A stretch of DNA of 64,000 nt. It comes from Eledone cirrhosa. Taxonomy: Eukaryota. This document shows positions 1-64,000 of this stretch, piece after piece. The notes under the pieces were generated by a model that saw only the letters and a list, made by a program, of their open reading frames with translations, did not search any database and was not told the DNA's origin. The translations under genes and the position numbers were made by a program. Within the stretch, counting starts at the first letter, position 1; every line of letters starts with the position of its first letter. Location of the stretch: assembly GCA_964016885.1 (NCBI GenBank), contig OZ024742.1, positions 258,974,001 to 259,038,000 on the forward strand. The letters are read 5' to 3'.

Positions 1-287
1 GAATTAATAAATTAAATAATCAGAGCAATATACTATAAAGTATCTGCATAGAATCATTTGATAATATATATACACCATTTCCTCTCCCAATTAGCATAAT
101 TGACCACACACAAAATCAATTAGACTAGGCTATAAGATTAAAAGGCACATATGAAGAAATAGTAGATAAATAAACGACAGCAATCTCTTCGCGACCAACC
201 ACACTAGAATATTTATCGAGCATTTTAACAGCACGTGGAAATGGATTAAATATACCGTCAACCATACACAATTAGGTAATATATATA
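1..287 (-). mobile_element. Fragment of the 688-nt-unit HHR-bearing repeat family (see 33331-34236)
   Basis: Aligns by eye to 33990-34236 and continues into sequence matching up to about 33585; ends in (TA)n. Confidence 0.75.
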
Positions 288-307
288 TATATATACATAC
301 GTGCGTG

Positions 308-359
<52 letters not shown>

Positions 360-360
360 T

Positions 361-868
361 TTTGAGTTTATGTTGGTTGTATACCAACACCTCAGTATGC
401 AGGCTGGAGCACTCGACGAAGTGCGCAGGTTGGTTTGGTTACTCCGGAGTAGTGTAAAATAAAGTTAAATAAAAGTCAAATGATTAAAATTTAGCTTCGT
501 TTATTACTGCTATATATATTTCAGTGACAGCCATCTTTGGCTGTGACCTCTTCAGGCAGTTTGAATTAGTATGGTATAGACAAATACATATGTTGTTTAG
601 GTGTATGATATTGTCAATACTCTGATATGCCCAGTTCCTTTCTGGGTTGTTAATTCACTTCCAGTTCCCCAGTGAATTAACAACCCAGAAAGGAACTGGG
701 CATATCAGAGTATTGACAATATCATACACCTAAACAACATATGTATTTGTCTATACCATACTAATTCAAACTGCCTGAAGAGGTCACAGCCAAAGATGGC
801 TGTCACTGAAATATATATAGCAGTAATAAACGAAGCTAAATTTTAATCATTTGACTTCTATTTAACTT

Positions 869-875
<7 letters not shown>
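361..875. mobile_element. Fold-back PLE-type insertion: arms 455-659 / 671-875, tail 361-454
   Basis: Near-perfect 205-bp inverted repeat with an 11-nt loop, HHR and AATAAA in each arm, flanked by (TA)n/(GA)n. Confidence 0.85.
770..824 (+). ncRNA. Type I minimal hammerhead ribozyme (mirror copy 506-560 on -)
   Basis: ACTGC-CTGAAGA-GGTCACAGCC(AAAGAT)GGCTGTCACT-GAAA-TATATA-TA-GCAGT; intact core, paired stems I and II, palindromic stem III, AATAAA immediately after. Confidence 0.88.
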
Positions 876-914
<39 letters not shown>

Positions 915-1049
915 GTGTGTGTGTGTGTGTGTGTATATTGTGTCGCGTCCCGTTATCTTGAGTGTACCTGGAGCTGATCGATATCGAAACAATTATAATA
1001 TACCATTAAAATTTGTACATATGCTGCGACACTGACTTCGATTGTAATT

Positions 1050-1135
<86 letters not shown>

Positions 1136-1164
1136 AATATATATGTATATATATATATATATAT

Positions 1165-2131
1165 ACAGTATTTTCCGTAGTGTTGTAATATAAATATTAC
1201 ACACAGTAGATGGACAGCTCACGTAGAGTTTGCTCGACGGTTCCAGTTGTAGTTCCAAAAGTAATCCGGAGAAAAATAGAAGGATTTAAATGGATACAGT
1301 TTAGTTAAAAGGAATTTGTTGACACGTGTTTGAATAACAGTTACATAACCTGAAAACAGCTGCTACAAAGTATTAGTTATGCAGACATTCAATATTTCAA
1401 TGTTATTATCAACTGTCATTTCATCACAATAATTTTACTGAGAACCTGTTTGGTTTTTATAGAGAATATTAGGAGGGAGGGGTGAAGTTGTTAGAAGAAT
1501 AGTTGAGGGAGTGGTTTTTTGATAGCAGTGAGAATGTTTGGTGGCAGTGAGTAATTAGATTCCCATCTGTTGTGTGTGTGTGTATATATTGTGTCGGGTC
1601 CCATTATCTTGAGTGTACCTGGAGCTGATCGATATCGAAACAATTATAATATGCCATTAAAATTTGTACATATGCTGCGACACTGGACGAAAGGATACGT
1701 ACACTTGAAAGAAAAATTTAAGTCTGAATGTTAATTAAGTGCAAACACAAAACCAACCATGCATATATATACTATCTCTAATCCTTCTATAGATTTAGAA
1801 AAATAATCAATAATATATTCTATAAAAATGTCAAAACAACAGATGGGAATCTAATTACTCACTGCCACCAAAAATTCTCACTGCTATCAAAAAACCACTC
1901 CCTCAACTATTCTTCTAACAACTTCACCCCTCCCTCCTAATATTATCTATAAAAACCAAACAGGTCCTCAGTAAAATTATTCTGATGAAATAACAGTTGA
2001 CAATAACATTGAAATATTGAATGTCTGCATAACTAATACTTTGTAGATAGCAGCTGTTTTCAGGTTATGTAACTGTTATTCAAACACGTGTCAATAAATT
2101 CCTTTTAACTAAACTGTATCCATTTAAAACC

Positions 2132-2136
<5 letters not shown>
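1165..2136. mobile_element. Fold-back PLE-type insertion: arms 1277-1572 / 1837-2136, tail 1165-1276
   Basis: About 295-bp inverted repeat flanked by (TA)n; the arms carry an HHR-like motif. Confidence 0.8.
1974..2100 (+). ncRNA. Degenerate hammerhead with long stem II
   Basis: AATTATT-CTGATGA-AATAACAGTT...AACTGTTATT-CAAA-CACGTG-TC-AATAAATT; GAAA altered to CAAA, palindromic CACGTG, GUC site. Confidence 0.65.
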
Positions 2137-2166
<30 letters not shown>

Positions 2167-2207
2167 TATATATATTTATATATATATATACATATACATA
2201 TATATAC

Positions 2208-2256
<49 letters not shown>

Positions 2257-2807
2257 TATATATATAGATAGATAGATAGAGAGATAGATAACTAGAGAGA
2301 TAGATAAACAGATTGATTGAAAGATCATTACTGGTAGCATATAACTCATTACAGTCTGTTACATGATCGGGTCGTCAGCGTCTAAACCAGGAATTCACCA
2401 TGTTTTCTTGATGAGGGTGTCTTTTTGACACCACGCGGAATAAAAAACATAACCCATGAGAGTCAACGGCCGCTCAATATTGTATAAAAAAAAAACGCGA
2501 GACAGGTCTTATTAACTTTGGTTGTTAATCTTTCTTGCAGAAGGATCAATGATTTAAAAACCTGGGTAGATGGGGCTCTTTAGTCACTCAATTGAAAACC
2601 ATTCAAATGACTACTTCGATCCAGAATTATTTTAACATTAATCCCAGTACACACACATACGTCAGAGTTCCATTCCTGTTCTGTTTTTCAGTGGACAATC
2701 AAAACCCGGACCATATTCTGGTTTTACAGGTTCTAAATGCCTTTACATATAAAACTCAGCTTGTCTCTCAACTGCTGTTGATAGTCATTCTCAACTGAGC
2801 AATATGA

Positions 2808-2993
2808 AATAATTGTTTCTACTTTTGGCACAAAGCCGCCAATTACCCCAGTGCATTACTCTTACTTTATTTTATCGACCCCGTAAGGATGAAAGGCAAA
2901 GTTAACCTCGGCGGGATTTGATCTCAGAAAAGAAATAACCCTAGCTCTATGCTGCAAAGCATGGCGCCCGACCCTTTACCAATACTGCCAACA
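2808..2993 (-). mobile_element. tRNA-derived SINE, family 1
   Basis: Matches copies at 7729, 42260 and 49266; tRNA-like head and GCCTTTCATCCTTACGGGGTCGATAAA central domain on -. Confidence 0.85.
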
Positions 2994-4257
2994 CCACTTC
3001 TGAGAGTTCAGTTTAGGACTTTGTGATTGTGCACTGCCTCCCAGCAGCCGTAACTTGTGGAAGAAGCTTGGGGAAGAAGCCATTCAGTGGGAATCCAGAC
3101 GCTAATTACAAGGCGTACGTCTTCAGTATTCTGCTATGCAGTGTATTATTTTTTAACACTATAGGTGCCACAATTCTCTAAATAAAATTGATTAATATCT
3201 TCCATACCTTACCGTAATGATAATGTAAAGATTTCAGTAAAAACATTTTAAAAATACTAAAACAGGTGATAAATTTTAAGCAATTTAGGAAACCAAATCA
3301 GACACATAGTCGATGTAAATCATTATAATATCCTTTCTCGTAGCTCTCTTTGTTTAAATTTGCAAATATTCTGACAGGGCAAGTACGGATTCACATAAAA
3401 TACTGCAATTTAATTTGACTTCCAAATTTTAATTGAATTCAAAACTCTCATGAATATATATTTCTTATAATAATAATTCATATGCTTTTGTTTTAATGTA
3501 ATGTAACATGTTATTCATGGAAATCGTTCTGGAAATTGTCTATACAACTGGAAGTTTAAATGAAAATCTGCTAGGATACAATGATTGAACAATTGAATAT
3601 ACATGTGTAAGCTTTAATGCACAATCATTGTTAATTTAATATGTTTTAAGTGAGTAATTGTTTGACTACAATATTTACAAGTGGTGATTTAAATAAATGT
3701 ACGACAGAACACTAACAGTAGAAACATAGAAGTACTAAATAGCCTTAACGTATTTCGTATTAATTCTGCAATGTGTTGTTAGCTAGGTCTTTGTTATTTA
3801 TGTTATATAAGACATGAAACAAATTAAATGTGTCATTATAATTGCTTTAGAAATGAAAACCTAGAAAATATATGAGATTTTTTTAGAGCTTTTGAAATTT
3901 AGTTCGAGGATTTATTTTGTAATTTCTTTGAAGTATGTGTTTGGAAAATGTTGCTAATTTGGGCTCGTTTCCAGGAATTTGTAAAGGGCTGGGTAAATTA
4001 TATAGGTATCGTGCTTTGCAGCTTGAGTTTATGACCGCAAATATGTAGGGCCATTCATGTTCATTTCCCTTTGCTCAAATCAGCTGTCAGACAAAAATGA
4101 ATGCCAGGAGCAGCTAGGGTAAGGTTAAATATCGCGATGGACTGGCGTTATTTTCTATGTTTTTGTAACAGACCGGCAACGAACCCGGGTTAGGAATTCA
4201 GCTAACGAGTTCCGCATGTTGAAAAAAGTTTTAAATTTCTTAATTTATCTGGTACAT

Positions 4258-4372
4258 TTATTTATCAGTCCCCCAAAGTTAACTTTGATGGGATTTGAAC
4301 TCAGAACGAAAAGAAACGGAAACATATCACAATGCATTTATTTGACACTAACGATCCTGCCAACCCACACCT
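4258..4372 (-). mobile_element. SINE family 1, degraded partial copy
   Basis: GGGATTTGAACTCAGAACG B-box region and CTGCCAA head. Confidence 0.6.
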
Positions 4373-7300
4373 TAACAATATGAATTTAATAGTAATAATA
4401 AAAACAATAGTAATAAAGACATAAAAACTTGTATAGGTGAATAAAAAATGGAATAAACAGAAATTCTGACTTTGATATATAATGGAAATATCGTGTCTCT
4501 CAATATATCCATTGTTTGGTTGAATAACTATTGTCTGGCTAAGGATTCTTTGTCTATTTAAGTAGAGATTAATGTATTTTGATGCCTGGTGTATATGACA
4601 ATGATGAACAAGAGAATCAAACGTAATAGGTTGAGAGTTAGAACATGATAAAGAATATAGACTGATAAATTTGACCATGTTGAAAAATAACTATTCATAA
4701 ATGTGTGTGTGAGGCTGAGAATTGACAGAATCGGTAAATCATGAGAATAAATACCTTGTATTCGGAGCTCAAACCCTTCCTAGACCAACCTAACATTCCA
4801 TTTCGGCATTTCATGGTTGCTAGATACAGTAGCGGTTCAGTATTAGGGCTGATTCTTCTAATTTGAAGATATTGTAAGGGTTGTTTCTGTTTAGTTCTTA
4901 CATTCAAATGACTACTTTATCAAACATCTGATACATATGATGAGTAACTATATCATACAATGTACCTTCACTTTTGTAAGAAAGTAAGAGGGGATTTGAA
5001 AAAAACATTTACCGATTATCTTTTGCAGGTCTAGTGACAAAATAGGGGCTTTTTCATCGTTGTTCGTGTAAATCCGTAGATTTAATACTGGAATATATTC
5101 GAGATTTGAAGGAGAAAAATAGCATAATATTATAGAGAATCCCGTGGAAATGTCTCAATGACCACGTTGCACGTAGTAACATTCAACGTATATAATAAAT
5201 ATAAGCAATTTAACAGTTGTATGTGTGTGCATTTAGTGGTTAAAATAACACTTCCATGATGAAAGTCCTGTAGTTTCAACACACAGTCTCAGATTAAATT
5301 CACATGCCAAGCAAGTAGAACTCTGAAATTGCCAATACTGTTTCGTCATAAATGTTAATACTAATAGTCATTTTAAAACAAATGATTTCAGAGTAAGCAC
5401 ACCTGTCAAACTCTAAGGAACCAAACGAGGAGTACATTAAAAATAAATACCCCAAAACGGGGAGAAATGAGGCAAAATGGAAAGATTTTACATAATAAAA
5501 GCTATACCCATTTTCCCAAGAGAAGACATCTCCCTCCCACCCCGAAGTGGGTGGGACATCTCGCTGTCGGACGGAGAGAGTTGAGAGGTCTGGAGTAAGA
5601 GACTGCGTGTCTTGACGTATTTAGTTTTTGTCTCAGCTCCTTACATTTCCACTCCTACATTTGTTCATGACATTATAAAAAAGTGTCACTAATGTTTTTT
5701 CCAAATATCGCGAAAGTTAATATTTGAGAGACTAAGTATAAATACTGCGTGGAAAGATACAATTTAATCTGTCAAAGTTGACGCAGTAAATACCTCTAAT
5801 TTGTAAATTTAATGTTAAATTATATATAAAGTTATTCGTTGTCAGTCCATTGTCATTGACAGGAGAATGACATGTCATAATTTAGTATTTATTGTAGGCG
5901 TTTTCACGTGAGATATCTCAAAACTAACAATATAAATATTGGAACAGAGTTGATAAAATGCGTTGTGAATTTTGTTACGGCCATTTGTGTTATAAGTTAA
6001 AATCTCGCGGATGGTAACATTCATCTTTCTCTGGTTGTATCAGTGTACCGAGAATCGATGTCGATGCAAACGACCTTCCTCTCTGCCAGCAATTGCTAGA
6101 CTTCAGCTTGAATTCGAAACGTTTAAATCTGGGTGATAATGCCACTGGGGTATTCTGAAATCTCCAAAATTAACCAGCTAAAAGTAGGAAGCACGTTTCC
6201 CTCAAATCAGATTCTACAGTTAGCCGCTTCAGTTGATGTTCGACGATCGTCAATAAAACATGTATCCAGGTATTTCTTGGGGATTGATTTTAAACTCTTT
6301 AATGTCTTTCCCTGGTGGTTGTCAGAAGAAAATTTGCTATAAAACACAATCTTGAGAAGATAATGTTGCTCAATCTTGAAATATGTCCTGCTCTGCATTT
6401 CCCCGTCTTAATCTGTAGGACTAAATGTAAATAAACAAAAAAAAGTTGAACTACAGGTAGTAAGGTCGTTACTTGAAAGGCATGTTTATGCCAGTTCAAA
6501 TATATCATATCAGAGATTCTCGTAATTATGATTTAGTAGCTAATATATGCAAAGAGCAGTAGAAACAAATACAATTATTTTGTGGACATAACATTTGCAA
6601 CCTTAAACAATAAACTATTTAAAGAAGAATCTTTAACATCATATTTTAAGGGCAAAAACATAAATCGTTATGCTGTAAACGCAAAATGTTTAATAGACCT
6701 TTTACCAATAGCTACTAAATCAGTTGAGTATCGCCTCAGAAGATTTAATGTAAACGAAATACCACCAAAAGAAAAACAAATTGAAAGCTACTCGATGTCT
6801 ATAAAGAGGGAAATGACAAATTCAACAAGCACTGAGAATAGATGGTTTCTCAAAACGTTGAACGGAGAAAGAACAACATGTAATTAATAGTACGTGACTA
6901 GAAAATAAATTCTAAAGGAAACGTAAACTTTTCTTGTGCTGCAGGGATCTGATCACATTGCAAGAATATGGAAGATTCATTAGATATATCTATCCAAATG
7001 ATTAGCAAGTACCTTTGCACTTTTAGTTCGAAAAACAATTCCCAGACCTTTAGGCTAAAACATATAGAGAAGTAGCCTGTTAAGTACCAGATACGATAGA
7101 CACTAAATACTTTATCGCTTTTGTATGTAAAACCTGAATATAATAGAAAACGTGATGATGTACTGCGCTGCAGACAACTACTTCATTGTAACATCTAATG
7201 AAACGAGAAGATTGAAAAGATTTTGTTAACATTTAACGATTCTATTAGAAAGACGTCGAAAACATACAAAATTGAAGGACCAATGGAACACTGCTACTAT

Positions 7301-7417
7301 ATAAAGGGTGGTGTAGGTATTAAGATACTCACTGGGCAACCAAGGGATCCGACGGACGATCGCAATATGTAGCAATTTTGGCATCTGTTATTACCCTAAT
7401 CCCGTGTCGACCAAACA

Positions 7418-7665
<248 letters not shown>

Positions 7666-7728
7666 CGCACGCATGATTACGTACAGCTATGTGCGACAGA
7701 CGTTGTCAATGCTCCAGGTAAAAGTAAT

Positions 7729-7912
7729 TGTTTCTACGTTAGGCACAAGGCCAGCAATTACCCAGTGCATTACTGGTACTTTATTTTATCGACCCCGTAA
7801 GGATGAAAGGCAAAGTCAACCTCGGCGGGATTTGAACTCAGATCGTAAAGGGACGTAACTATGCTGGAAAGCATGGCGTCCGACCCTCTACTGATACTGC
7901 CAATTCACCGCC
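7729..7912 (-). mobile_element. SINE family 1, full length with TSD
   Basis: A-box TGGCAGTATCAG and B-box GAGTTCAAATCC on -; TSD CTCCAGGTAAAA(G/A)TAAT at 7712-7728 and 7913-7929. Confidence 0.9.
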
Positions 7913-8112
7913 CTCCAGGTAAAAATAATGTTCCCTGCGTATTTTATGCCCGATCTCTTCATTTAGTCTGTGCATTCTATACGAAGGCATTTCAAAGTTG
8001 AATTAAGGGTTGCCACACTGACACAACGAGATATTTGGCATTTATCTTTGAGCATTGATATAGTCGACATGTTGCTGTTATGCAACGAACGATCATAATT
8101 CCTTTAAAAATA

Positions 8113-8153
<41 letters not shown>

Positions 8154-8267
8154 TAGTTAAGCAAAACAAGGCCACAAATTTCATAAGGAAGACATTATTA
8201 AAAGATTGTCAACATATTTTAGTTTGATGTAAGGACGGTAGAGAATAATAATAATAATATTAATAAT

Positions 8268-8365
8268 AATTGTTTCTACTTAAGGCACAAGGCCAGCAAA
8301 TACCCAGTGCATTACTGGTACTTTATGTTATCGACCCCGTAAGGATGAAAGGCAAAGTCAACCTC
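8268..8365 (-). mobile_element. SINE family 1, 5'-truncated
   Basis: Matches the 3' half of 7729-7912. Confidence 0.8.
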
Positions 8366-8667
8366 ATATTATTATTAATAATATTAATAATAATAATGTC
8401 CGTTTACAATTGTTTCGCTACTCCATATAATATTTCTGGATCAGATGACTATATATCATTATTGATCTGGTTCAGTTGAAAATAATTAACATATTTAAAA
8501 ACAGAGCGGCTCATCGGAACTTCAAAGGAATATAAATTAAAATAAGGAGAGAATGTTACATAATGTAGTGTTCCATATATTGGTGTTTCACTATGGTGTC
8601 CTGGTTGTATGAGTTGTCAGCCATAATGAAGCTGTATTCATCTGTCGAGGCTGCATTGTGTGAGATC

Positions 8668-8708
<41 letters not shown>

Positions 8709-8711
8709 CGT

Positions 8712-8860
<149 letters not shown>

Positions 8861-8897
8861 TTATAGATATGTATATATACGTATACATACATATATA

Positions 8898-8938
<41 letters not shown>

Positions 8939-8956
8939 CGTATACATACATATATA

Positions 8957-9008
<52 letters not shown>

Positions 9009-9009
9009 G

Positions 9010-9193
9010 AAAATGAATGACCCCGACGGCAGAGCTGAAGCGGTTTCGACGGCTATGTCCAGAAATAGCCGTCGAAACGGCTTGAGCTCTGCCGTCGGGG
9101 TCATACATTTTCCTATTACCCACTCTACTCCACTAAGTATTGAGTACTCTGGTGCGTTATAGTCCATCTGGTTCCTTACCACAACTCCTTCGT
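9010..9193 (+). mobile_element. Short hairpin-plus-tail PLE-type insertion, family C
   Basis: About 48-bp fold-back containing the 3' half of an HHR (GAAA-CGGC..GCCG-TC-GGGGTC), 80-nt tail, in (TA)n; also at 15559 and 40837. Confidence 0.85.
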
Positions 9194-9255
9194 TATATAT
9201 ATACATACATATATACATATGTATATATATACACACACATATCAATCGACACATC

Positions 9256-9383
<128 letters not shown>

Positions 9384-10905
9384 CATTAAATGTATAAAAT
9401 TCTTCGTTTCACCATTATCACAGTTCTTCGCTAGTCTGTATCGTATGTTCTTGAGGAGATGAAAGAACATATTTCTTAACCCTAATTTCTTTTGGGGATT
9501 GCAATTGTTTGGCATGGTTTGGTACTGTTAATGGATGTATTACTCCTCATAGTGGTGGTGGTAGGCGTCGTCCTATACTTCGTTGTAATGTTGATGGTGG
9601 TTATGGTGATTGTCGACGTAGTGCTGTTGTTGCTAGTGGCAGTGGTGGTGCTAATGACAGTAGTGTCGGTAGTGATTGGGTTTGATGTTTCTTATGTCTT
9701 TTTATTGCTGATTGTGGTTATGGTGCAGTTGATGGTGACTATACTAATTGTGTTGTTGTCGGCGTTGGCGTTGGTACTGTTGGTGGTGCTCCCAGTGGTG
9801 ACATTGGTTATTGATGTAATGCGGGTGGTGAAGCCACTTATTGTGGTCTTGGAGAAAGTATTAGTATTGCTGTTGGTTCTTGCGTTTATGCAGTCTGGGT
9901 TGGTGATTACGGAGGTTGTGTTAGTGATTATGAAGATAGAGTTTATGGAGAGTGTGTTATTGGTGATGGCTGTTGTGGCGGTAACGTCATTCGTGGTAGC
10001 GTTGCTCTAGGTTTGTTGTGATTTTTAGTAGAAAAAAATAAAACTAGTCTATTAATATGTTTCGTGTGTACATTTATGGCCATATAAATATCTCTCTCGT
10101 GTTTGCTTTATTCGTGTACATTTATAGCTAAATAAATAGCTCACTGAATAAATAAATCTACATTGGATTCCAACTCAGATTTATTAAAAGAGAAACAACT
10201 TGCTCACCGAGAGTAAAATCGGAGAAAGAAAGGAAATCATAGAGAAAGAGAATGCAAGGTGTGGGTACTAAACAAAAATTGACAAACACTAAAGAAAGGA
10301 AATATAAAAATAACAAGAAAAAACACACACACACACAATGTAAAGATAAACAAAATAAACAAACAACAAATATTTGAAAGGAAGATAGAAAAGCAATTTA
10401 AAATTGAAATTCTATTCATTTCTTCGTGGTTTTTTTAATCTTCCATATTTCTTCTTTCTAGATTATTTATTTAACTCCCTTCTTCCATTATAGCTGGCTT
10501 GCTTTCATTCTCAACGTTTCTCATCCAGATTTTGAAGAGAATATCACCAATTTATATTCCCCAACGACACCAATATAGATACATTTAAATAATAACCTTT
10601 ATATCTCATTCATGCCCCTTCTCTTCTTATGCCCATTCCCTTCTTATAATTTGTTTTTTTGTATTCTTCTACAAGTTTTCACCTTGTTTATTCTTTAACG
10701 TATCTCTCCCTGTATTCATATTTCAGTTTGGGGATAATCTTTTCCTCTCGATCCGCTTCTCAATTGTCCATACAATTCTTCACAAATGTGTGCAGCACGT
10801 ACACACATAACTGCAGATATACACGGTGATAACTACATACATACACATAGAGGACACACAGAAATACACACACACATGTACTCACACATATTTATAAACA
10901 TATAT

Positions 10906-10945
<40 letters not shown>

Positions 10946-10959
10946 ATATATATATATAT

Positions 10960-11024
<65 letters not shown>

Positions 11025-11266
11025 AAAAAGGAAACAAATAAGACAACAAAACTGTGCAATGAAGAAATTTATTAGATTAACGGTGGATATAATGAGAAAG
11101 CAGTGTTTATGTTTCTGACACTAGTCCTTCATCAGAAAAAAAAAATGAGAAATAAAAGATGAAAGAGAAGGATAGAGAGTAAAAACAGGAAGCAAAGAAA
11201 AAATGTTTTATGAGAAAAAGCACATGTGTGTTCAGTCAGCCATATATATCTATGCAGAATTCCATG

Positions 11267-11318
<52 letters not shown>

Positions 11319-11319
11319 C

Positions 11320-11353
<34 letters not shown>

Positions 11354-11668
11354 ATAAGAGAGAGAGAGAGAGAGGGCCAGGATAAAGAGGGGGGGGGGGG
11401 AACCTACACTGTAGGGATTTTATCATTTAGAATACACAGCGACTCAATGTAGCCAGCAAATAATGTTTCCCTACACAAATTAACAACTCGCGTAAATGTA
11501 CGACATAAAGAGAACATAGAATATCCGCAAATAAATGAAGGCACATGTTGAGACGATTCTCTTCGTCAGTTGAATTTGAACTATAGAAATGATAAAGCCG
11601 TTGTTGATATGGTTAGAATTTGGCACATAGATAGACAATGTATTTATGGAGCAATGTATGTACATATA

Positions 11669-11761
<93 letters not shown>

Positions 11762-11763
<2 letters not shown>

Positions 11764-12068
11764 CAAAATATTAATGAAGACATAATCAAAATATGTTTTT
11801 ATTATATATAAGTACGTCCTCGTCAGATAAAATACATGACATATCTCAACGGTCTTGATGCTTCAATTCTAGTATTGGCAGTCTGAAAAAACAGCACAGT
11901 ACCTTCGAAATATATATAATAAAACATACATTTTGATTATGTGAATGTCTTCATTTATTAATATTTTGTATAATATTAATAACTCCGGAAAACTTCTTCG
12001 TAGAGTGCTTTTAATCTATTGTACAACTATATTCTTTGAGGAATCAATGAACCATATTAATCTTTGGT

Positions 12069-12070
<2 letters not shown>
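11762..12070. mobile_element. Degraded fold-back PLE-type insertion with split HHR
   Basis: Arms about 11762-11810 / 11911-11971; - strand TTTTAT-CTGACGA at 11820-11832; + strand GAAA-TATATA-TA-ATAAAA at 11907-11924; (TA)n flanks. Confidence 0.65.
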
Positions 12071-12128
<58 letters not shown>

Positions 12129-12180
12129 CATACATATACATATATATATACAAATACAAACGTTTATATATATATATATA

Positions 12181-14235
12181 AACGTTTGTATTTCTAAAGC
12201 AGGTATGGATATAGAATATAAATGCAAATGCAAAAGATATTGTGACAATTAGTCTTTTACCTTAAATGTATTTAAATATCCTTAATTTTCGAGATAATAT
12301 CTCTTCTTCGGAGGGAAGTAAAGTGGTTAAACCAGCGTTCTAAATAGTTTGCCAAGTCATGCTGACAGGAAATGGTATAGAGAATCTCTTCTATCTCTAA
12401 TGTCAAAGAGTGAATGTTAGGTGGATAAAGAGTAGTCTCCCTTTAAAAGGGGTTTTGTACATGTATGTTTAAGGAAAGAAACCTCGGCAATCTTAGAATT
12501 AAGGAAGCCCTGATTATAGACAAAACACAACCACCAATCAAAAATAGACCAGAACTCAACACCCAATTTATAACTTTATAGAGCACCTAGCCCCATACTT
12601 ACACCCATCACCCCTCACACACACGCGCACACGCCCACACACACGCACACACACACATACACACGCTTACACTTCCACTTATTCTCACTCTTGCACACAC
12701 AGAGACCAGTTCTAACACGATAGAGCATCTATCCCCCACATTTACGTATAAAGATATCTTCTCACACTCACACCCACCCACACACACTCACATACTTACA
12801 CCTTCACGTATTCTCCCACATACATGTACAAAATCCCTTTTAAAGGGAGACTACTCTTTATCCACCTAACCTTCACTCTTTGACATTAGAGATAGAAGAG
12901 ATTCTCTATACCATTTCCTGTCAGCATGACTTGGCAAGCTATTTAGAACGCTGGTTTAACCACTTTACTTCCCTCCGAAGAAGAGATATTATCTCGAAAA
13001 TTAATGATATTTAAATAAATTTAAGGTATAAGACTAATTGTCAACAACATATTTTGCATTTGCATTTATATTCTATATCCATACCTGCATTGTTTTGGCT
13101 TTACAAATACAAACGTGTATACCTCATTACACAATGCTTCAAGTGAACTATAACTTCCTCCTTTCCTTACGCCTGAGCCAGGCTCAGTTCACAACTGTAA
13201 AGAAACTCTTCCAGCTATCTGAAAAGCGCGCCAAAGCCGGCTGCCAAACGATGCCTGAATAACAACATCATCCCCAAAACTATCAAAAACTTGCACCTAC
13301 CAACATGCTTCAAATCACCAGGCCTCAAACGATTACTTAGCTACATACAAAAATTCTGCCTAAGAAAACTCATACAACACCTACACCGCACGCTACAACA
13401 ACACATACGGACTATTTCCAGCCTTGTACCACAACTCACTGAAACCCCAGAACCTCTGCCCAGAATTATCTCCGCCGCTATAGACAGGTCATACCACCAT
13501 CGTAGAGACTACGAGAAACTACGCCTAACGCAAAAATTTCTCAAACTCAGCGCGGCTAACCGTCTTAACAACATCCCAACTCTAAACACCAACAGAGGCG
13601 AACAAGACGGTACCAACACCGAACCTACCGGCGCCCCGACCAACAACACACCTGACGCAAAACACCTCGTCACAGACTTGACAGGATCCCTTCCCGAGAG
13701 GAATTAGACCTCCTCAGCCTGGGTGCCAAGTTCATATTGAAACAGAGACTGGACGTCAAATTATGGCTCGACATAGAAACACATTTCTGTCGGGCTGCCT
13801 ACCAACTAAAATGGATATCGACTCTCGGCAACGACACCACGGAATCTAACAAACCCAGATTCCCGATATACCGACTGGGTCGCCCACTCTGTCCACCGCC
13901 TACCAACCTCGAGCTTGAAGAAAAACTCTCGAGGCTAAAACATTCCGTATTTAACATCTTACGGAAGCAGAAGAAGATAGCCCCAAACCTCTCCAGGACA
14001 CAACAACTCGCCCTGAAGAACCTACGGAATAGGGAAATTATATACTTACCATCCGACAAAGGTAAAGAGTTTTGTGTCATCTCTCAAGCCACATACAACA
14101 ACCTAGCCTTTGAACACCTAAGCGACAATGAACTATATACAGCGATCCATGACATGACTGCAGCCCAGATCGAAAAACAGGCCAACTCCATCTGGTTCGA
14201 CATCTGTAGGAGAAGACAACTCCCAAATAAGCTAC
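12181..14235 (+). mobile_element. Penelope-like retroelement, partial tandem with inverted pseudo-LTR
   Basis: Inverted arms 12181-12467 / 12819-13116; GIY-YIG-type C-terminus FKERNLGNLRIKEALIIDKTQPPIKNRPEL* at 12468-12581; HHR-like motif 12972-13005; the ORF of the next unit starts at 13134. Confidence 0.88.
13134..14235 (+). pseudogene. PLE reverse transcriptase N-terminal region, frameshifted and truncated
   Basis: Motifs CLNNNIIPK, VTDLTGSL..ELDLLSLGAKF and NLSRTQQLALKNLRNREIIYLPSDKGKEFCVI..Y..HLSDNELY (DKG box of PLE RTs); frameshifts near 13250 and 13700. Confidence 0.88.
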
Positions 14236-14940
14236 GACCGATTTTCATGAAACTTTACAGGCTCATAGATCCCTCATCAGCGCATCGTTTTTTTTTTATT
14301 CCGGGGTCACTCTGCAAATAAAAATCGATAGGGGGGTCACCTTTTTTTAGGTATCGAAAAATAAGATTTTTTACTCTAGCTCTGACATTTTGCCACCGAT
14401 TTCGTTCAAAATTTAAAGCAAAATAGAATTCATCATTGCATAACCTGTAATGGCTTTATATTTTGCATTTGCTGTTTAGGAACGGTGTGGAAGCCGCTTA
14501 AATATTCAAAAATACCACTTTTCGACTCAAATTTCTATTATTTCGGCGCTAGATCCCACATTAATCAACCTACTTTGTTCAAATTTTACACTACACTAGA
14601 TAGGATTATTTTACGTCTTAAAGTGGCTTTACATTTTGGATATTTTTGTTCAGGAACGGCGTGGCAGCCGCTTAAATATTTGAAAATACCACCTTTTCGC
14701 TCAAATTTCCGCCATTTCGGCTCTGACTCCCATATTTTTCAACCAAATTCGTTCTCTCCCCCAGTATACCCCTTCGTCAGTCACCCGCGCTTCTCAGTGA
14801 TAGAGGTCATCACAACCCTCCCCCGCATGGCCTGTGTGTGGCCATAGATGAGTCATCGAGAAGCAGTCGCTAAGATCAATACCTTTTCATCAAAGCGGAT
14901 ATTATTTTAGCTACCCAGGCTACGCTGGGTACTACTGCTA

Positions 14941-14941
<1 letters not shown>
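14236..14941 (+). mobile_element. Non-autonomous Helitron, 3' part
   Basis: Subterminal hairpin TACCCAG..CTGGGTA (14912-14931), CTAG 3' end followed by T, internal ACCGATTT repeats; 5' TC end not seen. Confidence 0.7.
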
Positions 14942-15021
<80 letters not shown>

Positions 15022-15133
15022 GTATCGTGCTCTCCTCTGTAACTGACAATCATTTTTTGTCTTCCTTTCACATTCTAAGTGAGTATATGTATATTTATAT
15101 ATCTATATATATTTATCTATATCTATAACTATA

Positions 15134-15427
<294 letters not shown>

Positions 15428-15525
15428 TTCTATCTGGAGTTGCGACCGATAGATAGTAATAGCAATTGGAAAGACCAGCGGAAACATTGTTTCCTAGGTC
15501 CGATTTGACGAAAGTCGATCGATCC

Positions 15526-15558
<33 letters not shown>

Positions 15559-15561
<3 letters not shown>

Positions 15562-15743
15562 AACGAGTAAGACCCCGACGGCTGAGCTCAAGCCGTTTCG
15601 ACGGCTAATTCAGAATTAGCCGTCGAAACGGCTTGATTTCAGCCGTCGGGGTCCTACTCGTTCCTATTACCCACTCTACTACCCTAAGTATTGAGTACTT
15701 TGGTGCGTTATTGTCCACCTGGTTCCTTACCACATTTCCTTCG

Positions 15744-15744
<1 letters not shown>
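15559..15744 (+). mobile_element. Hairpin-plus-tail insertion, family C
   Basis: Same structure as 9010-9193, in (TA)n. Confidence 0.85.
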
Positions 15745-15796
<52 letters not shown>

Positions 15797-15993
15797 TATC
15801 TAGCCACTTGTGTCATTCGCTATACATTTATTCCCCAAAACAGTATATTTCCTCCTTTCTTTTCTTTTCAGATCATTTCTTTTTTTCCCCTTCTAATCAC
15901 CTTATTTTCCCTTTCGTTGTAATATTCATGTACAATTTATGCAGCTGCGTGAATTATATGTAAAATTTATTTTCTTCGCGCAAACGCATTCAT

Positions 15994-16036
<43 letters not shown>

Positions 16037-16059
16037 TACACATATATATATATATATAT

Positions 16060-16155
<96 letters not shown>

Positions 16156-16424
16156 GTGTGTGCTTGTCTGGGTATATGTATAAATATATATACATATATA
16201 AATATATGTACTTAGATCTACATTGATATATACATATATGACTATATTTGCATATAAACTCACAAACACACACACACACACACCACACACACACATATAT
16301 ATGTGTGTGTGTGTGTGCTTGTCTGTGTATACGAATAAATATATATACATATATAAATATATGTACTTAGATCTACATGGACATATACATATATGACTAT
16401 ACTTGCATACACACACACACACAT

Positions 16425-16467
<43 letters not shown>

Positions 16468-16633
16468 CATATATATACTTATATATATATATATATGTGC
16501 GCGCGCCGCGTGTGTGTGTGTGTTGGGGGGGGGGGGGGGGTCTATACCTGTGTGCCCGCTTTTAGCCGGACTGCTAACATCATGTTCCGTACTGTGGCGA
16601 GCATATCAAAACCATAATATCACATCTTAGTAC

Positions 16634-16682
16634 TTGTCTGAAGACAACACATAAAATGATGTCTTCGAAATGTGCCTAACAA
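16634..16682 (+). ncRNA. Degenerate hammerhead-like motif
   Basis: TTGT-CTGAAGA-(weak stem II)-GAAA-TGTGCC-TA-ACAA, followed by AATAAA and (TA)n. Confidence 0.5.
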
Positions 16683-17354
16683 CATTATATAATAAATAGA
16701 GATTGTATATGTAAATTCATCTCTCTTCGTTTTCATAATATATATATATATATATACTAACATTAGAACATATGAACTAACTACACTTGCGTAATTGTGT
16801 TTAACGAGTTCTATTCGAAGCTTACATATATATATGTTTACACAAACGCACACACGTGACTGGACACGTTGCTGCAGTATGCTTGCACACATTAGGTTCA
16901 ATGACGAATGTAGAAATGCTGTTAGAATATATATCGGTTGTTTATCCAAATAATCGCCTCTCTATTTAGAAGCAGAGATGACTCGTGATCTGAATGAAAA
17001 ATTATTTGAAATATGTATGGTTCTGTGACAGTGTTTTGTATAGTGCTAGTGTGTGGTGTAAACATGTGTACCTAGATGCAGAGACATCTGAGAACGAAAT
17101 AGTATATGAAGTGTGGTACCATGTGATTATGATTGACAGAAATAATTCTGTGGAAATGATAAGTTTTAATATCATGGTGGGTTAAGATGATCTGATGATT
17201 GGAACTTCCGTGAGCCTTTCCAAGTTTAAGGGAACTGGCTCTTGAAGTGTAAGTTAAATGAATATATAAGCTCTCTTACATTAGATCGAGCACAACCATC
17301 ATAAGAAATAACAACACAATCGTCAATATTCATTTTGGCACTGACTACCTCGCT

Positions 17355-18445
17355 TGGAATGTAGTGGTTGGAAGGAATGGCGACCCGGATCTACACGCGA
17401 ATGGAGAGTCATTATTATGCTTCTGTTATAGTAATGCGCTTTCTATTATGAACACCTGCCAACACAAAGACATAGATAAATATACACAGTATATTCCTAA
17501 TTGATTTTCTTATAACTCAAATTATAGGATAAAGTAGGAAGCACTGGCAGAATTTCCAGCTCAGCTGCTTCATCTTCGTGTGGCACTAAGTTGCATGAAG
17601 ACTTCTCTGTTCAATCAAGTGGTCACAGATGTCATCCAAGGAAAAAAGGAGGCTTTGAAATTAACCCTCCTTCATGCTCTTGCAATAAAAGAAATCTTGA
17701 ATAGTCGCGGCACAGTCAGTAAAGACGTCCAACGTTAAAACATGGAAAGACTGTAATATTAAGCTGCAATTTGACTTCAGATCAGCAAATAAAATGTTCT
17801 GGCAGACCATTCACAAACATCGTAATAAGACGCCCTCATCCATACCTGCTAGCAAGAATGCGTCTGAGGAGATTCTCTCTTCAGAAAGGTGCATCCTCGC
17901 GTGGTGGAGGGAATACTTTACTGATACCCAGAACCCTGTCACAACAGCCTCAGCCCATGTACGCGTGATGTATCTAGGAGCGATACCTGGCGTCTTGGTG
18001 GTGAGGTTAGAAGAGCAATTAAAGAACCTAAATGTGGCACGGCTGCTGGGGAGCATTAAATTCAGCCGGAGATATTTAAATAGAAAAAAGTTATTTTTCA
18101 TGGTATCCAGAGTCCGCCATGGTCGCGCATTCTTCTGTTCATAATCTTCTTACACGCGATCGACATGTGCAGCTGGGTTGGATGAAATATCATGACAGGT
18201 GAGTATAGTAGCTTTCAGCAGTAATTTGGCGACGGCTTGGCATTACTTATCTCATTGGGTGGTCGGTAGTTTCGCTGCTAGGTTATGCACGGCTGGAATG
18301 AAAGTCGGCGGTTCGAAGATCGAGGCACTCGTCCTCTCAATCAAGCCTGCGTAATGCACTCTACATATGAGTGGAGTTCCAATAGAAGAGGTAGAGAAGA
18401 TCAAGCATATCACAGACGTGCTCAAGAGTGATGGAAGATAGGAAG
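17355..18445 (+). mobile_element. Decayed RTE-clade LINE (REX3/Expander-like) APE and RT fragments
   Basis: VVGRNGDPDLHANGESLLCFCYSNALSIMNT; MFWQTIHKHR..WWREYFTDTQNP; FAARLCTAGMKVGGSKIEALVL..VEKIKHI..LKSDGR. Confidence 0.8.
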
Positions 18446-18481
18446 CTGAATTGGTTTGATAAATTACAGGAGCTATTGCAG

Positions 18482-18548
18482 GAAGAAGAAGAAGAAGAAG
18501 AAGAAGAAGAAGAAGAAGAAGAAGAAGAAGAAGAAGAAGAAGAAGAAG
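18482..18548. repeat. (GAA)n microsatellite
   Basis: Direct reading. Confidence 0.95.
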
Positions 18549-18991
18549 ATACCTTTTACAACATTTTTCCCTTACCTATTGTTAATAATTGTGTTTATTA
18601 TTTCAATTTTACTCCCCTCTTGTCCTCACTTACCCACTAGGTTTTTATGTTCTCACATAGGGCTGTGTGCGGGCGCATTCGCAGACAGACTCGTGTGTAC
18701 TTACATTTATAGTATTTTGATTATTATTTCGTACATGTGTGTGTGTTTGTGGGTATGTGTGTATGTGTGCGTGTATGTATGTGTATGTATATATATATAT
18801 CTATATATACATATATATATGTATATATGTGTGTGTATATGTATGTATATGTATATATGTATGTATGTGTACGTATGTATGCGTGTGTGTATGTATGTGT
18901 ATGTGTATATATATATATAGAGAGAGAGATATGTGTGTGTATGTGAGTGTATATGTGTGTGTATGTATATATGTATATACATATATATATA

Positions 18992-19085
<94 letters not shown>

Positions 19086-19129
19086 CATATATGTATGCGT
19101 GCGTATGTATTTGTATATATGTGTGTGTG

Positions 19130-19160
<31 letters not shown>

Positions 19161-19594
19161 ATGTGTTTGTATGTATTTTTATGTGTGTGAGTTTATTTAT
19201 GTATGTGTTTACGTATATAGTTGTGTGTATGCGGTTGTATATAGGCCTTTCGTTTTTATTTGTATAGACTTACGTAGGGTTTTGTCTGCCTATGTTCTTT
19301 ACGTGCGAGTGCGCGCACACATCTGGGTACGTTTGTACGCTCTTTTTGTAGGGTTTATGTGTGCGTTAGTATATTTGGTTGTATGCTTATTTTCATACGT
19401 GTGTATGCGTGTGTATGTGTATGTGTATATGTATTTTTGCACATAATTTTGCACATTTTGCATATATATATATATTTATATATATATATGTTTGTGTGTG
19501 TGAATGTATATATATATATGTATATACACTTACATTTGTGTATGTGTTTTTATAAGTGCTTGTGCATGTGTTTTTTGTTGTGTGCGTGTGTATG

Positions 19595-19640
<46 letters not shown>

Positions 19641-19646
<6 letters not shown>

Positions 19647-19915
19647 CATGCTTTTGGAGGGTCATGTTGCCAATAAGAAACACACGCACCAGTTGCTTTC
19701 ACTCCAATTTATTATAAATTATATTTATAAATTTAAGAATTTATAAATTTCCGGTTGGTTGGTTGGTTCCACAACCGGACGGTTGTTCATATATTATCAA
19801 AGTCCTTTCGTCACACATTCTGTGACCTCTTCAGTGACTGGAGATTCTTTTCTTTGTTTTTCTGCCTCTCCTTTCTTCTATCCTACGCATCGTAGGACAA
19901 AACAAAGGAGCGGCA
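19641..19915 (-). mobile_element. PLE 3' end, family K, with HHR motif at 19795-19839
   Basis: Matches the arms of 36184-37150 and 51395-51640; - strand AGTCA-CTGAAGA-G-GTCACA..TGTGAC-GAAA-GGAC-TT-TGATA; short fold-back near 19890. Confidence 0.8.
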
Positions 19916-21799
19916 CAACGATACGTTGTATACGTATGTATTATTGTACGTATACATACTTATATTTAAGTAACAGCCGTACTAAGAGTGAGAAATGAAA
20001 TTTCGTTTCATTTTTACCATTTATATATATTATATATTATATTTATATATGTATATATATTGACTTAACTAAAACGTCTTGTCTTCCTGTAAAGTGTCAA
20101 TGCTGCTATCAATCCAAATAACAGCTTACGCGTGCATGAAACATCACTCCATTTTCCGGCGTTTACCTCTGAACGGTCGTTGATGGTGCGGATATATTCG
20201 GAGTGTTCTCCTATGGAAATAACTCTTGAGAAATTCATTTGAGTTTGGTTGCGGCAGTTTTTTTTTTTTTTTATAAATTTTCATTCACTTTTTCTGAAAC
20301 GTCAATCATCATTAATATTGTTGTCATTTTCCCCGCAAATATGGGTTCACTATCTTCTTTGCAACACACTAAAACAATCACGTATAATTTTTCCAGATAT
20401 GTTCCTACTTGATCACCTTGCATTCCTAAATCATTTATGACAAAAGAAAATAATAATTGGTAACTTTTTAATCCCTTTCCGTCATAGTTATTTCAATCTT
20501 TTTACTGCACACAATATCCCTGAATTTATCATACAGATATATAAAACGATGATAACTTATAGTACCCAAAAGATTACCATCGTAACGAGAAAGAGAAATA
20601 TTAATTTGTTAATAATCTAAATGATTTGTTTCATAAGATAACCCTCTTTGTTCATATCCAACATTCCAATTAATTGCTATACCACACATTTAAAGATAAT
20701 GAAACTGGAAATAATTGTTTCTACAAAGATTGTACACATACAGCACATTTCAGTCATTCATGTTTCTCTGATTAATTAAACATAGGAACAAACACTACAT
20801 TTATTAAACGACAGTTGTTACTTTTCAAACATAAAATAATGATCGCTATTTTATATTTCAATTAGTTCTTTTTGTTTTTACTCAGAAATAATTTCGATTA
20901 CAGCATTTACAACTGTAGTCTCTTCTTTGGAAATATACATATTTCGTTGGCAGATGAGATTATTAGATATGATTTTAAAATCTACTGAAACAATTTTTCT
21001 GTAAAAATTATAAATTCATTCTTTCAATTTAAATTTCTCAATGATAATATAATTGATACTACAATAAAACTATAATTATTATAAACTTCAAAATGGATAC
21101 AAAATTATAGTGAATGAGGAATTGACATTCTAAAATATTGTTTTTTTAATTAAAATAAAATGAATTCCTTTTCCACATTCGCAATTCTAACATTGATTCA
21201 AAAACATAAAAACTACCCAAACCAATAAGGAAACAGATTTTATTCTTTCAACACTAATTTCACACTCAGCCAAATAAGATTTAAATAGAAAAAACATTTC
21301 ATATAAACAGGGTTTCTTGTTAGATATCTCAGATTCAGTAGAGTTTCAGACTTAATGCGGCAGTACTTTCCCCATTAAGTCCGATGAATCGAAATATCAT
21401 AATTATTACTACTCATTGTACCAACAAAAGCCAAAGTTTGGAGAACATGGATGAAAAAAATGGTTTGTCTATGTCAAAAAAATAATCCCAATATAATTAT
21501 GTCTGTACACCAGTGTGATGTGTCTGATAGTCTTTGTTTATACACATCAGTGAAGGTGAATTTATATTTCGGGTTGCAAAAGTTTTGAATATAAAGCAAA
21601 ATACATGGGAATTCCAAAATTAGTAAGAGCCCCAACACCCACACACACTCACACATAACCAAATATCTCCGAAGTTAACCATGTACCTATGTAAGAAGTG
21701 TATTCTATGAATCAAACATTTGAGTTGGTAGAGATACCGACACAACACTAAACTGCATGTCTTAGTGAATGTAGTTTCCTGAAAACTTGTTACTCAGTT

Positions 21800-22100
21800 T
21801 TTCAGCTGGTTGGCTCACGATCGTAAAGTTATGAGTTTGATTCACTATTATTACCTTAAGCAAGTTATTTTGCTATTGCTCCTGTCCACTCAGCTGGACG
21901 AAATGATAAATGTGCCTGTATTCAATGGACAAATCGTGTCATACACTGAGTCACGCTGACTCACCCTGAAAACTAGGTTAAAGGGTACATGAGACGGTAG
22001 AATGTTCTGTCACTTGCATGTTAATTTCATGAGCAGAATGTTTCATTTAATCTTTTTAACTAGAAAACTCGTCGTTCGAAACGATGGCGGTCCATCCCTC
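21800..22100 (+). mobile_element. SINE family 2, degraded
   Basis: GAGTTTGATTC B-box, GTCCACTCAGCTG and GTCACGCTGA shared with other copies. Confidence 0.65.
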
Positions 22101-22189
22101 CACACACACTCAGTACCTTCAGTTTAATACAATAAACACCATTGTAGTGAACTATCTTCTTGTATTTAAGAACTGGTCTTGTACGTATG

Positions 22190-22340
22190 AGGTGGCAAAT
22201 TAGCGGATTTATTAGGGCGTCAGATTAAACGAGTCGTCATTTTTTCCGGCTCTCTATGTTGTTTGTTCAAATCATGCCAGATTAACATTGTCGTTCCTCC
22301 TTTCGAGGTCGATAAATTAAGTAGCAATCTAGCACTGGGG
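22190..22340 (+). mobile_element. SINE family 1, degraded
   Basis: GTTCAAATC and TCCTTTCGAGGTCGATAAATTAAGTA. Confidence 0.65.
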
Positions 22341-22514
22341 ATCGATTCTTCCTTTATCATTATCCCTTTGTCTCACTCTCTATCCTTTCGGCAAAATCTG
22401 CTATGTTCAAACCTGGATTATCACGAGTTAAGTTTCCAAAAGCAGTAATGTATGGACGTCCTAAATAGACAATAATGTTATTTCAAACAGTAAACAACAT
22501 CTGCAGTGGTAAAG

Positions 22515-22782
22515 TATTGTAGCCAGTCCCAAACTTCACAATAGCTATCGTGAAATATTGTAGCCAGTAACAGACTTCAGAATAGCAATTGTGTTGTAGA
22601 TTCTATGTTCGATATTGTAGCCAGTACTACATTTTAGAATAGTAATCGTTTTGGAGTTTCTACGTGCAATATTGTAGCCAGTACTAAACTTCACAATAGC
22701 AATGGTATTGCAGCTCGTAAGTGCGATATTTTAGCCAGTACCACAGTTTACAAGAGCAATCGTGTAGATCCTACGTGCGATT
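22515..22782. repeat. Degenerate minisatellite, about 57-bp unit, 5 copies
   Basis: Recurrent TATTGTAGCCAGT..ACTTCA.AATAGCAAT. Confidence 0.85.
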
Positions 22783-23619
22783 CTCCCATACTAGATCGAT
22801 ACAATATGGCGACAGACAGTCTTATTTTAGATGCCTGATAATTGGTGAATGTATTCTTTATACTTCTCTATGTTATTGTTGGTCTTTATGTATGTGTGTG
22901 TGTTGGAGTGGTTTTCCGAGATATGCTGTGTATATATGTATTTATGGTGTGTGTATATATGTGCGAATGCGTGTGTTGGGGCTGTTCTCAGAGATATGTT
23001 CTGTGTGTATATATGTTTCAGTTGGTGAGGTTTCGAAATATATGATGTGTGTGTGTGTTTATTTATATGCGTTGGAGTTGCTTTGAGAGATAGGCAGTAT
23101 GTGTGTAGATGCGGGTTTGAGTGCATGCAGAGACGCTCTATATGTAAGTGTGTGTTGGAGAATTTGCGGATATATGCTCTGTATTTGGTTGCGGGTGTGT
23201 TGGAGATTATGCCGAAACATGCTCTGTATGTATGTATGTATGTATGTATGTATGTATGTATGTATGTATGTATGTATGTATGTATGTATGTATGTTAAAG
23301 AGTATATATAATGTTATGTATGTATGGTTGTGTGCCGAGAAGTGTTCTGTGCCAATACATTTTATTTTATTCTACGAAAAATGCGTGTGAATATATATAG
23401 TTTAAGCGTGATCGTATGTGAGTGTTCTGTCGTATACGTGTGAGTGTAATGAATAATTTATGTATGTATGTGTGAGCATCAATCATCATATGCATTAATG
23501 TGTACAACAATTCAATCGCATATATGTGCATGTTTTTAATATTATATATATATATATATACACACACACAGATGTATATATATGTATATATATATATATG
23601 TGTGTGTGTGTGTGCGCGC

Positions 23620-23663
<44 letters not shown>

Positions 23664-26304
23664 ATGTATTTGTGTGTGAGTGTGTGTGTGCATAATTGAA
23701 TATGTGCATCATACATAAATCGTTTCATCTATGGCGTGTTGCTGAACATTTTTGTTCTATTTCTCGTTGCTTTCTTTCTTTCTTATTACAATTCTCTTTC
23801 GACTCTTGTATTTCTTCCTCATCTTGTTGTTATTATAATTGTTATTGCGGCAGAAGTCAGATATTTATTTATATAGTTATTTCTTTTATGTTTGTCATAT
23901 TTTAGCAGGGTTTTTATCTATATTTTCAGAATTATTTACATTCATGTTTCTTGTTATCATTATTGTTTCTCTCCCTCTTAATATCGTTTACCAGAAGCCT
24001 CTTCTTTTCATTTTGATGTTCTTTGTTATTTCTGTTGTTGCAGTTGTTGATGACGTCGGTATTTCGTTGTTATTGTTGCATCTGTTGTTGTTCCTTACGT
24101 TGTTGTTATTATTTTTTTCTCGTTGTTGCAGTTGTTGTTGACGTTATTTGTGCCGTTGCCGATAATGCTGTTGTGTTTTTTTAATGTTTTTAATGTTTTT
24201 TACAACTGTGGTTGTTGCAGTTGATGTTCATGATGTTGTTACTGCTGGCGTTGATTCAGTTGTTGTTCTTATTTATCGGGATGGCGGTTTCAGCAGTCAC
24301 TGTTAGATTCGTTGTCATCTTTTTAATCATTGTCTTTGAAGTTCTCTCAACTGGTAATTTATTGATAATACGTTTCTTCATCTCAATCATGGTATATTGA
24401 GCACTATAATCGTACACTTGTGCTGAATTGGAGTTAAAGAAACTGTTTGATAATCATTAGGTCAAATGTTCAATACCACTGTATGAGAGCTTTGATAAAT
24501 GCCCTTTACCTTACACGTGTCCTTTCATGAAATGTATCGGTAATCCAAAGGACCAGTTTTGTCACACAGTGTCACGCTGAATCTCCCTGAATATTATGTT
24601 AGGGGTACAGATGTCTGTAAACGTTTCAAGCATTTAAACGTTACTTTCATGAGTAGGGTGTTCAGGTGTTCTACAAGCTTGATCACTCAGCCAAGAAACT
24701 GATGGAAGTTTATTTCATCATCGTATCATTTCTAGCTACAATTGAGTTAACAATTAATATTTCACTCTAGGCACAGACGTGGGTTACCTGCTTTATACAC
24801 ACAGTCATGAGTTAGCCGTTAAAGAATTCGACTATGGTTCTATTTATCTTATCAACGGAACATTTTGCCAGTGAAACTAACACGGAATTATCTGGTGAAT
24901 TGCAGAGTCACAAGGACCTTTAACGTAGTTTTTAGGAAATTCCAGCGTGTGGCACTTAGGGAGAATTCAGGCCGTTTGAAGGTCCAGCCAGGAATAGAGC
25001 TCGCAAACTTAGGATCCTTAGCTGAACACCGTAATCTTAAACCTCAGTATCCTGTATTATTTTCGCAATAATTGTTTCTAATTTTGGTCAGCAATCAGGA
25101 TTGGTAATGTTTTATTGACTTCAGGAAGATCAAATGCAATATTTACTTCCGTTGGATTGGAAACATAAACATAAAGAGCCGGAACAAATACTAAGCATGT
25201 TGTCCACCGCTGTCACAACTCTGACAACCCACCAACCTCTGTATTCGTTATTATTGTTCTACTTTTGACAAAGGCCAGACATTTGGAGAGAAGGGGAAAG
25301 TCGATTAAATTTATATGATATCTCCTATTAAGATTTGTTTGTTCGAATCAAAATTAAAAAAAATACAACGGTGTTAATGATGTTGGAATTATTGGTTAAT
25401 ATTATTTAGAACAGTATTGCTACTTCTCACGATGGTGTTAGCATTGCTAAATCTTTGTGAGTGATTACTTTTGTGTCTGATTACTTTCTTGTTGCTTTTG
25501 TGTTTGTAATCATTAAACCAGATGGAATATACAAACGCGTTTACTTGGTGTAGCTAAAATCTGTTAACGTGCATATAGTTACTGGTCGGTGAGTGAAGAC
25601 GTGTTCCTTAGTGCTTAGGGTTTTCTTCTTATCGTTTGGCCGAGACTTCGAATTCAAGCAACGAGTCGTGTCCTTAATCTAGACACTTTATTTTATTACA
25701 CTTTAGTCAACGCAATTGTGTAAAATTATTTGTACCTATTAATCATGTCGATGAAATGTTGAGTCACTTACACTCAGATTTCATGAAATGGTTGTAGCGT
25801 TCCGTTGGTCAAACAAATGAAACACACTCATCGTCAGCAAATACGAAGCTCAACCGACATTAATAATGTATTTACGTAATTTTCTATAACTGTAATAGTG
25901 GCTAAAGTAACGCAGTTTAAACACCTGTTCTTGACAATGTTTCAGTGTCTGCTGTCGTAGCTGCCATTATACAGTGTAATATTGGCTAAAACACTTAATG
26001 CGGGCATTTTAATATGTAACTTCACCGATTTGTTAGGAAGCACGCTTTGCAATATTTACAATCCCGTTCCAATTGCCATAGTAGGATTTGGTGAAGAAGG
26101 TTTTATGGAGCACACAATAAAAATCAAACTGCTTTGGTTCATTCAAGAAGTTCAGTTTCGATGTATGATTTACTGTATTTGAATTATATTACATTTCAAT
26201 CGATCGGTCATATCGATGTCTAGAAAATATATAGCAAATAAAACTGGAAGCCATGAACTACAAAGCTCACTCCACATTTACTATAACTATAAAGTGTAGG
26301 TAAT

Positions 26305-26410
26305 AACGCATTGGGTTTACAATTCTGAGGTTGTGAGTTTGATTCTGGGACCTGGTGATGCGTTTTGTCCCCGAGTAATACACTTTATTTCACGTTGCTC
26401 CAGTTCAATA
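26305..26410 (+). mobile_element. SINE family 2 fragment
   Basis: GAGGTTGTGAGTTTGATTC and CACTTTATTTCACGTTGCTCCAG. Confidence 0.7.
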
Positions 26411-26439
26411 CACTTTAAATAAACTACAGTGTCGTTGGG

Positions 26440-27400
26440 TTAAAGCTATATAGTTTTCCGGGTCTCTTGTAACTCCTCAAGATACAGCAAGTGGGTCGTC
26501 TGCACATTGACGCCGTTTTCATGATAAGTGAATGAAACGATGCATCATCGCCGATGTCTATACCCAGGTCTCGTATCGATTTCGATCCCTCCTGGTCCAT
26601 TGTAGCTTTGCTGTAATGTCCTTGTGTTAGCAGGTTGAAATTGTAGGGCTTGTAATTTTCCAGTATTGAATTGCATTTTATTGTCTTCAGCCCATTTTTA
26701 TATGGCAACAATATCTTTTTGCAAAAGAGTAGCATCAGCTGGGTTCTTCATTGCTTGTGATATCATTTTCCTATCATTCCATGGCCGTACTGATATGTAT
26801 GATCGGGGGGACTGCCCTGCAGTTTTTAGCCTCCGCTCTGCCCCCCACCCCCTCGTGGATATGGCATATCCTGCCTTCTTTTTGGTCTCTGGGTAGTTTA
26901 CCCCGCTAGCTAGAGAACTTCTGAAGAGGACCTTCAGTGGTCTTGTTAACGCACGCTTGCATATTTTTAGGAGAACTGCTGAGAATCCACCAGTTCCAGC
27001 CGGTGAATTTGCTCTCATGTATTCTATAGCTGTTATTACATATTTCTTCATTATATCTATGTGGTTGATGGTCGCCATTTCTCCGTGTTGAGCTGTGGCA
27101 TCCAAGAATTTCCCTGGCTTTGTTATTTGCATGTGCCTCATTGGGGATCTAAAAACACTTTTTTACTGTGCATTCAGTTTCGCTTGACGATCCTCAGTCC
27201 ATTTTTATGGAAAGATGGCCCAAATTTTCAGTCTACAGAGACAGCCTCTTTCGAAAAAGTGCAGTTTCAAATTCAAGCCGTGCCTGTTTCAAATAGGGCT
27301 CATTCTTGTTCTCCTGTTGTGCAGGGATTTTAGATTTTTGTTCTTCCTCTTGTAAGGATTTTATTGTCTCTAGGAATAAAAACGTGTCTGTTTGCCTTTT
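26440..27400 (-). mobile_element. Decayed CR1-group LINE RT fragment
   Basis: AIEYMRANSPAGTGGFSAVLLKICKRALTRPLKVLFRSSLASG and IRDLGIDIGDDASFHSLI..CILRSY. Confidence 0.75.
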
Positions 27401-28282
27401 TTTCCGGGACAAATGTACGGCATATGGTTTTTTTTTTTCATACATCTTCATTTTATTATCTAATTCGAAAATGCAAAAGTAGTTATATAACTATTTTACA
27501 AAAATCATAAACTGTTGTCATATTTACAAAAATCATAAACTGTTGTCATATTTACAAAAATGATACGCGATGGGGCCCACCCACATCCCCGGCGGAGAGA
27601 ATGGGGAAGGTGTTTAGCAGGCTCAGGAGACAATGACTAATGTTTCAATGCAGACACAGTATAAATAAGGGAAACTAAAGTGGGAGAATGAGGAATTAAT
27701 TGATAAGCGGGAATTATGATAGGATGAGCAGATTAATACGTAGAAAGAGAAGGCGTTAAAAGGTTGTAGCCATAAGAAATAGGAATTTAGCCCGAGAAAT
27801 TTAACGGCTCAGTGGAAAGCAGGTTATGAGTGTGGAGATGGGTGTATAATGGGGTTAGTGAAGAATGTTGGTGGTATTAGTGGATGTAATACACTAAACA
27901 TCCTAGCCTCAACAAGCAATTACTTGAACTCTCAAGCTAATGTTTCAGCTACCCTGTTCTCTGTTGCAATTTAATAGAGGCGAAAATATAGAGTTTTTAT
28001 GCCTATGTACATGGGTTGATTAGCCTCAGATGCATATGGAGCTTTCTGTCGGCTCCGCCTGGAAAATAGAATTAATGTTTTCCCTCAGACATAGCTGTAT
28101 ACATATAAGTATGTGTATTCCATATATCCAGTGATATATGGTGTGTATACGAATAAACATTTCCAATACTTTCAGCCACGAAGTCCAGTGTAGCTTTTAA
28201 AATTCATAGCCAAAAGGCTTTGAGAAGTTTATTCGTAAAAATACTATATACACGCAGCCCCCCCCCCCTCCAGACACACACC

Positions 28283-28325
<43 letters not shown>

Positions 28326-28397
28326 AAGAAATCGAAATGTGACTGGAGTCTTTTTAAGAATATATATTTATGTATGTACATGTGTATATATATATAC

Positions 28398-28487
<90 letters not shown>

Positions 28488-29173
28488 TGTATTATACTAC
28501 AACATCTATATTTTAACAATACTCAATAAAGAATAAAATAAGCTGATAATAAACTGGCAGAAAGTTATCAGTAAAAAATGAAAAAGGTTCGAAAACGGAA
28601 AAATATTTGCTAAGTGTTTTCCAAGTTATTGTAGTTGTTAATAGATAACTGCCAAAAATTGTGTTTCTAAACATGGGATTCGATAATAGATTGCCTCCTG
28701 CAGTGTTCGCTATGACAGCAGTGGAAGTCATCAATCATTTGGTGTTCTATAAAGAGTTTAACCCTTCTTTTTTGGAGCTAATTTCCTGATAAACGGAATA
28801 CATCAAGCATCAAGAAGTATACGCACCGTAACACATACACACACGCAAACACCATACATATACGTTATATATATATACATGTATATATATATATATATAT
28901 GATAATATATTATACTATATTATATTATATATATATATTGACATATGTATTTATAAATATATATATATATATGTATATATATATACATATCTATATTATA
29001 CTTATACATATATGTACATTATTATATATATATATATATATATAATATATAAATATACTATATATATATATATATATAATACATAAATATACAATATATA
29101 TAAATGTATATATATAAATGCATATATATAAATATATATATATAAATGTATATATATAAATGTATATATATAA

Positions 29174-29291
<118 letters not shown>

Positions 29292-29524
29292 GTAATGGAT
29301 AGTTTCGTACATTATTGAATGTATGACGATATGACGATATGTGTATTTGGATATTTATTTTCCTACATATGTTCAGAATGTATGTTGCGCTCTCACATAC
29401 TCCCTGCATCAGTACCCCTGCATCTCTCTCACTCTTTCCCTCGTTGTCTGTATGTATACAGTTACAGATGCCTTAGCATACGTATAAAAGAACACAGATG
29501 CACACACACACACACACGCGCACG

Positions 29525-29852
<328 letters not shown>

Positions 29853-29856
29853 TATA

Positions 29857-29942
<86 letters not shown>

Positions 29943-30299
29943 ATACATATATATTTATATATAAATATGCCAATGTGTGTGTATGTATGTGTGTGTATAA
30001 ATCTAAATATAGATGTTTATCTACATGTATGTTTCGATATAGATATATGTAATATGAAAAATATTTATTGCGCATGGACCTGTGACGCGCGTTCCACAAA
30101 GGATCGGCTTAAGGTGACCCACATGAGTTATGGACCTAACTCCAGTATCGGTCTGCTCCTCAGACTGGTGATGCGACAGAACATATCTTTTTCTGTTATA
30201 TACACTCTGTCTGGGCATCCACTTCCTGCTATTTCAAGCGTTAACCTAATATATACCTTCCATATACTGTACCGATTGTGTTGTTATTTCTATTTACTT

Positions 30300-30408
<109 letters not shown>

Positions 30409-30597
30409 TTAAATCGATATGGACAAACTGTAGTATAATAATTAGTATACTTCAATCTGGCTAAATTTTTCTTTTGCAATATATATACAGATGTGTTGGT
30501 ATCTGTGTTTCATCACTTACATATTAATTTATACACTGCTCAGGGGATATTTTTCCTCATTCGAGCTGATTCCATTGTAAAAGAATTCATTACCTTA

Positions 30598-30642
<45 letters not shown>

Positions 30643-30673
30643 ATGTGTGTGTGTGTATATATATATATATATG

Positions 30674-30764
<91 letters not shown>

Positions 30765-31507
30765 TATGTGTGTCTGTGTGTATGTCTGGGTGTGTGTGAG
30801 AGAGAGTGTGTGTGTGTGTGTTTCATCTAGTTTTGCTACATTTACAGTTAGGAGTAGTTTGTGGCTACATGTGTCTAGAAAAACAAATTTTTAAATATAG
30901 ATAACCGAAATAAAATATACTCCCATATCTCCTAGGTAACCTTTGTCATTACCTCCTTCCATACACCTTATGATATTAACACTCATAATACAGTATACTG
31001 AGACTAAATTTTATTATAAATTCAGTAAATAAATATTTACACTAACGTAGACGAAGATTATATTAATGGCAGAATAGGAGTGCTAGTATTATCCGACAGA
31101 AATGCTGTTAAGAAAAGTACCGTTAAATAATTCTGGCCATTTCATCCTTCCATATCCTTAGAAAATAAATTGTTTACAGTTTGCCGTTGCAAACATGCTT
31201 TTACGCAAAATATATTTTAATATGTTATATATAATTGATCCTGGCGAGCTCTCTATAAGTGTTTTCAAAATAATATCATTAGAGAATGAAATTGTGTATA
31301 TGAAATAAATGATATATTCACAGTTGAAACTTGGTGATCTATGTTGTTAAATAAATGCTCTAATATTATAAATCTAAGATAACCGGAAGTAGGCCAACTG
31401 GATTTACGTCTGAAATAACTTTCGCCAATCTTGATATAAAATAAACAACAATTGAACTTTAACTAACTGAACGCCTGATTATTGTATTATCAAGTCATAA
31501 AATTTAG

Positions 31508-31631
<124 letters not shown>

Positions 31632-31699
31632 AGTAAACAAGTAACCAAGATCCTTATTGCTCCAATCAGTTTATTAATTCCACCTTCAATATGTATCTG

Positions 31700-31770
<71 letters not shown>

Positions 31771-31941
31771 ATAAAATCCTTCTCTTAATGCTTACTTGTG
31801 TTTCCTCTTTTATACTTTATACTCTAAGATTGAACGGAATTGTTACAAACTTGCGGAGTTACCCCTAAGCGTACGTTGAGACCATCCATGAAACTGGCTT
31901 TCTTAACCACGAACTGGATCACAATAAGCAATTGTCTGCTT

Positions 31942-31973
<32 letters not shown>

Positions 31974-31977
<4 letters not shown>

Positions 31978-32450
31978 AAATAACAGGAGGCTGGGCTGGT
32001 GTAATTCCTTAAAAGGTTTATTATGCTATGATCATTTCAATGACCGGGTTCAGTATGAATCCAATGACATCATCAGGTATATGAGGGCGACCGACCGTGG
32101 TAGAAGCTGCTAAATTTTCGGTCGCCTTCATGTCTCTGATGGTCAGCCCCATGGATTTTGTCTATTTCATTCCTTTGTTTTATTTTGAATACCTGATGAT
32201 GTCACCGGATTCATACTGAACCCGGTCATTGAAATGATCATAATATAATAAAACTTTTGAAGGAATTACACCAGTCCAGCCTCCTGTTATTTTATAATAA
32301 TTAACTCCCTACTCGCACCACCAGCTACACAACGAAGAAGGGTGAGCTGCATTACGTTGAGTGCTCTCCATAATATTAAATCGAGGTTGACCATACGCTA
32401 TGACCAGTCCTATGCAGTGGTTATCCAACAAACCTAAATAATCATATATA
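31974..32450 (+). mobile_element. Fold-back PLE-type insertion: arms 31974-32080 / 32188-32296, plus tail
   Basis: Inverted repeat after (TA)n; HHR in each arm. Confidence 0.8.
32189..32246 (+). ncRNA. Minimal hammerhead ribozyme motif (mirror copy about 32023-32082 on -)
   Basis: CTGATGA-TGTCACCGG..CCGGTCATT-GAAA-TGATCA-TA; palindromic stem III; stem I partly mismatched. Confidence 0.75.
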
Positions 32451-32459
32451 TTAAAAAAG

Positions 32460-32921
32460 AAATAGGATTTCGCTTCAAGCATAGCTTTATACAATATGTA
32501 TAAATATTTCGTATCTCCAAAGAAATACAGTTTTAGGAAGCCGTAGCTATCCAAACACCGGGGGTCTAACGCCCTCTGGCGAAGTCCAGCAGAAGCAAGA
32601 GGGACAACCGTCTAAGCATTTCAGGCTTAGCTGGCCTTCGTCAGGACGGTCCCTCCCACCGGTTGCGACTGCTAGAATAGAAGACAGCTGAGGATATATA
32701 CTTTTCTCGTCTGTGTAAATGAGGTGGTTAATCTCATTTGCATATGAAGCTATATAAGTTGACTCAAATTATAATAAATAATAAATAGGATTTCGCTTCA
32801 AGCATAGCTTTATACAATATGTTTAAATATTTCGTATCTCCAAAGAAATACAGATTTAGGAAGCCGTAGCTATGAAAACACCGGGGGGCTAACGCCCTCT
32901 GGCGATGTCCAGCAGTAGCAA
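32460..32921 (-). mobile_element. Retrozyme-like partial tandem, 323-nt unit, about 1.4 copies
   Basis: Direct repeat 32460-32598 / 32783-32921 enclosing one intact HHR; no ORF. Confidence 0.75.
32599..32655 (-). ncRNA. Type I hammerhead ribozyme
   Basis: GAGGGA-CCGTC-CTGACGA-AGGC(CAGCTAA)GCCT-GAAA-TGCT-TA-GACGG-TTG-TCCCTC; intact core, extended bulged stem I. Confidence 0.9.
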
Positions 32922-33207
32922 TTAATCAGCATCAACCGTACATATTTGCATGTTAGCAGTATATATAGATTCCTCTCTCTCTCTATACTAGTAAATACAA
33001 TTCCAAATAAATGTTTTTCTCTATATATCAAGAATTATTTCAAGAGTAACTTACTCAATATTTTGAAAATTTGGACTGTGAACAACAATTATAATTGAGT
33101 GGCTGCTATTCGCAGTATAGCAATATAAGGTTGCACTTACCAATGAAACGGTCGTAAGTATCTGGATAAAATCCTTCTCTTAATGCTTACCTGTGTTTTC
33201 TCTTTTA

Positions 33208-33240
<33 letters not shown>

Positions 33241-33243
<3 letters not shown>

Positions 33244-33321
33244 TGCTAACAAGCAAATATGTACGGTTGTTTAATTGGTACTATCAGCTCTATTGTCAGC
33301 TCTATTTGTATGTTAGCAGTA
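33241..33321. mobile_element. 81-bp miniature element with 19-bp terminal inverted repeats in (TA)n
   Basis: TACTGCTAACA..TGTTAGCAGTA; inverted copy 34431-34511 has perfect 19-bp TIRs; partial copies 32922-32961 and 34558-34620. Confidence 0.75.
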
Positions 33322-33330
33322 TATATATAT

Positions 33331-34235
33331 ATACTATAGAGTAAAGCATGTCCAGAGAATTATTTGATAATATATATACATCATCTCTACTCCCAATCAC
33401 CATAATTAACCACACAAAAGATCAAGTAGACCAGGCTATAAGAATAAAAGGCACCCATGAAGAAACAGTAAATAAATACGCCACAGCAGCGTCTTCGGAG
33501 CCAACCGCTATAGATTATTTACGCAACATTTCAACAGCACGTAGAAATTAATTAAATATACGGTCAACCATACATAATTAGGTAAGAATTAAAGTTAGAA
33601 ATGCTTATATACATACCAGGATTAAATCACTAAATGCCGACCCATTGGTTTCGCTCACATTTTGAGATATCTTATTAAGGATAAATCTCGAGTTTAGAGC
33701 TCTTCAGGGGAAAAACTCGTTAGGACAGATTGTTTTTCGAAGTGGCCCCAGCCAAACACGAATTCAAAATGTTTGAGAACTGTGACGTGGTAGTGGACAA
33801 GTCGGGAAGGGTGTGATTGGTTGCTTACGCCGAGTGGGTTGGTTGCTAGAAAGCGCAGCCCAATATCGCCCAAATTGTATCTCAAACTTATGGGAGATTA
33901 TTAAATATAAATATTTACACATACACCAATTAAACAAAGTCACAGGTATATATGCGTTTTGGCAACTATTCACGATGTGGCTCAATGAAGAATTAATACA
34001 TTAAATAATCAGAGCAAAATACTATAGAGGAAACCATGTCCAGAGAATTATTTGATAATATATATACATCATCTCTACTCGCAATCAGCATAATTAACCG
34101 CACAAAAAATCAATTAGACCAGGCTACAAGAATAAAAGGCACCTATGAAGAAACAGTAAATAAATACGCCACAGCAGCGTCTTCGCGGCCAACCGCTATA
34201 GAATGTTTACTCAACATTTCAACAGCACGTGGAAA

Positions 34236-34236
<1 letters not shown>
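33331..34236 (-). mobile_element. HHR-bearing partial tandem, 688-nt unit
   Basis: Direct repeat 33331-33548 / 34019-34236, (TA)n on both sides, one HHR inside. Confidence 0.75.
33636..33710 (-). ncRNA. Type I hammerhead ribozyme motif
   Basis: CCC-CTGAAGA-GCTC..GAGAT..ATCTC..GAGC-GAAA-CC(AATG)GG-TC-GGC; GUC site; stem I short. Confidence 0.78.
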
Positions 34237-34297
<61 letters not shown>

Positions 34298-34359
34298 TAA
34301 ATATATATATGTATATATATATATTTATTAAAATAACAGATTAAAGTTTAAGTATGTAC

Positions 34360-34433
<74 letters not shown>

Positions 34434-34508
34434 TGCTAACATGCAAATAGAGCTGACAATCGAGCTGAGAGTACCAATTAATCAACCCTACATATTTGCA
34501 TGTTAGCA

Positions 34509-34560
<52 letters not shown>

Positions 34561-35299
34561 TGTTAACATGCAAATATGTACGGTTGATGCTGATTAATTG
34601 GTACTATCAGCTCTATTGTAGTGCACGGGATAAAAATGATTTCAGCGTTTCAATACACGTTTTATTGAACTATGTTGTTGCTAATGTAAAAGGATATATT
34701 CTTTAAGAAATTGCCTCAAGTCATTCTGCTATTACCAACTGCTATTACTTTCGAAGTCAAACGAACCGTCAAACGACGAACCTCAGACCTATTCAGAAAC
34801 ATTCTCTCTTCGTCGCTACTTCCACAATATTAGAGTATGTCTTCCTTGTAAAGCTTAAAGCACTAGGGAATGAAGCAAAACAAAATGATGGTAAATTCTG
34901 CATTGTGAGACAGGTGGAATAGAATAGACACAAAGGGACAGTGGATTAGTTAAAACGTAGGAGTTTCAAAGAATGCAAAGAAAATGCGATAATAAACCAA
35001 AGAAATGGAGACATGTGATTGAAAAAGTATATGCACAAAAGTAGGAGCGATGTGTGAAGTAGAAATATTTACGCAATGTAGAAAGAAAGGAAAGGGTTTA
35101 ACATATCAAGTTAAACCATTTATAAAAGAAATGCAATAACAGAAAATAAAACAGCACGAACAAGGAAAAAAGGCAAGAAAGATACTGATTTGCCGAAGAA
35201 ATATAGTTTGAATGGCTACAGCCTAGAGAATAATATTTGCATGAACAAACAAACACACTCTCCCAGGGCATATATATATATGCATGTGTGTGTGTGTGT

Positions 35300-35335
<36 letters not shown>

Positions 35336-35519
35336 GTATATATGTGTGTGTGTGTATGTGTGTGCGCGTGTGTGTGTGTGCGCTCGTGAGTGTGTGTGTT
35401 TGTGTGTGTGTGTATATATACGAACACAAGAGAGAGAGAGAGTGAGTGAAAGAGAGACGGGAGAAAAAGAGGGGGCGGAGGAAGTGAGGGTTGCAGAATT
35501 AAAGAGATCGAGGCGTATA

Positions 35520-35720
35520 TAGAAAATGTTCCCAGAATGAGTGCCGTGTTGTTTCCTTGAGCAAAACAATTTATTTCACGTTGCTCCAGTCCACTCAGCT
35601 GCCAAAAATGAGCTGTACCTGTAATCTAAGATTCCAGCCTTGTCACAAACTGTGTCACAATGAATCATGCTGACAACTATCATATGTGTGCATGTGCCCG
35701 TGGTTTGCTAATTTCACCGG
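35520..35720 (+). mobile_element. SINE family 2 fragment
   Basis: TCCTTGAGCAAAACAATTTATTTCACGTTGCTCCAGTCCACTCAGCTG. Confidence 0.75.
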
Positions 35721-36142
35721 TAATGTATATATAAACCAAAATTAAAAATTCAAGACATTTAATCATTGAGAATTATTTCTTCCCATCAGGACCTACTTCC
35801 AACGCGGAGTCATTTTATTCAACGGTTTGTTATATGTAGTACACACGAAAGGAATCATTAGGGTCAAATTAAAAGCCAAATCAGTATCAATACAAATCAT
35901 TGAAGTACAAAAGATGATGTATATCATTTATCTAATTAAATAACAGGTCAAAATAACAAAGTGTCAGATGTATGAAAATGCGTCAATATTATTTGGAAGA
36001 GAAGTATCTTTCCAATTATGAATTTTGTCAAAGTAATATTCATAGTTTGTAAAAATAATCCAGCAATTTGAAAAGGGTTATAGTTGAATAGATATGTGCT
36101 GCAGAAATAATATTATATCAGAGAAAATTAAATTATACGGAG

Positions 36143-36183
<41 letters not shown>

Positions 36184-36185
<2 letters not shown>

Positions 36186-37143
36186 TTTCTGAATTTGTTT
36201 AGCAAGATTCTTTATCTGAAATCGTGTGTTGAAGCGGATATTGTTATACTTTGGGAGGGTCATGTTGCCAATAAGAAACACACGCACCAGTTGCTTTCAC
36301 TTCAATTTATTATATATTTATAAATTTATAAATTTACAAATCTAGAAACTTATAAATTTCTGGCTGGTTGGTTGGTTCCACAACCAGATAGTTGTTTATA
36401 TATAGTCATAGTCCTTTCGTCACACACTCTGTGACCTCTGTAGGCTAGTTCGCCTCTAGGCTTGTATTGATGAACATTACACTCTGGTATTTATTGCTAT
36501 CATACCATGAGTTTATTCTATTGGCCTTGTTCCTAGTTCTTTCTATTCTATTCCAAAATTTGCTCCTATACAAGGGGCAGGTCCCATTTATGTCATTATT
36601 TACCATTTTTTCCCATTTGGTTCTGGCTCCTCTATACACTCTGATTCTATCTCTCTGATTATAGCCAGAGAACTGCATACGGTGGATGAAGTGTTGTATG
36701 TGTCTCTCTAGTTCTTCGGGGTTGCACATGCGGGACACATTTCTCATCACCCGTACCAAATCCGCAATCAGTATGTTGATTTTGGTATGGTCCGAAATGG
36801 CCGAGTTTCGGTGGATCAGATGTTTGGAAGTCATGGGTTTGGCACAATGGGAATTGAGGATTTGTTTTTGGTTGTTAATGGTATCTAACCAGAGCTCTGT
36901 GTCTAGTACAGGTAATCGATGGTTGGGGTGTCTACTTGGGTAGTCTATAGTAACTCTAATGCAGAGTGTGTGACAAAAGGACTATGACTATATATAAACA
37001 ACTATCTGGTTGTGGAACCAACCAACCAGAAATTTATAAGTTTGTAGATTTGTAAATTTATAAATTTATAAATATATAATAAATTTAAGTGAAAGCAACT
37101 GGTGCATGTGTTTCTTATTGGCAACATGACCCTCCCAAAGTAT

Positions 37144-37150
<7 letters not shown>
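36184..37150 (-). mobile_element. Penelope-like element, family K: inverted pseudo-LTR, RT fragment, 3' pseudo-LTR and tail
   Basis: Arms 36238-36440 / 36962-37150 each with an HHR 3' half; tail 36184-36237; (TA)n flanks. Confidence 0.9.
36445..36960 (-). pseudogene. PLE reverse transcriptase C-terminal core and thumb fragment
   Basis: DYPSRHPNHRLPVLDTELW..HCAKPMTSKHLIHRNSA..RMQFSGY..CPLYRSKFW..SWY..SVMFI. Confidence 0.9.
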
Positions 37151-37202
<52 letters not shown>

Positions 37203-37207
<5 letters not shown>

Positions 37208-37517
37208 GTAGAACACTGTAAGATAATATCCGTAGTGGAAGAGCACTCAGTCTATGGGACGAGTTAGGTAGAAGTAGTTACACAACAGTTAGTTCACCAT
37301 ACCGAGAACAATTGTTCACCTTAGAGGATCCTCGACTCGTACTGGACACGCCTCCTGTTCCGTATAACCATGTCTATTACAAGCTGCGGATCCAATAAGG
37401 TGAAACAATTGTTCTCGGTATGGTGAACTAACTGCTGTGTAATTACTTCTACCTAACTCGTCCCATGGACTGATTGCTCTACCACTACGGATATTACCTT
37501 CCAGTGTTCTATCACTA
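37203..37517. mobile_element. Fold-back insertion, family F
   Basis: About 135-bp inverted arms; HHR 3' half GAAA-CAATTG-TT at 37402-37413. Confidence 0.8.
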
Positions 37518-37521
37518 TATA

Positions 37522-39182
37522 TCTTTATATATATAAAAGCGAGGATGTGTGTGTGTCTGTGTACAATTTTGGATACCTAAGACTTTTACAATTACCAACT
37601 GAATTTGAGCAAATTTTCTGTGCACGTTTCACATGTCGCTAAGATGGTCACATCATAAACATTTTTCCAATCGACCCACGTTGAGCAACACAAAATCGAT
37701 ATCAAAATTATCCGTAGAAAAATTGATGTAAGGGAGATAACCAAACTTTATTGACAATCCTTATAAAGAGAGTGAGATATGGAGACCTTCGTTTTCAATT
37801 TTAACACAACAATCATCGTCGGACAAAATTTCAGAAATATAAACATCAGATTCATTTGAAGATAAATCACTAATATTATCGTTTGTTTCTTGTTTATTCT
37901 TTGTTGCACATTCAAAGTTAAAAAAACACTTGTTGTTTTAACTTGTTTCACTATATTAAGTGTTAATTTTCGCGTTAAGGGCCTAATCTCGCAGCAGTCT
38001 CGAATTGAAGAGATTTTGATGATGGTTTGTTTATTTTTAGAACAATCGTTATGGGACTTTCCATTCAAACCATTGGGACCTACAGCTTTTACATTTTTAA
38101 AGTAATTTCGTCCAGATTTGATGCAGGCATTATCTATGCTTCCAGCTGTATTCGTACACATCAAACCTTTTTGACAATAAAGGAACATTCTTCCTGGATG
38201 TCCACGGATATATAAATCTATTGATACTGTATGTGATCCACAGGATGCGGTCAACTATCCAGTTGAATTTCTAAATTCTTTAAATCCTCCTGGTTTGCCT
38301 CCTAATACCTTCGTTCTGAAAGAGGGAACGCCAGTTATTTTGCTAAGAAATATCACTCCTCCAAAACAATGTTACACGCCTTAGTATTGACGCTACCATT
38401 CTATCCGGATGTGGAAAAGGCGAGGATGTGATAATAACAAAAATTAGCCTGACTACATCAGGCGTGGATACTCTCTTCTCCTCTCGCCTAACCCAATTTC
38501 CCCTTCGTGTTGCCTTTGCGATGTCCATAAACAAGTCGCAAGGTCAAACTCTGTCCGTCACTGGAATTCACTTGGATGAACCTTGCTTTTCGCACGGACA
38601 ATTCTACGTTGCCTGCTCACGAGTTGGCAGTCGAGATTATCTCTTTGCGTTTGTTCCAAAAAGAAAAACAAAGAATATCGTCTATGCTGAAGTACTTTAG
38701 TGTTAACAGAAAAACTTATAACAGCTCTGCCTTGCTTCACTTTACTCATTACAAAACATACCAATGAATATGTTATGTAGGATATTTGGTATTATAAGTT
38801 CAAAATTTAACCATACACAGCAAAGGATGCTCTCAAAGAATAAATTTTCTCTAATTCTACACTCATTGTTTTTTTGCTTGTATACAACTCTGCTTTCATT
38901 ACAACTTTTTGTACTTTAGCAAAACTGCCTGTTTTTTTTTACAGATTTGCAACGTGTATTGTCTTTAATCATTTGTATAACTACATCCTGTTCAGTGTTT
39001 TCCTTTATTATCAACATAGTTTTATGTGTACAAAGAGTGCACTAAATATTCGTTTGCATTAATTATTGAAGACTTCTGCTTATTCTGACAGGTTGGGGAC
39101 AAATAATGTTCTTCTTTTACTTCCAAGGTGTATATTCTTAGCATAATTTCAAACCCCGAACAACGCCGGGTAAATCTGCTAG
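37522..39182 (+). mobile_element. Internally deleted Helitron
   Basis: 5' TC start, 3' hairpin CCCG..CGGG and CTAG end, inserted between A and T, Pif1 helicase remnant. Confidence 0.9.
38200..38700 (+). pseudogene. Helitron Pif1-family helicase C-terminal fragment
   Basis: YPVEFLNSLNPPGLPP..PVILLRNI and QFPLRVAFAMSINKSQGQTL..PCFSHGQFYVACSRV..TKNIVYAEVL. Confidence 0.92.
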
Positions 39183-39317
39183 TATATATATATATATGTT
39201 CTACCGGCAAGTTCAGCCAACCTTACCTCCCACTAAATGCCATGATAGATTCATCTGTCTTTACAACACATTTTTGACCAATTCTCTTGACAATTACTAT
39301 CTTGCCAAATAAGGAAA

Positions 39318-39415
39318 TAGCCCCTGAGAAGTTCGGCTATTTATTTACCAGGCTAAACATTCTTATTTAGTCCAGAAATAGCCGTCGAAACGGCTTGAGC
39401 TCTGCCGTCGGAGTA
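39318..39415 (+). ncRNA. Full-length hammerhead motif of family C, core degenerate
   Basis: CCC-CTGAGAA-GTTCGGCTATTT..AAATAGCCGTC-GAAA-CGGC(TTGAGCTCT)GCCG-TC-GGAG; G8 replaced by A. Confidence 0.72.
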
Positions 39416-39426
39416 ATACTGCTTCC

Positions 39427-39525
<99 letters not shown>

Positions 39526-39614
39526 ATATATATACATATATAGAGAGAATAGAAATACATATATATGTGTATATATAGAAATATGTATATATACATGTGT
39601 ATATATATATATAT

Positions 39615-39695
<81 letters not shown>

Positions 39696-39766
39696 TAGAT
39701 ATAGATATATACATACATATATATATATATATACATACATATTCATACATATATATATATAAACAT

Positions 39767-39797
<31 letters not shown>

Positions 39798-39822
39798 AAT
39801 ATATATACATATATATATACAT

Positions 39823-39855
<33 letters not shown>

Positions 39856-39959
39856 GTTATGTAATAAACAACATAATGCAATTATTCCATTTACCAGTGG
39901 TTTCTTAAAAGCAAAAAATGTTGCTTTCATCCTCAGAATGAAAAAATTCTGGTCTCTTT

Positions 39960-40533
39960 TTAACTGCATCCTGGATTTGTTCCCGTATGATTTGAACTAG
40001 TGATCTTGGACTTCATAGATGGGCAACAAGAGTAACTGATCTTAACTACGTTCCTATTAAATATCTTATAATATCTATGATTAGGAGGAAAATGTTTGTC
40101 TAAGAGTTCAAGGAATTTCCTTCCTACATGAGTTTTACGGTTAGAGAGAAGGGGGGGGGTGAATCAAATAATTTTCCTTTTCCTGTTATTGTGGTTATTT
40201 TTAGGGGGTGGGTGGGGGGTGGAGTAGGTAAATAATATTTTTTTCCTGTAAAACCGCTGTTCTTAAGGGCTTTATTATAATAAGGGGCGCCTTTATTAAA
40301 AATGTCTATAGACAAAGATAAGGTAGAATTCCTACGGCTAATGTTATAATGTTAGGAATAAGATTATTAAAAACTATAGGGGGATGGAAAGACTCTTTGT
40401 GTATATGCCTAAGATTTTCATTAGGTGTATGATAGGGTGTAAAAGAGGCGGTAAGTAGATCAAGATTAATATCAAGAAAGTTAGCAATGGTAAGGTTCGT
40501 GTCTATAGTGATTTTAAGGTTAAGATTAGCAAA
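39960..40533 (-). pseudogene. PLE reverse transcriptase thumb and linker fragment
   Basis: LKITIDTNLTIANFLDINLDL..FTPYHTPN..HKESFHPP; YYNKALKNSGF; PPFSLTVK; KHFPPNHRL..IFNRNVVKISYSC. Confidence 0.88.
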
Positions 40534-40562
40534 ACACACACATATATATATATATACAGTAT

Positions 40563-40789
40563 ATGCCTGTATACATATATGTATGTACGTATACATACTT
40601 ATATTTAAGTAACAGCCGTACTAAGAGTGAGAAATGAAATGGTATATATTTTATCTGGTGATTCTATAGACATGTATTATGATATATAGCTCTGATTATT
40701 TAATTTATTAACTTTTCATTGAGCCACAAAGTGACCCGTTGCAAAACACGTATATGTATGTATGTATATAGATATATAGATATATGTAA

Positions 40790-40839
<50 letters not shown>

Positions 40840-41027
40840 AACCAGTAAGACCCCGACAGCTGAGCTCAAGCCGTTTCGACGGCTAATTCTGGACCAGAAT
40901 TAGCCGTCGAAACGGCTTGAGCTCAGCTGTCGGGGTCTTACTGGTTCCTATTACCCACTCTACTACCTCAAGTATTGAGTACTTTGGTGCGTTATGGTCC
41001 ACCTGGTTCCTTACCACATTTCCTTCG

Positions 41028-41072
<45 letters not shown>

Positions 41073-41301
41073 TTTACATATATCTATATATCTATATACA
41101 TACATACATATACGTGTTTTGCAACGGGTCACTTTGTGGCTCAATGAAAAGTTAATAAATTAAATAATCAGAGCTATATATCATAAAACATGTCTATAGA
41201 ATCACCAGATAAAATATATACCATTTCATTTCTCACTCTTAGTGCGGCTGTTACTTAAATATAAGTATGTATACGTACATACATATATGTATACAGGCGT
41301 A
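40563..41301. repeat. Outer inverted repeat 40563-40794 / 41068-41301 around a nested hairpin element
   Basis: About 230-bp near-identical inverted arms; part matches 33975-34050, part matches 19920-20000 and 50825-50900. Confidence 0.85.
40837..41028 (+). mobile_element. Hairpin-plus-tail insertion, family C
   Basis: Essentially perfect fold-back of about 56 bp plus 80-nt tail, in (TA)n. Confidence 0.88.
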
Positions 41302-41353
41302 CAGTAGCATGTATATATATACATACATGCACACATATATATATATATATATG

Positions 41354-41642
41354 TACGTATGGGTTTACAGAACATTTATTATAATACTCGGTTTGTTTGT
41401 AAACAAACAGCCCGAATTGAGCCGTTAATATGCATACGAAAGTATATACTTTCAGACGTTCAATCATCTGGCAGGAAGGTATACGATGCTGACGATAGCT
41501 AATAAGCTTGAAACTATTACATCGTTCCTTTGTCAGTGTTGAACAAAAGGGCAACGATGGTTGCTAAACACTGTACGGCTTAATTCGGGCTGTTTGTTTA
41601 CAAACAAACCGAGCATTATAATAAATGTTCGGTAAACCTAAA

Positions 41643-41646
<4 letters not shown>
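41354..41646 (+). mobile_element. Fold-back insertion with an HHR in the spacer
   Basis: Arms 41354-41425 / 41575-41646, (TA)n flanks. Confidence 0.8.
41483..41525 (+). ncRNA. Type I minimal hammerhead ribozyme
   Basis: ACGATG-CTGACGA-TAGCT(AATA)AGCTT-GAAA-CTAT-TA-CATCGT. Confidence 0.85.
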
Positions 41647-41678
<32 letters not shown>

Positions 41679-41742
41679 CATCTATGTATATATATACATA
41701 CTACTGTACGTCTGTATACATATATGTTTGTACGTATACATA

Positions 41743-41811
<69 letters not shown>

Positions 41812-42044
41812 GCGAGAGCCAGCTAATACAACGGTGCTGTATCAGGTACGTGCATCCGTTAGTCCGGAATATCAACTTGTTTAACTTATGCTGATGAAAA
41901 GGAACTGGCCTAAATCATTATATTAAAACACGCCCTACGGACTTGAGTTTCTCTATATCATGGATATTTTTACCAAACTATTAATACTATACACACACAC
42001 ACACACAAACAGACACACACACACACATATATATATATGTAAAC

Positions 42045-42075
<31 letters not shown>

Positions 42076-42259
42076 TATGTGTGTGTGTATGTGTGTGTGT
42101 TTGTCTGTCTGTCTCTCTATGTGTGAGTGTATCAAATATTCCAGAGATGCGGAAATTCGGAAATGACACAAATTGATTCAAGAAAAACAAAAACAAAAAA
42201 TGCGATATAAATTTCTATTATTCTGTTTTATAAAAAAACAAACAGAACACTAAAATAAT

Positions 42260-42444
42260 TGTTTCTACCTTTGGCACAAGGCCAGCAATTAACCAGTACA
42301 TTACTGGTACTTTATTTTATCGACCCCGCAAGGATGAAAGGCAAAGTCAACCTCAGCGGGATTTGAACTCAGATCGAAAAGGGACGTAACTATGCTGGAA
42401 AGCATGGCGTCCGACCCTCTACCGATACTGCCAATCCACCGCCT
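42260..42444 (-). mobile_element. SINE family 1, full length with TSD
   Basis: TSD AGAACACTAAAATAAT at 42244-42259 and 42445-42460. Confidence 0.9.
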
Positions 42445-42880
42445 AGAACACTAAAATAATGATAGATAATACAAACACGGAAAGAAAGAAAAGTCTGTAA
42501 AACGAAGAGTAGATGACAGGTCGATAAATGAAGAGAAGCAAGGAGGAGTTGTGAGAGCGATTAAAAGGGGAGGTGGAGGGGAAGATGAAGACAAAAATCA
42601 TCAAATTTGATGGAATTGGTGAATAACGGACAAGAAATGAAGGAAGGTATATAGAGAAAAGGAAAGCGTGATAAAAGCACATTACGGAAATGTATAATAA
42701 TGTTACTCTTCTATAAAGGTGTTTAAGAGGTATTTTATGTTAGCGTCGTTATTGCCCGGTTTAATATTTCACTTTAAATATCGTGAATATTGAGGCATCA
42801 ATATTCGTTTCGAAACCAACAATTAATATTTTTGTTATTCTTATTATATATATGGATGTTTATATATATATATATGTGTA

Positions 42881-42965
<85 letters not shown>

Positions 42966-43279
42966 GTATGTATCTATACGGAGAGTAAGTGAGTCATATA
43001 CAGAGATGGAGGGAGATAATATGATAACAAGATTAGTTACACTTCAGGCTACTTTTTCTTTATTGTTCCATTAATATTTTTACTAGTGAAAAGTAGTACT
43101 TCTAAATAATACATTTCACCACCGACACGAACCTTGATACAAAACCTCACGTCATGCCATTTATGTTGTAGCCTTAGAAGAAATTGATACGTTCTAACAT
43201 ATTTCATTTGAAGTTATGAAAGCTCTCTGCCATCATACAAGCTCTATCCTCTAAATCAAGAATGAAATATAATGTACAA

Positions 43280-43600
43280 GTTGTTGGTCCTCCGTCGGTT
43301 CCGACGAAATATCTTGCAGTCGACCTGGCCAGCGGAAAAGCTAGTCTATACACGAGATTTATTTTCAAGACACTGATTGTTCTACAGGCATGTGTACTTT
43401 AAGATATTTTTCAGTGAGATTCAGTAGATCACAAGGGTGTCTACTTTATATTATAGGGACAGGTCATTTTTTCCATTTACAAGAGTAACGTGACATGAGT
43501 TGCCTTGCTCATAAACCCAACGCACCATCGATCACTGAAATCACGACATTTCACTCTAAAGATGAACATTCTAACCCATAAGCCATACGCCTTCACAGAT
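43280..43600 (-). mobile_element. SINE family 2, degraded
   Basis: - strand TGAGCAAGGCAACTCATGTCACGTTACTC and CTGAATCTCACTGAAAA. Confidence 0.6.
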
Positions 43601-43689
43601 CTAACTATAGTAAAACACATGTTTACAGAGAGCCAGCCTTGTTCCATCAAGGCAAATCTTGAATCATAGTTCAAACATTATGCAAGTTT

Positions 43690-44335
43690 ATCAATTTTTT
43701 ATCTGATAATACTTTTGTTTTATCCTAAAATCTCCCATCGGCTGACGGCTGAAATGGCAACTGCACATTGTATTAAGTAGTAAACATTAGTTTGTTCTTA
43801 GGAACACATCTCTGTCCATTAAACCTCCAGCTGTGTCAATAGAATTTATATCCATACAAACTATTATGTATTCAGTCAGATCGCGACCGATGTAAGCTGC
43901 AATATTGCTATATTGACATATGCTTACGATGTCTCCAATGTGGCAGCAGACAGAGAGTAGTTAATACCGATTGAATGGACCTCCATCGCTTTCCATGACG
44001 AGTGTTCCACTTTTTGGATAAATAGCAATGGCTGACATAGACTCAAATTTTAAGTGGCTGAAGGTCACTCGGATACGTGTACTCTTAATGTAATTCTCAG
44101 AGTGATTCGACGTAATAGGGTGTGTAGTAACAGAGGCCCTTTGAATTGCATAACCAGTATATTTGACAGGTTTCTTAACCTTTTCCATATGCTGATTTTC
44201 AATAATTCAATAATTGCCGATCCGTCGGAAGTTATGGTAAATGATACTTGCTCACGAAGCCATTATTTTATCTAAAGCCTAACGTGTAATAATTTTGAAG
44301 CGAACTCCTGAACCATTCAGTCATGCTGCTGCATT
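43690..44335 (-). pseudogene. Highly decayed actin-like pseudogene fragment
   Basis: Colinear remnants NGSGV, KYTGYAIQ..HPI, GTLVMESDGG, GRDLTEYI, GYKF..TAGGLMDRDV and LSDKKLINLHN resemble actin NGSGM, GIVMDSGDG, GRDLTDYL, GYSFTTTAEREIVRDI and LPDGQVITIGN. Confidence 0.55.
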
Positions 44336-44497
44336 CACTAATGATCATCTAGATCACATGTAACCATTTACTAGAGTTAAATATCTTCACATTTTCTTTT
44401 GTATACAGGTAGAAACAGTAAGATATTAATTTGATAGGTCTGCATAGATATGTTACATTTTCTCTTGACCTATCCTTCTCTCTCTCTATATATATAT

Positions 44498-44597
44498 AAC
44501 GAAGGAATTGTAGTAAGGAACCAGATGGACCATAACGCACCCGAGTACTCAATACGAAACGGGTTGAGCACTGCTGTCGGCGTCATACCTTTTCCTA
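44498..44597. mobile_element. Family C copy with collapsed centre
   Basis: Reverse tail 44498-44553 joined to a forward HHR 3' half 44554-44597. Confidence 0.75.
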
Positions 44598-44747
44598 TAT
44601 ATATGTATATATATAGAGATAATAATAAATTTGAAGACTAAAATCCAAAGAGGGCTCGATAAGGATAAATATATATCAAATATATAAAAACAGTAGAGCA
44701 AATATTTATTAAAATAACAGATTAAAGTTTAATCAAAGAATCGCGAT

Positions 44748-44840
<93 letters not shown>

Positions 44841-44846
<6 letters not shown>

Positions 44847-45175
44847 AAAAAGCGATGAAATCGAAAATGCAACTGGAGTCTTATTTTTTTTTAAAATATA
44901 TATATTTATTTGGTTCCTTTACCGGTTTCGCAGTTCTTCTGCTTTTCAAAATGTGAGTTGAGATGGAGGGTCTGTGAGAAATACCACAGACCCTCCATCT
45001 CAACTCACCTTTTGAAAATCAGAAGAACTGCGAACCGGTAAAGGAACCAAATAAATTTATATATTTAAAAAAAAATAAGACTCCAGTTGCATTTTCGATT
45101 TCATCTCTTTTTCTTTATACTTTCACTCGTGTAGGACACCTCGGTTATTTTTCATTTTGTAAAAAAAACCTCACT

Positions 45176-45177
<2 letters not shown>
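44841..45177 (+). mobile_element. Fold-back insertion: arms 44841-44976 / 44985-45119, tail 45120-45177
   Basis: Inverted repeat with 8-nt loop in (TA)n; variant HHR in each arm; related end fragment at 28320-28370. Confidence 0.85.
44916..44952 (-). ncRNA. Hammerhead variant with U3-A8 core (mirror copy 45008-45044 on +)
   Basis: Two-arm consensus CCTT-TTGAAAA-GCAG(AAGAA)CTGC-GAAA-CCGG-TA-AAGG. Confidence 0.72.
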
Positions 45178-45237
<60 letters not shown>

Positions 45238-45467
45238 TATTGAGAAGCACATACTGTATGATAACTCATTTTCACTCGCCGATAATAAACAAAGCCTAAT
45301 AAGGTTTCTTTGCTCACATATTAATGTTAGCATGTACCGTTATATTAAACGAACTGTTCGTTGCTGAGGTTTGTGTACTTTTCATTGATTATATATCCCC
45401 TCCCTCTCTCTTTCTCTCTCTCCCCCTCTTTCTTCCTTTCTTTCTTTCTTTTTCCTCTCTCTCTCTC

Positions 45468-45508
<41 letters not shown>

Positions 45509-45560
45509 ATCTATTTATCTGTCTAATTATATACATACATACATAGATACATATATATAT

Positions 45561-45626
<66 letters not shown>

Positions 45627-46371
45627 ATATATATATATAATTATATGTGGGGTGGGGGTCTTAACTTTACCTTATTGATTTTGAATCATTGCTGATCATT
45701 CTCAATGACCGTGGCTGCTGTTGTTCATTTAGAAATCTTGAAGTAGATTTTGGTGTTTGCACCCCGTATCTTTGTTATTATAATTCTTTTGTAGCGAGAA
45801 TTATTCCTTTCTATCAGGAAATAAATATTAAGAAAATGTTTCACGAAACTAAGCAAATAACGGTATATTGACAGAACGTGAGTAACGACCGAAAAACCTT
45901 TCAGTAAATAATTTATTAAATGGATAATATCAATAAAGGAAGAAAATGAAATAAAGCACATTTCACTTTTCACTGTAGCAACTAGAATTTCTGTTTAGGA
46001 CAATGTTCACCGTCCTATGAAGTGGCACTTCGTCTATCCTGAATACTGTACCTGACAAATATATAGAGGGCTTAATAAGCTCATGTCTCACAATTGAAAA
46101 TGTGTGCAACTTAGTAAGTTCTTAGTAAGTTCAGTGTGTATTGGAATTCCGATCATACGATCATATATTAGATTTCTTGACCGGGCGGCTCTCTTTAGCA
46201 ATAAGCTTCCCGTAATGTTGCTTTTCATGATAGAACTGTAGCCCTTAACACACCCAAGAAATTCCTGTAGGATACAGCCTTGTATTAGGCCAACTGAAAT
46301 GCATATGCATAGGTGAGAGCCGTAAATTTCTTTGTTTATGTGGGGGAGGTGCTATTTTTCATTTTATAGAT

Positions 46372-46727
46372 CAGAGGTTCTCAAAGTGGGCCCTACTGGC
46401 CCCTCCCTCGGAGGCGAAGGCGAAAAAGGTTCAAGGGACGCTGGGGCCTCAATATGGGGGGGGGGGAGTAGAGATTAAATAATAGTATATTAAATGTCAA
46501 ATAATACATATATATAAATATCGTAAAATAAAAAATATATAATATAATATAATATTATATTATATATACATATTACATTGTTTATTATAAATAAATTAAC
46601 GATTTTATTTATTATACATTATTTACAATTTGCATGTAGGCAGATCTCTCTGGAAATAGGCTGAGGGGCGATATGGTTATTATGTGGCCCTTGGCGATCG
46701 GTGTCCCGAAAAGTTTGAGAAACTCTG
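46372..46727. mobile_element. hAT (Charlie-like) MITE
   Basis: TIRs CAGAGGTTCTCAAA / TTTGAGAAACTCTG; 8-bp TSD TTATAGAT / TGATAGAT. Confidence 0.85.
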
Positions 46728-47232
46728 TGATAGATGCTGCCGTACAAAATGCATTTCAAATGTTTGTTTACATTGCTTTACGGCGTGAATTTAAATCCTG
46801 TTGCTAATCAGGTTGGTTTTCCACCCTTATGCGGCTGGTAAAATAAAGACGATTTATTCAGCTTTGTTGTCATAGGGCTTATTATAGTAAGAAATCAATA
46901 CACGCACGGTTGTTTTCTTATCAGCTCATAAATCATACTCTATTTAGAGATTCATTTCAAACACTTTCCATCCATTTCCATACATTTGGGAACGACCAGA
47001 TGTTCTCCGATTACAAAGCAGTTAGTTAAATTTGATTGCCAGAATATAAGATGTAGTACGATTTGGAAAGGCGGCAACGTGGCAGACTCGTTAAAACGTC
47101 TGATATAATACTTTGAGATGTCTGCACTGGGTTTATGCGCACGAGCTCAAATCATCTCTAAGTGAATTTTACTTCCATGTCAAATTGATATACATACATA
47201 TAGACATATGAATATATATATTATATATATAT

Positions 47233-47293
<61 letters not shown>

Positions 47294-47597
47294 TTAATTT
47301 TTGTGTATATTATATTCGTGTAGGTATATATGTGAACCTGTGTATGTGAGAAGAGTCACTTGTCAACGTTGATATATTTATTAAAACATATTCGTCTCCC
47401 TAGAAAATAAATATCGCTGAAAGTAAATTTGAATTGCTAACTCGATTTCCAATATTTCCCGTAAAATATATAAGTGTACACACACACACATACACACATA
47501 TACACACATATACACACAAAACTGTATACATACACACACACGCACTCTCTCTCACACACACACACATACACACGCGCTCGCACATACACTTCACACA

Positions 47598-47643
<46 letters not shown>

Positions 47644-47918
47644 GCCCTCTCCTGCTGAGTACGGCGCATGCTCGCTTAGTAACAAAGTATATCTTAAATT
47701 ATAAAAGCTGGTAAATGCTAAGCAAAAATACAATTGACACAATACTATTTAATACGTAAAAAAGATTGATTTTAAAAAATTGGATAGTACATACAAACAC
47801 ACACACAAACATATAAGTAGATATATATATATACACACACACACATATATACACACACCCACACACACACATATACATATATATTATATATATTTATACA
47901 TATATAATATATATATAT

Positions 47919-48022
<104 letters not shown>

Positions 48023-48544
48023 TGAATGAATGCATATTATTATATCTGTAGTTTTGTAAAAAAACAAACATTTATTTTTTCAATAGTTGCAAGTGGTATG
48101 AGGTAACAGTGAAGATGTGTACTATCTGCACACATGCAGTGAGGCTTAAGTAATTTGGCTGGCAGCATAGTATCTCAGCCATTGATTTTTCATCAATTCT
48201 TTACTTTCGATCAGAAGCCATTGTTATTTTGAGTGCTGATATAACAATGGACGTCAGCAAAATGGCGTCCCCTACCTGGTAATTTCATGCCAGCTGTCTG
48301 CTCGTATGCATATATACATGCATTTTTAATGCGGTGTTCGTGTATGTATGCATTTACGTGACTTTAGTGATAATCTGAATGTGTCTATATATATATATAT
48401 ATATATCTTCGTAGTAAGTCTATGTACGTGTGAATCTGTTACCTGTTATGAGTGCATGTTTTTATGTACGTATGTATGTATTTATAGCATGATATAAGCA
48501 TATACACGTGTGTGTACATATACATATATACATATATACATGTG

Positions 48545-48585
<41 letters not shown>

Positions 48586-49265
48586 TATATATATATATAT
48601 GTGTGTGTGTGGAGGTGGGGATGCGTGTGTGTGCGTGTGTTTCTGTGTGTATGGGTGTGTAACAAGGAGTAGAAACGAGGTTTCAAAATAGCATCATTAT
48701 GTTTATTCATATGTGACTCAACACGCTTGCAACCTAAGTTTTCAAAGTGGAGAGAAACATTTTGGCCGATACAGGGCTCTGTTGAAAATCGAGTGCTCTT
48801 CTTTCATCCAGTCAATGGAACCTATTGACACAACACACGTACGTACTAACACGCGCGCGTGTGTGTGTGATTTTTTGTTCTGTAACTAGCCTCTTAATCC
48901 GAGGTTACACGCACATTCATTGTATTGCGGTTCACATTATTTATTTCACCGTGTTTAGTTTTTTCCTTAATTTATCTTATCTCATTTTACTTTTGTTTCA
49001 CTTCATATTCTTATCCTGTTCAACTAGCGTGCGTGCGAAAACATATGCATATTTTATCAAATTCAACCAAATTTTTCATTTTAAAGTAATTTGAAAAATT
49101 AACCAGTTTTTGAAGAGATATATAGTTATGAAAGTTTTAAACACACACGTTCTTTTTTAATATCTATCTTAAAGTTACTCTATTGGATTGTATTTTTATT
49201 TCAATTTCTTCCACCTATATTGATATATCATTTTCAATAAATACATATTACATTATGAAAATAAT

Positions 49266-49443
49266 TGTTTCTACTTTTGGCTCAAGGCCAGCAATTAACC
49301 CGGGTTATTACTGGTACTTTATTTAATCGACCCTATGAGGATGAAAAGCAAAGTTAACCTCGGTGGGATTTGAACTCAGATCATAAAGGACCGTAACTCT
49401 TTGCTTGCAAAGCACGGCGTCCGACTCTCTACCGATACTGCCA
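49266..49443 (-). mobile_element. SINE family 1 with TSD
   Basis: TSD ATGAAAATAAT at 49255-49265 and 49444-49454. Confidence 0.88.
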
Positions 49444-49480
49444 ATGAAAATAATATTGGATAAATATAGAATTTAGTAAT

Positions 49481-50248
49481 CATCATCATCATTCTTCGAC
49501 TACTGTCGAGATGATGGATCTCACCCTCATGCCCCAGAATTCCCTGTCCCCCATCGCTGCCCCAGGTCCTGTCTACTGATTCCCGTATCCTTAGAGATCA
49601 TTATGATCAGAAACAGGACCCGGGAAAGCAGGGGCTGGACCTATATAAACAGGTATACCATATAGTGTGGTTCCCTGAGGAACAGGAACCCTGGTGCAGT
49701 TAGTTGCGAAATCCATCATCTTTTCAAATAGCTAATAATGTGTGTGGGCGCCACTACTACACACATGTGAAAGAATTTGACAGCCAAGTCTTGAAGAAGG
49801 TGCTTTCTCCTCCGTGTGGTGGGTTACCCGGCGCCAGATACCAACCTGGCATTTATACCCTCGCCCTAATTGTTCGTGTTGCAAGCACTAGAGTAGTCGC
49901 TAACCAAAGCTACGGACCCACTCTATCCGTCTGGAGATACGTTGTACTAGCTTACCAGCATACTAGTAGCAGGAAGTAACGTCAGGGAATGTGACTTTTC
50001 CGGCACTGCAGCGCCTTTCGGCGGGCCGTGCTGGTTTTGGATGGTCATTGACTCCAAGAGCTCTAAGAGCTCCCAGGAGTTCCTTTGCCCTTTGACAGGT
50101 TTTGTTTTTAGTCCTGCAGGATGTCCAAAGTCACCCTCCTCACCAAGAAATCTTGGTGGGGTTGCCAGTTTAGTCGCCAACGACCCGACCATGGGACAGG
50201 TTGTACTGGGATACATGTTACCAGTAGCACCAACTGGTGACCTGACAT
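49481..50248 (-). mobile_element. Non-autonomous RTE-derived retroposon (5' UTR joined to 3' end)
   Basis: 11-bp TSD AATTTAGTAAT at 49470-49480 and 50249-50259; (GAT)n tail; terminal DTG..DL..AMGDREFW-like RTE ORF end; GC-richer than flanks. Confidence 0.75.
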
Positions 50249-50623
50249 AATTTAGTAATATGTGATACCATGTGTAAACTTAGACAAAATTGCCCCCAAT
50301 CCTAAAATCATTTCGCAAACATTTTAACATTGCAAATTACGTTATACAGACACCACAATCGAAATCGAAGTACGAATTATAATTAAAAATTCAAGTGTGT
50401 CCTAGTTTTCTTAAAATATAGATAGCGTATAATTGAATGTTATTCCTTTTACTGGTTTTTAGACATTAGACTGCGACCGACCAGACTGGGCCAGAAGGTT
50501 CAACAAAAGAACTTGTTTTATCGAAATCTCTCTTGCCCAAAACAAGCGACATAAACAAGAACATACACGTCAACATGGACATGGGCACAATCACACACAT
50601 ACACACACAGAATCACAGATACA

Positions 50624-50673
<50 letters not shown>

Positions 50674-50898
50674 TATATATTTTTATATATATATATATAT
50701 ATTTAGATATATAGGTAGATAGGGAGGGACCAGAGAGAGAGGTAGAGAGATAGAGAAGTAAAATCCCCCCGTAGGCCAAGCGGCTTCGGCTATATTTATA
50801 TGAACGGAAAAAATGAAACGAAATTTCATTTCACACTCTTAGTACGGCTGTTTCTTAAATATAAGTATGTACACGTACATACATATATGTATACAGAC

Positions 50899-50984
<86 letters not shown>

Positions 50985-51277
50985 TTTGTTCTTAACTCTG
51001 TAGCTAAGATTCATTCGGTCTCCTAGTTAGAATTTTAGTCTACGACTTCTGCTATACCATTTACGTACATACACAAGCATACGCAAAACCCTTACCATAG
51101 GTATACAAAACCACGCACATATAAATATGTGTGTGTGTGTATGCGTGTATACAAATAAATAAATAATTATATAAACGTATATAAAAATATAAATACGTAT
51201 ATAACAAGCGCACACACATACCTACATGTAAATACCTACAAATAAACGAAAGTTCGGAGACGTAAGTCAACCAGAAC

Positions 51278-51315
<38 letters not shown>

Positions 51316-51321
51316 ATATAT

Positions 51322-51352
<31 letters not shown>

Positions 51353-51355
51353 AAT

Positions 51356-51388
<33 letters not shown>

Positions 51389-51394
51389 AATATA

Positions 51395-51640
51395 TTGTTA
51401 TGCTTTGGGAGGGTCATGTTTCCAATAAGAAACACACGCACCAGTGCTTTCACTCCAATTTATTATAAATTAAATTTATAAATTTATGAATTTATAAATT
51501 TCCGGTTGGTTGGTTGGTTCCACAACCAGACGATTGTTCATATATTGTCAAAATTCTTTCTTCACACATTCTGTGACCTCTTCAGTGACTGGGGATTCTT
51601 TTCTTTGTTTTTGTGCCTCTCCTTTGTTCTGTCCTACGCC
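51395..51640 (-). mobile_element. PLE 3' end, family K, with HHR motif at 51546-51590
   Basis: High similarity to 19641-19890. Confidence 0.82.
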
Positions 51641-51929
51641 ATCTTCGCGAATGAGGCAACTCAGGAAACTGGGTTAACTCCGATATAATACCTGCGGCTC
51701 AGTAGTTACCGATGATGTTGATCTTTTCTTCTTTTCGGGTTATAGCTACTGTCGCTCAGAGAGTGGGATTGGTTCAGTGCACAGTCTTTCCTCACTTTAA
51801 AAAATATCTTCACACACAGGCATTGCACGATAGAATTAATAATAATTATTAACAATGGTATATCGTGCAATGGCCATACTTGATAACGAGGGGGCAGCCA
51901 TCATTTATATATATATATCTATATATATT

Positions 51930-52227
51930 TTGTTATACTTGGGGAGGGTCATATTTGTGTAATATTGCCAGAATTAATAACAGAACACACTCACTGTTTG
52001 GTTGGTTTTCGCTTTTCGCTTCTGTGTCTTTTATATCGGTAATCTAATTTATTCGGTCCTCAATGTTGCCATTGACTGACCGACGGTCAAAAATAATACA
52101 GATACAATATAGACACAAACACATATATATAGTTTATCAAAGTTCTTTCGTTGCACATCTGCAACATCGTCAGTGGTGCTATTGTTTCCTCCCGTTACAT
52201 TGTATGTCTACGCCATTTTTATTTCTG

Positions 52228-52228
<1 letters not shown>
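51930..52228 (-). mobile_element. PLE 3' end related to family K, with HHR motif at 52135-52178
   Basis: - strand CA-CTGACGA-T-GTTGCA(GATG)TGCAAC-GAAA-GAAC-TT-TG; terminal TTGTTATACTTGGGGAGGGTCAT shared with family K and 58715-58780. Confidence 0.7.
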
Positions 52229-52286
<58 letters not shown>

Positions 52287-52727
52287 TAAATATGAGTGGT
52301 CTTTGCAGTTTCTGTTTACAAAACCTTACAAGTCGATGGTGAATCCTGGACTATAATAGAAGTCATGTTATAAAAACTAATAATTATTTTTAACCATTAA
52401 AAGAATTAGTAAACATTGCTACATTTATATACAAACACCGTAAACACATAGCCACCCATACTACGCTTATGTTTGTATTTTCTATTCTCTTTTCTGTGTT
52501 TAAATCGAGCCGTGAAATACGCTCCAACTAATCAGCATTAGCATGATTACCAAATATCAATTTCAGTTGGTTCTTCTGTACTAAGACAACTCCCCTGTTG
52601 TTGTAAGTGTGTACCGATATCACAAAGATTGTGGGTTATTTTAAGCATTAATACTTAACAAGCTGTCCCCGTGGGATTTAAAGGAACATCCAACAAGTAT
52701 TAAAGATCTATATGATATTCTAAATAT

Positions 52728-52755
52728 GACAACAACAACAACAACAACAACAACA

Positions 52756-52801
<46 letters not shown>

Positions 52802-52845
52802 GTAGTACTACTGCTGCTGCTGTTGCTGCTGCTGCTACTTCTACT
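52728..52845. repeat. Compound trinucleotide repeat (CAA)n(CTA)n(CTG)n
   Basis: Direct reading. Confidence 0.9.
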
Positions 52846-52983
52846 CGTAGTAGGGAAACTTTTAATATGATTATTAAGGCCAGTTTCTATGCTTGATAAA
52901 TACTCCTCCTGACCAACAAAACGTACGTTCCTAGTATGACTCCGATGTAGAAACTTGACTTAGGATATATATACATACATACA

Positions 52984-53029
<46 letters not shown>

Positions 53030-53071
53030 GATTTCTGATTTTGATGGAGGGGTATGTCAATTAAATCGACT

Positions 53072-53209
53072 CCCAGTACATTACTGGTGCTTTATTTTAT
53101 CGAACCCGTAAGGATGAAAGGCAGAGCTAACCTCGACGGGATTTGAACTCAGAACGTAACGAAACGTAACACTATGCTGCGAAGAATGGTGGCCGACGCT
53201 CTACCGAAC
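53072..53209 (-). mobile_element. SINE family 1, partial
   Basis: TTTTATCGAACCCGTAAGGATGAAAGG..GGGATTTGAACTCAG. Confidence 0.8.
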
Positions 53210-55177
53210 CTAATAATAATTTTGATGAGATTAATAATACTAATTGTCTCGAATTTAAAATCATGCGGCCTCGTTACTACTACCACTCACACCACCTGAA
53301 ACTCTCTCTCTCTCCTTTTCACACACTCCTCTCTCCCACACAGGCACTCTTACCATCCCTTTTACACCGTGACCAACACCTTTACACGAAATATACAACT
53401 TTAATATCATCGATCCATTATTTTAAAACCTTAGTTCAACTCACCATTTTCTCAACATTAATTTTCTCAAATATAAGCTTCTGTCCATCTTTTCTGTCTC
53501 TAAAGCTGATTTACGTAACTCAATCAATTATTTATAGTTACTGTGGATTGTCGAAGCTTTTCACAACCAAAGCAAATACATTTAAAATATTCAAACTTGC
53601 ACAATTACTTCGTAGATTTATAGGCTTATAATAAAATGTGTTCTGCTTATGCATTAGGTTTGTTCAATCGTCTGTAAATTAACTTTAGGAAAAAAGTCAA
53701 CTTGAATGTATTTACAGTCTAATATATATATATAAGTTAAAACAATGAAATAAAAAATCAAGTCATTAGAAATATACTTCACTGCTTTACGATCGTTTCT
53801 AGGTGATGATAATACATCGTAACTATACTTCGATATCGATCTATGTAAGGTTAGTTACAAAATATCAGATAAAGAGAATATTTACTTACATGCATATCAC
53901 CAGGGGTTTAAAAAAAGCATTGCTTTTGAAAACAGCTGGCGAAACTACCTTCACAAGTTTATTTAAATAGCACATGCTGTTTCGCTAATACGGTTTATTT
54001 AGCCGAAGGGCGTCACTCATTTACATATTTACATTGTTGTGTTGATAGTGTGATTGACAGCAAGAGCATTCGGACAGGGAAGAAACAGTTCTTTACTATA
54101 TAGTGTATAACACTTTACTACAAAGATTGCTGTTTTTGTCAGACAAAGTTTAGGTTTATTAAATATGTATAACCGTGGGCGAGAATTACACGTTCGCGAA
54201 ATTTAACAGCAAGCGAGATTTATTTGGATGAGTTACCAAACTTACATGCACATTTACAACGACACTTATGTGCAGCTAAAAGAAACGATTACCCCTGCAT
54301 ATATGTAGGTAGGTACGTATCTATGTATGCATAAAGGTGCGTGTTTCTGCATGAGTGTGTGTGGGGGCAGTGATGGACACAGAGAGAGAGAGAAAATTAG
54401 TAATAAGAGAAAAGTGTGGGCTATATACAAAAACCTAATATTAATTTATGATACTTTTAAAAGTGCTTATACACATTCGCCGGAAGATGAGTTAAAAAAA
54501 CTTTGTTAGCCAATGAAACTTTTGCTTATAAATGGAATATCGTGTGTACGAATAATATATATATATATATATATATTAGTGTAAGAGTATATAAACATAC
54601 AACATGATTGGGGAATGTCGTTAGTTTAAAGCTTAAAAAAACTGGGCGTCATTTAAGGTTTGAACATTCGTCCTACATCAGGAAAGGGGAATGAGAATGA
54701 TGAAAGTATCATAAAAGTGATAAAAATTTAAAGATGGTGGAAGAGGAAATAATATGTGTAGTGAAGGTGTATGTACTCTGAGGTGGTATCAGAAAGTTGA
54801 TCGTGGATATGTGTGCAACGGGTACGCATGCCTACCTGAAAGCGTGTGTGAAAGAGTGATGGCTGATTATGTGGATCACTTACTAGTATATGGATGTGAT
54901 CGGTGCAATGCATCAAATGCATGCAGTGATCTGCGTCGGTTACAGTCAAATATGTAAGAAGACTGTATATGGCCGATGCCCGCTGTGGGAGATTGTAGTG
55001 ATTCCGTGTGTGTGTGTGTGTGTGTGTGTGTAGCTATAGTGCTGCATGTGATAGCGAGCGATAATTACATATAGGTGCATGTATGCGTAGTAGTGTGCTG
55101 TGATTTAGATCGTGTTTTATGTGTGTACACTTCATATAGAAAGACGCGGTAAGCCATGCGTGCATTGTGCATGCATA

Positions 55178-55225
<48 letters not shown>

Positions 55226-56694
55226 TGTGTGTATCTGTGTGTGTGTGCGTGTGTGTGTTCCTTTAGATTAAACGTTCTGTTGGAATAAAATGGTTCAGGG
55301 ATTTCATAAACCGGTAAGGTTTATTTGTTCATTCTTATTATAGTATTTATGCTTGGAATAACTAAGAGAAAAATATCTGATATAATCAGCCGTGCATGTA
55401 AGAACCTATGCATCTATATCTTTACATTCTCTTATGCTGTCCCTATATCTTTCATCATCTTTCCCTGTTTCTGTCTCTCTCTCTCTCTTTCTCGATCTCT
55501 TTTTATCTAAATTTATCTATGTACGCATGTGTTTTTGTGGCTTTGTATGTGCTTGTTCGTGTATGAGTGAGATTTTGTGTGAATGCATATGTGTGTCCGA
55601 GTAAAGAGAGAAAATGAAGTTGGGAATGTGTTGTGCATGTGTACATACCATTGGTATGTATGTATGTGTACTCGTACGATATATAACTTGCAACAAACCA
55701 CAAGAAAGCCAGATAATTTGTGCTTAAATCTCCTCTGAATAGCATTTAGAGAATATCAGGTGAATTTCCAGTTATATCCACGTAACGTAACATTTTCCGT
55801 TGAGATCTAAGCACCAATTATTCCAGCTTACGTAGCTTGTTGCAACATACATAATGCAACATAGGCAAACGTATTTTCGTGCAATAAAAGTAAGTATTAC
55901 CATTTTAGATATCTCCATTATTTCACATACGCTAACATGTAGTATGCTACATGTTTTACTCCACATAACAGCTGACAACGTACATATGTATGTATGAAAA
56001 TATGTGTATATATATACACACATATATATATAAAGATTTACATATACATAAACTAGACAAAGTTATATATATATATATATAACATTTATTCAATATGCCT
56101 CACAATTGTTTCAATATTCAAACATTTTCATATGTATTTATTTCTGGAGTCCTGTTTTTGTGACCGACAAGCTTATAGTTTTCCCTTTCTTTCTCAGTCT
56201 TTACGTTTTTACTTAATTATAAATGCATTCCTCCTAACACAAATAAGTCAAAGTAGGTAAGAATCCGGTAAAGTACCCATCAATACTGGAAAGACCTTAA
56301 TACATAGGAACTATATGTGCGTTCCGTTGGACCAAAACAACTATCTTTGAGATGTTCCTGGATAATAATGTTCCTCTAAAATTTCTAATTATTTATTGTT
56401 CAATATTGTGCCAAATGGAAGGCCCCTGTCACATGGCATGTGATAATGATGTGAAGTTGAGGTAGCTCTAAAATTTTTAAAGAATCTTTAAATATTGTAC
56501 GAAAAGCAATGTTCTTTGGCGTGACACCCGATAATATTAACGCGCAAAACTCTTTTTTCATTGCAAAAGAGGGAGTAGAGAAGAAAGGAACCGATTACTA
56601 TAAGTTTGTTAACATTACAAATATGATTATAAATTCAATTCATAAAAAATAAAATATTATTTTAGTTTATTCATATAGGTAATATAATTAATAA

Positions 56695-56885
56695 TCTCTC
56701 GTGGTTCAAGAGATATGGGGTTCGGTCCACGATCGTAAGGTCGTGAGTTTGATTCCAGCAGGCACATTTTGTCCTTGAGAAATCAATTTATTTCATGTTA
56801 CTATAGTCTACTCAGCTGGAATCAATGAGATGTAATTGTGCTTCAAATGGCCAGAGTTTTCACATATTGTGTCACGCTGAATATC
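56695..56885 (+). mobile_element. SINE family 2
   Basis: GTGAGTTTGATTCC B-box, TGTCCTTGAG, CTACTCAGCTGG, GTGTCACGCTGAAT. Confidence 0.7.
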
Positions 56886-57388
56886 ATCCGATTTCAACGG
56901 AATTGGCGGAGGTCGAAAAAGCCGAGTGAAATATTATATTAAATTGTAAAATGTAAGCGACGTGAATATCTGAAGCCCCCAGCAAGCCTTAGCTAGAAGA
57001 GAGAGGATTGGGCTTATCAACTAGAAGACTATAAAACCTCAATTAACAAAACATCATGATATTGACATCTATTGTTTGGCGTAAGTAAAGTGATGGATTA
57101 CAGTTGATTCCTTCGTTAATAGCAAATAGGAAATAGACGGATGTTATCAGGTAAATCAGTGTATGAAACTGGATGCGTGTACAGCAATTGATATAATCTT
57201 TATTTAATTAGAGAGACTGACGCATGATGGAACATTAAAACAGTATCACTCTTGTTCGGTTTCAGAATTCATACCAATATTTTAACGATGAGTCTGTAGT
57301 AAATGGAAAAAAGGGTTTGTTCCTGAATGGATAAGATCTAAGTGGGGTCATTATCCTCCGTTACAATTCTGTATGGTAATGTTAAACA

Positions 57389-57447
<59 letters not shown>

Positions 57448-57788
57448 ATATATTTGTGTGTGCCTGTGTGTGTGCACTCTATATTCTATATATATGTGGC
57501 CCATCTCGCTCCGCTCATCTGTGATTTCCTTATATAGCATTAAGATTTAAAATGTGTGTGAACACACATTTGTTTAAGGAAAGACTGAGAAACTTGCTTG
57601 AATACGATCACTGTTGCAATCTAGAAATGAAGAAAAGAGATAATTTCGGGGGGGGGGGGGGGTTCTGGTTTTAAAGAAAAGGATTTATGTTTTTCTGTTC
57701 TTATTGAAATACATTTACAACTGTGAAATGTAATGGAAAGCTACTCGCTATGATATAAACATTTATATTTCATACATATGCACATAAT

Positions 57789-57830
<42 letters not shown>

Positions 57831-57887
57831 CAAATGAACACATATATAAACAAACACACTCTCATGTGTATATAAACATACACATAT

Positions 57888-57969
<82 letters not shown>

Positions 57970-58176
57970 ATTCTGTAGTTTGATGACGCAATGAGTTGAA
58001 GCTTTGAAATCATGGCCCCTTTCTTCTTCAGAAAATGTATTCTAAGCTCTACACACACATATTAAGTGTTCATTCGGCTAACGATTAAATGTTCTAAGTA
58101 CAATGATATTTTAAAACATTCATATATATATATAGGGAAGCTTAAATCTACTTAATTGGATTTATATATATATGTA

Positions 58177-58280
<104 letters not shown>

Positions 58281-60055
58281 ATTGTGTGTGTGACTATGTG
58301 TGAGTCTTTTTAAGATAGTAAATATTTAATGTTTGTATTTTGTATATTTTAATCGCTTTATATTTATTCCAACTGTCTCTTGAAATTATTCCTTTTGTTC
58401 TCTCGAAATTAGGAATGAAGCAGGTGTTTGACAATGATAAAATGCAAAAGACAATGGAACATATTACTGCTTCAGTTCCCCCTCTTAGATCTTTTGCTCA
58501 TAGTTTTCGAAAGGCTGTCTACAATCTGAATACAAGTTTACTGTCCCATTTTCGGTAAATTAGCAGGCGATGTCTAATTAGTGCAATCCTATTTATTTCT
58601 GTATTCAATTGAAAGAGCAGAGCAATTTATGAATTCCAACACACACAAACACACACGTGAAAAACACCCTCACAGTTTCATATATATATATATAATATAT
58701 ATTGTTATATTGTTATAGTGTTATATTTGGGGAAGGTCATATTGTTATAATATTGACAAAAATAATAATAAAACACACTCAATGAAACATATATATATAT
58801 ATATATATATATATAGCCTAAAATGGAGTGAAAATAAGAAGAAAGCAAGAACGTGGGGGGGGGGTCCTCATCAGTTGTCTACTGGGGGTCTCGGATATTT
58901 CCACGCTTTAAAGACAAGACATCTACCGCCCAGAGCGTACAATAACTGGCTAAGTTATTGGGAAAACGGAGAGAGGGAGGGAAGGAAAATAGAAGGGAAA
59001 AGGGAAGAAAAGAGAAAATAGCGAAAAAAAAGCAACAAACCGAGAAATTTGAGAGCAACTTAAGGTAAGAAAATCCAAGACTACAGCGATAAGTGAACTT
59101 AAGTTCAAGAGCGTGTGGGCGAGCAAAAAGACACGTCTGACCCCATCAAGTGTAAGTGAGAAAAGTACTACTAGTGGGTCAGGTGAGGGAAACAATGAGG
59201 TGGCAGGAAGAGAGAGGATGAGTGAAAGTGAGAGGGTTAAAGGGAGAGGAAGAAAGAGCGATGAGAGTAGATAGTAACGAAATAGGTAGGTAGAAGGAGA
59301 GATAAGACTGGTCACAGTGAAACATGATAAAATATATGGAGAATAGGATTGGCTGTGTAGTTGCTAGTTAAGGTAGCTTATATATATGGTTGTGTGTGTA
59401 TATATATATATATATGTATATGCATTGTGGGCCTAGAGATTGAAGATCACATAAAAAATGAACAAATACGGTAAATTTAGAGGACACTAGTTTAGAAGTG
59501 TACATCCGACAATGCCCTTTTCTAAAGGTTTCGGTCTACGCACTTCATTTAATGGTACAGTAAGATATTATTGTAGAAAGAATATAACAAAAGCAGAGCG
59601 AGTGTTGACAAAAACGTGTGTATAACTTTCTAAGACAGTTTGTATGTTTCTATATTATTTCTAATACGAAGTGAATATTGTTAATGTAGTGCCTATCTAT
59701 AGTTATGACAGTGTTGATGTCGTTGATAAAATATGACTGTTGTGACAAGAGAGCTTGCGTAAGGGGAGATAACTTAAAATATTTAATGTACTTTGCGTTT
59801 GTGGTGGGGGAGATGCATGATTGGGTGAGAGATATAATGTGTGGGTAATGTATAGAAAAGCATTTACGTCATAGGACTAGTAAAGCAAATGTTATTCCTC
59901 GTCAAAAAATATTTATAAGTCTATGATAATGCATATCTATGAAGTGTGTTTGTGTGTTAATATATGGATTTATAATTTGTATATGTATATTTATTAACGG
60001 TGGCACTAACATACCAAGATTCAGAGGGGCTGTATATGCTTCCACACACACACAC

Positions 60056-60123
<68 letters not shown>

Positions 60124-60868
60124 CATGCGTATATACGCAATCTTTAAGAAACTGCTAGCTCAATGGAACCAGTGCAACAGGCTACTGGATCAGCCATATT
60201 TATTAATTTGTATATATGTGTATATATTTATAAACATATTTATGCATATGTATTTATAAACACACACATACGTATATATACGCATGAATGCATATATATG
60301 TGTGTGTGTATTTTTATACATACATATATATATATACATATATATATATATGTGTGTGTATGTGTGTGTGTGTGATGTGTGTATGTATATACAAAAACAT
60401 ATCTTGTACGTATATGCATCTATATTTATGTGTTTCTGTGTTTGCGTGTGTTCACTCACGATAAAGGTACAGTATTGATTTTGTGCTGCTGCTGCGCTAT
60501 TAAAATACTTCAAAGGGAGAAAATATAGTGAGGCGACTTGTAGAAAAAGATGGCCGACCAAGTTAAGCGTAGTAAACGCTGGATGGTGATAAATAGAAAA
60601 GTTTTCTTTGATGATTTGTCAGAAGACGTAAGGCTGAACGCTTCCACCACTTGTGCCGGCAACATTAAAGACAAAAAAATGGATGGACTGTTAAGAGTTA
60701 ATATGAGAAAATCCATTATACATGTATGCTGTGGTGTGTGAAACCTTGCATTTTCTGTTTATATATATATACAGAGCAAGATATATGTTTGTGCGAGTGA
60801 GAGAGTCTGTATAAACATTCATTTCTATGTACGTATACATACATCCAAACACATTGCACACACATATA

Positions 60869-60955
60869 TGTGGTGCACACAAGACATATTTCTTTTGCTA
60901 TACGGTAGCAAACTTAATATTTGTAGCAACTGAGAGTACGATATCGACATAATAC

Positions 60956-60992
<37 letters not shown>

Positions 60993-61040
60993 AGCACGCA
61001 AACACATACACACACATATATATGTGTGTGTGTTTCCGTG

Positions 61041-61095
<55 letters not shown>

Positions 61096-61197
61096 GTATG
61101 TATTATGTCTATATCGTACTCTCAGTTGCTACAAATGCATCCAGAATATTAAGTTTGCTACCGTATAGCAAATGAAATATGTCTTGTGCGCACCACA
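60869..61197. repeat. Inverted repeat 60869-60958 / 61097-61197 separated by microsatellite
   Basis: About 90-bp arms with a 12-nt indel; right arm has a hairpin followed by GAAA-TATG-TC. Confidence 0.8.
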
Positions 61198-61522
61198 CAA
61201 CAATAATTTATTACCACAATACCACTAACTTCCCATAACCTTTCTAACTAATCTGTATAGTTTTTATCTCTTATTTTACTCTTTTGTTTCAGTCATTACA
61301 CTGCGGTTGTGCTAAGAATCCGCCATTACTTAGTTGATCATATAGAGCCGAGAAATTTCATGTATATATTTCCTGTCAAATCCCTATGTTACGACACTAA
61401 CACATACATATATATATATATATATATATGTGTGTGGGGGGGGGGGTGTATGTGTATGTATGTGTGTGTGCGTGTGTGTGTGTATGTGTGCGTGCGTGTG
61501 TGTGTTTTCATCAAAATACATG

Positions 61523-61561
<39 letters not shown>

Positions 61562-61616
61562 ATGTATATATATATATATGAGTGTGTGTGTGTATATATA
61601 TATATGTGTGTGTGTG

Positions 61617-61674
<58 letters not shown>

Positions 61675-61764
61675 GAGATTTCCATGAACGAATTTCCATT
61701 CACAATCCACACAGTAAATCATTGCCATTTCTCTGGGTCACGTTATTTTATTTCCACTATAAAA

Positions 61765-62185
61765 TTCATCATTGACAGTGCTGTTTCAGTGTCAACTATA
61801 CATAGAACTATGCCATTGTTACACATAATGTGAATTGTATCATTGACAATGACTGTTAATGTCAAGTATGTAATGTATTATGTCTTAGACAACGGCTGTT
61901 ATTCTCAACTATACAGCGAATGTGGCCATTGACACCAGTTACGTCAGTATCAATTATAGAGTAAATTATGTTATTGACAACTGCTGTTAATTTCCCCTAT
62001 ACAGTAATTTATGTTATTGACTACAGGTGAGTCACTATCCGCCATACAGTGAAACATGTCATTTAGAACACATGTATCATTGTCATATATACAGCGATTA
62101 ATGCCATTGACAACAGCTTTAAAAATCACTCTACACTGGATATTCGTATTCAACATTTCCACTGCCAACTATACAGTGAATAATA
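61765..62185. repeat. Degenerate minisatellite, about 43-bp unit, about 10 copies
   Basis: Recurrent CATTGACAAC..GTCAACTATACAGTGAA. Confidence 0.8.
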
Positions 62186-62529
62186 TCCTTCAGCGTTCGT
62201 AGGGCGAAGATTAAAATTTGATTAGTTATTCAACAGGTGGTGCTATTAGTTAATCGTGTGTTCATGACGATAAACCTTGAAAAATATAACTGATTCCTTT
62301 TAATATTTAATATTATCGTCTCCATAACCAACCCTGATGTCCCTGGTGGTTGTTGTCGTATCTATCATCACCATTTACATGTGCTCAAACACCTATTCTT
62401 ATGAATCAGGTATTTGAACATATATATGAGGTGAAATTGAATACTTATTTTCATTGTCTATACTAATAATTTACCTTTTACTGTTTTGCATTAATTACTC
62501 CTAAATGTGTCTATTTACCTATGTGGTTA

Positions 62530-62612
62530 TTTATTTATTTATTCTTTATTTGCAGGTAAGTGTGTTTTCACTGTTTCTTCTTATGTCTGAAACACATAAT
62601 GATGAGGTAAGT
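62530..62612 (+). other. Candidate recursive splice site with 51-nt RS-exon (62556-62606)
   Basis: U-rich tract then TTTGCAG|GTAAGT, and a second donor GAG|GTAAGT 51 nt downstream. Confidence 0.6.
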
Positions 62613-64000
62613 ACGCAGTTGATATATACAATTGTATCCATTTTCGAATCAGTACCATTGGAAGATTCTGTGAATATATGTGATTCTTACCGGTAAGATT
62701 TCCATCTATCCATCCACGGATCTTTAACGCCTAGTGGAGTCGCTGGAGACCATTGTGACGTTGGTTTTTAAACCGAACGGAGATCATCCCTCTCTATGCC
62801 TCAACACAGCTGATACTTTTGAAAGAGAGAGATAGAAATAGATAGATAGATAGTGAGAGGGGGAGACTAACAGAGAACGAAAGGGAATAAGTGATAAAGC
62901 ATTCTAATTATTGTTTCAAATCATATGCCCAGCGCACAAAACTGAACTTGTCTATAACATTTAAGAATAAATATTTGAACTTATCATGTAATTAAAATAT
63001 GAAATATTCTGATGACAAGCCCCAGATGAAGATAGTCTCCAATAACACTTTTGATAGCAAGCCACCTGAAACTGGCTCTAGTTGTATGATACTAAGCTGT
63101 TTACTTAACACGTCTGTAAATATATCAACACTATCATAATTTTATATGAGAACAATTCTAAAGTTATATTCGAAATACCATCTTAATAATTAGAAATTTT
63201 ATTTTACGAATCCATCAAAATTCTTAATAATTTAAAAAAGTATTTGAAATTCATGGTATTGAAATAGTTAAAACATCAATTTCAGTCAACACATTTTGTT
63301 CGGTTTCAATTACTAATGGGGTAGACGTCATATAAATGCCACAGTTCTCATTACTCGTTTTGCACTTCTTACCCAATAAAACAGATTATTTCATAGATTC
63401 AACACAGTCACGTATATTTAATGTTTGCATCTGAGAAATATCTACGGTGTTTCTAACTGTCTCACATTTCTCCTACAATTTCTGAACAGAATATTGTTAC
63501 TTTATACATATGACATTTATCTTAGAAAAGGTTATCCGTGCTAACAGTATTCAATATCAGCACACCATTCACGGTAAACGTGGTGAAATCGATTGATAGT
63601 ATGTTCCTACGTGTGTGTGCCTCTTTACAATATGCGTGTAACAGTTTCTTTCTCGCTCTGGTTTGATGACGAATTAATATATATAAATATTTAGTGTTTT
63701 TCGAATGTACATTCTTCTATAAATATACACCGTTTACAATAAAAAGTTATGACTGCGCATTGGCAGAGGCTTTGGAACTTCGGCTAGGATGTTTTATGTT
63801 ATACGTTCCAGCTTTATTTTCAAATCCTATTGAGGTTAACTTTGCCTTTATTAATTTCAAAGCCGATGACGGAAGTACGATTCCAATAATTAGCAGATCC
63901 ATATTCCATCTAGTTTTCTGAAAAATATAGGTTATGTTTATGCATGCAAAGAGATGAGCTTCCGACTTAAGTGTCCAAGATATGCTGTGTGTTATGACGA

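What the first reader, a model, noticed from the sequence alone, without database searches (positions are those of the whole stretch)
9010..9193. Recurrent snap-back inside ribozyme stem II generates a 185-bp hairpin-plus-tail element
Three copies (9010, 15559, 40837) all invert within a few nt of the same point, in the stem II region of the HHR seen full length at 39318-39415. The two arms of each copy share copy-specific substitutions (AATG/CATT in 9010, AACGAG/CTCGTT in 15559, AACCAG/CTGGTT and ACAGC/GCTGT in 40837). Inference: each hairpin formed de novo when cDNA folded back at the ribozyme stem, or the arms were homogenised afterwards. The ribozyme structure would then set the truncation point. 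Family F (37203) and the right arm of 36184-37150 also break in or near stem II.
Basis: partly seen in the sequence, partly recalled or inferred. Interest (0 to 1): 0.75.

Follow-up and report, generated by a model that had tools for sequence, protein, structure and literature searches.

The report
Twin-primed Penelope stubs ending at cap
These small DNA hairpins are the shortest insertions of an abundant Penelope-like jumping gene; each is joined at its own point, likely from two separately primed DNA copies that run off the likely capped start of the element's RNA, which lies inside a hammerhead-ribozyme motif, rather than from one copy folding back on the ribozyme.

Summary
The three hairpins are real. 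They are short ends of a Penelope-like retroelement (PLE) with Hydra-clade motifs (full-length parent L091; 20,690 exact copies of one tail word). Hairpins form anew at each insertion: 63 distinct junctions in 66, with no left-versus-left clustering. The 'copy-specific' substitutions are subfamily markers.

Snap-back at stem II is not supported. No arm ends on the 5' strand of stem II (0 of 91; 0 of 73). The inverted arm reaches further inward as often as the main arm does (27:26), and some arms share no sequence or come from two families.

Both arms stop at one boundary in loop II, often behind an untemplated G (5,202 G versus 863 A; control about 1:1), as expected of a capped RNA start. The best model is two cDNAs primed at two internal RNA sites on opposite strands of (TA)n, each running off the RNA 5' end, then joined. 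No RNA data were available. Family F breaks upstream of its ribozyme.

The scan reported the same reading earlier on other DNA of this genome. The architecture is published; I found no paper with the mechanism.

The parts
9009..9056 (-). Inverted tail-less arm (family positions +10 to about +57/+61), outer end at priming site E1
9057..9116 (+). Main arm from +2: 3' half of the hammerhead motif (GAAA 9074-9077, predicted cut after 9096), up to E1
9117..9195 (+). About 80-nt PLE tail between end sites E1 and E2, with a small bulged hairpin at its start
15558..15746 (+). Second hairpin-plus-tail copy, another subfamily; junction +7/+5
40836..41030 (+). Third copy, third subfamily; inverted arm reaches further inward (+2) than the main arm (+4)
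39196..39429 (+). Tail-less read-through pLTR fragment with the whole hammerhead motif (core from 39324 with C3.A8 mismatch; inferred RNA start 39369; predicted cut after 39409; ends at E1)
44498..44598 (.). Fourth insertion: inverted tail arm (+82 to +138) joined to a tail-less arm (+18 to +61); the arms share no sequence
37203..37520 (+). Family F hairpin-plus-tail, a different PLE; both arms hold the whole small hammerhead
29694..29855 (.). Family F insertion with nearly non-overlapping arms; the inverted arm ends at G-ATTAC
36184..37150 (.). Family H inverted pair (Neptune-like linker and EN motifs in other copies); comparison family without a hard boundary

Best explanation
The element is the shortest insertion of a Penelope-like retroelement with Hydra-clade motifs: a tailed arm and an inverted tail-less arm, joined differently in each copy, likely made as two separately primed cDNAs that each run off the likely capped 5' end of the element's RNA. 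Steps: (1) inferred: transcription starts at an initiator-like T/C-A(+1)-G-T inside loop II of the pLTR hammerhead. (2) Shown in vitro for another PLE, inferred here: the enzyme cuts both strands of the self-complementary (TA)n target and primes from each strand at two internal RNA sites, here E1 (+61) and E2 (about +140). (3) Inferred from the untemplated G: each cDNA reaches +1 after 61 or 140 nt and often copies the cap. (4) Shown as sequence, mechanism inferred: the two cDNA ends are trimmed by a few to about 50 nt and joined (33 with microhomology, 24 with inserted bases, 9 blunt, of 66). (5) Inferred: long copies arise when a cDNA jumps from +1 to another template position or is primed on the 3' pLTR. 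The fold of stem II plays no evident part; it only surrounds the start site.
For: Parent L091 has an inverted tailed copy, two pLTRs and an RT + GIY-YIG ORF in pieces. There are two fixed outer ends in long and short copies alike. Inner ends: 51 of 91 main arms and 41 of 66 inverted arms lie in -6..+7, only 13 of 91 go further upstream, and none lies on the 5' strand of stem II; replicated. Base at -1 genome-wide: T 15,786 (templated), G 5,202, A 863 (C not counted). Read-through copies have T 39, C 3, G 0. None of 30 G loci reads through, and at most 9 of 30 could take the G from the partner arm (hand count). Control at +5: 1,554 purine cases, 50 G to 50 A in the 100 rows listed (hand count). 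Symmetry 27:26 and 25:19, with no age trend (p=0.60, 40 hairpins scored). Arms without shared sequence: 44498, L103, L354. L331 joins this family's tail arm to a family-F arm. Family F shows the same G (142 versus 157 A+T) at a site 8 nt upstream of its core. Jumps from +1 to downstream positions: L181 and 'goes back' joints. PMC11167929: both strands cut and extended, two RT start sites flanking the tail. PMC9341517: untemplated 5' G attributed to cap copying in L1.
Against: No RNA data, so the start site and cap are inferred from DNA scars only. An RT could add C at an uncapped 5' end as well. Many arms stop at -1 to -4 in the T run, where templated T and added A cannot be told apart. Family F's boundary is soft (many arms reach -14 to -41) and its G excess is weaker. 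Family H has no hard boundary but a weak cluster near its hammerhead (7 of 40 arms). Arms belong to the same subfamily in 60 of 64 scored hairpins (19% expected at random), and 9 singleton variants are shared by both arms. That needs the same RNA or the same source gene, and it is what snap-back predicts too. Deletion at the centre of a palindrome after insertion could mimic the symmetry. Automated breakpoint calls are off by a few nt in some copies.
Confidence: 0.75

Rival explanations
1. One reading: cDNA folds back at ribozyme stem II and copies itself, so the RNA structure sets the breakpoint.
For: Breakpoints lie between the two strands of stem II. Arms are of one subfamily in 60 of 64. 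Weak cluster near the hammerhead in family H.
Against: No end on the 5' strand of stem II (0 of 91, 0 of 73) and no full-loop product in any locus. Only 8 of 66 geometries are compatible. It does not explain the fixed stop at +61, the untemplated G, the non-overlapping arms, L331 or family F.
Confidence: 0.03
2. One cDNA runs off the RNA 5' end, self-primes through added bases and copies itself back; later deletions at the palindrome centre scramble the junction. This is the sense-strand version of the self-priming proposed in PMC3846280.
For: Explains the same-subfamily arms and the 9 singleton variants in both arms, and the 13 of 66 equal-length junctions.
Against: No reason to stop at +61. 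The inverted-longer class is as common among near-identical arms (12:11) as among older ones (7:10). Long inverted pairs show the same E1/E2 pairing. L331 is a two-family chimera. A G before the sense +1 argues against the antisense template of PMC3846280.
Confidence: 0.08
3. Twin priming is right, but the boundary is an uncapped RNA end (nuclease or slicer cut) or a hard RT stop at the upper helix of loop II, with terminal C addition by the RT.
For: +1 falls in the 3' strand of a 7-bp upper helix in one subfamily. No RNA data.
Against: The upper helix is weaker in other subfamilies that show the same boundary. The initiator-like context holds in two families with different positions relative to the ribozyme (consensus recalled). 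The G excess is specific to -1.
Confidence: 0.12
4. One master hairpin element per subfamily was copied as a unit, or the arms were homogenised after insertion.
For: Some junctions recur (for example 9010 and L016).
Against: 63 distinct junctions in 66; no column separates left from right arms; 127 one-arm variants against 19 shared.
Confidence: 0.02

Closest known systems
EN+ PLE complex insertions: partial-tandem pLTRs, adjacent inverted 5'-truncated copy, one-sided tail (PMC8557442 Fig. 2 legend; PMC3846280)
   Same: Same architecture; L091 is the standard form and the hairpin is its shortest case.
   Different: The tail is about 80 nt rather than 30-40. Most tailed copies are stubs ending at one fixed inner site. 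PMC3846280 explains the palindromes by self-priming on an antisense template, which these data argue against.
Poseidon_Ac (PAc) in vitro (PMC11167929)
   Same: Both strands cut and extended; two internal RT start sites bounding the tail; hammerhead cleavage dispensable.
   Different: The main text I read gives no model for inverted junctions and no run-off at the RNA 5' end; different clade; there the ORF starts in stem II.
Hydra clade PLEs (PMC8557442 section 11)
   Same: RWR (for RWK), DKT, CxCX5C linker, CxxC and CxH around E/N, (TA)n target.
   Different: The hammerhead core is U3-A8 or C3.A8 rather than canonical; the unit is about 3.5 kb in L091; no phylogeny run.
L1 twin priming (recalled, not read) and cap-derived 5' G (PMC9341517)
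   Same: Two target strands prime two cDNAs that are joined by microhomology; untemplated G at the RNA start.
   Different: Here both primings use fixed sites and copy the same short 5' segment, which gives a palindrome instead of an internal inversion.
D. virilis Penelope promoter and hammerhead (PMC2377424; PMC4209133)
   Same: TATA-less internal promoter with its start site in the pLTR; U3-A8 cores and opposite-strand hammerhead pairs are known in schistosome PLEs.
   Different: There the start lies about 120 nt upstream of the hammerhead (46 nt plus a 75-nt intron ending at helix I); here it is inferred to split the ribozyme.
Non-LTR retrozymes (bioRxiv 10.64898/2026.07.22.740005)
   Same: PLE-derived, non-coding, hammerhead-related.
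   Different: Dispersed, inverted, half a ribozyme, no tandem array.

Membership tests
EN+ Penelope-like element | RT followed by a C-terminal GIY-YIG endonuclease | tested here: met
   Motifs read by eye in separate frames of L091; Pfam gave no hit on the three fragments
EN+ Penelope-like element | pLTRs, adjacent inverted 5'-truncated copy, one-sided tail | tested here: met
Hydra clade | RWK motif and DKT in the RT N-terminal region | tested here: met
   RWR and DKT in L091; one conservative change
Hydra clade | CxCX5C linker; CxxC and CxH flanking the EN E and N | tested here: met
Hydra clade | No CCHH motif in the EN | tested here: inconclusive
   No cysteine pair seen in the GIY-YIG core, but this copy is frameshifted there
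Hydra clade | Insertion into (TA)n | tested here: met
Hydra clade | Generally under 3 kb | tested here: inconclusive
   About 3.5 kb E2 to E1 in L091, which includes simple repeats and an apparent insertion
Hydra clade | RT phylogeny groups with Hydra | not tested
   No reference proteins fetched
Type I hammerhead ribozyme | Stems I-III formable around the core | tested here: met
   the window copy's own MFE is a different fold
Type I hammerhead ribozyme | Core with a 3-8 Watson-Crick pair | tested here: inconclusive
   U3-A8 in some subfamilies, C3.A8 mismatch in the window copy; about half each among 9 position-ordered read-through copies; one search counts are biased
Type I hammerhead ribozyme | Self-cleavage | not testable with these tools
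   Excess of ends at the cut site in set 1 did not replicate
Non-LTR retrozyme | Tandem units each with a complete hammerhead | tested here: not met
   Dispersed half-ribozyme hairpins
Snap-back (fold-back) product | Template arm longer than copied arm, with primer pairing at the turn | tested here: not met
   8 of 66 compatible

The most novel reading that the evidence does not exclude
PLEs make a retrovirus-like strong-stop cDNA. Priming at the two tail sites near the capped 5' end gives 61- and 140-nt cDNAs that must transfer to the repeat at the RNA 3' end to copy the body and rebuild the pLTR. The start site splits the hammerhead, so only the 3' copy could cleave and bound that repeat. 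The thousands of hairpins are double transfer failures and record the mechanism base by base.
Probability: 0.35. Interest if true: 0.75.

Novelty: new variant of a known kind. Interest (0 to 1): 0.45.

Why it matters
How PLEs form their tandem and inverted structures is named as an open question (PMC8557442), and the one published explanation I read is antisense self-priming (PMC3846280). This family gives large genomic counts (roughly 14,000 or more hairpins if 66 of 91 holds for the 20,690 exact tail matches; my extrapolation). They favour two-ended priming on sense RNA and predict a start site to the base. Both can be tested with CAGE and the existing in vitro PLE system. The element itself is an ordinary transposon stub.

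Tried and rejected
Rfam: no hammerhead among the rows shown, only miRNA models on TA repeats. The repeat finder was swamped by (TA)n. Strict hammerhead scans found nothing or one chance row. Pfam found nothing on the ORF pieces. RNA search: no RNA holder listed, which is no evidence either way; contigs of one sample were laid only for joints. First breakpoint scripts had references contaminated with TA or hairpin sequence (for family H) and were redone (77). loci are biased toward long main arms, and searches are biased by design, so they were left out of the set-1 breakpoint counts. Set 2 left out their central matches but still holds a few flank copies from them. A second peak at the ribozyme cut site looked real in set 1 (7 observed, 2 expected, p=0.004, after dropping one doubtful call, L146) but set 2 gave 1 of 73 and 0 of 50; unconfirmed. 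No tree was built; pairwise arm distances over 49 nt were used instead (67 of 71 hairpins). A likely intron in the 5' leader was not tested. Literature searches for twin priming, strong-stop or cap copying in PLEs listed no such paper; subscription papers are not searched and no supplements were read, so the family or the model may be in print.

Full report
Observation. The three copies exist as described, each between (TA)n runs. They belong to one family, which also has a tail-less read-through copy at 39196-39429 and an unnoticed insertion at 44498-44598. The window lies in a 3.0-Gb genome in which one 36-nt tail word occurs 20,690 times. I number the family from +1, the A of AGTCC in loop II. 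Stem II strands are then -35..-27 and +8..+16, the predicted cut follows +41, and copies end at E1 (+61) or E2 (about +140), both running into TA.

Identity. L091 holds an inverted tailed copy, a 5' pLTR, a frameshifted RT + GIY-YIG ORF and a tail-less 3' pLTR. Its motifs (RWR, DKT, CxCX5C, CxxC/CxH) match the Hydra definition in PMC8557442 section 11. Inverted truncated copies and one-sided tails are known PLE features, so the hairpin is the shortest form of a known insertion.

Breakpoints. Set 1 is 91 copies taken in order along contig C1, from the first 91 of the 100 places listed, anchored on the tail only. Of these, 66 have an adjacent inverted arm. Main arms start upstream of stem II in 10, on its 5' strand in 0, in the 5' part of loop II in 3, at -6..+7 in 51 and further downstream in 27. 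Inverted arms give 1, 0, 2, 41 and 21, with one more inside the tail. Set 2 (73 copies, not fully independent) gave 33 in -6..+7 and 0 on the 5' strand. The pattern is a wall near +1 with a trimmed tail-off downstream. Calls are automated and can be off by several nt.

De novo formation. 63 of 66 junctions are distinct. A copy's arms are closer to each other than to other left or right arms, and no column separates left from right. The 'copy-specific' motifs are subfamily markers. Arms agree in subfamily in 60 of 64 scored hairpins (7 of 71 ambiguous; 19% expected at random). 127 variants lie in one arm and 19 in both, 9 of these singletons. Both arms therefore usually copy the same RNA or the same source gene, and later homogenisation is minor.

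Snap-back test. Fold-back of the tailed cDNA needs the main arm to be the longer one, a loop and primer pairing. Only 8 of 66 fit. The inverted arm reaches further in 27, the main arm in 26, and 13 are equal, with no difference in arm divergence (p=0.60, n=40). Set 2 gave 25:19:6. A true stem II product, keeping all of loop II as spacer, occurs in no fetched locus. The inverted arm ends at E1 in 48 of 66. 44498-44598, L103 and L354 have arms with no shared sequence. L331 joins this family's tail arm to a family-F arm between TA runs. None of the three window junctions fits simple snap-back. PAc cuts and extends both strands and starts at two sites bounding the tail (PMC11167929), which supplies the chemistry for two-ended priming.

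What sets the wall. Read-through copies have T or C at -1 (39 and 3, G 0 of 42). Genome-wide, -1 is T in 15,786, G in 5,202 and A in 863. None of 30 G loci reads through, and at most 9 could borrow the G from the partner arm (hand count). At the control position +5, G and A are 50:50 among 100 listed rows of 1,554 (hand count). An untemplated 5' G is attributed to cap copying in L1 (PMC9341517), and the context resembles an initiator (consensus recalled). I infer a capped start at +1. This is not shown, because no RNA run was listed. Tandem units and joints that restart at +1 (L181) show template jumps from this end.

Other families. Family F (2,298 exact tail matches) has 18 of 71 main-arm and 20 of 36 inverted-arm ends just upstream of its core, and 4 and 2 in its stem II (hand tallies). 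A G precedes ATTAC at -8 in 142 cases against 157 for A plus T; none of 20 loci viewed reads through. Its boundary is softer. Family H (22,760 matches) mostly reads through its canonical hammerhead (27 of 40 arms upstream of the core). Three arms start in stem II and 7 in -7..+16, a weak cluster that I cannot explain and that leaves room for some pausing at the structure.

Ribozyme. The fold is formable, but position 8 is A throughout. It pairs with U3 in some subfamilies, a variant known from schistosome PLEs (PMC4209133), and is mismatched with C3 in others, including 39324. Activity is untested, and an excess of ends at the cut site did not replicate. PAc inserts without cleavage.

Literature seen. 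PMC8557442: passages and sections 11 and 20. PMC11167929: parts 1-2 of 4 (whole results text). PMC4209133: passages and part 1 of 4. PMC3846280, PMC2377424, PMC9341517: passages. bioRxiv 10.64898/2026.07.22.740005: part 1 of 5. L1 twin priming is recalled. No supplements were read; the PMC8557442 files may hold this family's consensus. Searches listed no paper on twin priming, strong-stop DNA or cap copying in PLEs. Earlier notes of this scan reached the twin-priming and RNA-start reading on other pieces of this genome. I had reached it before looking, and they are not independent support.

Verdict. The architecture is known; the mechanistic reading is well supported by DNA scars, unverified by RNA, and testable. 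New variant of a known kind; interest 0.45.

Noticed in passing
window 40562-40793 and 41070-41301: The 40837 copy sits in the TA centre of a larger 232-nt, 98.7% inverted repeat of unrelated sequence that also occurs near 19950; probably a separate fold-back element that was the target.
   Followed up: no
window 457-873, 1279-2134, 12182-13116, 31975-32295, 44844-45115, 60869-61197: Further inverted-repeat structures; the 12182-13116 spacer looks like a GIY-YIG 3' end by eye, so probably more PLE inverted pairs.
   Followed up: no
window 9120-9147 and about 37455-37480: A small bulged hairpin starts a few nt after E1 in this family; family F has a similar motif by eye, though its window copy folded only partly. 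Matches a lead in earlier notes.
   Followed up: partly
L331:1430-1580: Single insertion made of arms from two different PLE families.
   Followed up: yes
L105, L138: Junctions with 14-18-nt A/T homopolymer runs at the +1 boundary, which suggests slippage or tailing when the RT runs off.
   Followed up: no
L181: Head-to-tail 257-nt units that start at the +1 boundary and run about 115 nt into the body, behind a hairpin.
   Followed up: partly
L091:4300-4390: Polypyrimidine tract and AG just past E2, a likely splice acceptor as in Penelope's leader intron; read by eye.
   Followed up: no
L234; L254: Family F endonuclease fragment looks Hydra-like; family H has a CX4CxxC linker and two cysteines in the GIY-YIG core, Neptune-like.
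   Followed up: partly
window 38000-38700: Decayed helicase-like coding remnant, recognised from memory as Helitron/PIF1-type; not tested.
   Followed up: no
L067-L070: Four identical copies about 44 kb apart on contig C2, a segmental tandem repeat.
   Followed up: no

What the first reader, a model, noticed from the sequence alone, without database searches (positions are those of the whole stretch)
33331..34236. Second HHR-bearing circularly permuted repeat, 688-nt unit
A 218-bp direct repeat at period 688 encloses one HHR (33636-33710, -) and a GC-richer stretch with CCAAT and TGACGT motifs (33780-33870). The copy at 1-287 extends past both ends of the repeated segment, consistent with a continuous circular or tandem unit. 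Related sequence occurs in the 40563-41301 arms. No ORF is recognisable. It is a candidate long retrozyme or non-autonomous PLE.
Basis: partly seen in the sequence, partly recalled or inferred. Interest (0 to 1): 0.7.

Follow-up and report, generated by a model that had tools for sequence, protein, structure and literature searches.

The report
Hammerhead retrozyme riding Hydra-type Penelope elements
This is one copy of a dispersed 688-base non-coding repeat that carries a predicted self-cutting RNA (hammerhead ribozyme); its fixed insertion ends and a small RNA hairpin shared with Hydra-type Penelope jumping genes indicate that those genes' enzymes likely copy it, which makes the copying signal directly testable.

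Summary
Window 33334-34236 is a 1.3-unit copy of a 688-nt non-coding unit with one type I hammerhead, present in at least several hundred places in this 3.0-Gb genome (384 exact matches to a 20-mer). Ends are not randomly permuted: the RNA 3' end is fixed at one of two sites 120 nt apart, next to (TA)n (107 of 113), and 5' ends vary. In two-armed inverted insertions one arm ends at each site (28 of 34; 2 more after discounting nested insertions; 4 unresolved). Sister subfamilies (86% and 73% identical; window 1-279 and the 40562-41301 arms) keep the ribozyme stems by compensatory changes. A hairpin just after site 1 is shared with three autonomous Hydra-type Penelope families here and with three published Hydra elements, but is not part of two other Penelope families tested. 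Best reading: a non-autonomous Hydra-clade Penelope element (animal non-LTR retrozyme). No direct parent was found. Cleavage, expression and a circular RNA are untested, and the window copy's ribozyme has a damaged stem I.

The parts
33334..34236 (-). Whole insertion, subfamily F1: one 688-nt unit plus a 215-nt second pass; RNA sense is the minus strand; 5' end truncated at about 34236
33334..33348 (-). Fixed 3' end, site 1 (u1), abutting (TA)n at 33320-33333
   Evidence: 71 of 127 arms end here; flank
33634..33712 (-). Type I hammerhead with long helix II; predicted cut between 33639 and 33638. This copy has 2 non-pairs in the 5-bp stem I and a broken helix III palindrome; the family majority has none
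   Evidence: covariation
33780..33870 (-). GC-rich putative internal promoter upstream of the ribozyme (TGACGTGG 33783-33790, CCAAT boxes, two GTTGC half-sites at 33820-33828 and 33842-33849). Partly conserved in F2 and F3. Factor names (CRE, NF-Y, RFX) are recalled; activity untested
33902..34021 (-). 120-nt 'tail' between site 1 and site 2 (u688 to u569); site 2 at about 33902-33906 is the second fixed 3' end in the family, internal in this copy
   Evidence: 42 of 127 arms end at site 2
33980..34015 (-). Hairpin GCTCTG...CAT(A/T)GAGC starting 6 nt after site 1; shared with autonomous Hydra-type Penelope elements
34022..34236 (-). Second pass (u1-215), 93% identical to 33334-33548, followed by a long (TA)n array
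1..279 (-). 5'-truncated end of a 1.37-unit copy of sister subfamily F2 (about 86% to F1) that starts about 650 nt before the window
   Evidence: L189 4350-5279
40562..40793 (+). Arm holding a sister subfamily F3 fragment (about 73% to F1; site 2, tail, hairpin at 40689, first 59 nt) joined to another small repeat
41070..41301 (-). Inverted twin of that arm (98.7% identical), hairpin at 41174

Best explanation
This is a non-coding 688-nt retroelement with two fixed 3' ends at (TA)n targets, and it is likely copied in trans by the reverse transcriptase/GIY-YIG protein of Hydra-clade Penelope-like elements. Shown: closed unit, no ORF, covarying hammerhead, two fixed 3' ends 120 nt apart, variable 5' ends, one arm from each site in inverted insertions, and the same ribozyme - site 1 - hairpin - site 2 layout in autonomous Hydra families. 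Inferred: the GC-rich block is a promoter; a source locus of two or more units is transcribed; the Hydra protein binds the tail hairpin, nicks (TA)n on both strands and starts cDNA inside the RNA, at site 1 from one strand and site 2 from the other. One surviving arm gives a 1.x-unit copy like the window's; two give an inverted insertion. The template is multimeric, partly cleaved or circular RNA; I put a real contribution from circles at about one in two. The window copy has one damaged ribozyme and is probably a dead end.
For: Ends: 27 of 29 distinct loci found with a query that lacked site 1 have an outer 3' end at site 1 or 2. Over 120 fetched loci (91 clusters, 127 arms): 71 site 1, 42 site 2, 14 other; 107 of 113 beside (TA)n. 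Two-armed loci: 28 of 34 pair site 1 with site 2, 2 look like 1+1 but are split by a nested insertion with the site-2 tail beyond it, 4 unresolved (p 9e-7 against 50%, counting the 2 against). Ribozyme: compensatory changes in helix II (3 of 5 pairs, 15 sequences) and in helices I and II (3 of 14 pairs, 9 sequences); helix III stays palindromic in three different sequences. Hydra link: family A (714-aa ORF) has the RWK, DKT, CxCX5C, CxxC and CxH motifs given for Hydra, ends at about 94-99 and 163-169 around its hairpin at 103-123; family H2 ends at 305 and 406 around its hairpin at 312-333, and its 2 two-armed loci both pair the sites; a third family has the hairpin at both ends of its ORF (L281). 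Pattern hits by chance: 2-5 per shuffle of 1.11 Mb. The hairpin is readable in published Hydra-1_Ajap, Hydra-2_Ajap and Hydra-2_Amil. Internal initiation at two sites that define the tail, with both strands cut and extended, was shown in vitro for a Poseidon element (PMC11167929).
Against: No autonomous element with sequence homology to the unit was found (blastn and nhmmer over 103 Penelope loci, best non-nested hit E 0.05), so the partner rests on a short motif and layout. The hairpin was not seen in the printed ends of Hydra-1_Obim (ends only). Searches score only the 40 best candidates, and select for the two ends. No A-to-G editing excess: 7.4 against 5.7 per kb for the mirror change, p 0.06. 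Rfam support is weak. Covariation counts rest on three or four related subfamilies, so on few events. One of 11 family C loci (L148) has an unassigned pair of hairpin hits. Fold-back synthesis plus endonuclease resolution could also give the site pairing.
Confidence: 0.75

Rival explanations
1. Strict retrozyme model: two hammerheads excise a 688-nt monomer, a host ligase closes it, and the circle is the main template (rolling-circle reverse transcription).
For: 36 of 46 arms that reach the ribozyme run through its cut site. L034 has 2.5 units that diverged independently, so one event copied more than two units. A linear transcript from the internal promoter cannot recreate that promoter (inference). 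Circular fold -174 kcal/mol, z about -4.6 against 20 crude shuffles. Circles are shown for other animal retrozymes (PMC7229834).
Against: Only 1 of 91 clusters is an original insertion over two units; the other 2.5-mer (L003) is a later duplication. No other second pass goes beyond u425, near the predicted start site. 5' ends are modestly enriched at the cut site (8 of 48 loci against 49 of 855, p 0.008 uncorrected, highest of 23 windows), which points to some cut linear templates. Uncleaved RNA was the main substrate in PMC11167929.
Confidence: 0.35
2. The unit is mobilised by a different (TA)n-targeting Penelope family, such as family B (1,277-aa ORF with its own hammerhead) or family C (905-aa ORF).
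For: Both are abundant with long open frames, and B fragments abut (TA)n in the window.
Against: No hairpin belonging to their own ends in 9 B and 11 C loci; no homology to the unit.
Confidence: 0.1
3. The unit is only the terminal repeat of an undiscovered autonomous element whose copies are mostly truncated.
For: Penelope copies are often 5'-truncated; many Penelope families here were not sampled to full length.
Against: The unit closes u688 to u1 in F1, F2 and F3, and arms run a full unit and into a second pass with no other sequence between.
Confidence: 0.08
4. A DNA-level repeat (satellite, MITE or segmental duplication) with an incidental ribozyme-like motif.
For: Local duplication occurs (L003); the window has many inverted repeats.
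Against: Polar ends, 5' truncation, site pairing, dispersal over many chromosomes and stem covariation.
Confidence: 0.02

Closest known systems
Animal non-LTR retrozymes (PMC7229834, passages and section 16 read; bioRxiv 10.64898/2026.07.22.740005, parts 1-3 of 5 read)
   Same: Non-coding, low-GC (37%) unit with one type I hammerhead, head-to-tail closure, co-occurring with Penelope elements; both papers propose Penelope elements as mobilisers.
   Different: Longer than the 170-400 nt RNAs of PMC7229834 but inside the 51-972 bp range of the preprint. Mostly dispersed 0.3-1.6-unit copies, not arrays (2 of 91 clusters have two ribozymes in tandem). The parts read give no end map, site pairing or clade-specific signal. 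RNA and circles untested here.
Hydra-clade Penelope-like elements (PMC8557442; passages, section 11, supplement part 2 and supplement search hits read)
   Same: (TA)n target, hammerhead with a near-palindromic helix III, tail at one end, inverted 5'-truncated arm, shared hairpin after site 1.
   Different: No ORF; tail of 120 nt against about 70 (A) and 101 (H2) here and 30-40 in the paper; no alignable homology beyond the hairpin. The supplement search found no 'nonautonomous' or 'hairpin' entry.
Poseidon element PAc of green anole (PMC11167929; parts 1-2 of 4 read)
   Same: Two internal initiation sites that delimit the tail, AT-rich target, both strands used, ribozyme upstream of the sites.
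   Different: PAc is autonomous, of another clade, with adjacent sites; no strand-to-site assignment was found in vitro, whereas genomic arms here pair the sites.
Non-autonomous Chlamys elements such as MRC1 (PMC8557442, passage)
   Same: Non-coding Penelope derivatives with terminal repeats and head-to-tail copies.
   Different: Those resemble their autonomous partner at the 3' end, and their clade generally lacks canonical hammerheads.

Membership tests
Animal non-LTR retrozyme | Type I hammerhead in each unit | tested here: met
   Core intact in 53 of 63 F1 copies; covariation
Animal non-LTR retrozyme | No coding capacity, GC under 45-50% | tested here: met
   Longest stop-free stretch 72 codons; 37% GC
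Animal non-LTR retrozyme | At least two tandem ribozyme-bearing units (the preprint's 'active' criterion) | tested here: inconclusive
   Not met by the window copy; met by 2 of 91 clusters (L003, L034)
Animal non-LTR retrozyme | Self-cleavage and circular RNA in vivo | not testable with these tools
   Needs a cleavage assay and RNA data
Penelope-like element (non-autonomous) | Fixed 3' end, 5' truncation, partial tandems | tested here: met
Penelope-like element (non-autonomous) | Optional tail at one end; inverted 5'-truncated arm | tested here: met
   120-nt tail; 28 of 34 two-armed loci pair the sites
Penelope-like element (non-autonomous) | Sequence homology to an autonomous element's terminal repeat | tested here: not met
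   None in 103 loci beyond the short hairpin; sampling of families is incomplete
Hydra-clade dependence | (TA)n target and Hydra-type hammerhead | tested here: met
   107 of 113 ends; helix III type compared by eye with supplement file S2. Neither is unique to Hydra
Hydra-clade dependence | Hairpin between the two start sites (feature defined here, not in the paper) | tested here: met
   3 of 3 Hydra-type families whose terminal repeat was captured; not part of B or C ends
Hydra-clade dependence | Mobilisation by the Hydra protein | not testable with these tools
   Needs in vitro priming
Autonomous Penelope element | RT and GIY-YIG ORF | tested here: not met
Plant LTR retrozyme | Type III hammerheads in both LTRs | tested here: not met
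   One type I motif per unit, none in the 215-bp repeat

The most novel reading that the evidence does not exclude
A cross-phylum RNA hairpin is the recognition signal of Hydra-clade Penelope enzymes. A dimeric enzyme primes from both target strands at two sites flanking it, one site per strand, and a whole superfamily of self-promoting hammerhead RNAs in this genome replicates as circles by carrying only that hairpin.
Probability: 0.35. Interest if true: 0.75.

Novelty: new variant of a known kind. Interest (0 to 1): 0.5.

Why it matters
Papers propose that Penelope elements mobilise animal retrozymes, but the parts I read do not name the enzyme or the signal. This family gives both as candidates, with intact partner ORFs in the same genome, so an existing in vitro assay (PMC11167929) can test them. 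The one-arm-per-site rule would also explain why the Penelope tail sits at one end only. The idea itself is not new, and unchecked notes from this scan report the same pattern for other families in this genome.

Tried and rejected
Rfam: nothing at gathering score; only weak HH9. Pfam on 7 window ORF fragments and the family A ORF: no informative hit. RNA runs: no RNA holder listed. Three runs of unknown kind, kept as contigs, cover the unit and the u1/u688 joint but say nothing on expression or circles; a loose-end motif from them was absent from my loci. Search for a direct autonomous parent: three protein searches, stretches fetched around them, no homology. A-to-I editing scars: not significant. 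A GT donor at 33611-33619 and a candidate acceptor were noticed; splicing was not tested. L003 rejected as rolling-circle evidence: units 1 and 2 are identical over u351-688, a later duplication. The per-arm cut-site excess (10 of 51 against 49 of 914, p 6e-4) counted two arms of one locus twice; the per-locus figure does not survive correction for 23 windows. F3 ends showed no pile-up at the cut site; F2 had 3 of 20 loci within 4 nt of it (biased sample, output partly cut). Lower mutation in the ribozyme core was not used, since one query selected for it. Scan look-ups by place and by sequence gave nothing. Supplements of the preprint were closed and may hold related families or end maps; Repbase and Dfam could not be checked.

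Full report
Observation. The repeat is 33334-33548 / 34022-34236, 215 bp at 93.0%, period 688. I number the unit u1-u688 = 33334-34021. A type I hammerhead lies on the minus strand at 33634-33712, with the predicted cut after 33639. Rfam sees it only weakly and the window copy does not fold into it freely. The reason is decay: the family majority pairs all of stem I and has a palindromic helix III, while this copy has two non-pairs in stem I and a broken palindrome. The CCAAT and TGACGT motifs and the 56% GC block are where stated, and there is no ORF.

Family. The window lies in a 3.0-Gb genome. A 20-mer at the unit's start occurs 384 times exactly, the reversed control 0 times; given about 3-4% divergence this suggests several hundred insertions (inference). 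Four DNA searches scored 40 candidates each, of 4459, 540, 954 and 1388, and I fetched 30 loci from each. These merge into 91 clusters with 127 arms of at least 88% identity. The samples favour well-conserved copies, and select for the ends.

Ends. The RNA 3' end is fixed: 71 arms at u1-11 (site 1), 42 at about u569 (site 2) and 14 elsewhere, mostly inner fragments or arms cut by nested insertions; 107 of 113 fixed ends abut (TA)n. With the query that lacked site 1, 27 of 29 distinct loci still end at one of the sites. 5' ends vary. Of 34 two-armed inverted loci, 28 have one arm from each site, 2 look like site 1 twice but are split by a nested insertion with the site-2 tail beyond it, and 4 are unresolved. 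Repeats inside one locus share rare variants more often than copies at different loci (14 of 6179 tandem and 28 of 5522 opposed sites, against 0.03%), which fits one source per insertion, or later conversion. This is the Penelope pattern of partial tandem, inverted arm and one-sided tail (PMC8557442, passages). In vitro the tail is the stretch between two internal initiation sites (PMC11167929, parts 1-2 of 4).

Sister subfamilies. Window 1-279 is the end of a 1.37-unit copy of subfamily F2 (86% to F1), and the 40562-41301 arms hold F3 fragments (73%). Both close on themselves at 655-681 nt and, in the loci seen, use the same two sites. Helices I and II change on both sides and helix III stays palindromic in three different sequences. 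These counts rest on few independent events. More distant relatives occur (L231, L241, L218, L221).

Mobiliser. Three Penelope fragments in the window led to abundant families with long open frames: A (714 aa), B (1,277 aa) and C (905 aa). None aligns with the unit. However, a hairpin GCTCTG...CAT(A/T)GAGC starts 6 nt after site 1 in F1 and has the same place in family A (ends at about 94-99 and 163-169, hairpin 103-123) and in family H2 (ends 305 and 406, hairpin 312-333, both two-armed loci pairing the sites). A third family has it at both ends of its ORF. A has the RWK, DKT, CxCX5C, CxxC and CxH motifs listed for the Hydra clade; H2 and the third family are assigned by 33-71% protein similarity to A, and no tree was built. 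The pattern gives 2-5 hits per shuffle of 1.11 Mb. It is not part of the ends in 9 B and 11 C loci; the hits there are a nested F3 copy and an unassigned pair in L148. It can be read in published Hydra-1_Ajap, Hydra-2_Ajap and Hydra-2_Amil, but not in the printed ends of Hydra-1_Obim. Hydra elements target (TA)n.

Template. Unresolved. 36 of 46 arms that reach the ribozyme pass its cut site, and L034 is an original 2.5-unit insertion, so templates were circular or uncleaved multimers. Against a circle-only route: L034 is the only such case in 91 clusters, other second passes stop by u425, and 5' ends are modestly enriched at the cut (8 of 48 against 49 of 855 per locus, p 0.008 uncorrected, not significant over 23 windows). 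No editing signal was found.

Known and new. Animal retrozymes as non-autonomous Penelope derivatives are proposed in PMC7229834 (passages and section 16) and in bioRxiv 10.64898/2026.07.22.740005 (parts 1-3 of 5; supplements closed). Seven completed literature searches and two supplement searches showed no non-autonomous Hydra element, hairpin signal or site-pairing rule; the library lacks most subscription papers and Repbase. PMC13282606 (passages) has no mention of retrozymes or hammerheads. Unchecked notes from this scan describe the same two-armed pattern and a Hydra start signal for other families in this genome; I saw them after reaching this reading, and they are not independent support.

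Verdict. A real, well-supported non-autonomous Penelope-type retrozyme, likely Hydra-driven (0.75). A new variant of a known kind; interest 0.5.

Noticed in passing
window 457-873: 417-bp palindrome with a type I hammerhead of another family on each arm (563 minus, 767 plus); also matches L113.
   Followed up: no
window about 39856-39944 (-) and 40309-40530 (-): Terminal ribozyme and an RT-thumb fragment of Hydra-type family A; 24,637 first-look candidates, many with intact 714-aa ORFs; the long 3' region holds a second ribozyme-like copy.
   Followed up: yes
window 13201-14321 (+), inverted repeat 12182-13116: Frameshifted fragment of Penelope family C (905-aa ORF, DKG motif); my scan found no hammerhead in 11 loci.
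   Followed up: partly
window 36448-36981 (-), between inverted ends 36242-36431 and 36962-37147: Fragment of Penelope family B (1,277-aa ORF, own hammerhead, very young copies).
   Followed up: partly
window 40562-41301: The two F3 arms face each other with their 3' ends inward around a (TA)n array and a nested hairpin repeat (40838-41028), the reverse of the usual layout; possibly a local inverted duplication.
   Followed up: partly
window 33243-33319, 34433-34619; 9005-9193, 15560-15744, 40838-41028: Two families of small palindromic repeats nested in (TA)n arrays; the first flanks the finding on both sides.
   Followed up: no
L241, L218, L221, L231, L202, L039: Further sister units (about 60-83% identical), some with oversized helix II and other palindromic helix III sequences.
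   Followed up: partly
L148 2719 and 3324 (-); L009/L280, L100/L283, L210/L285, L084/L284: Other repeats with the same hairpin, one pair 605 nt apart; probably more non-autonomous families.
   Followed up: no
L165 402-1388 (-): Penelope/Poseidon-like ORF fragment (ADKG motif; clade label recalled) next to an F3 copy.
   Followed up: no
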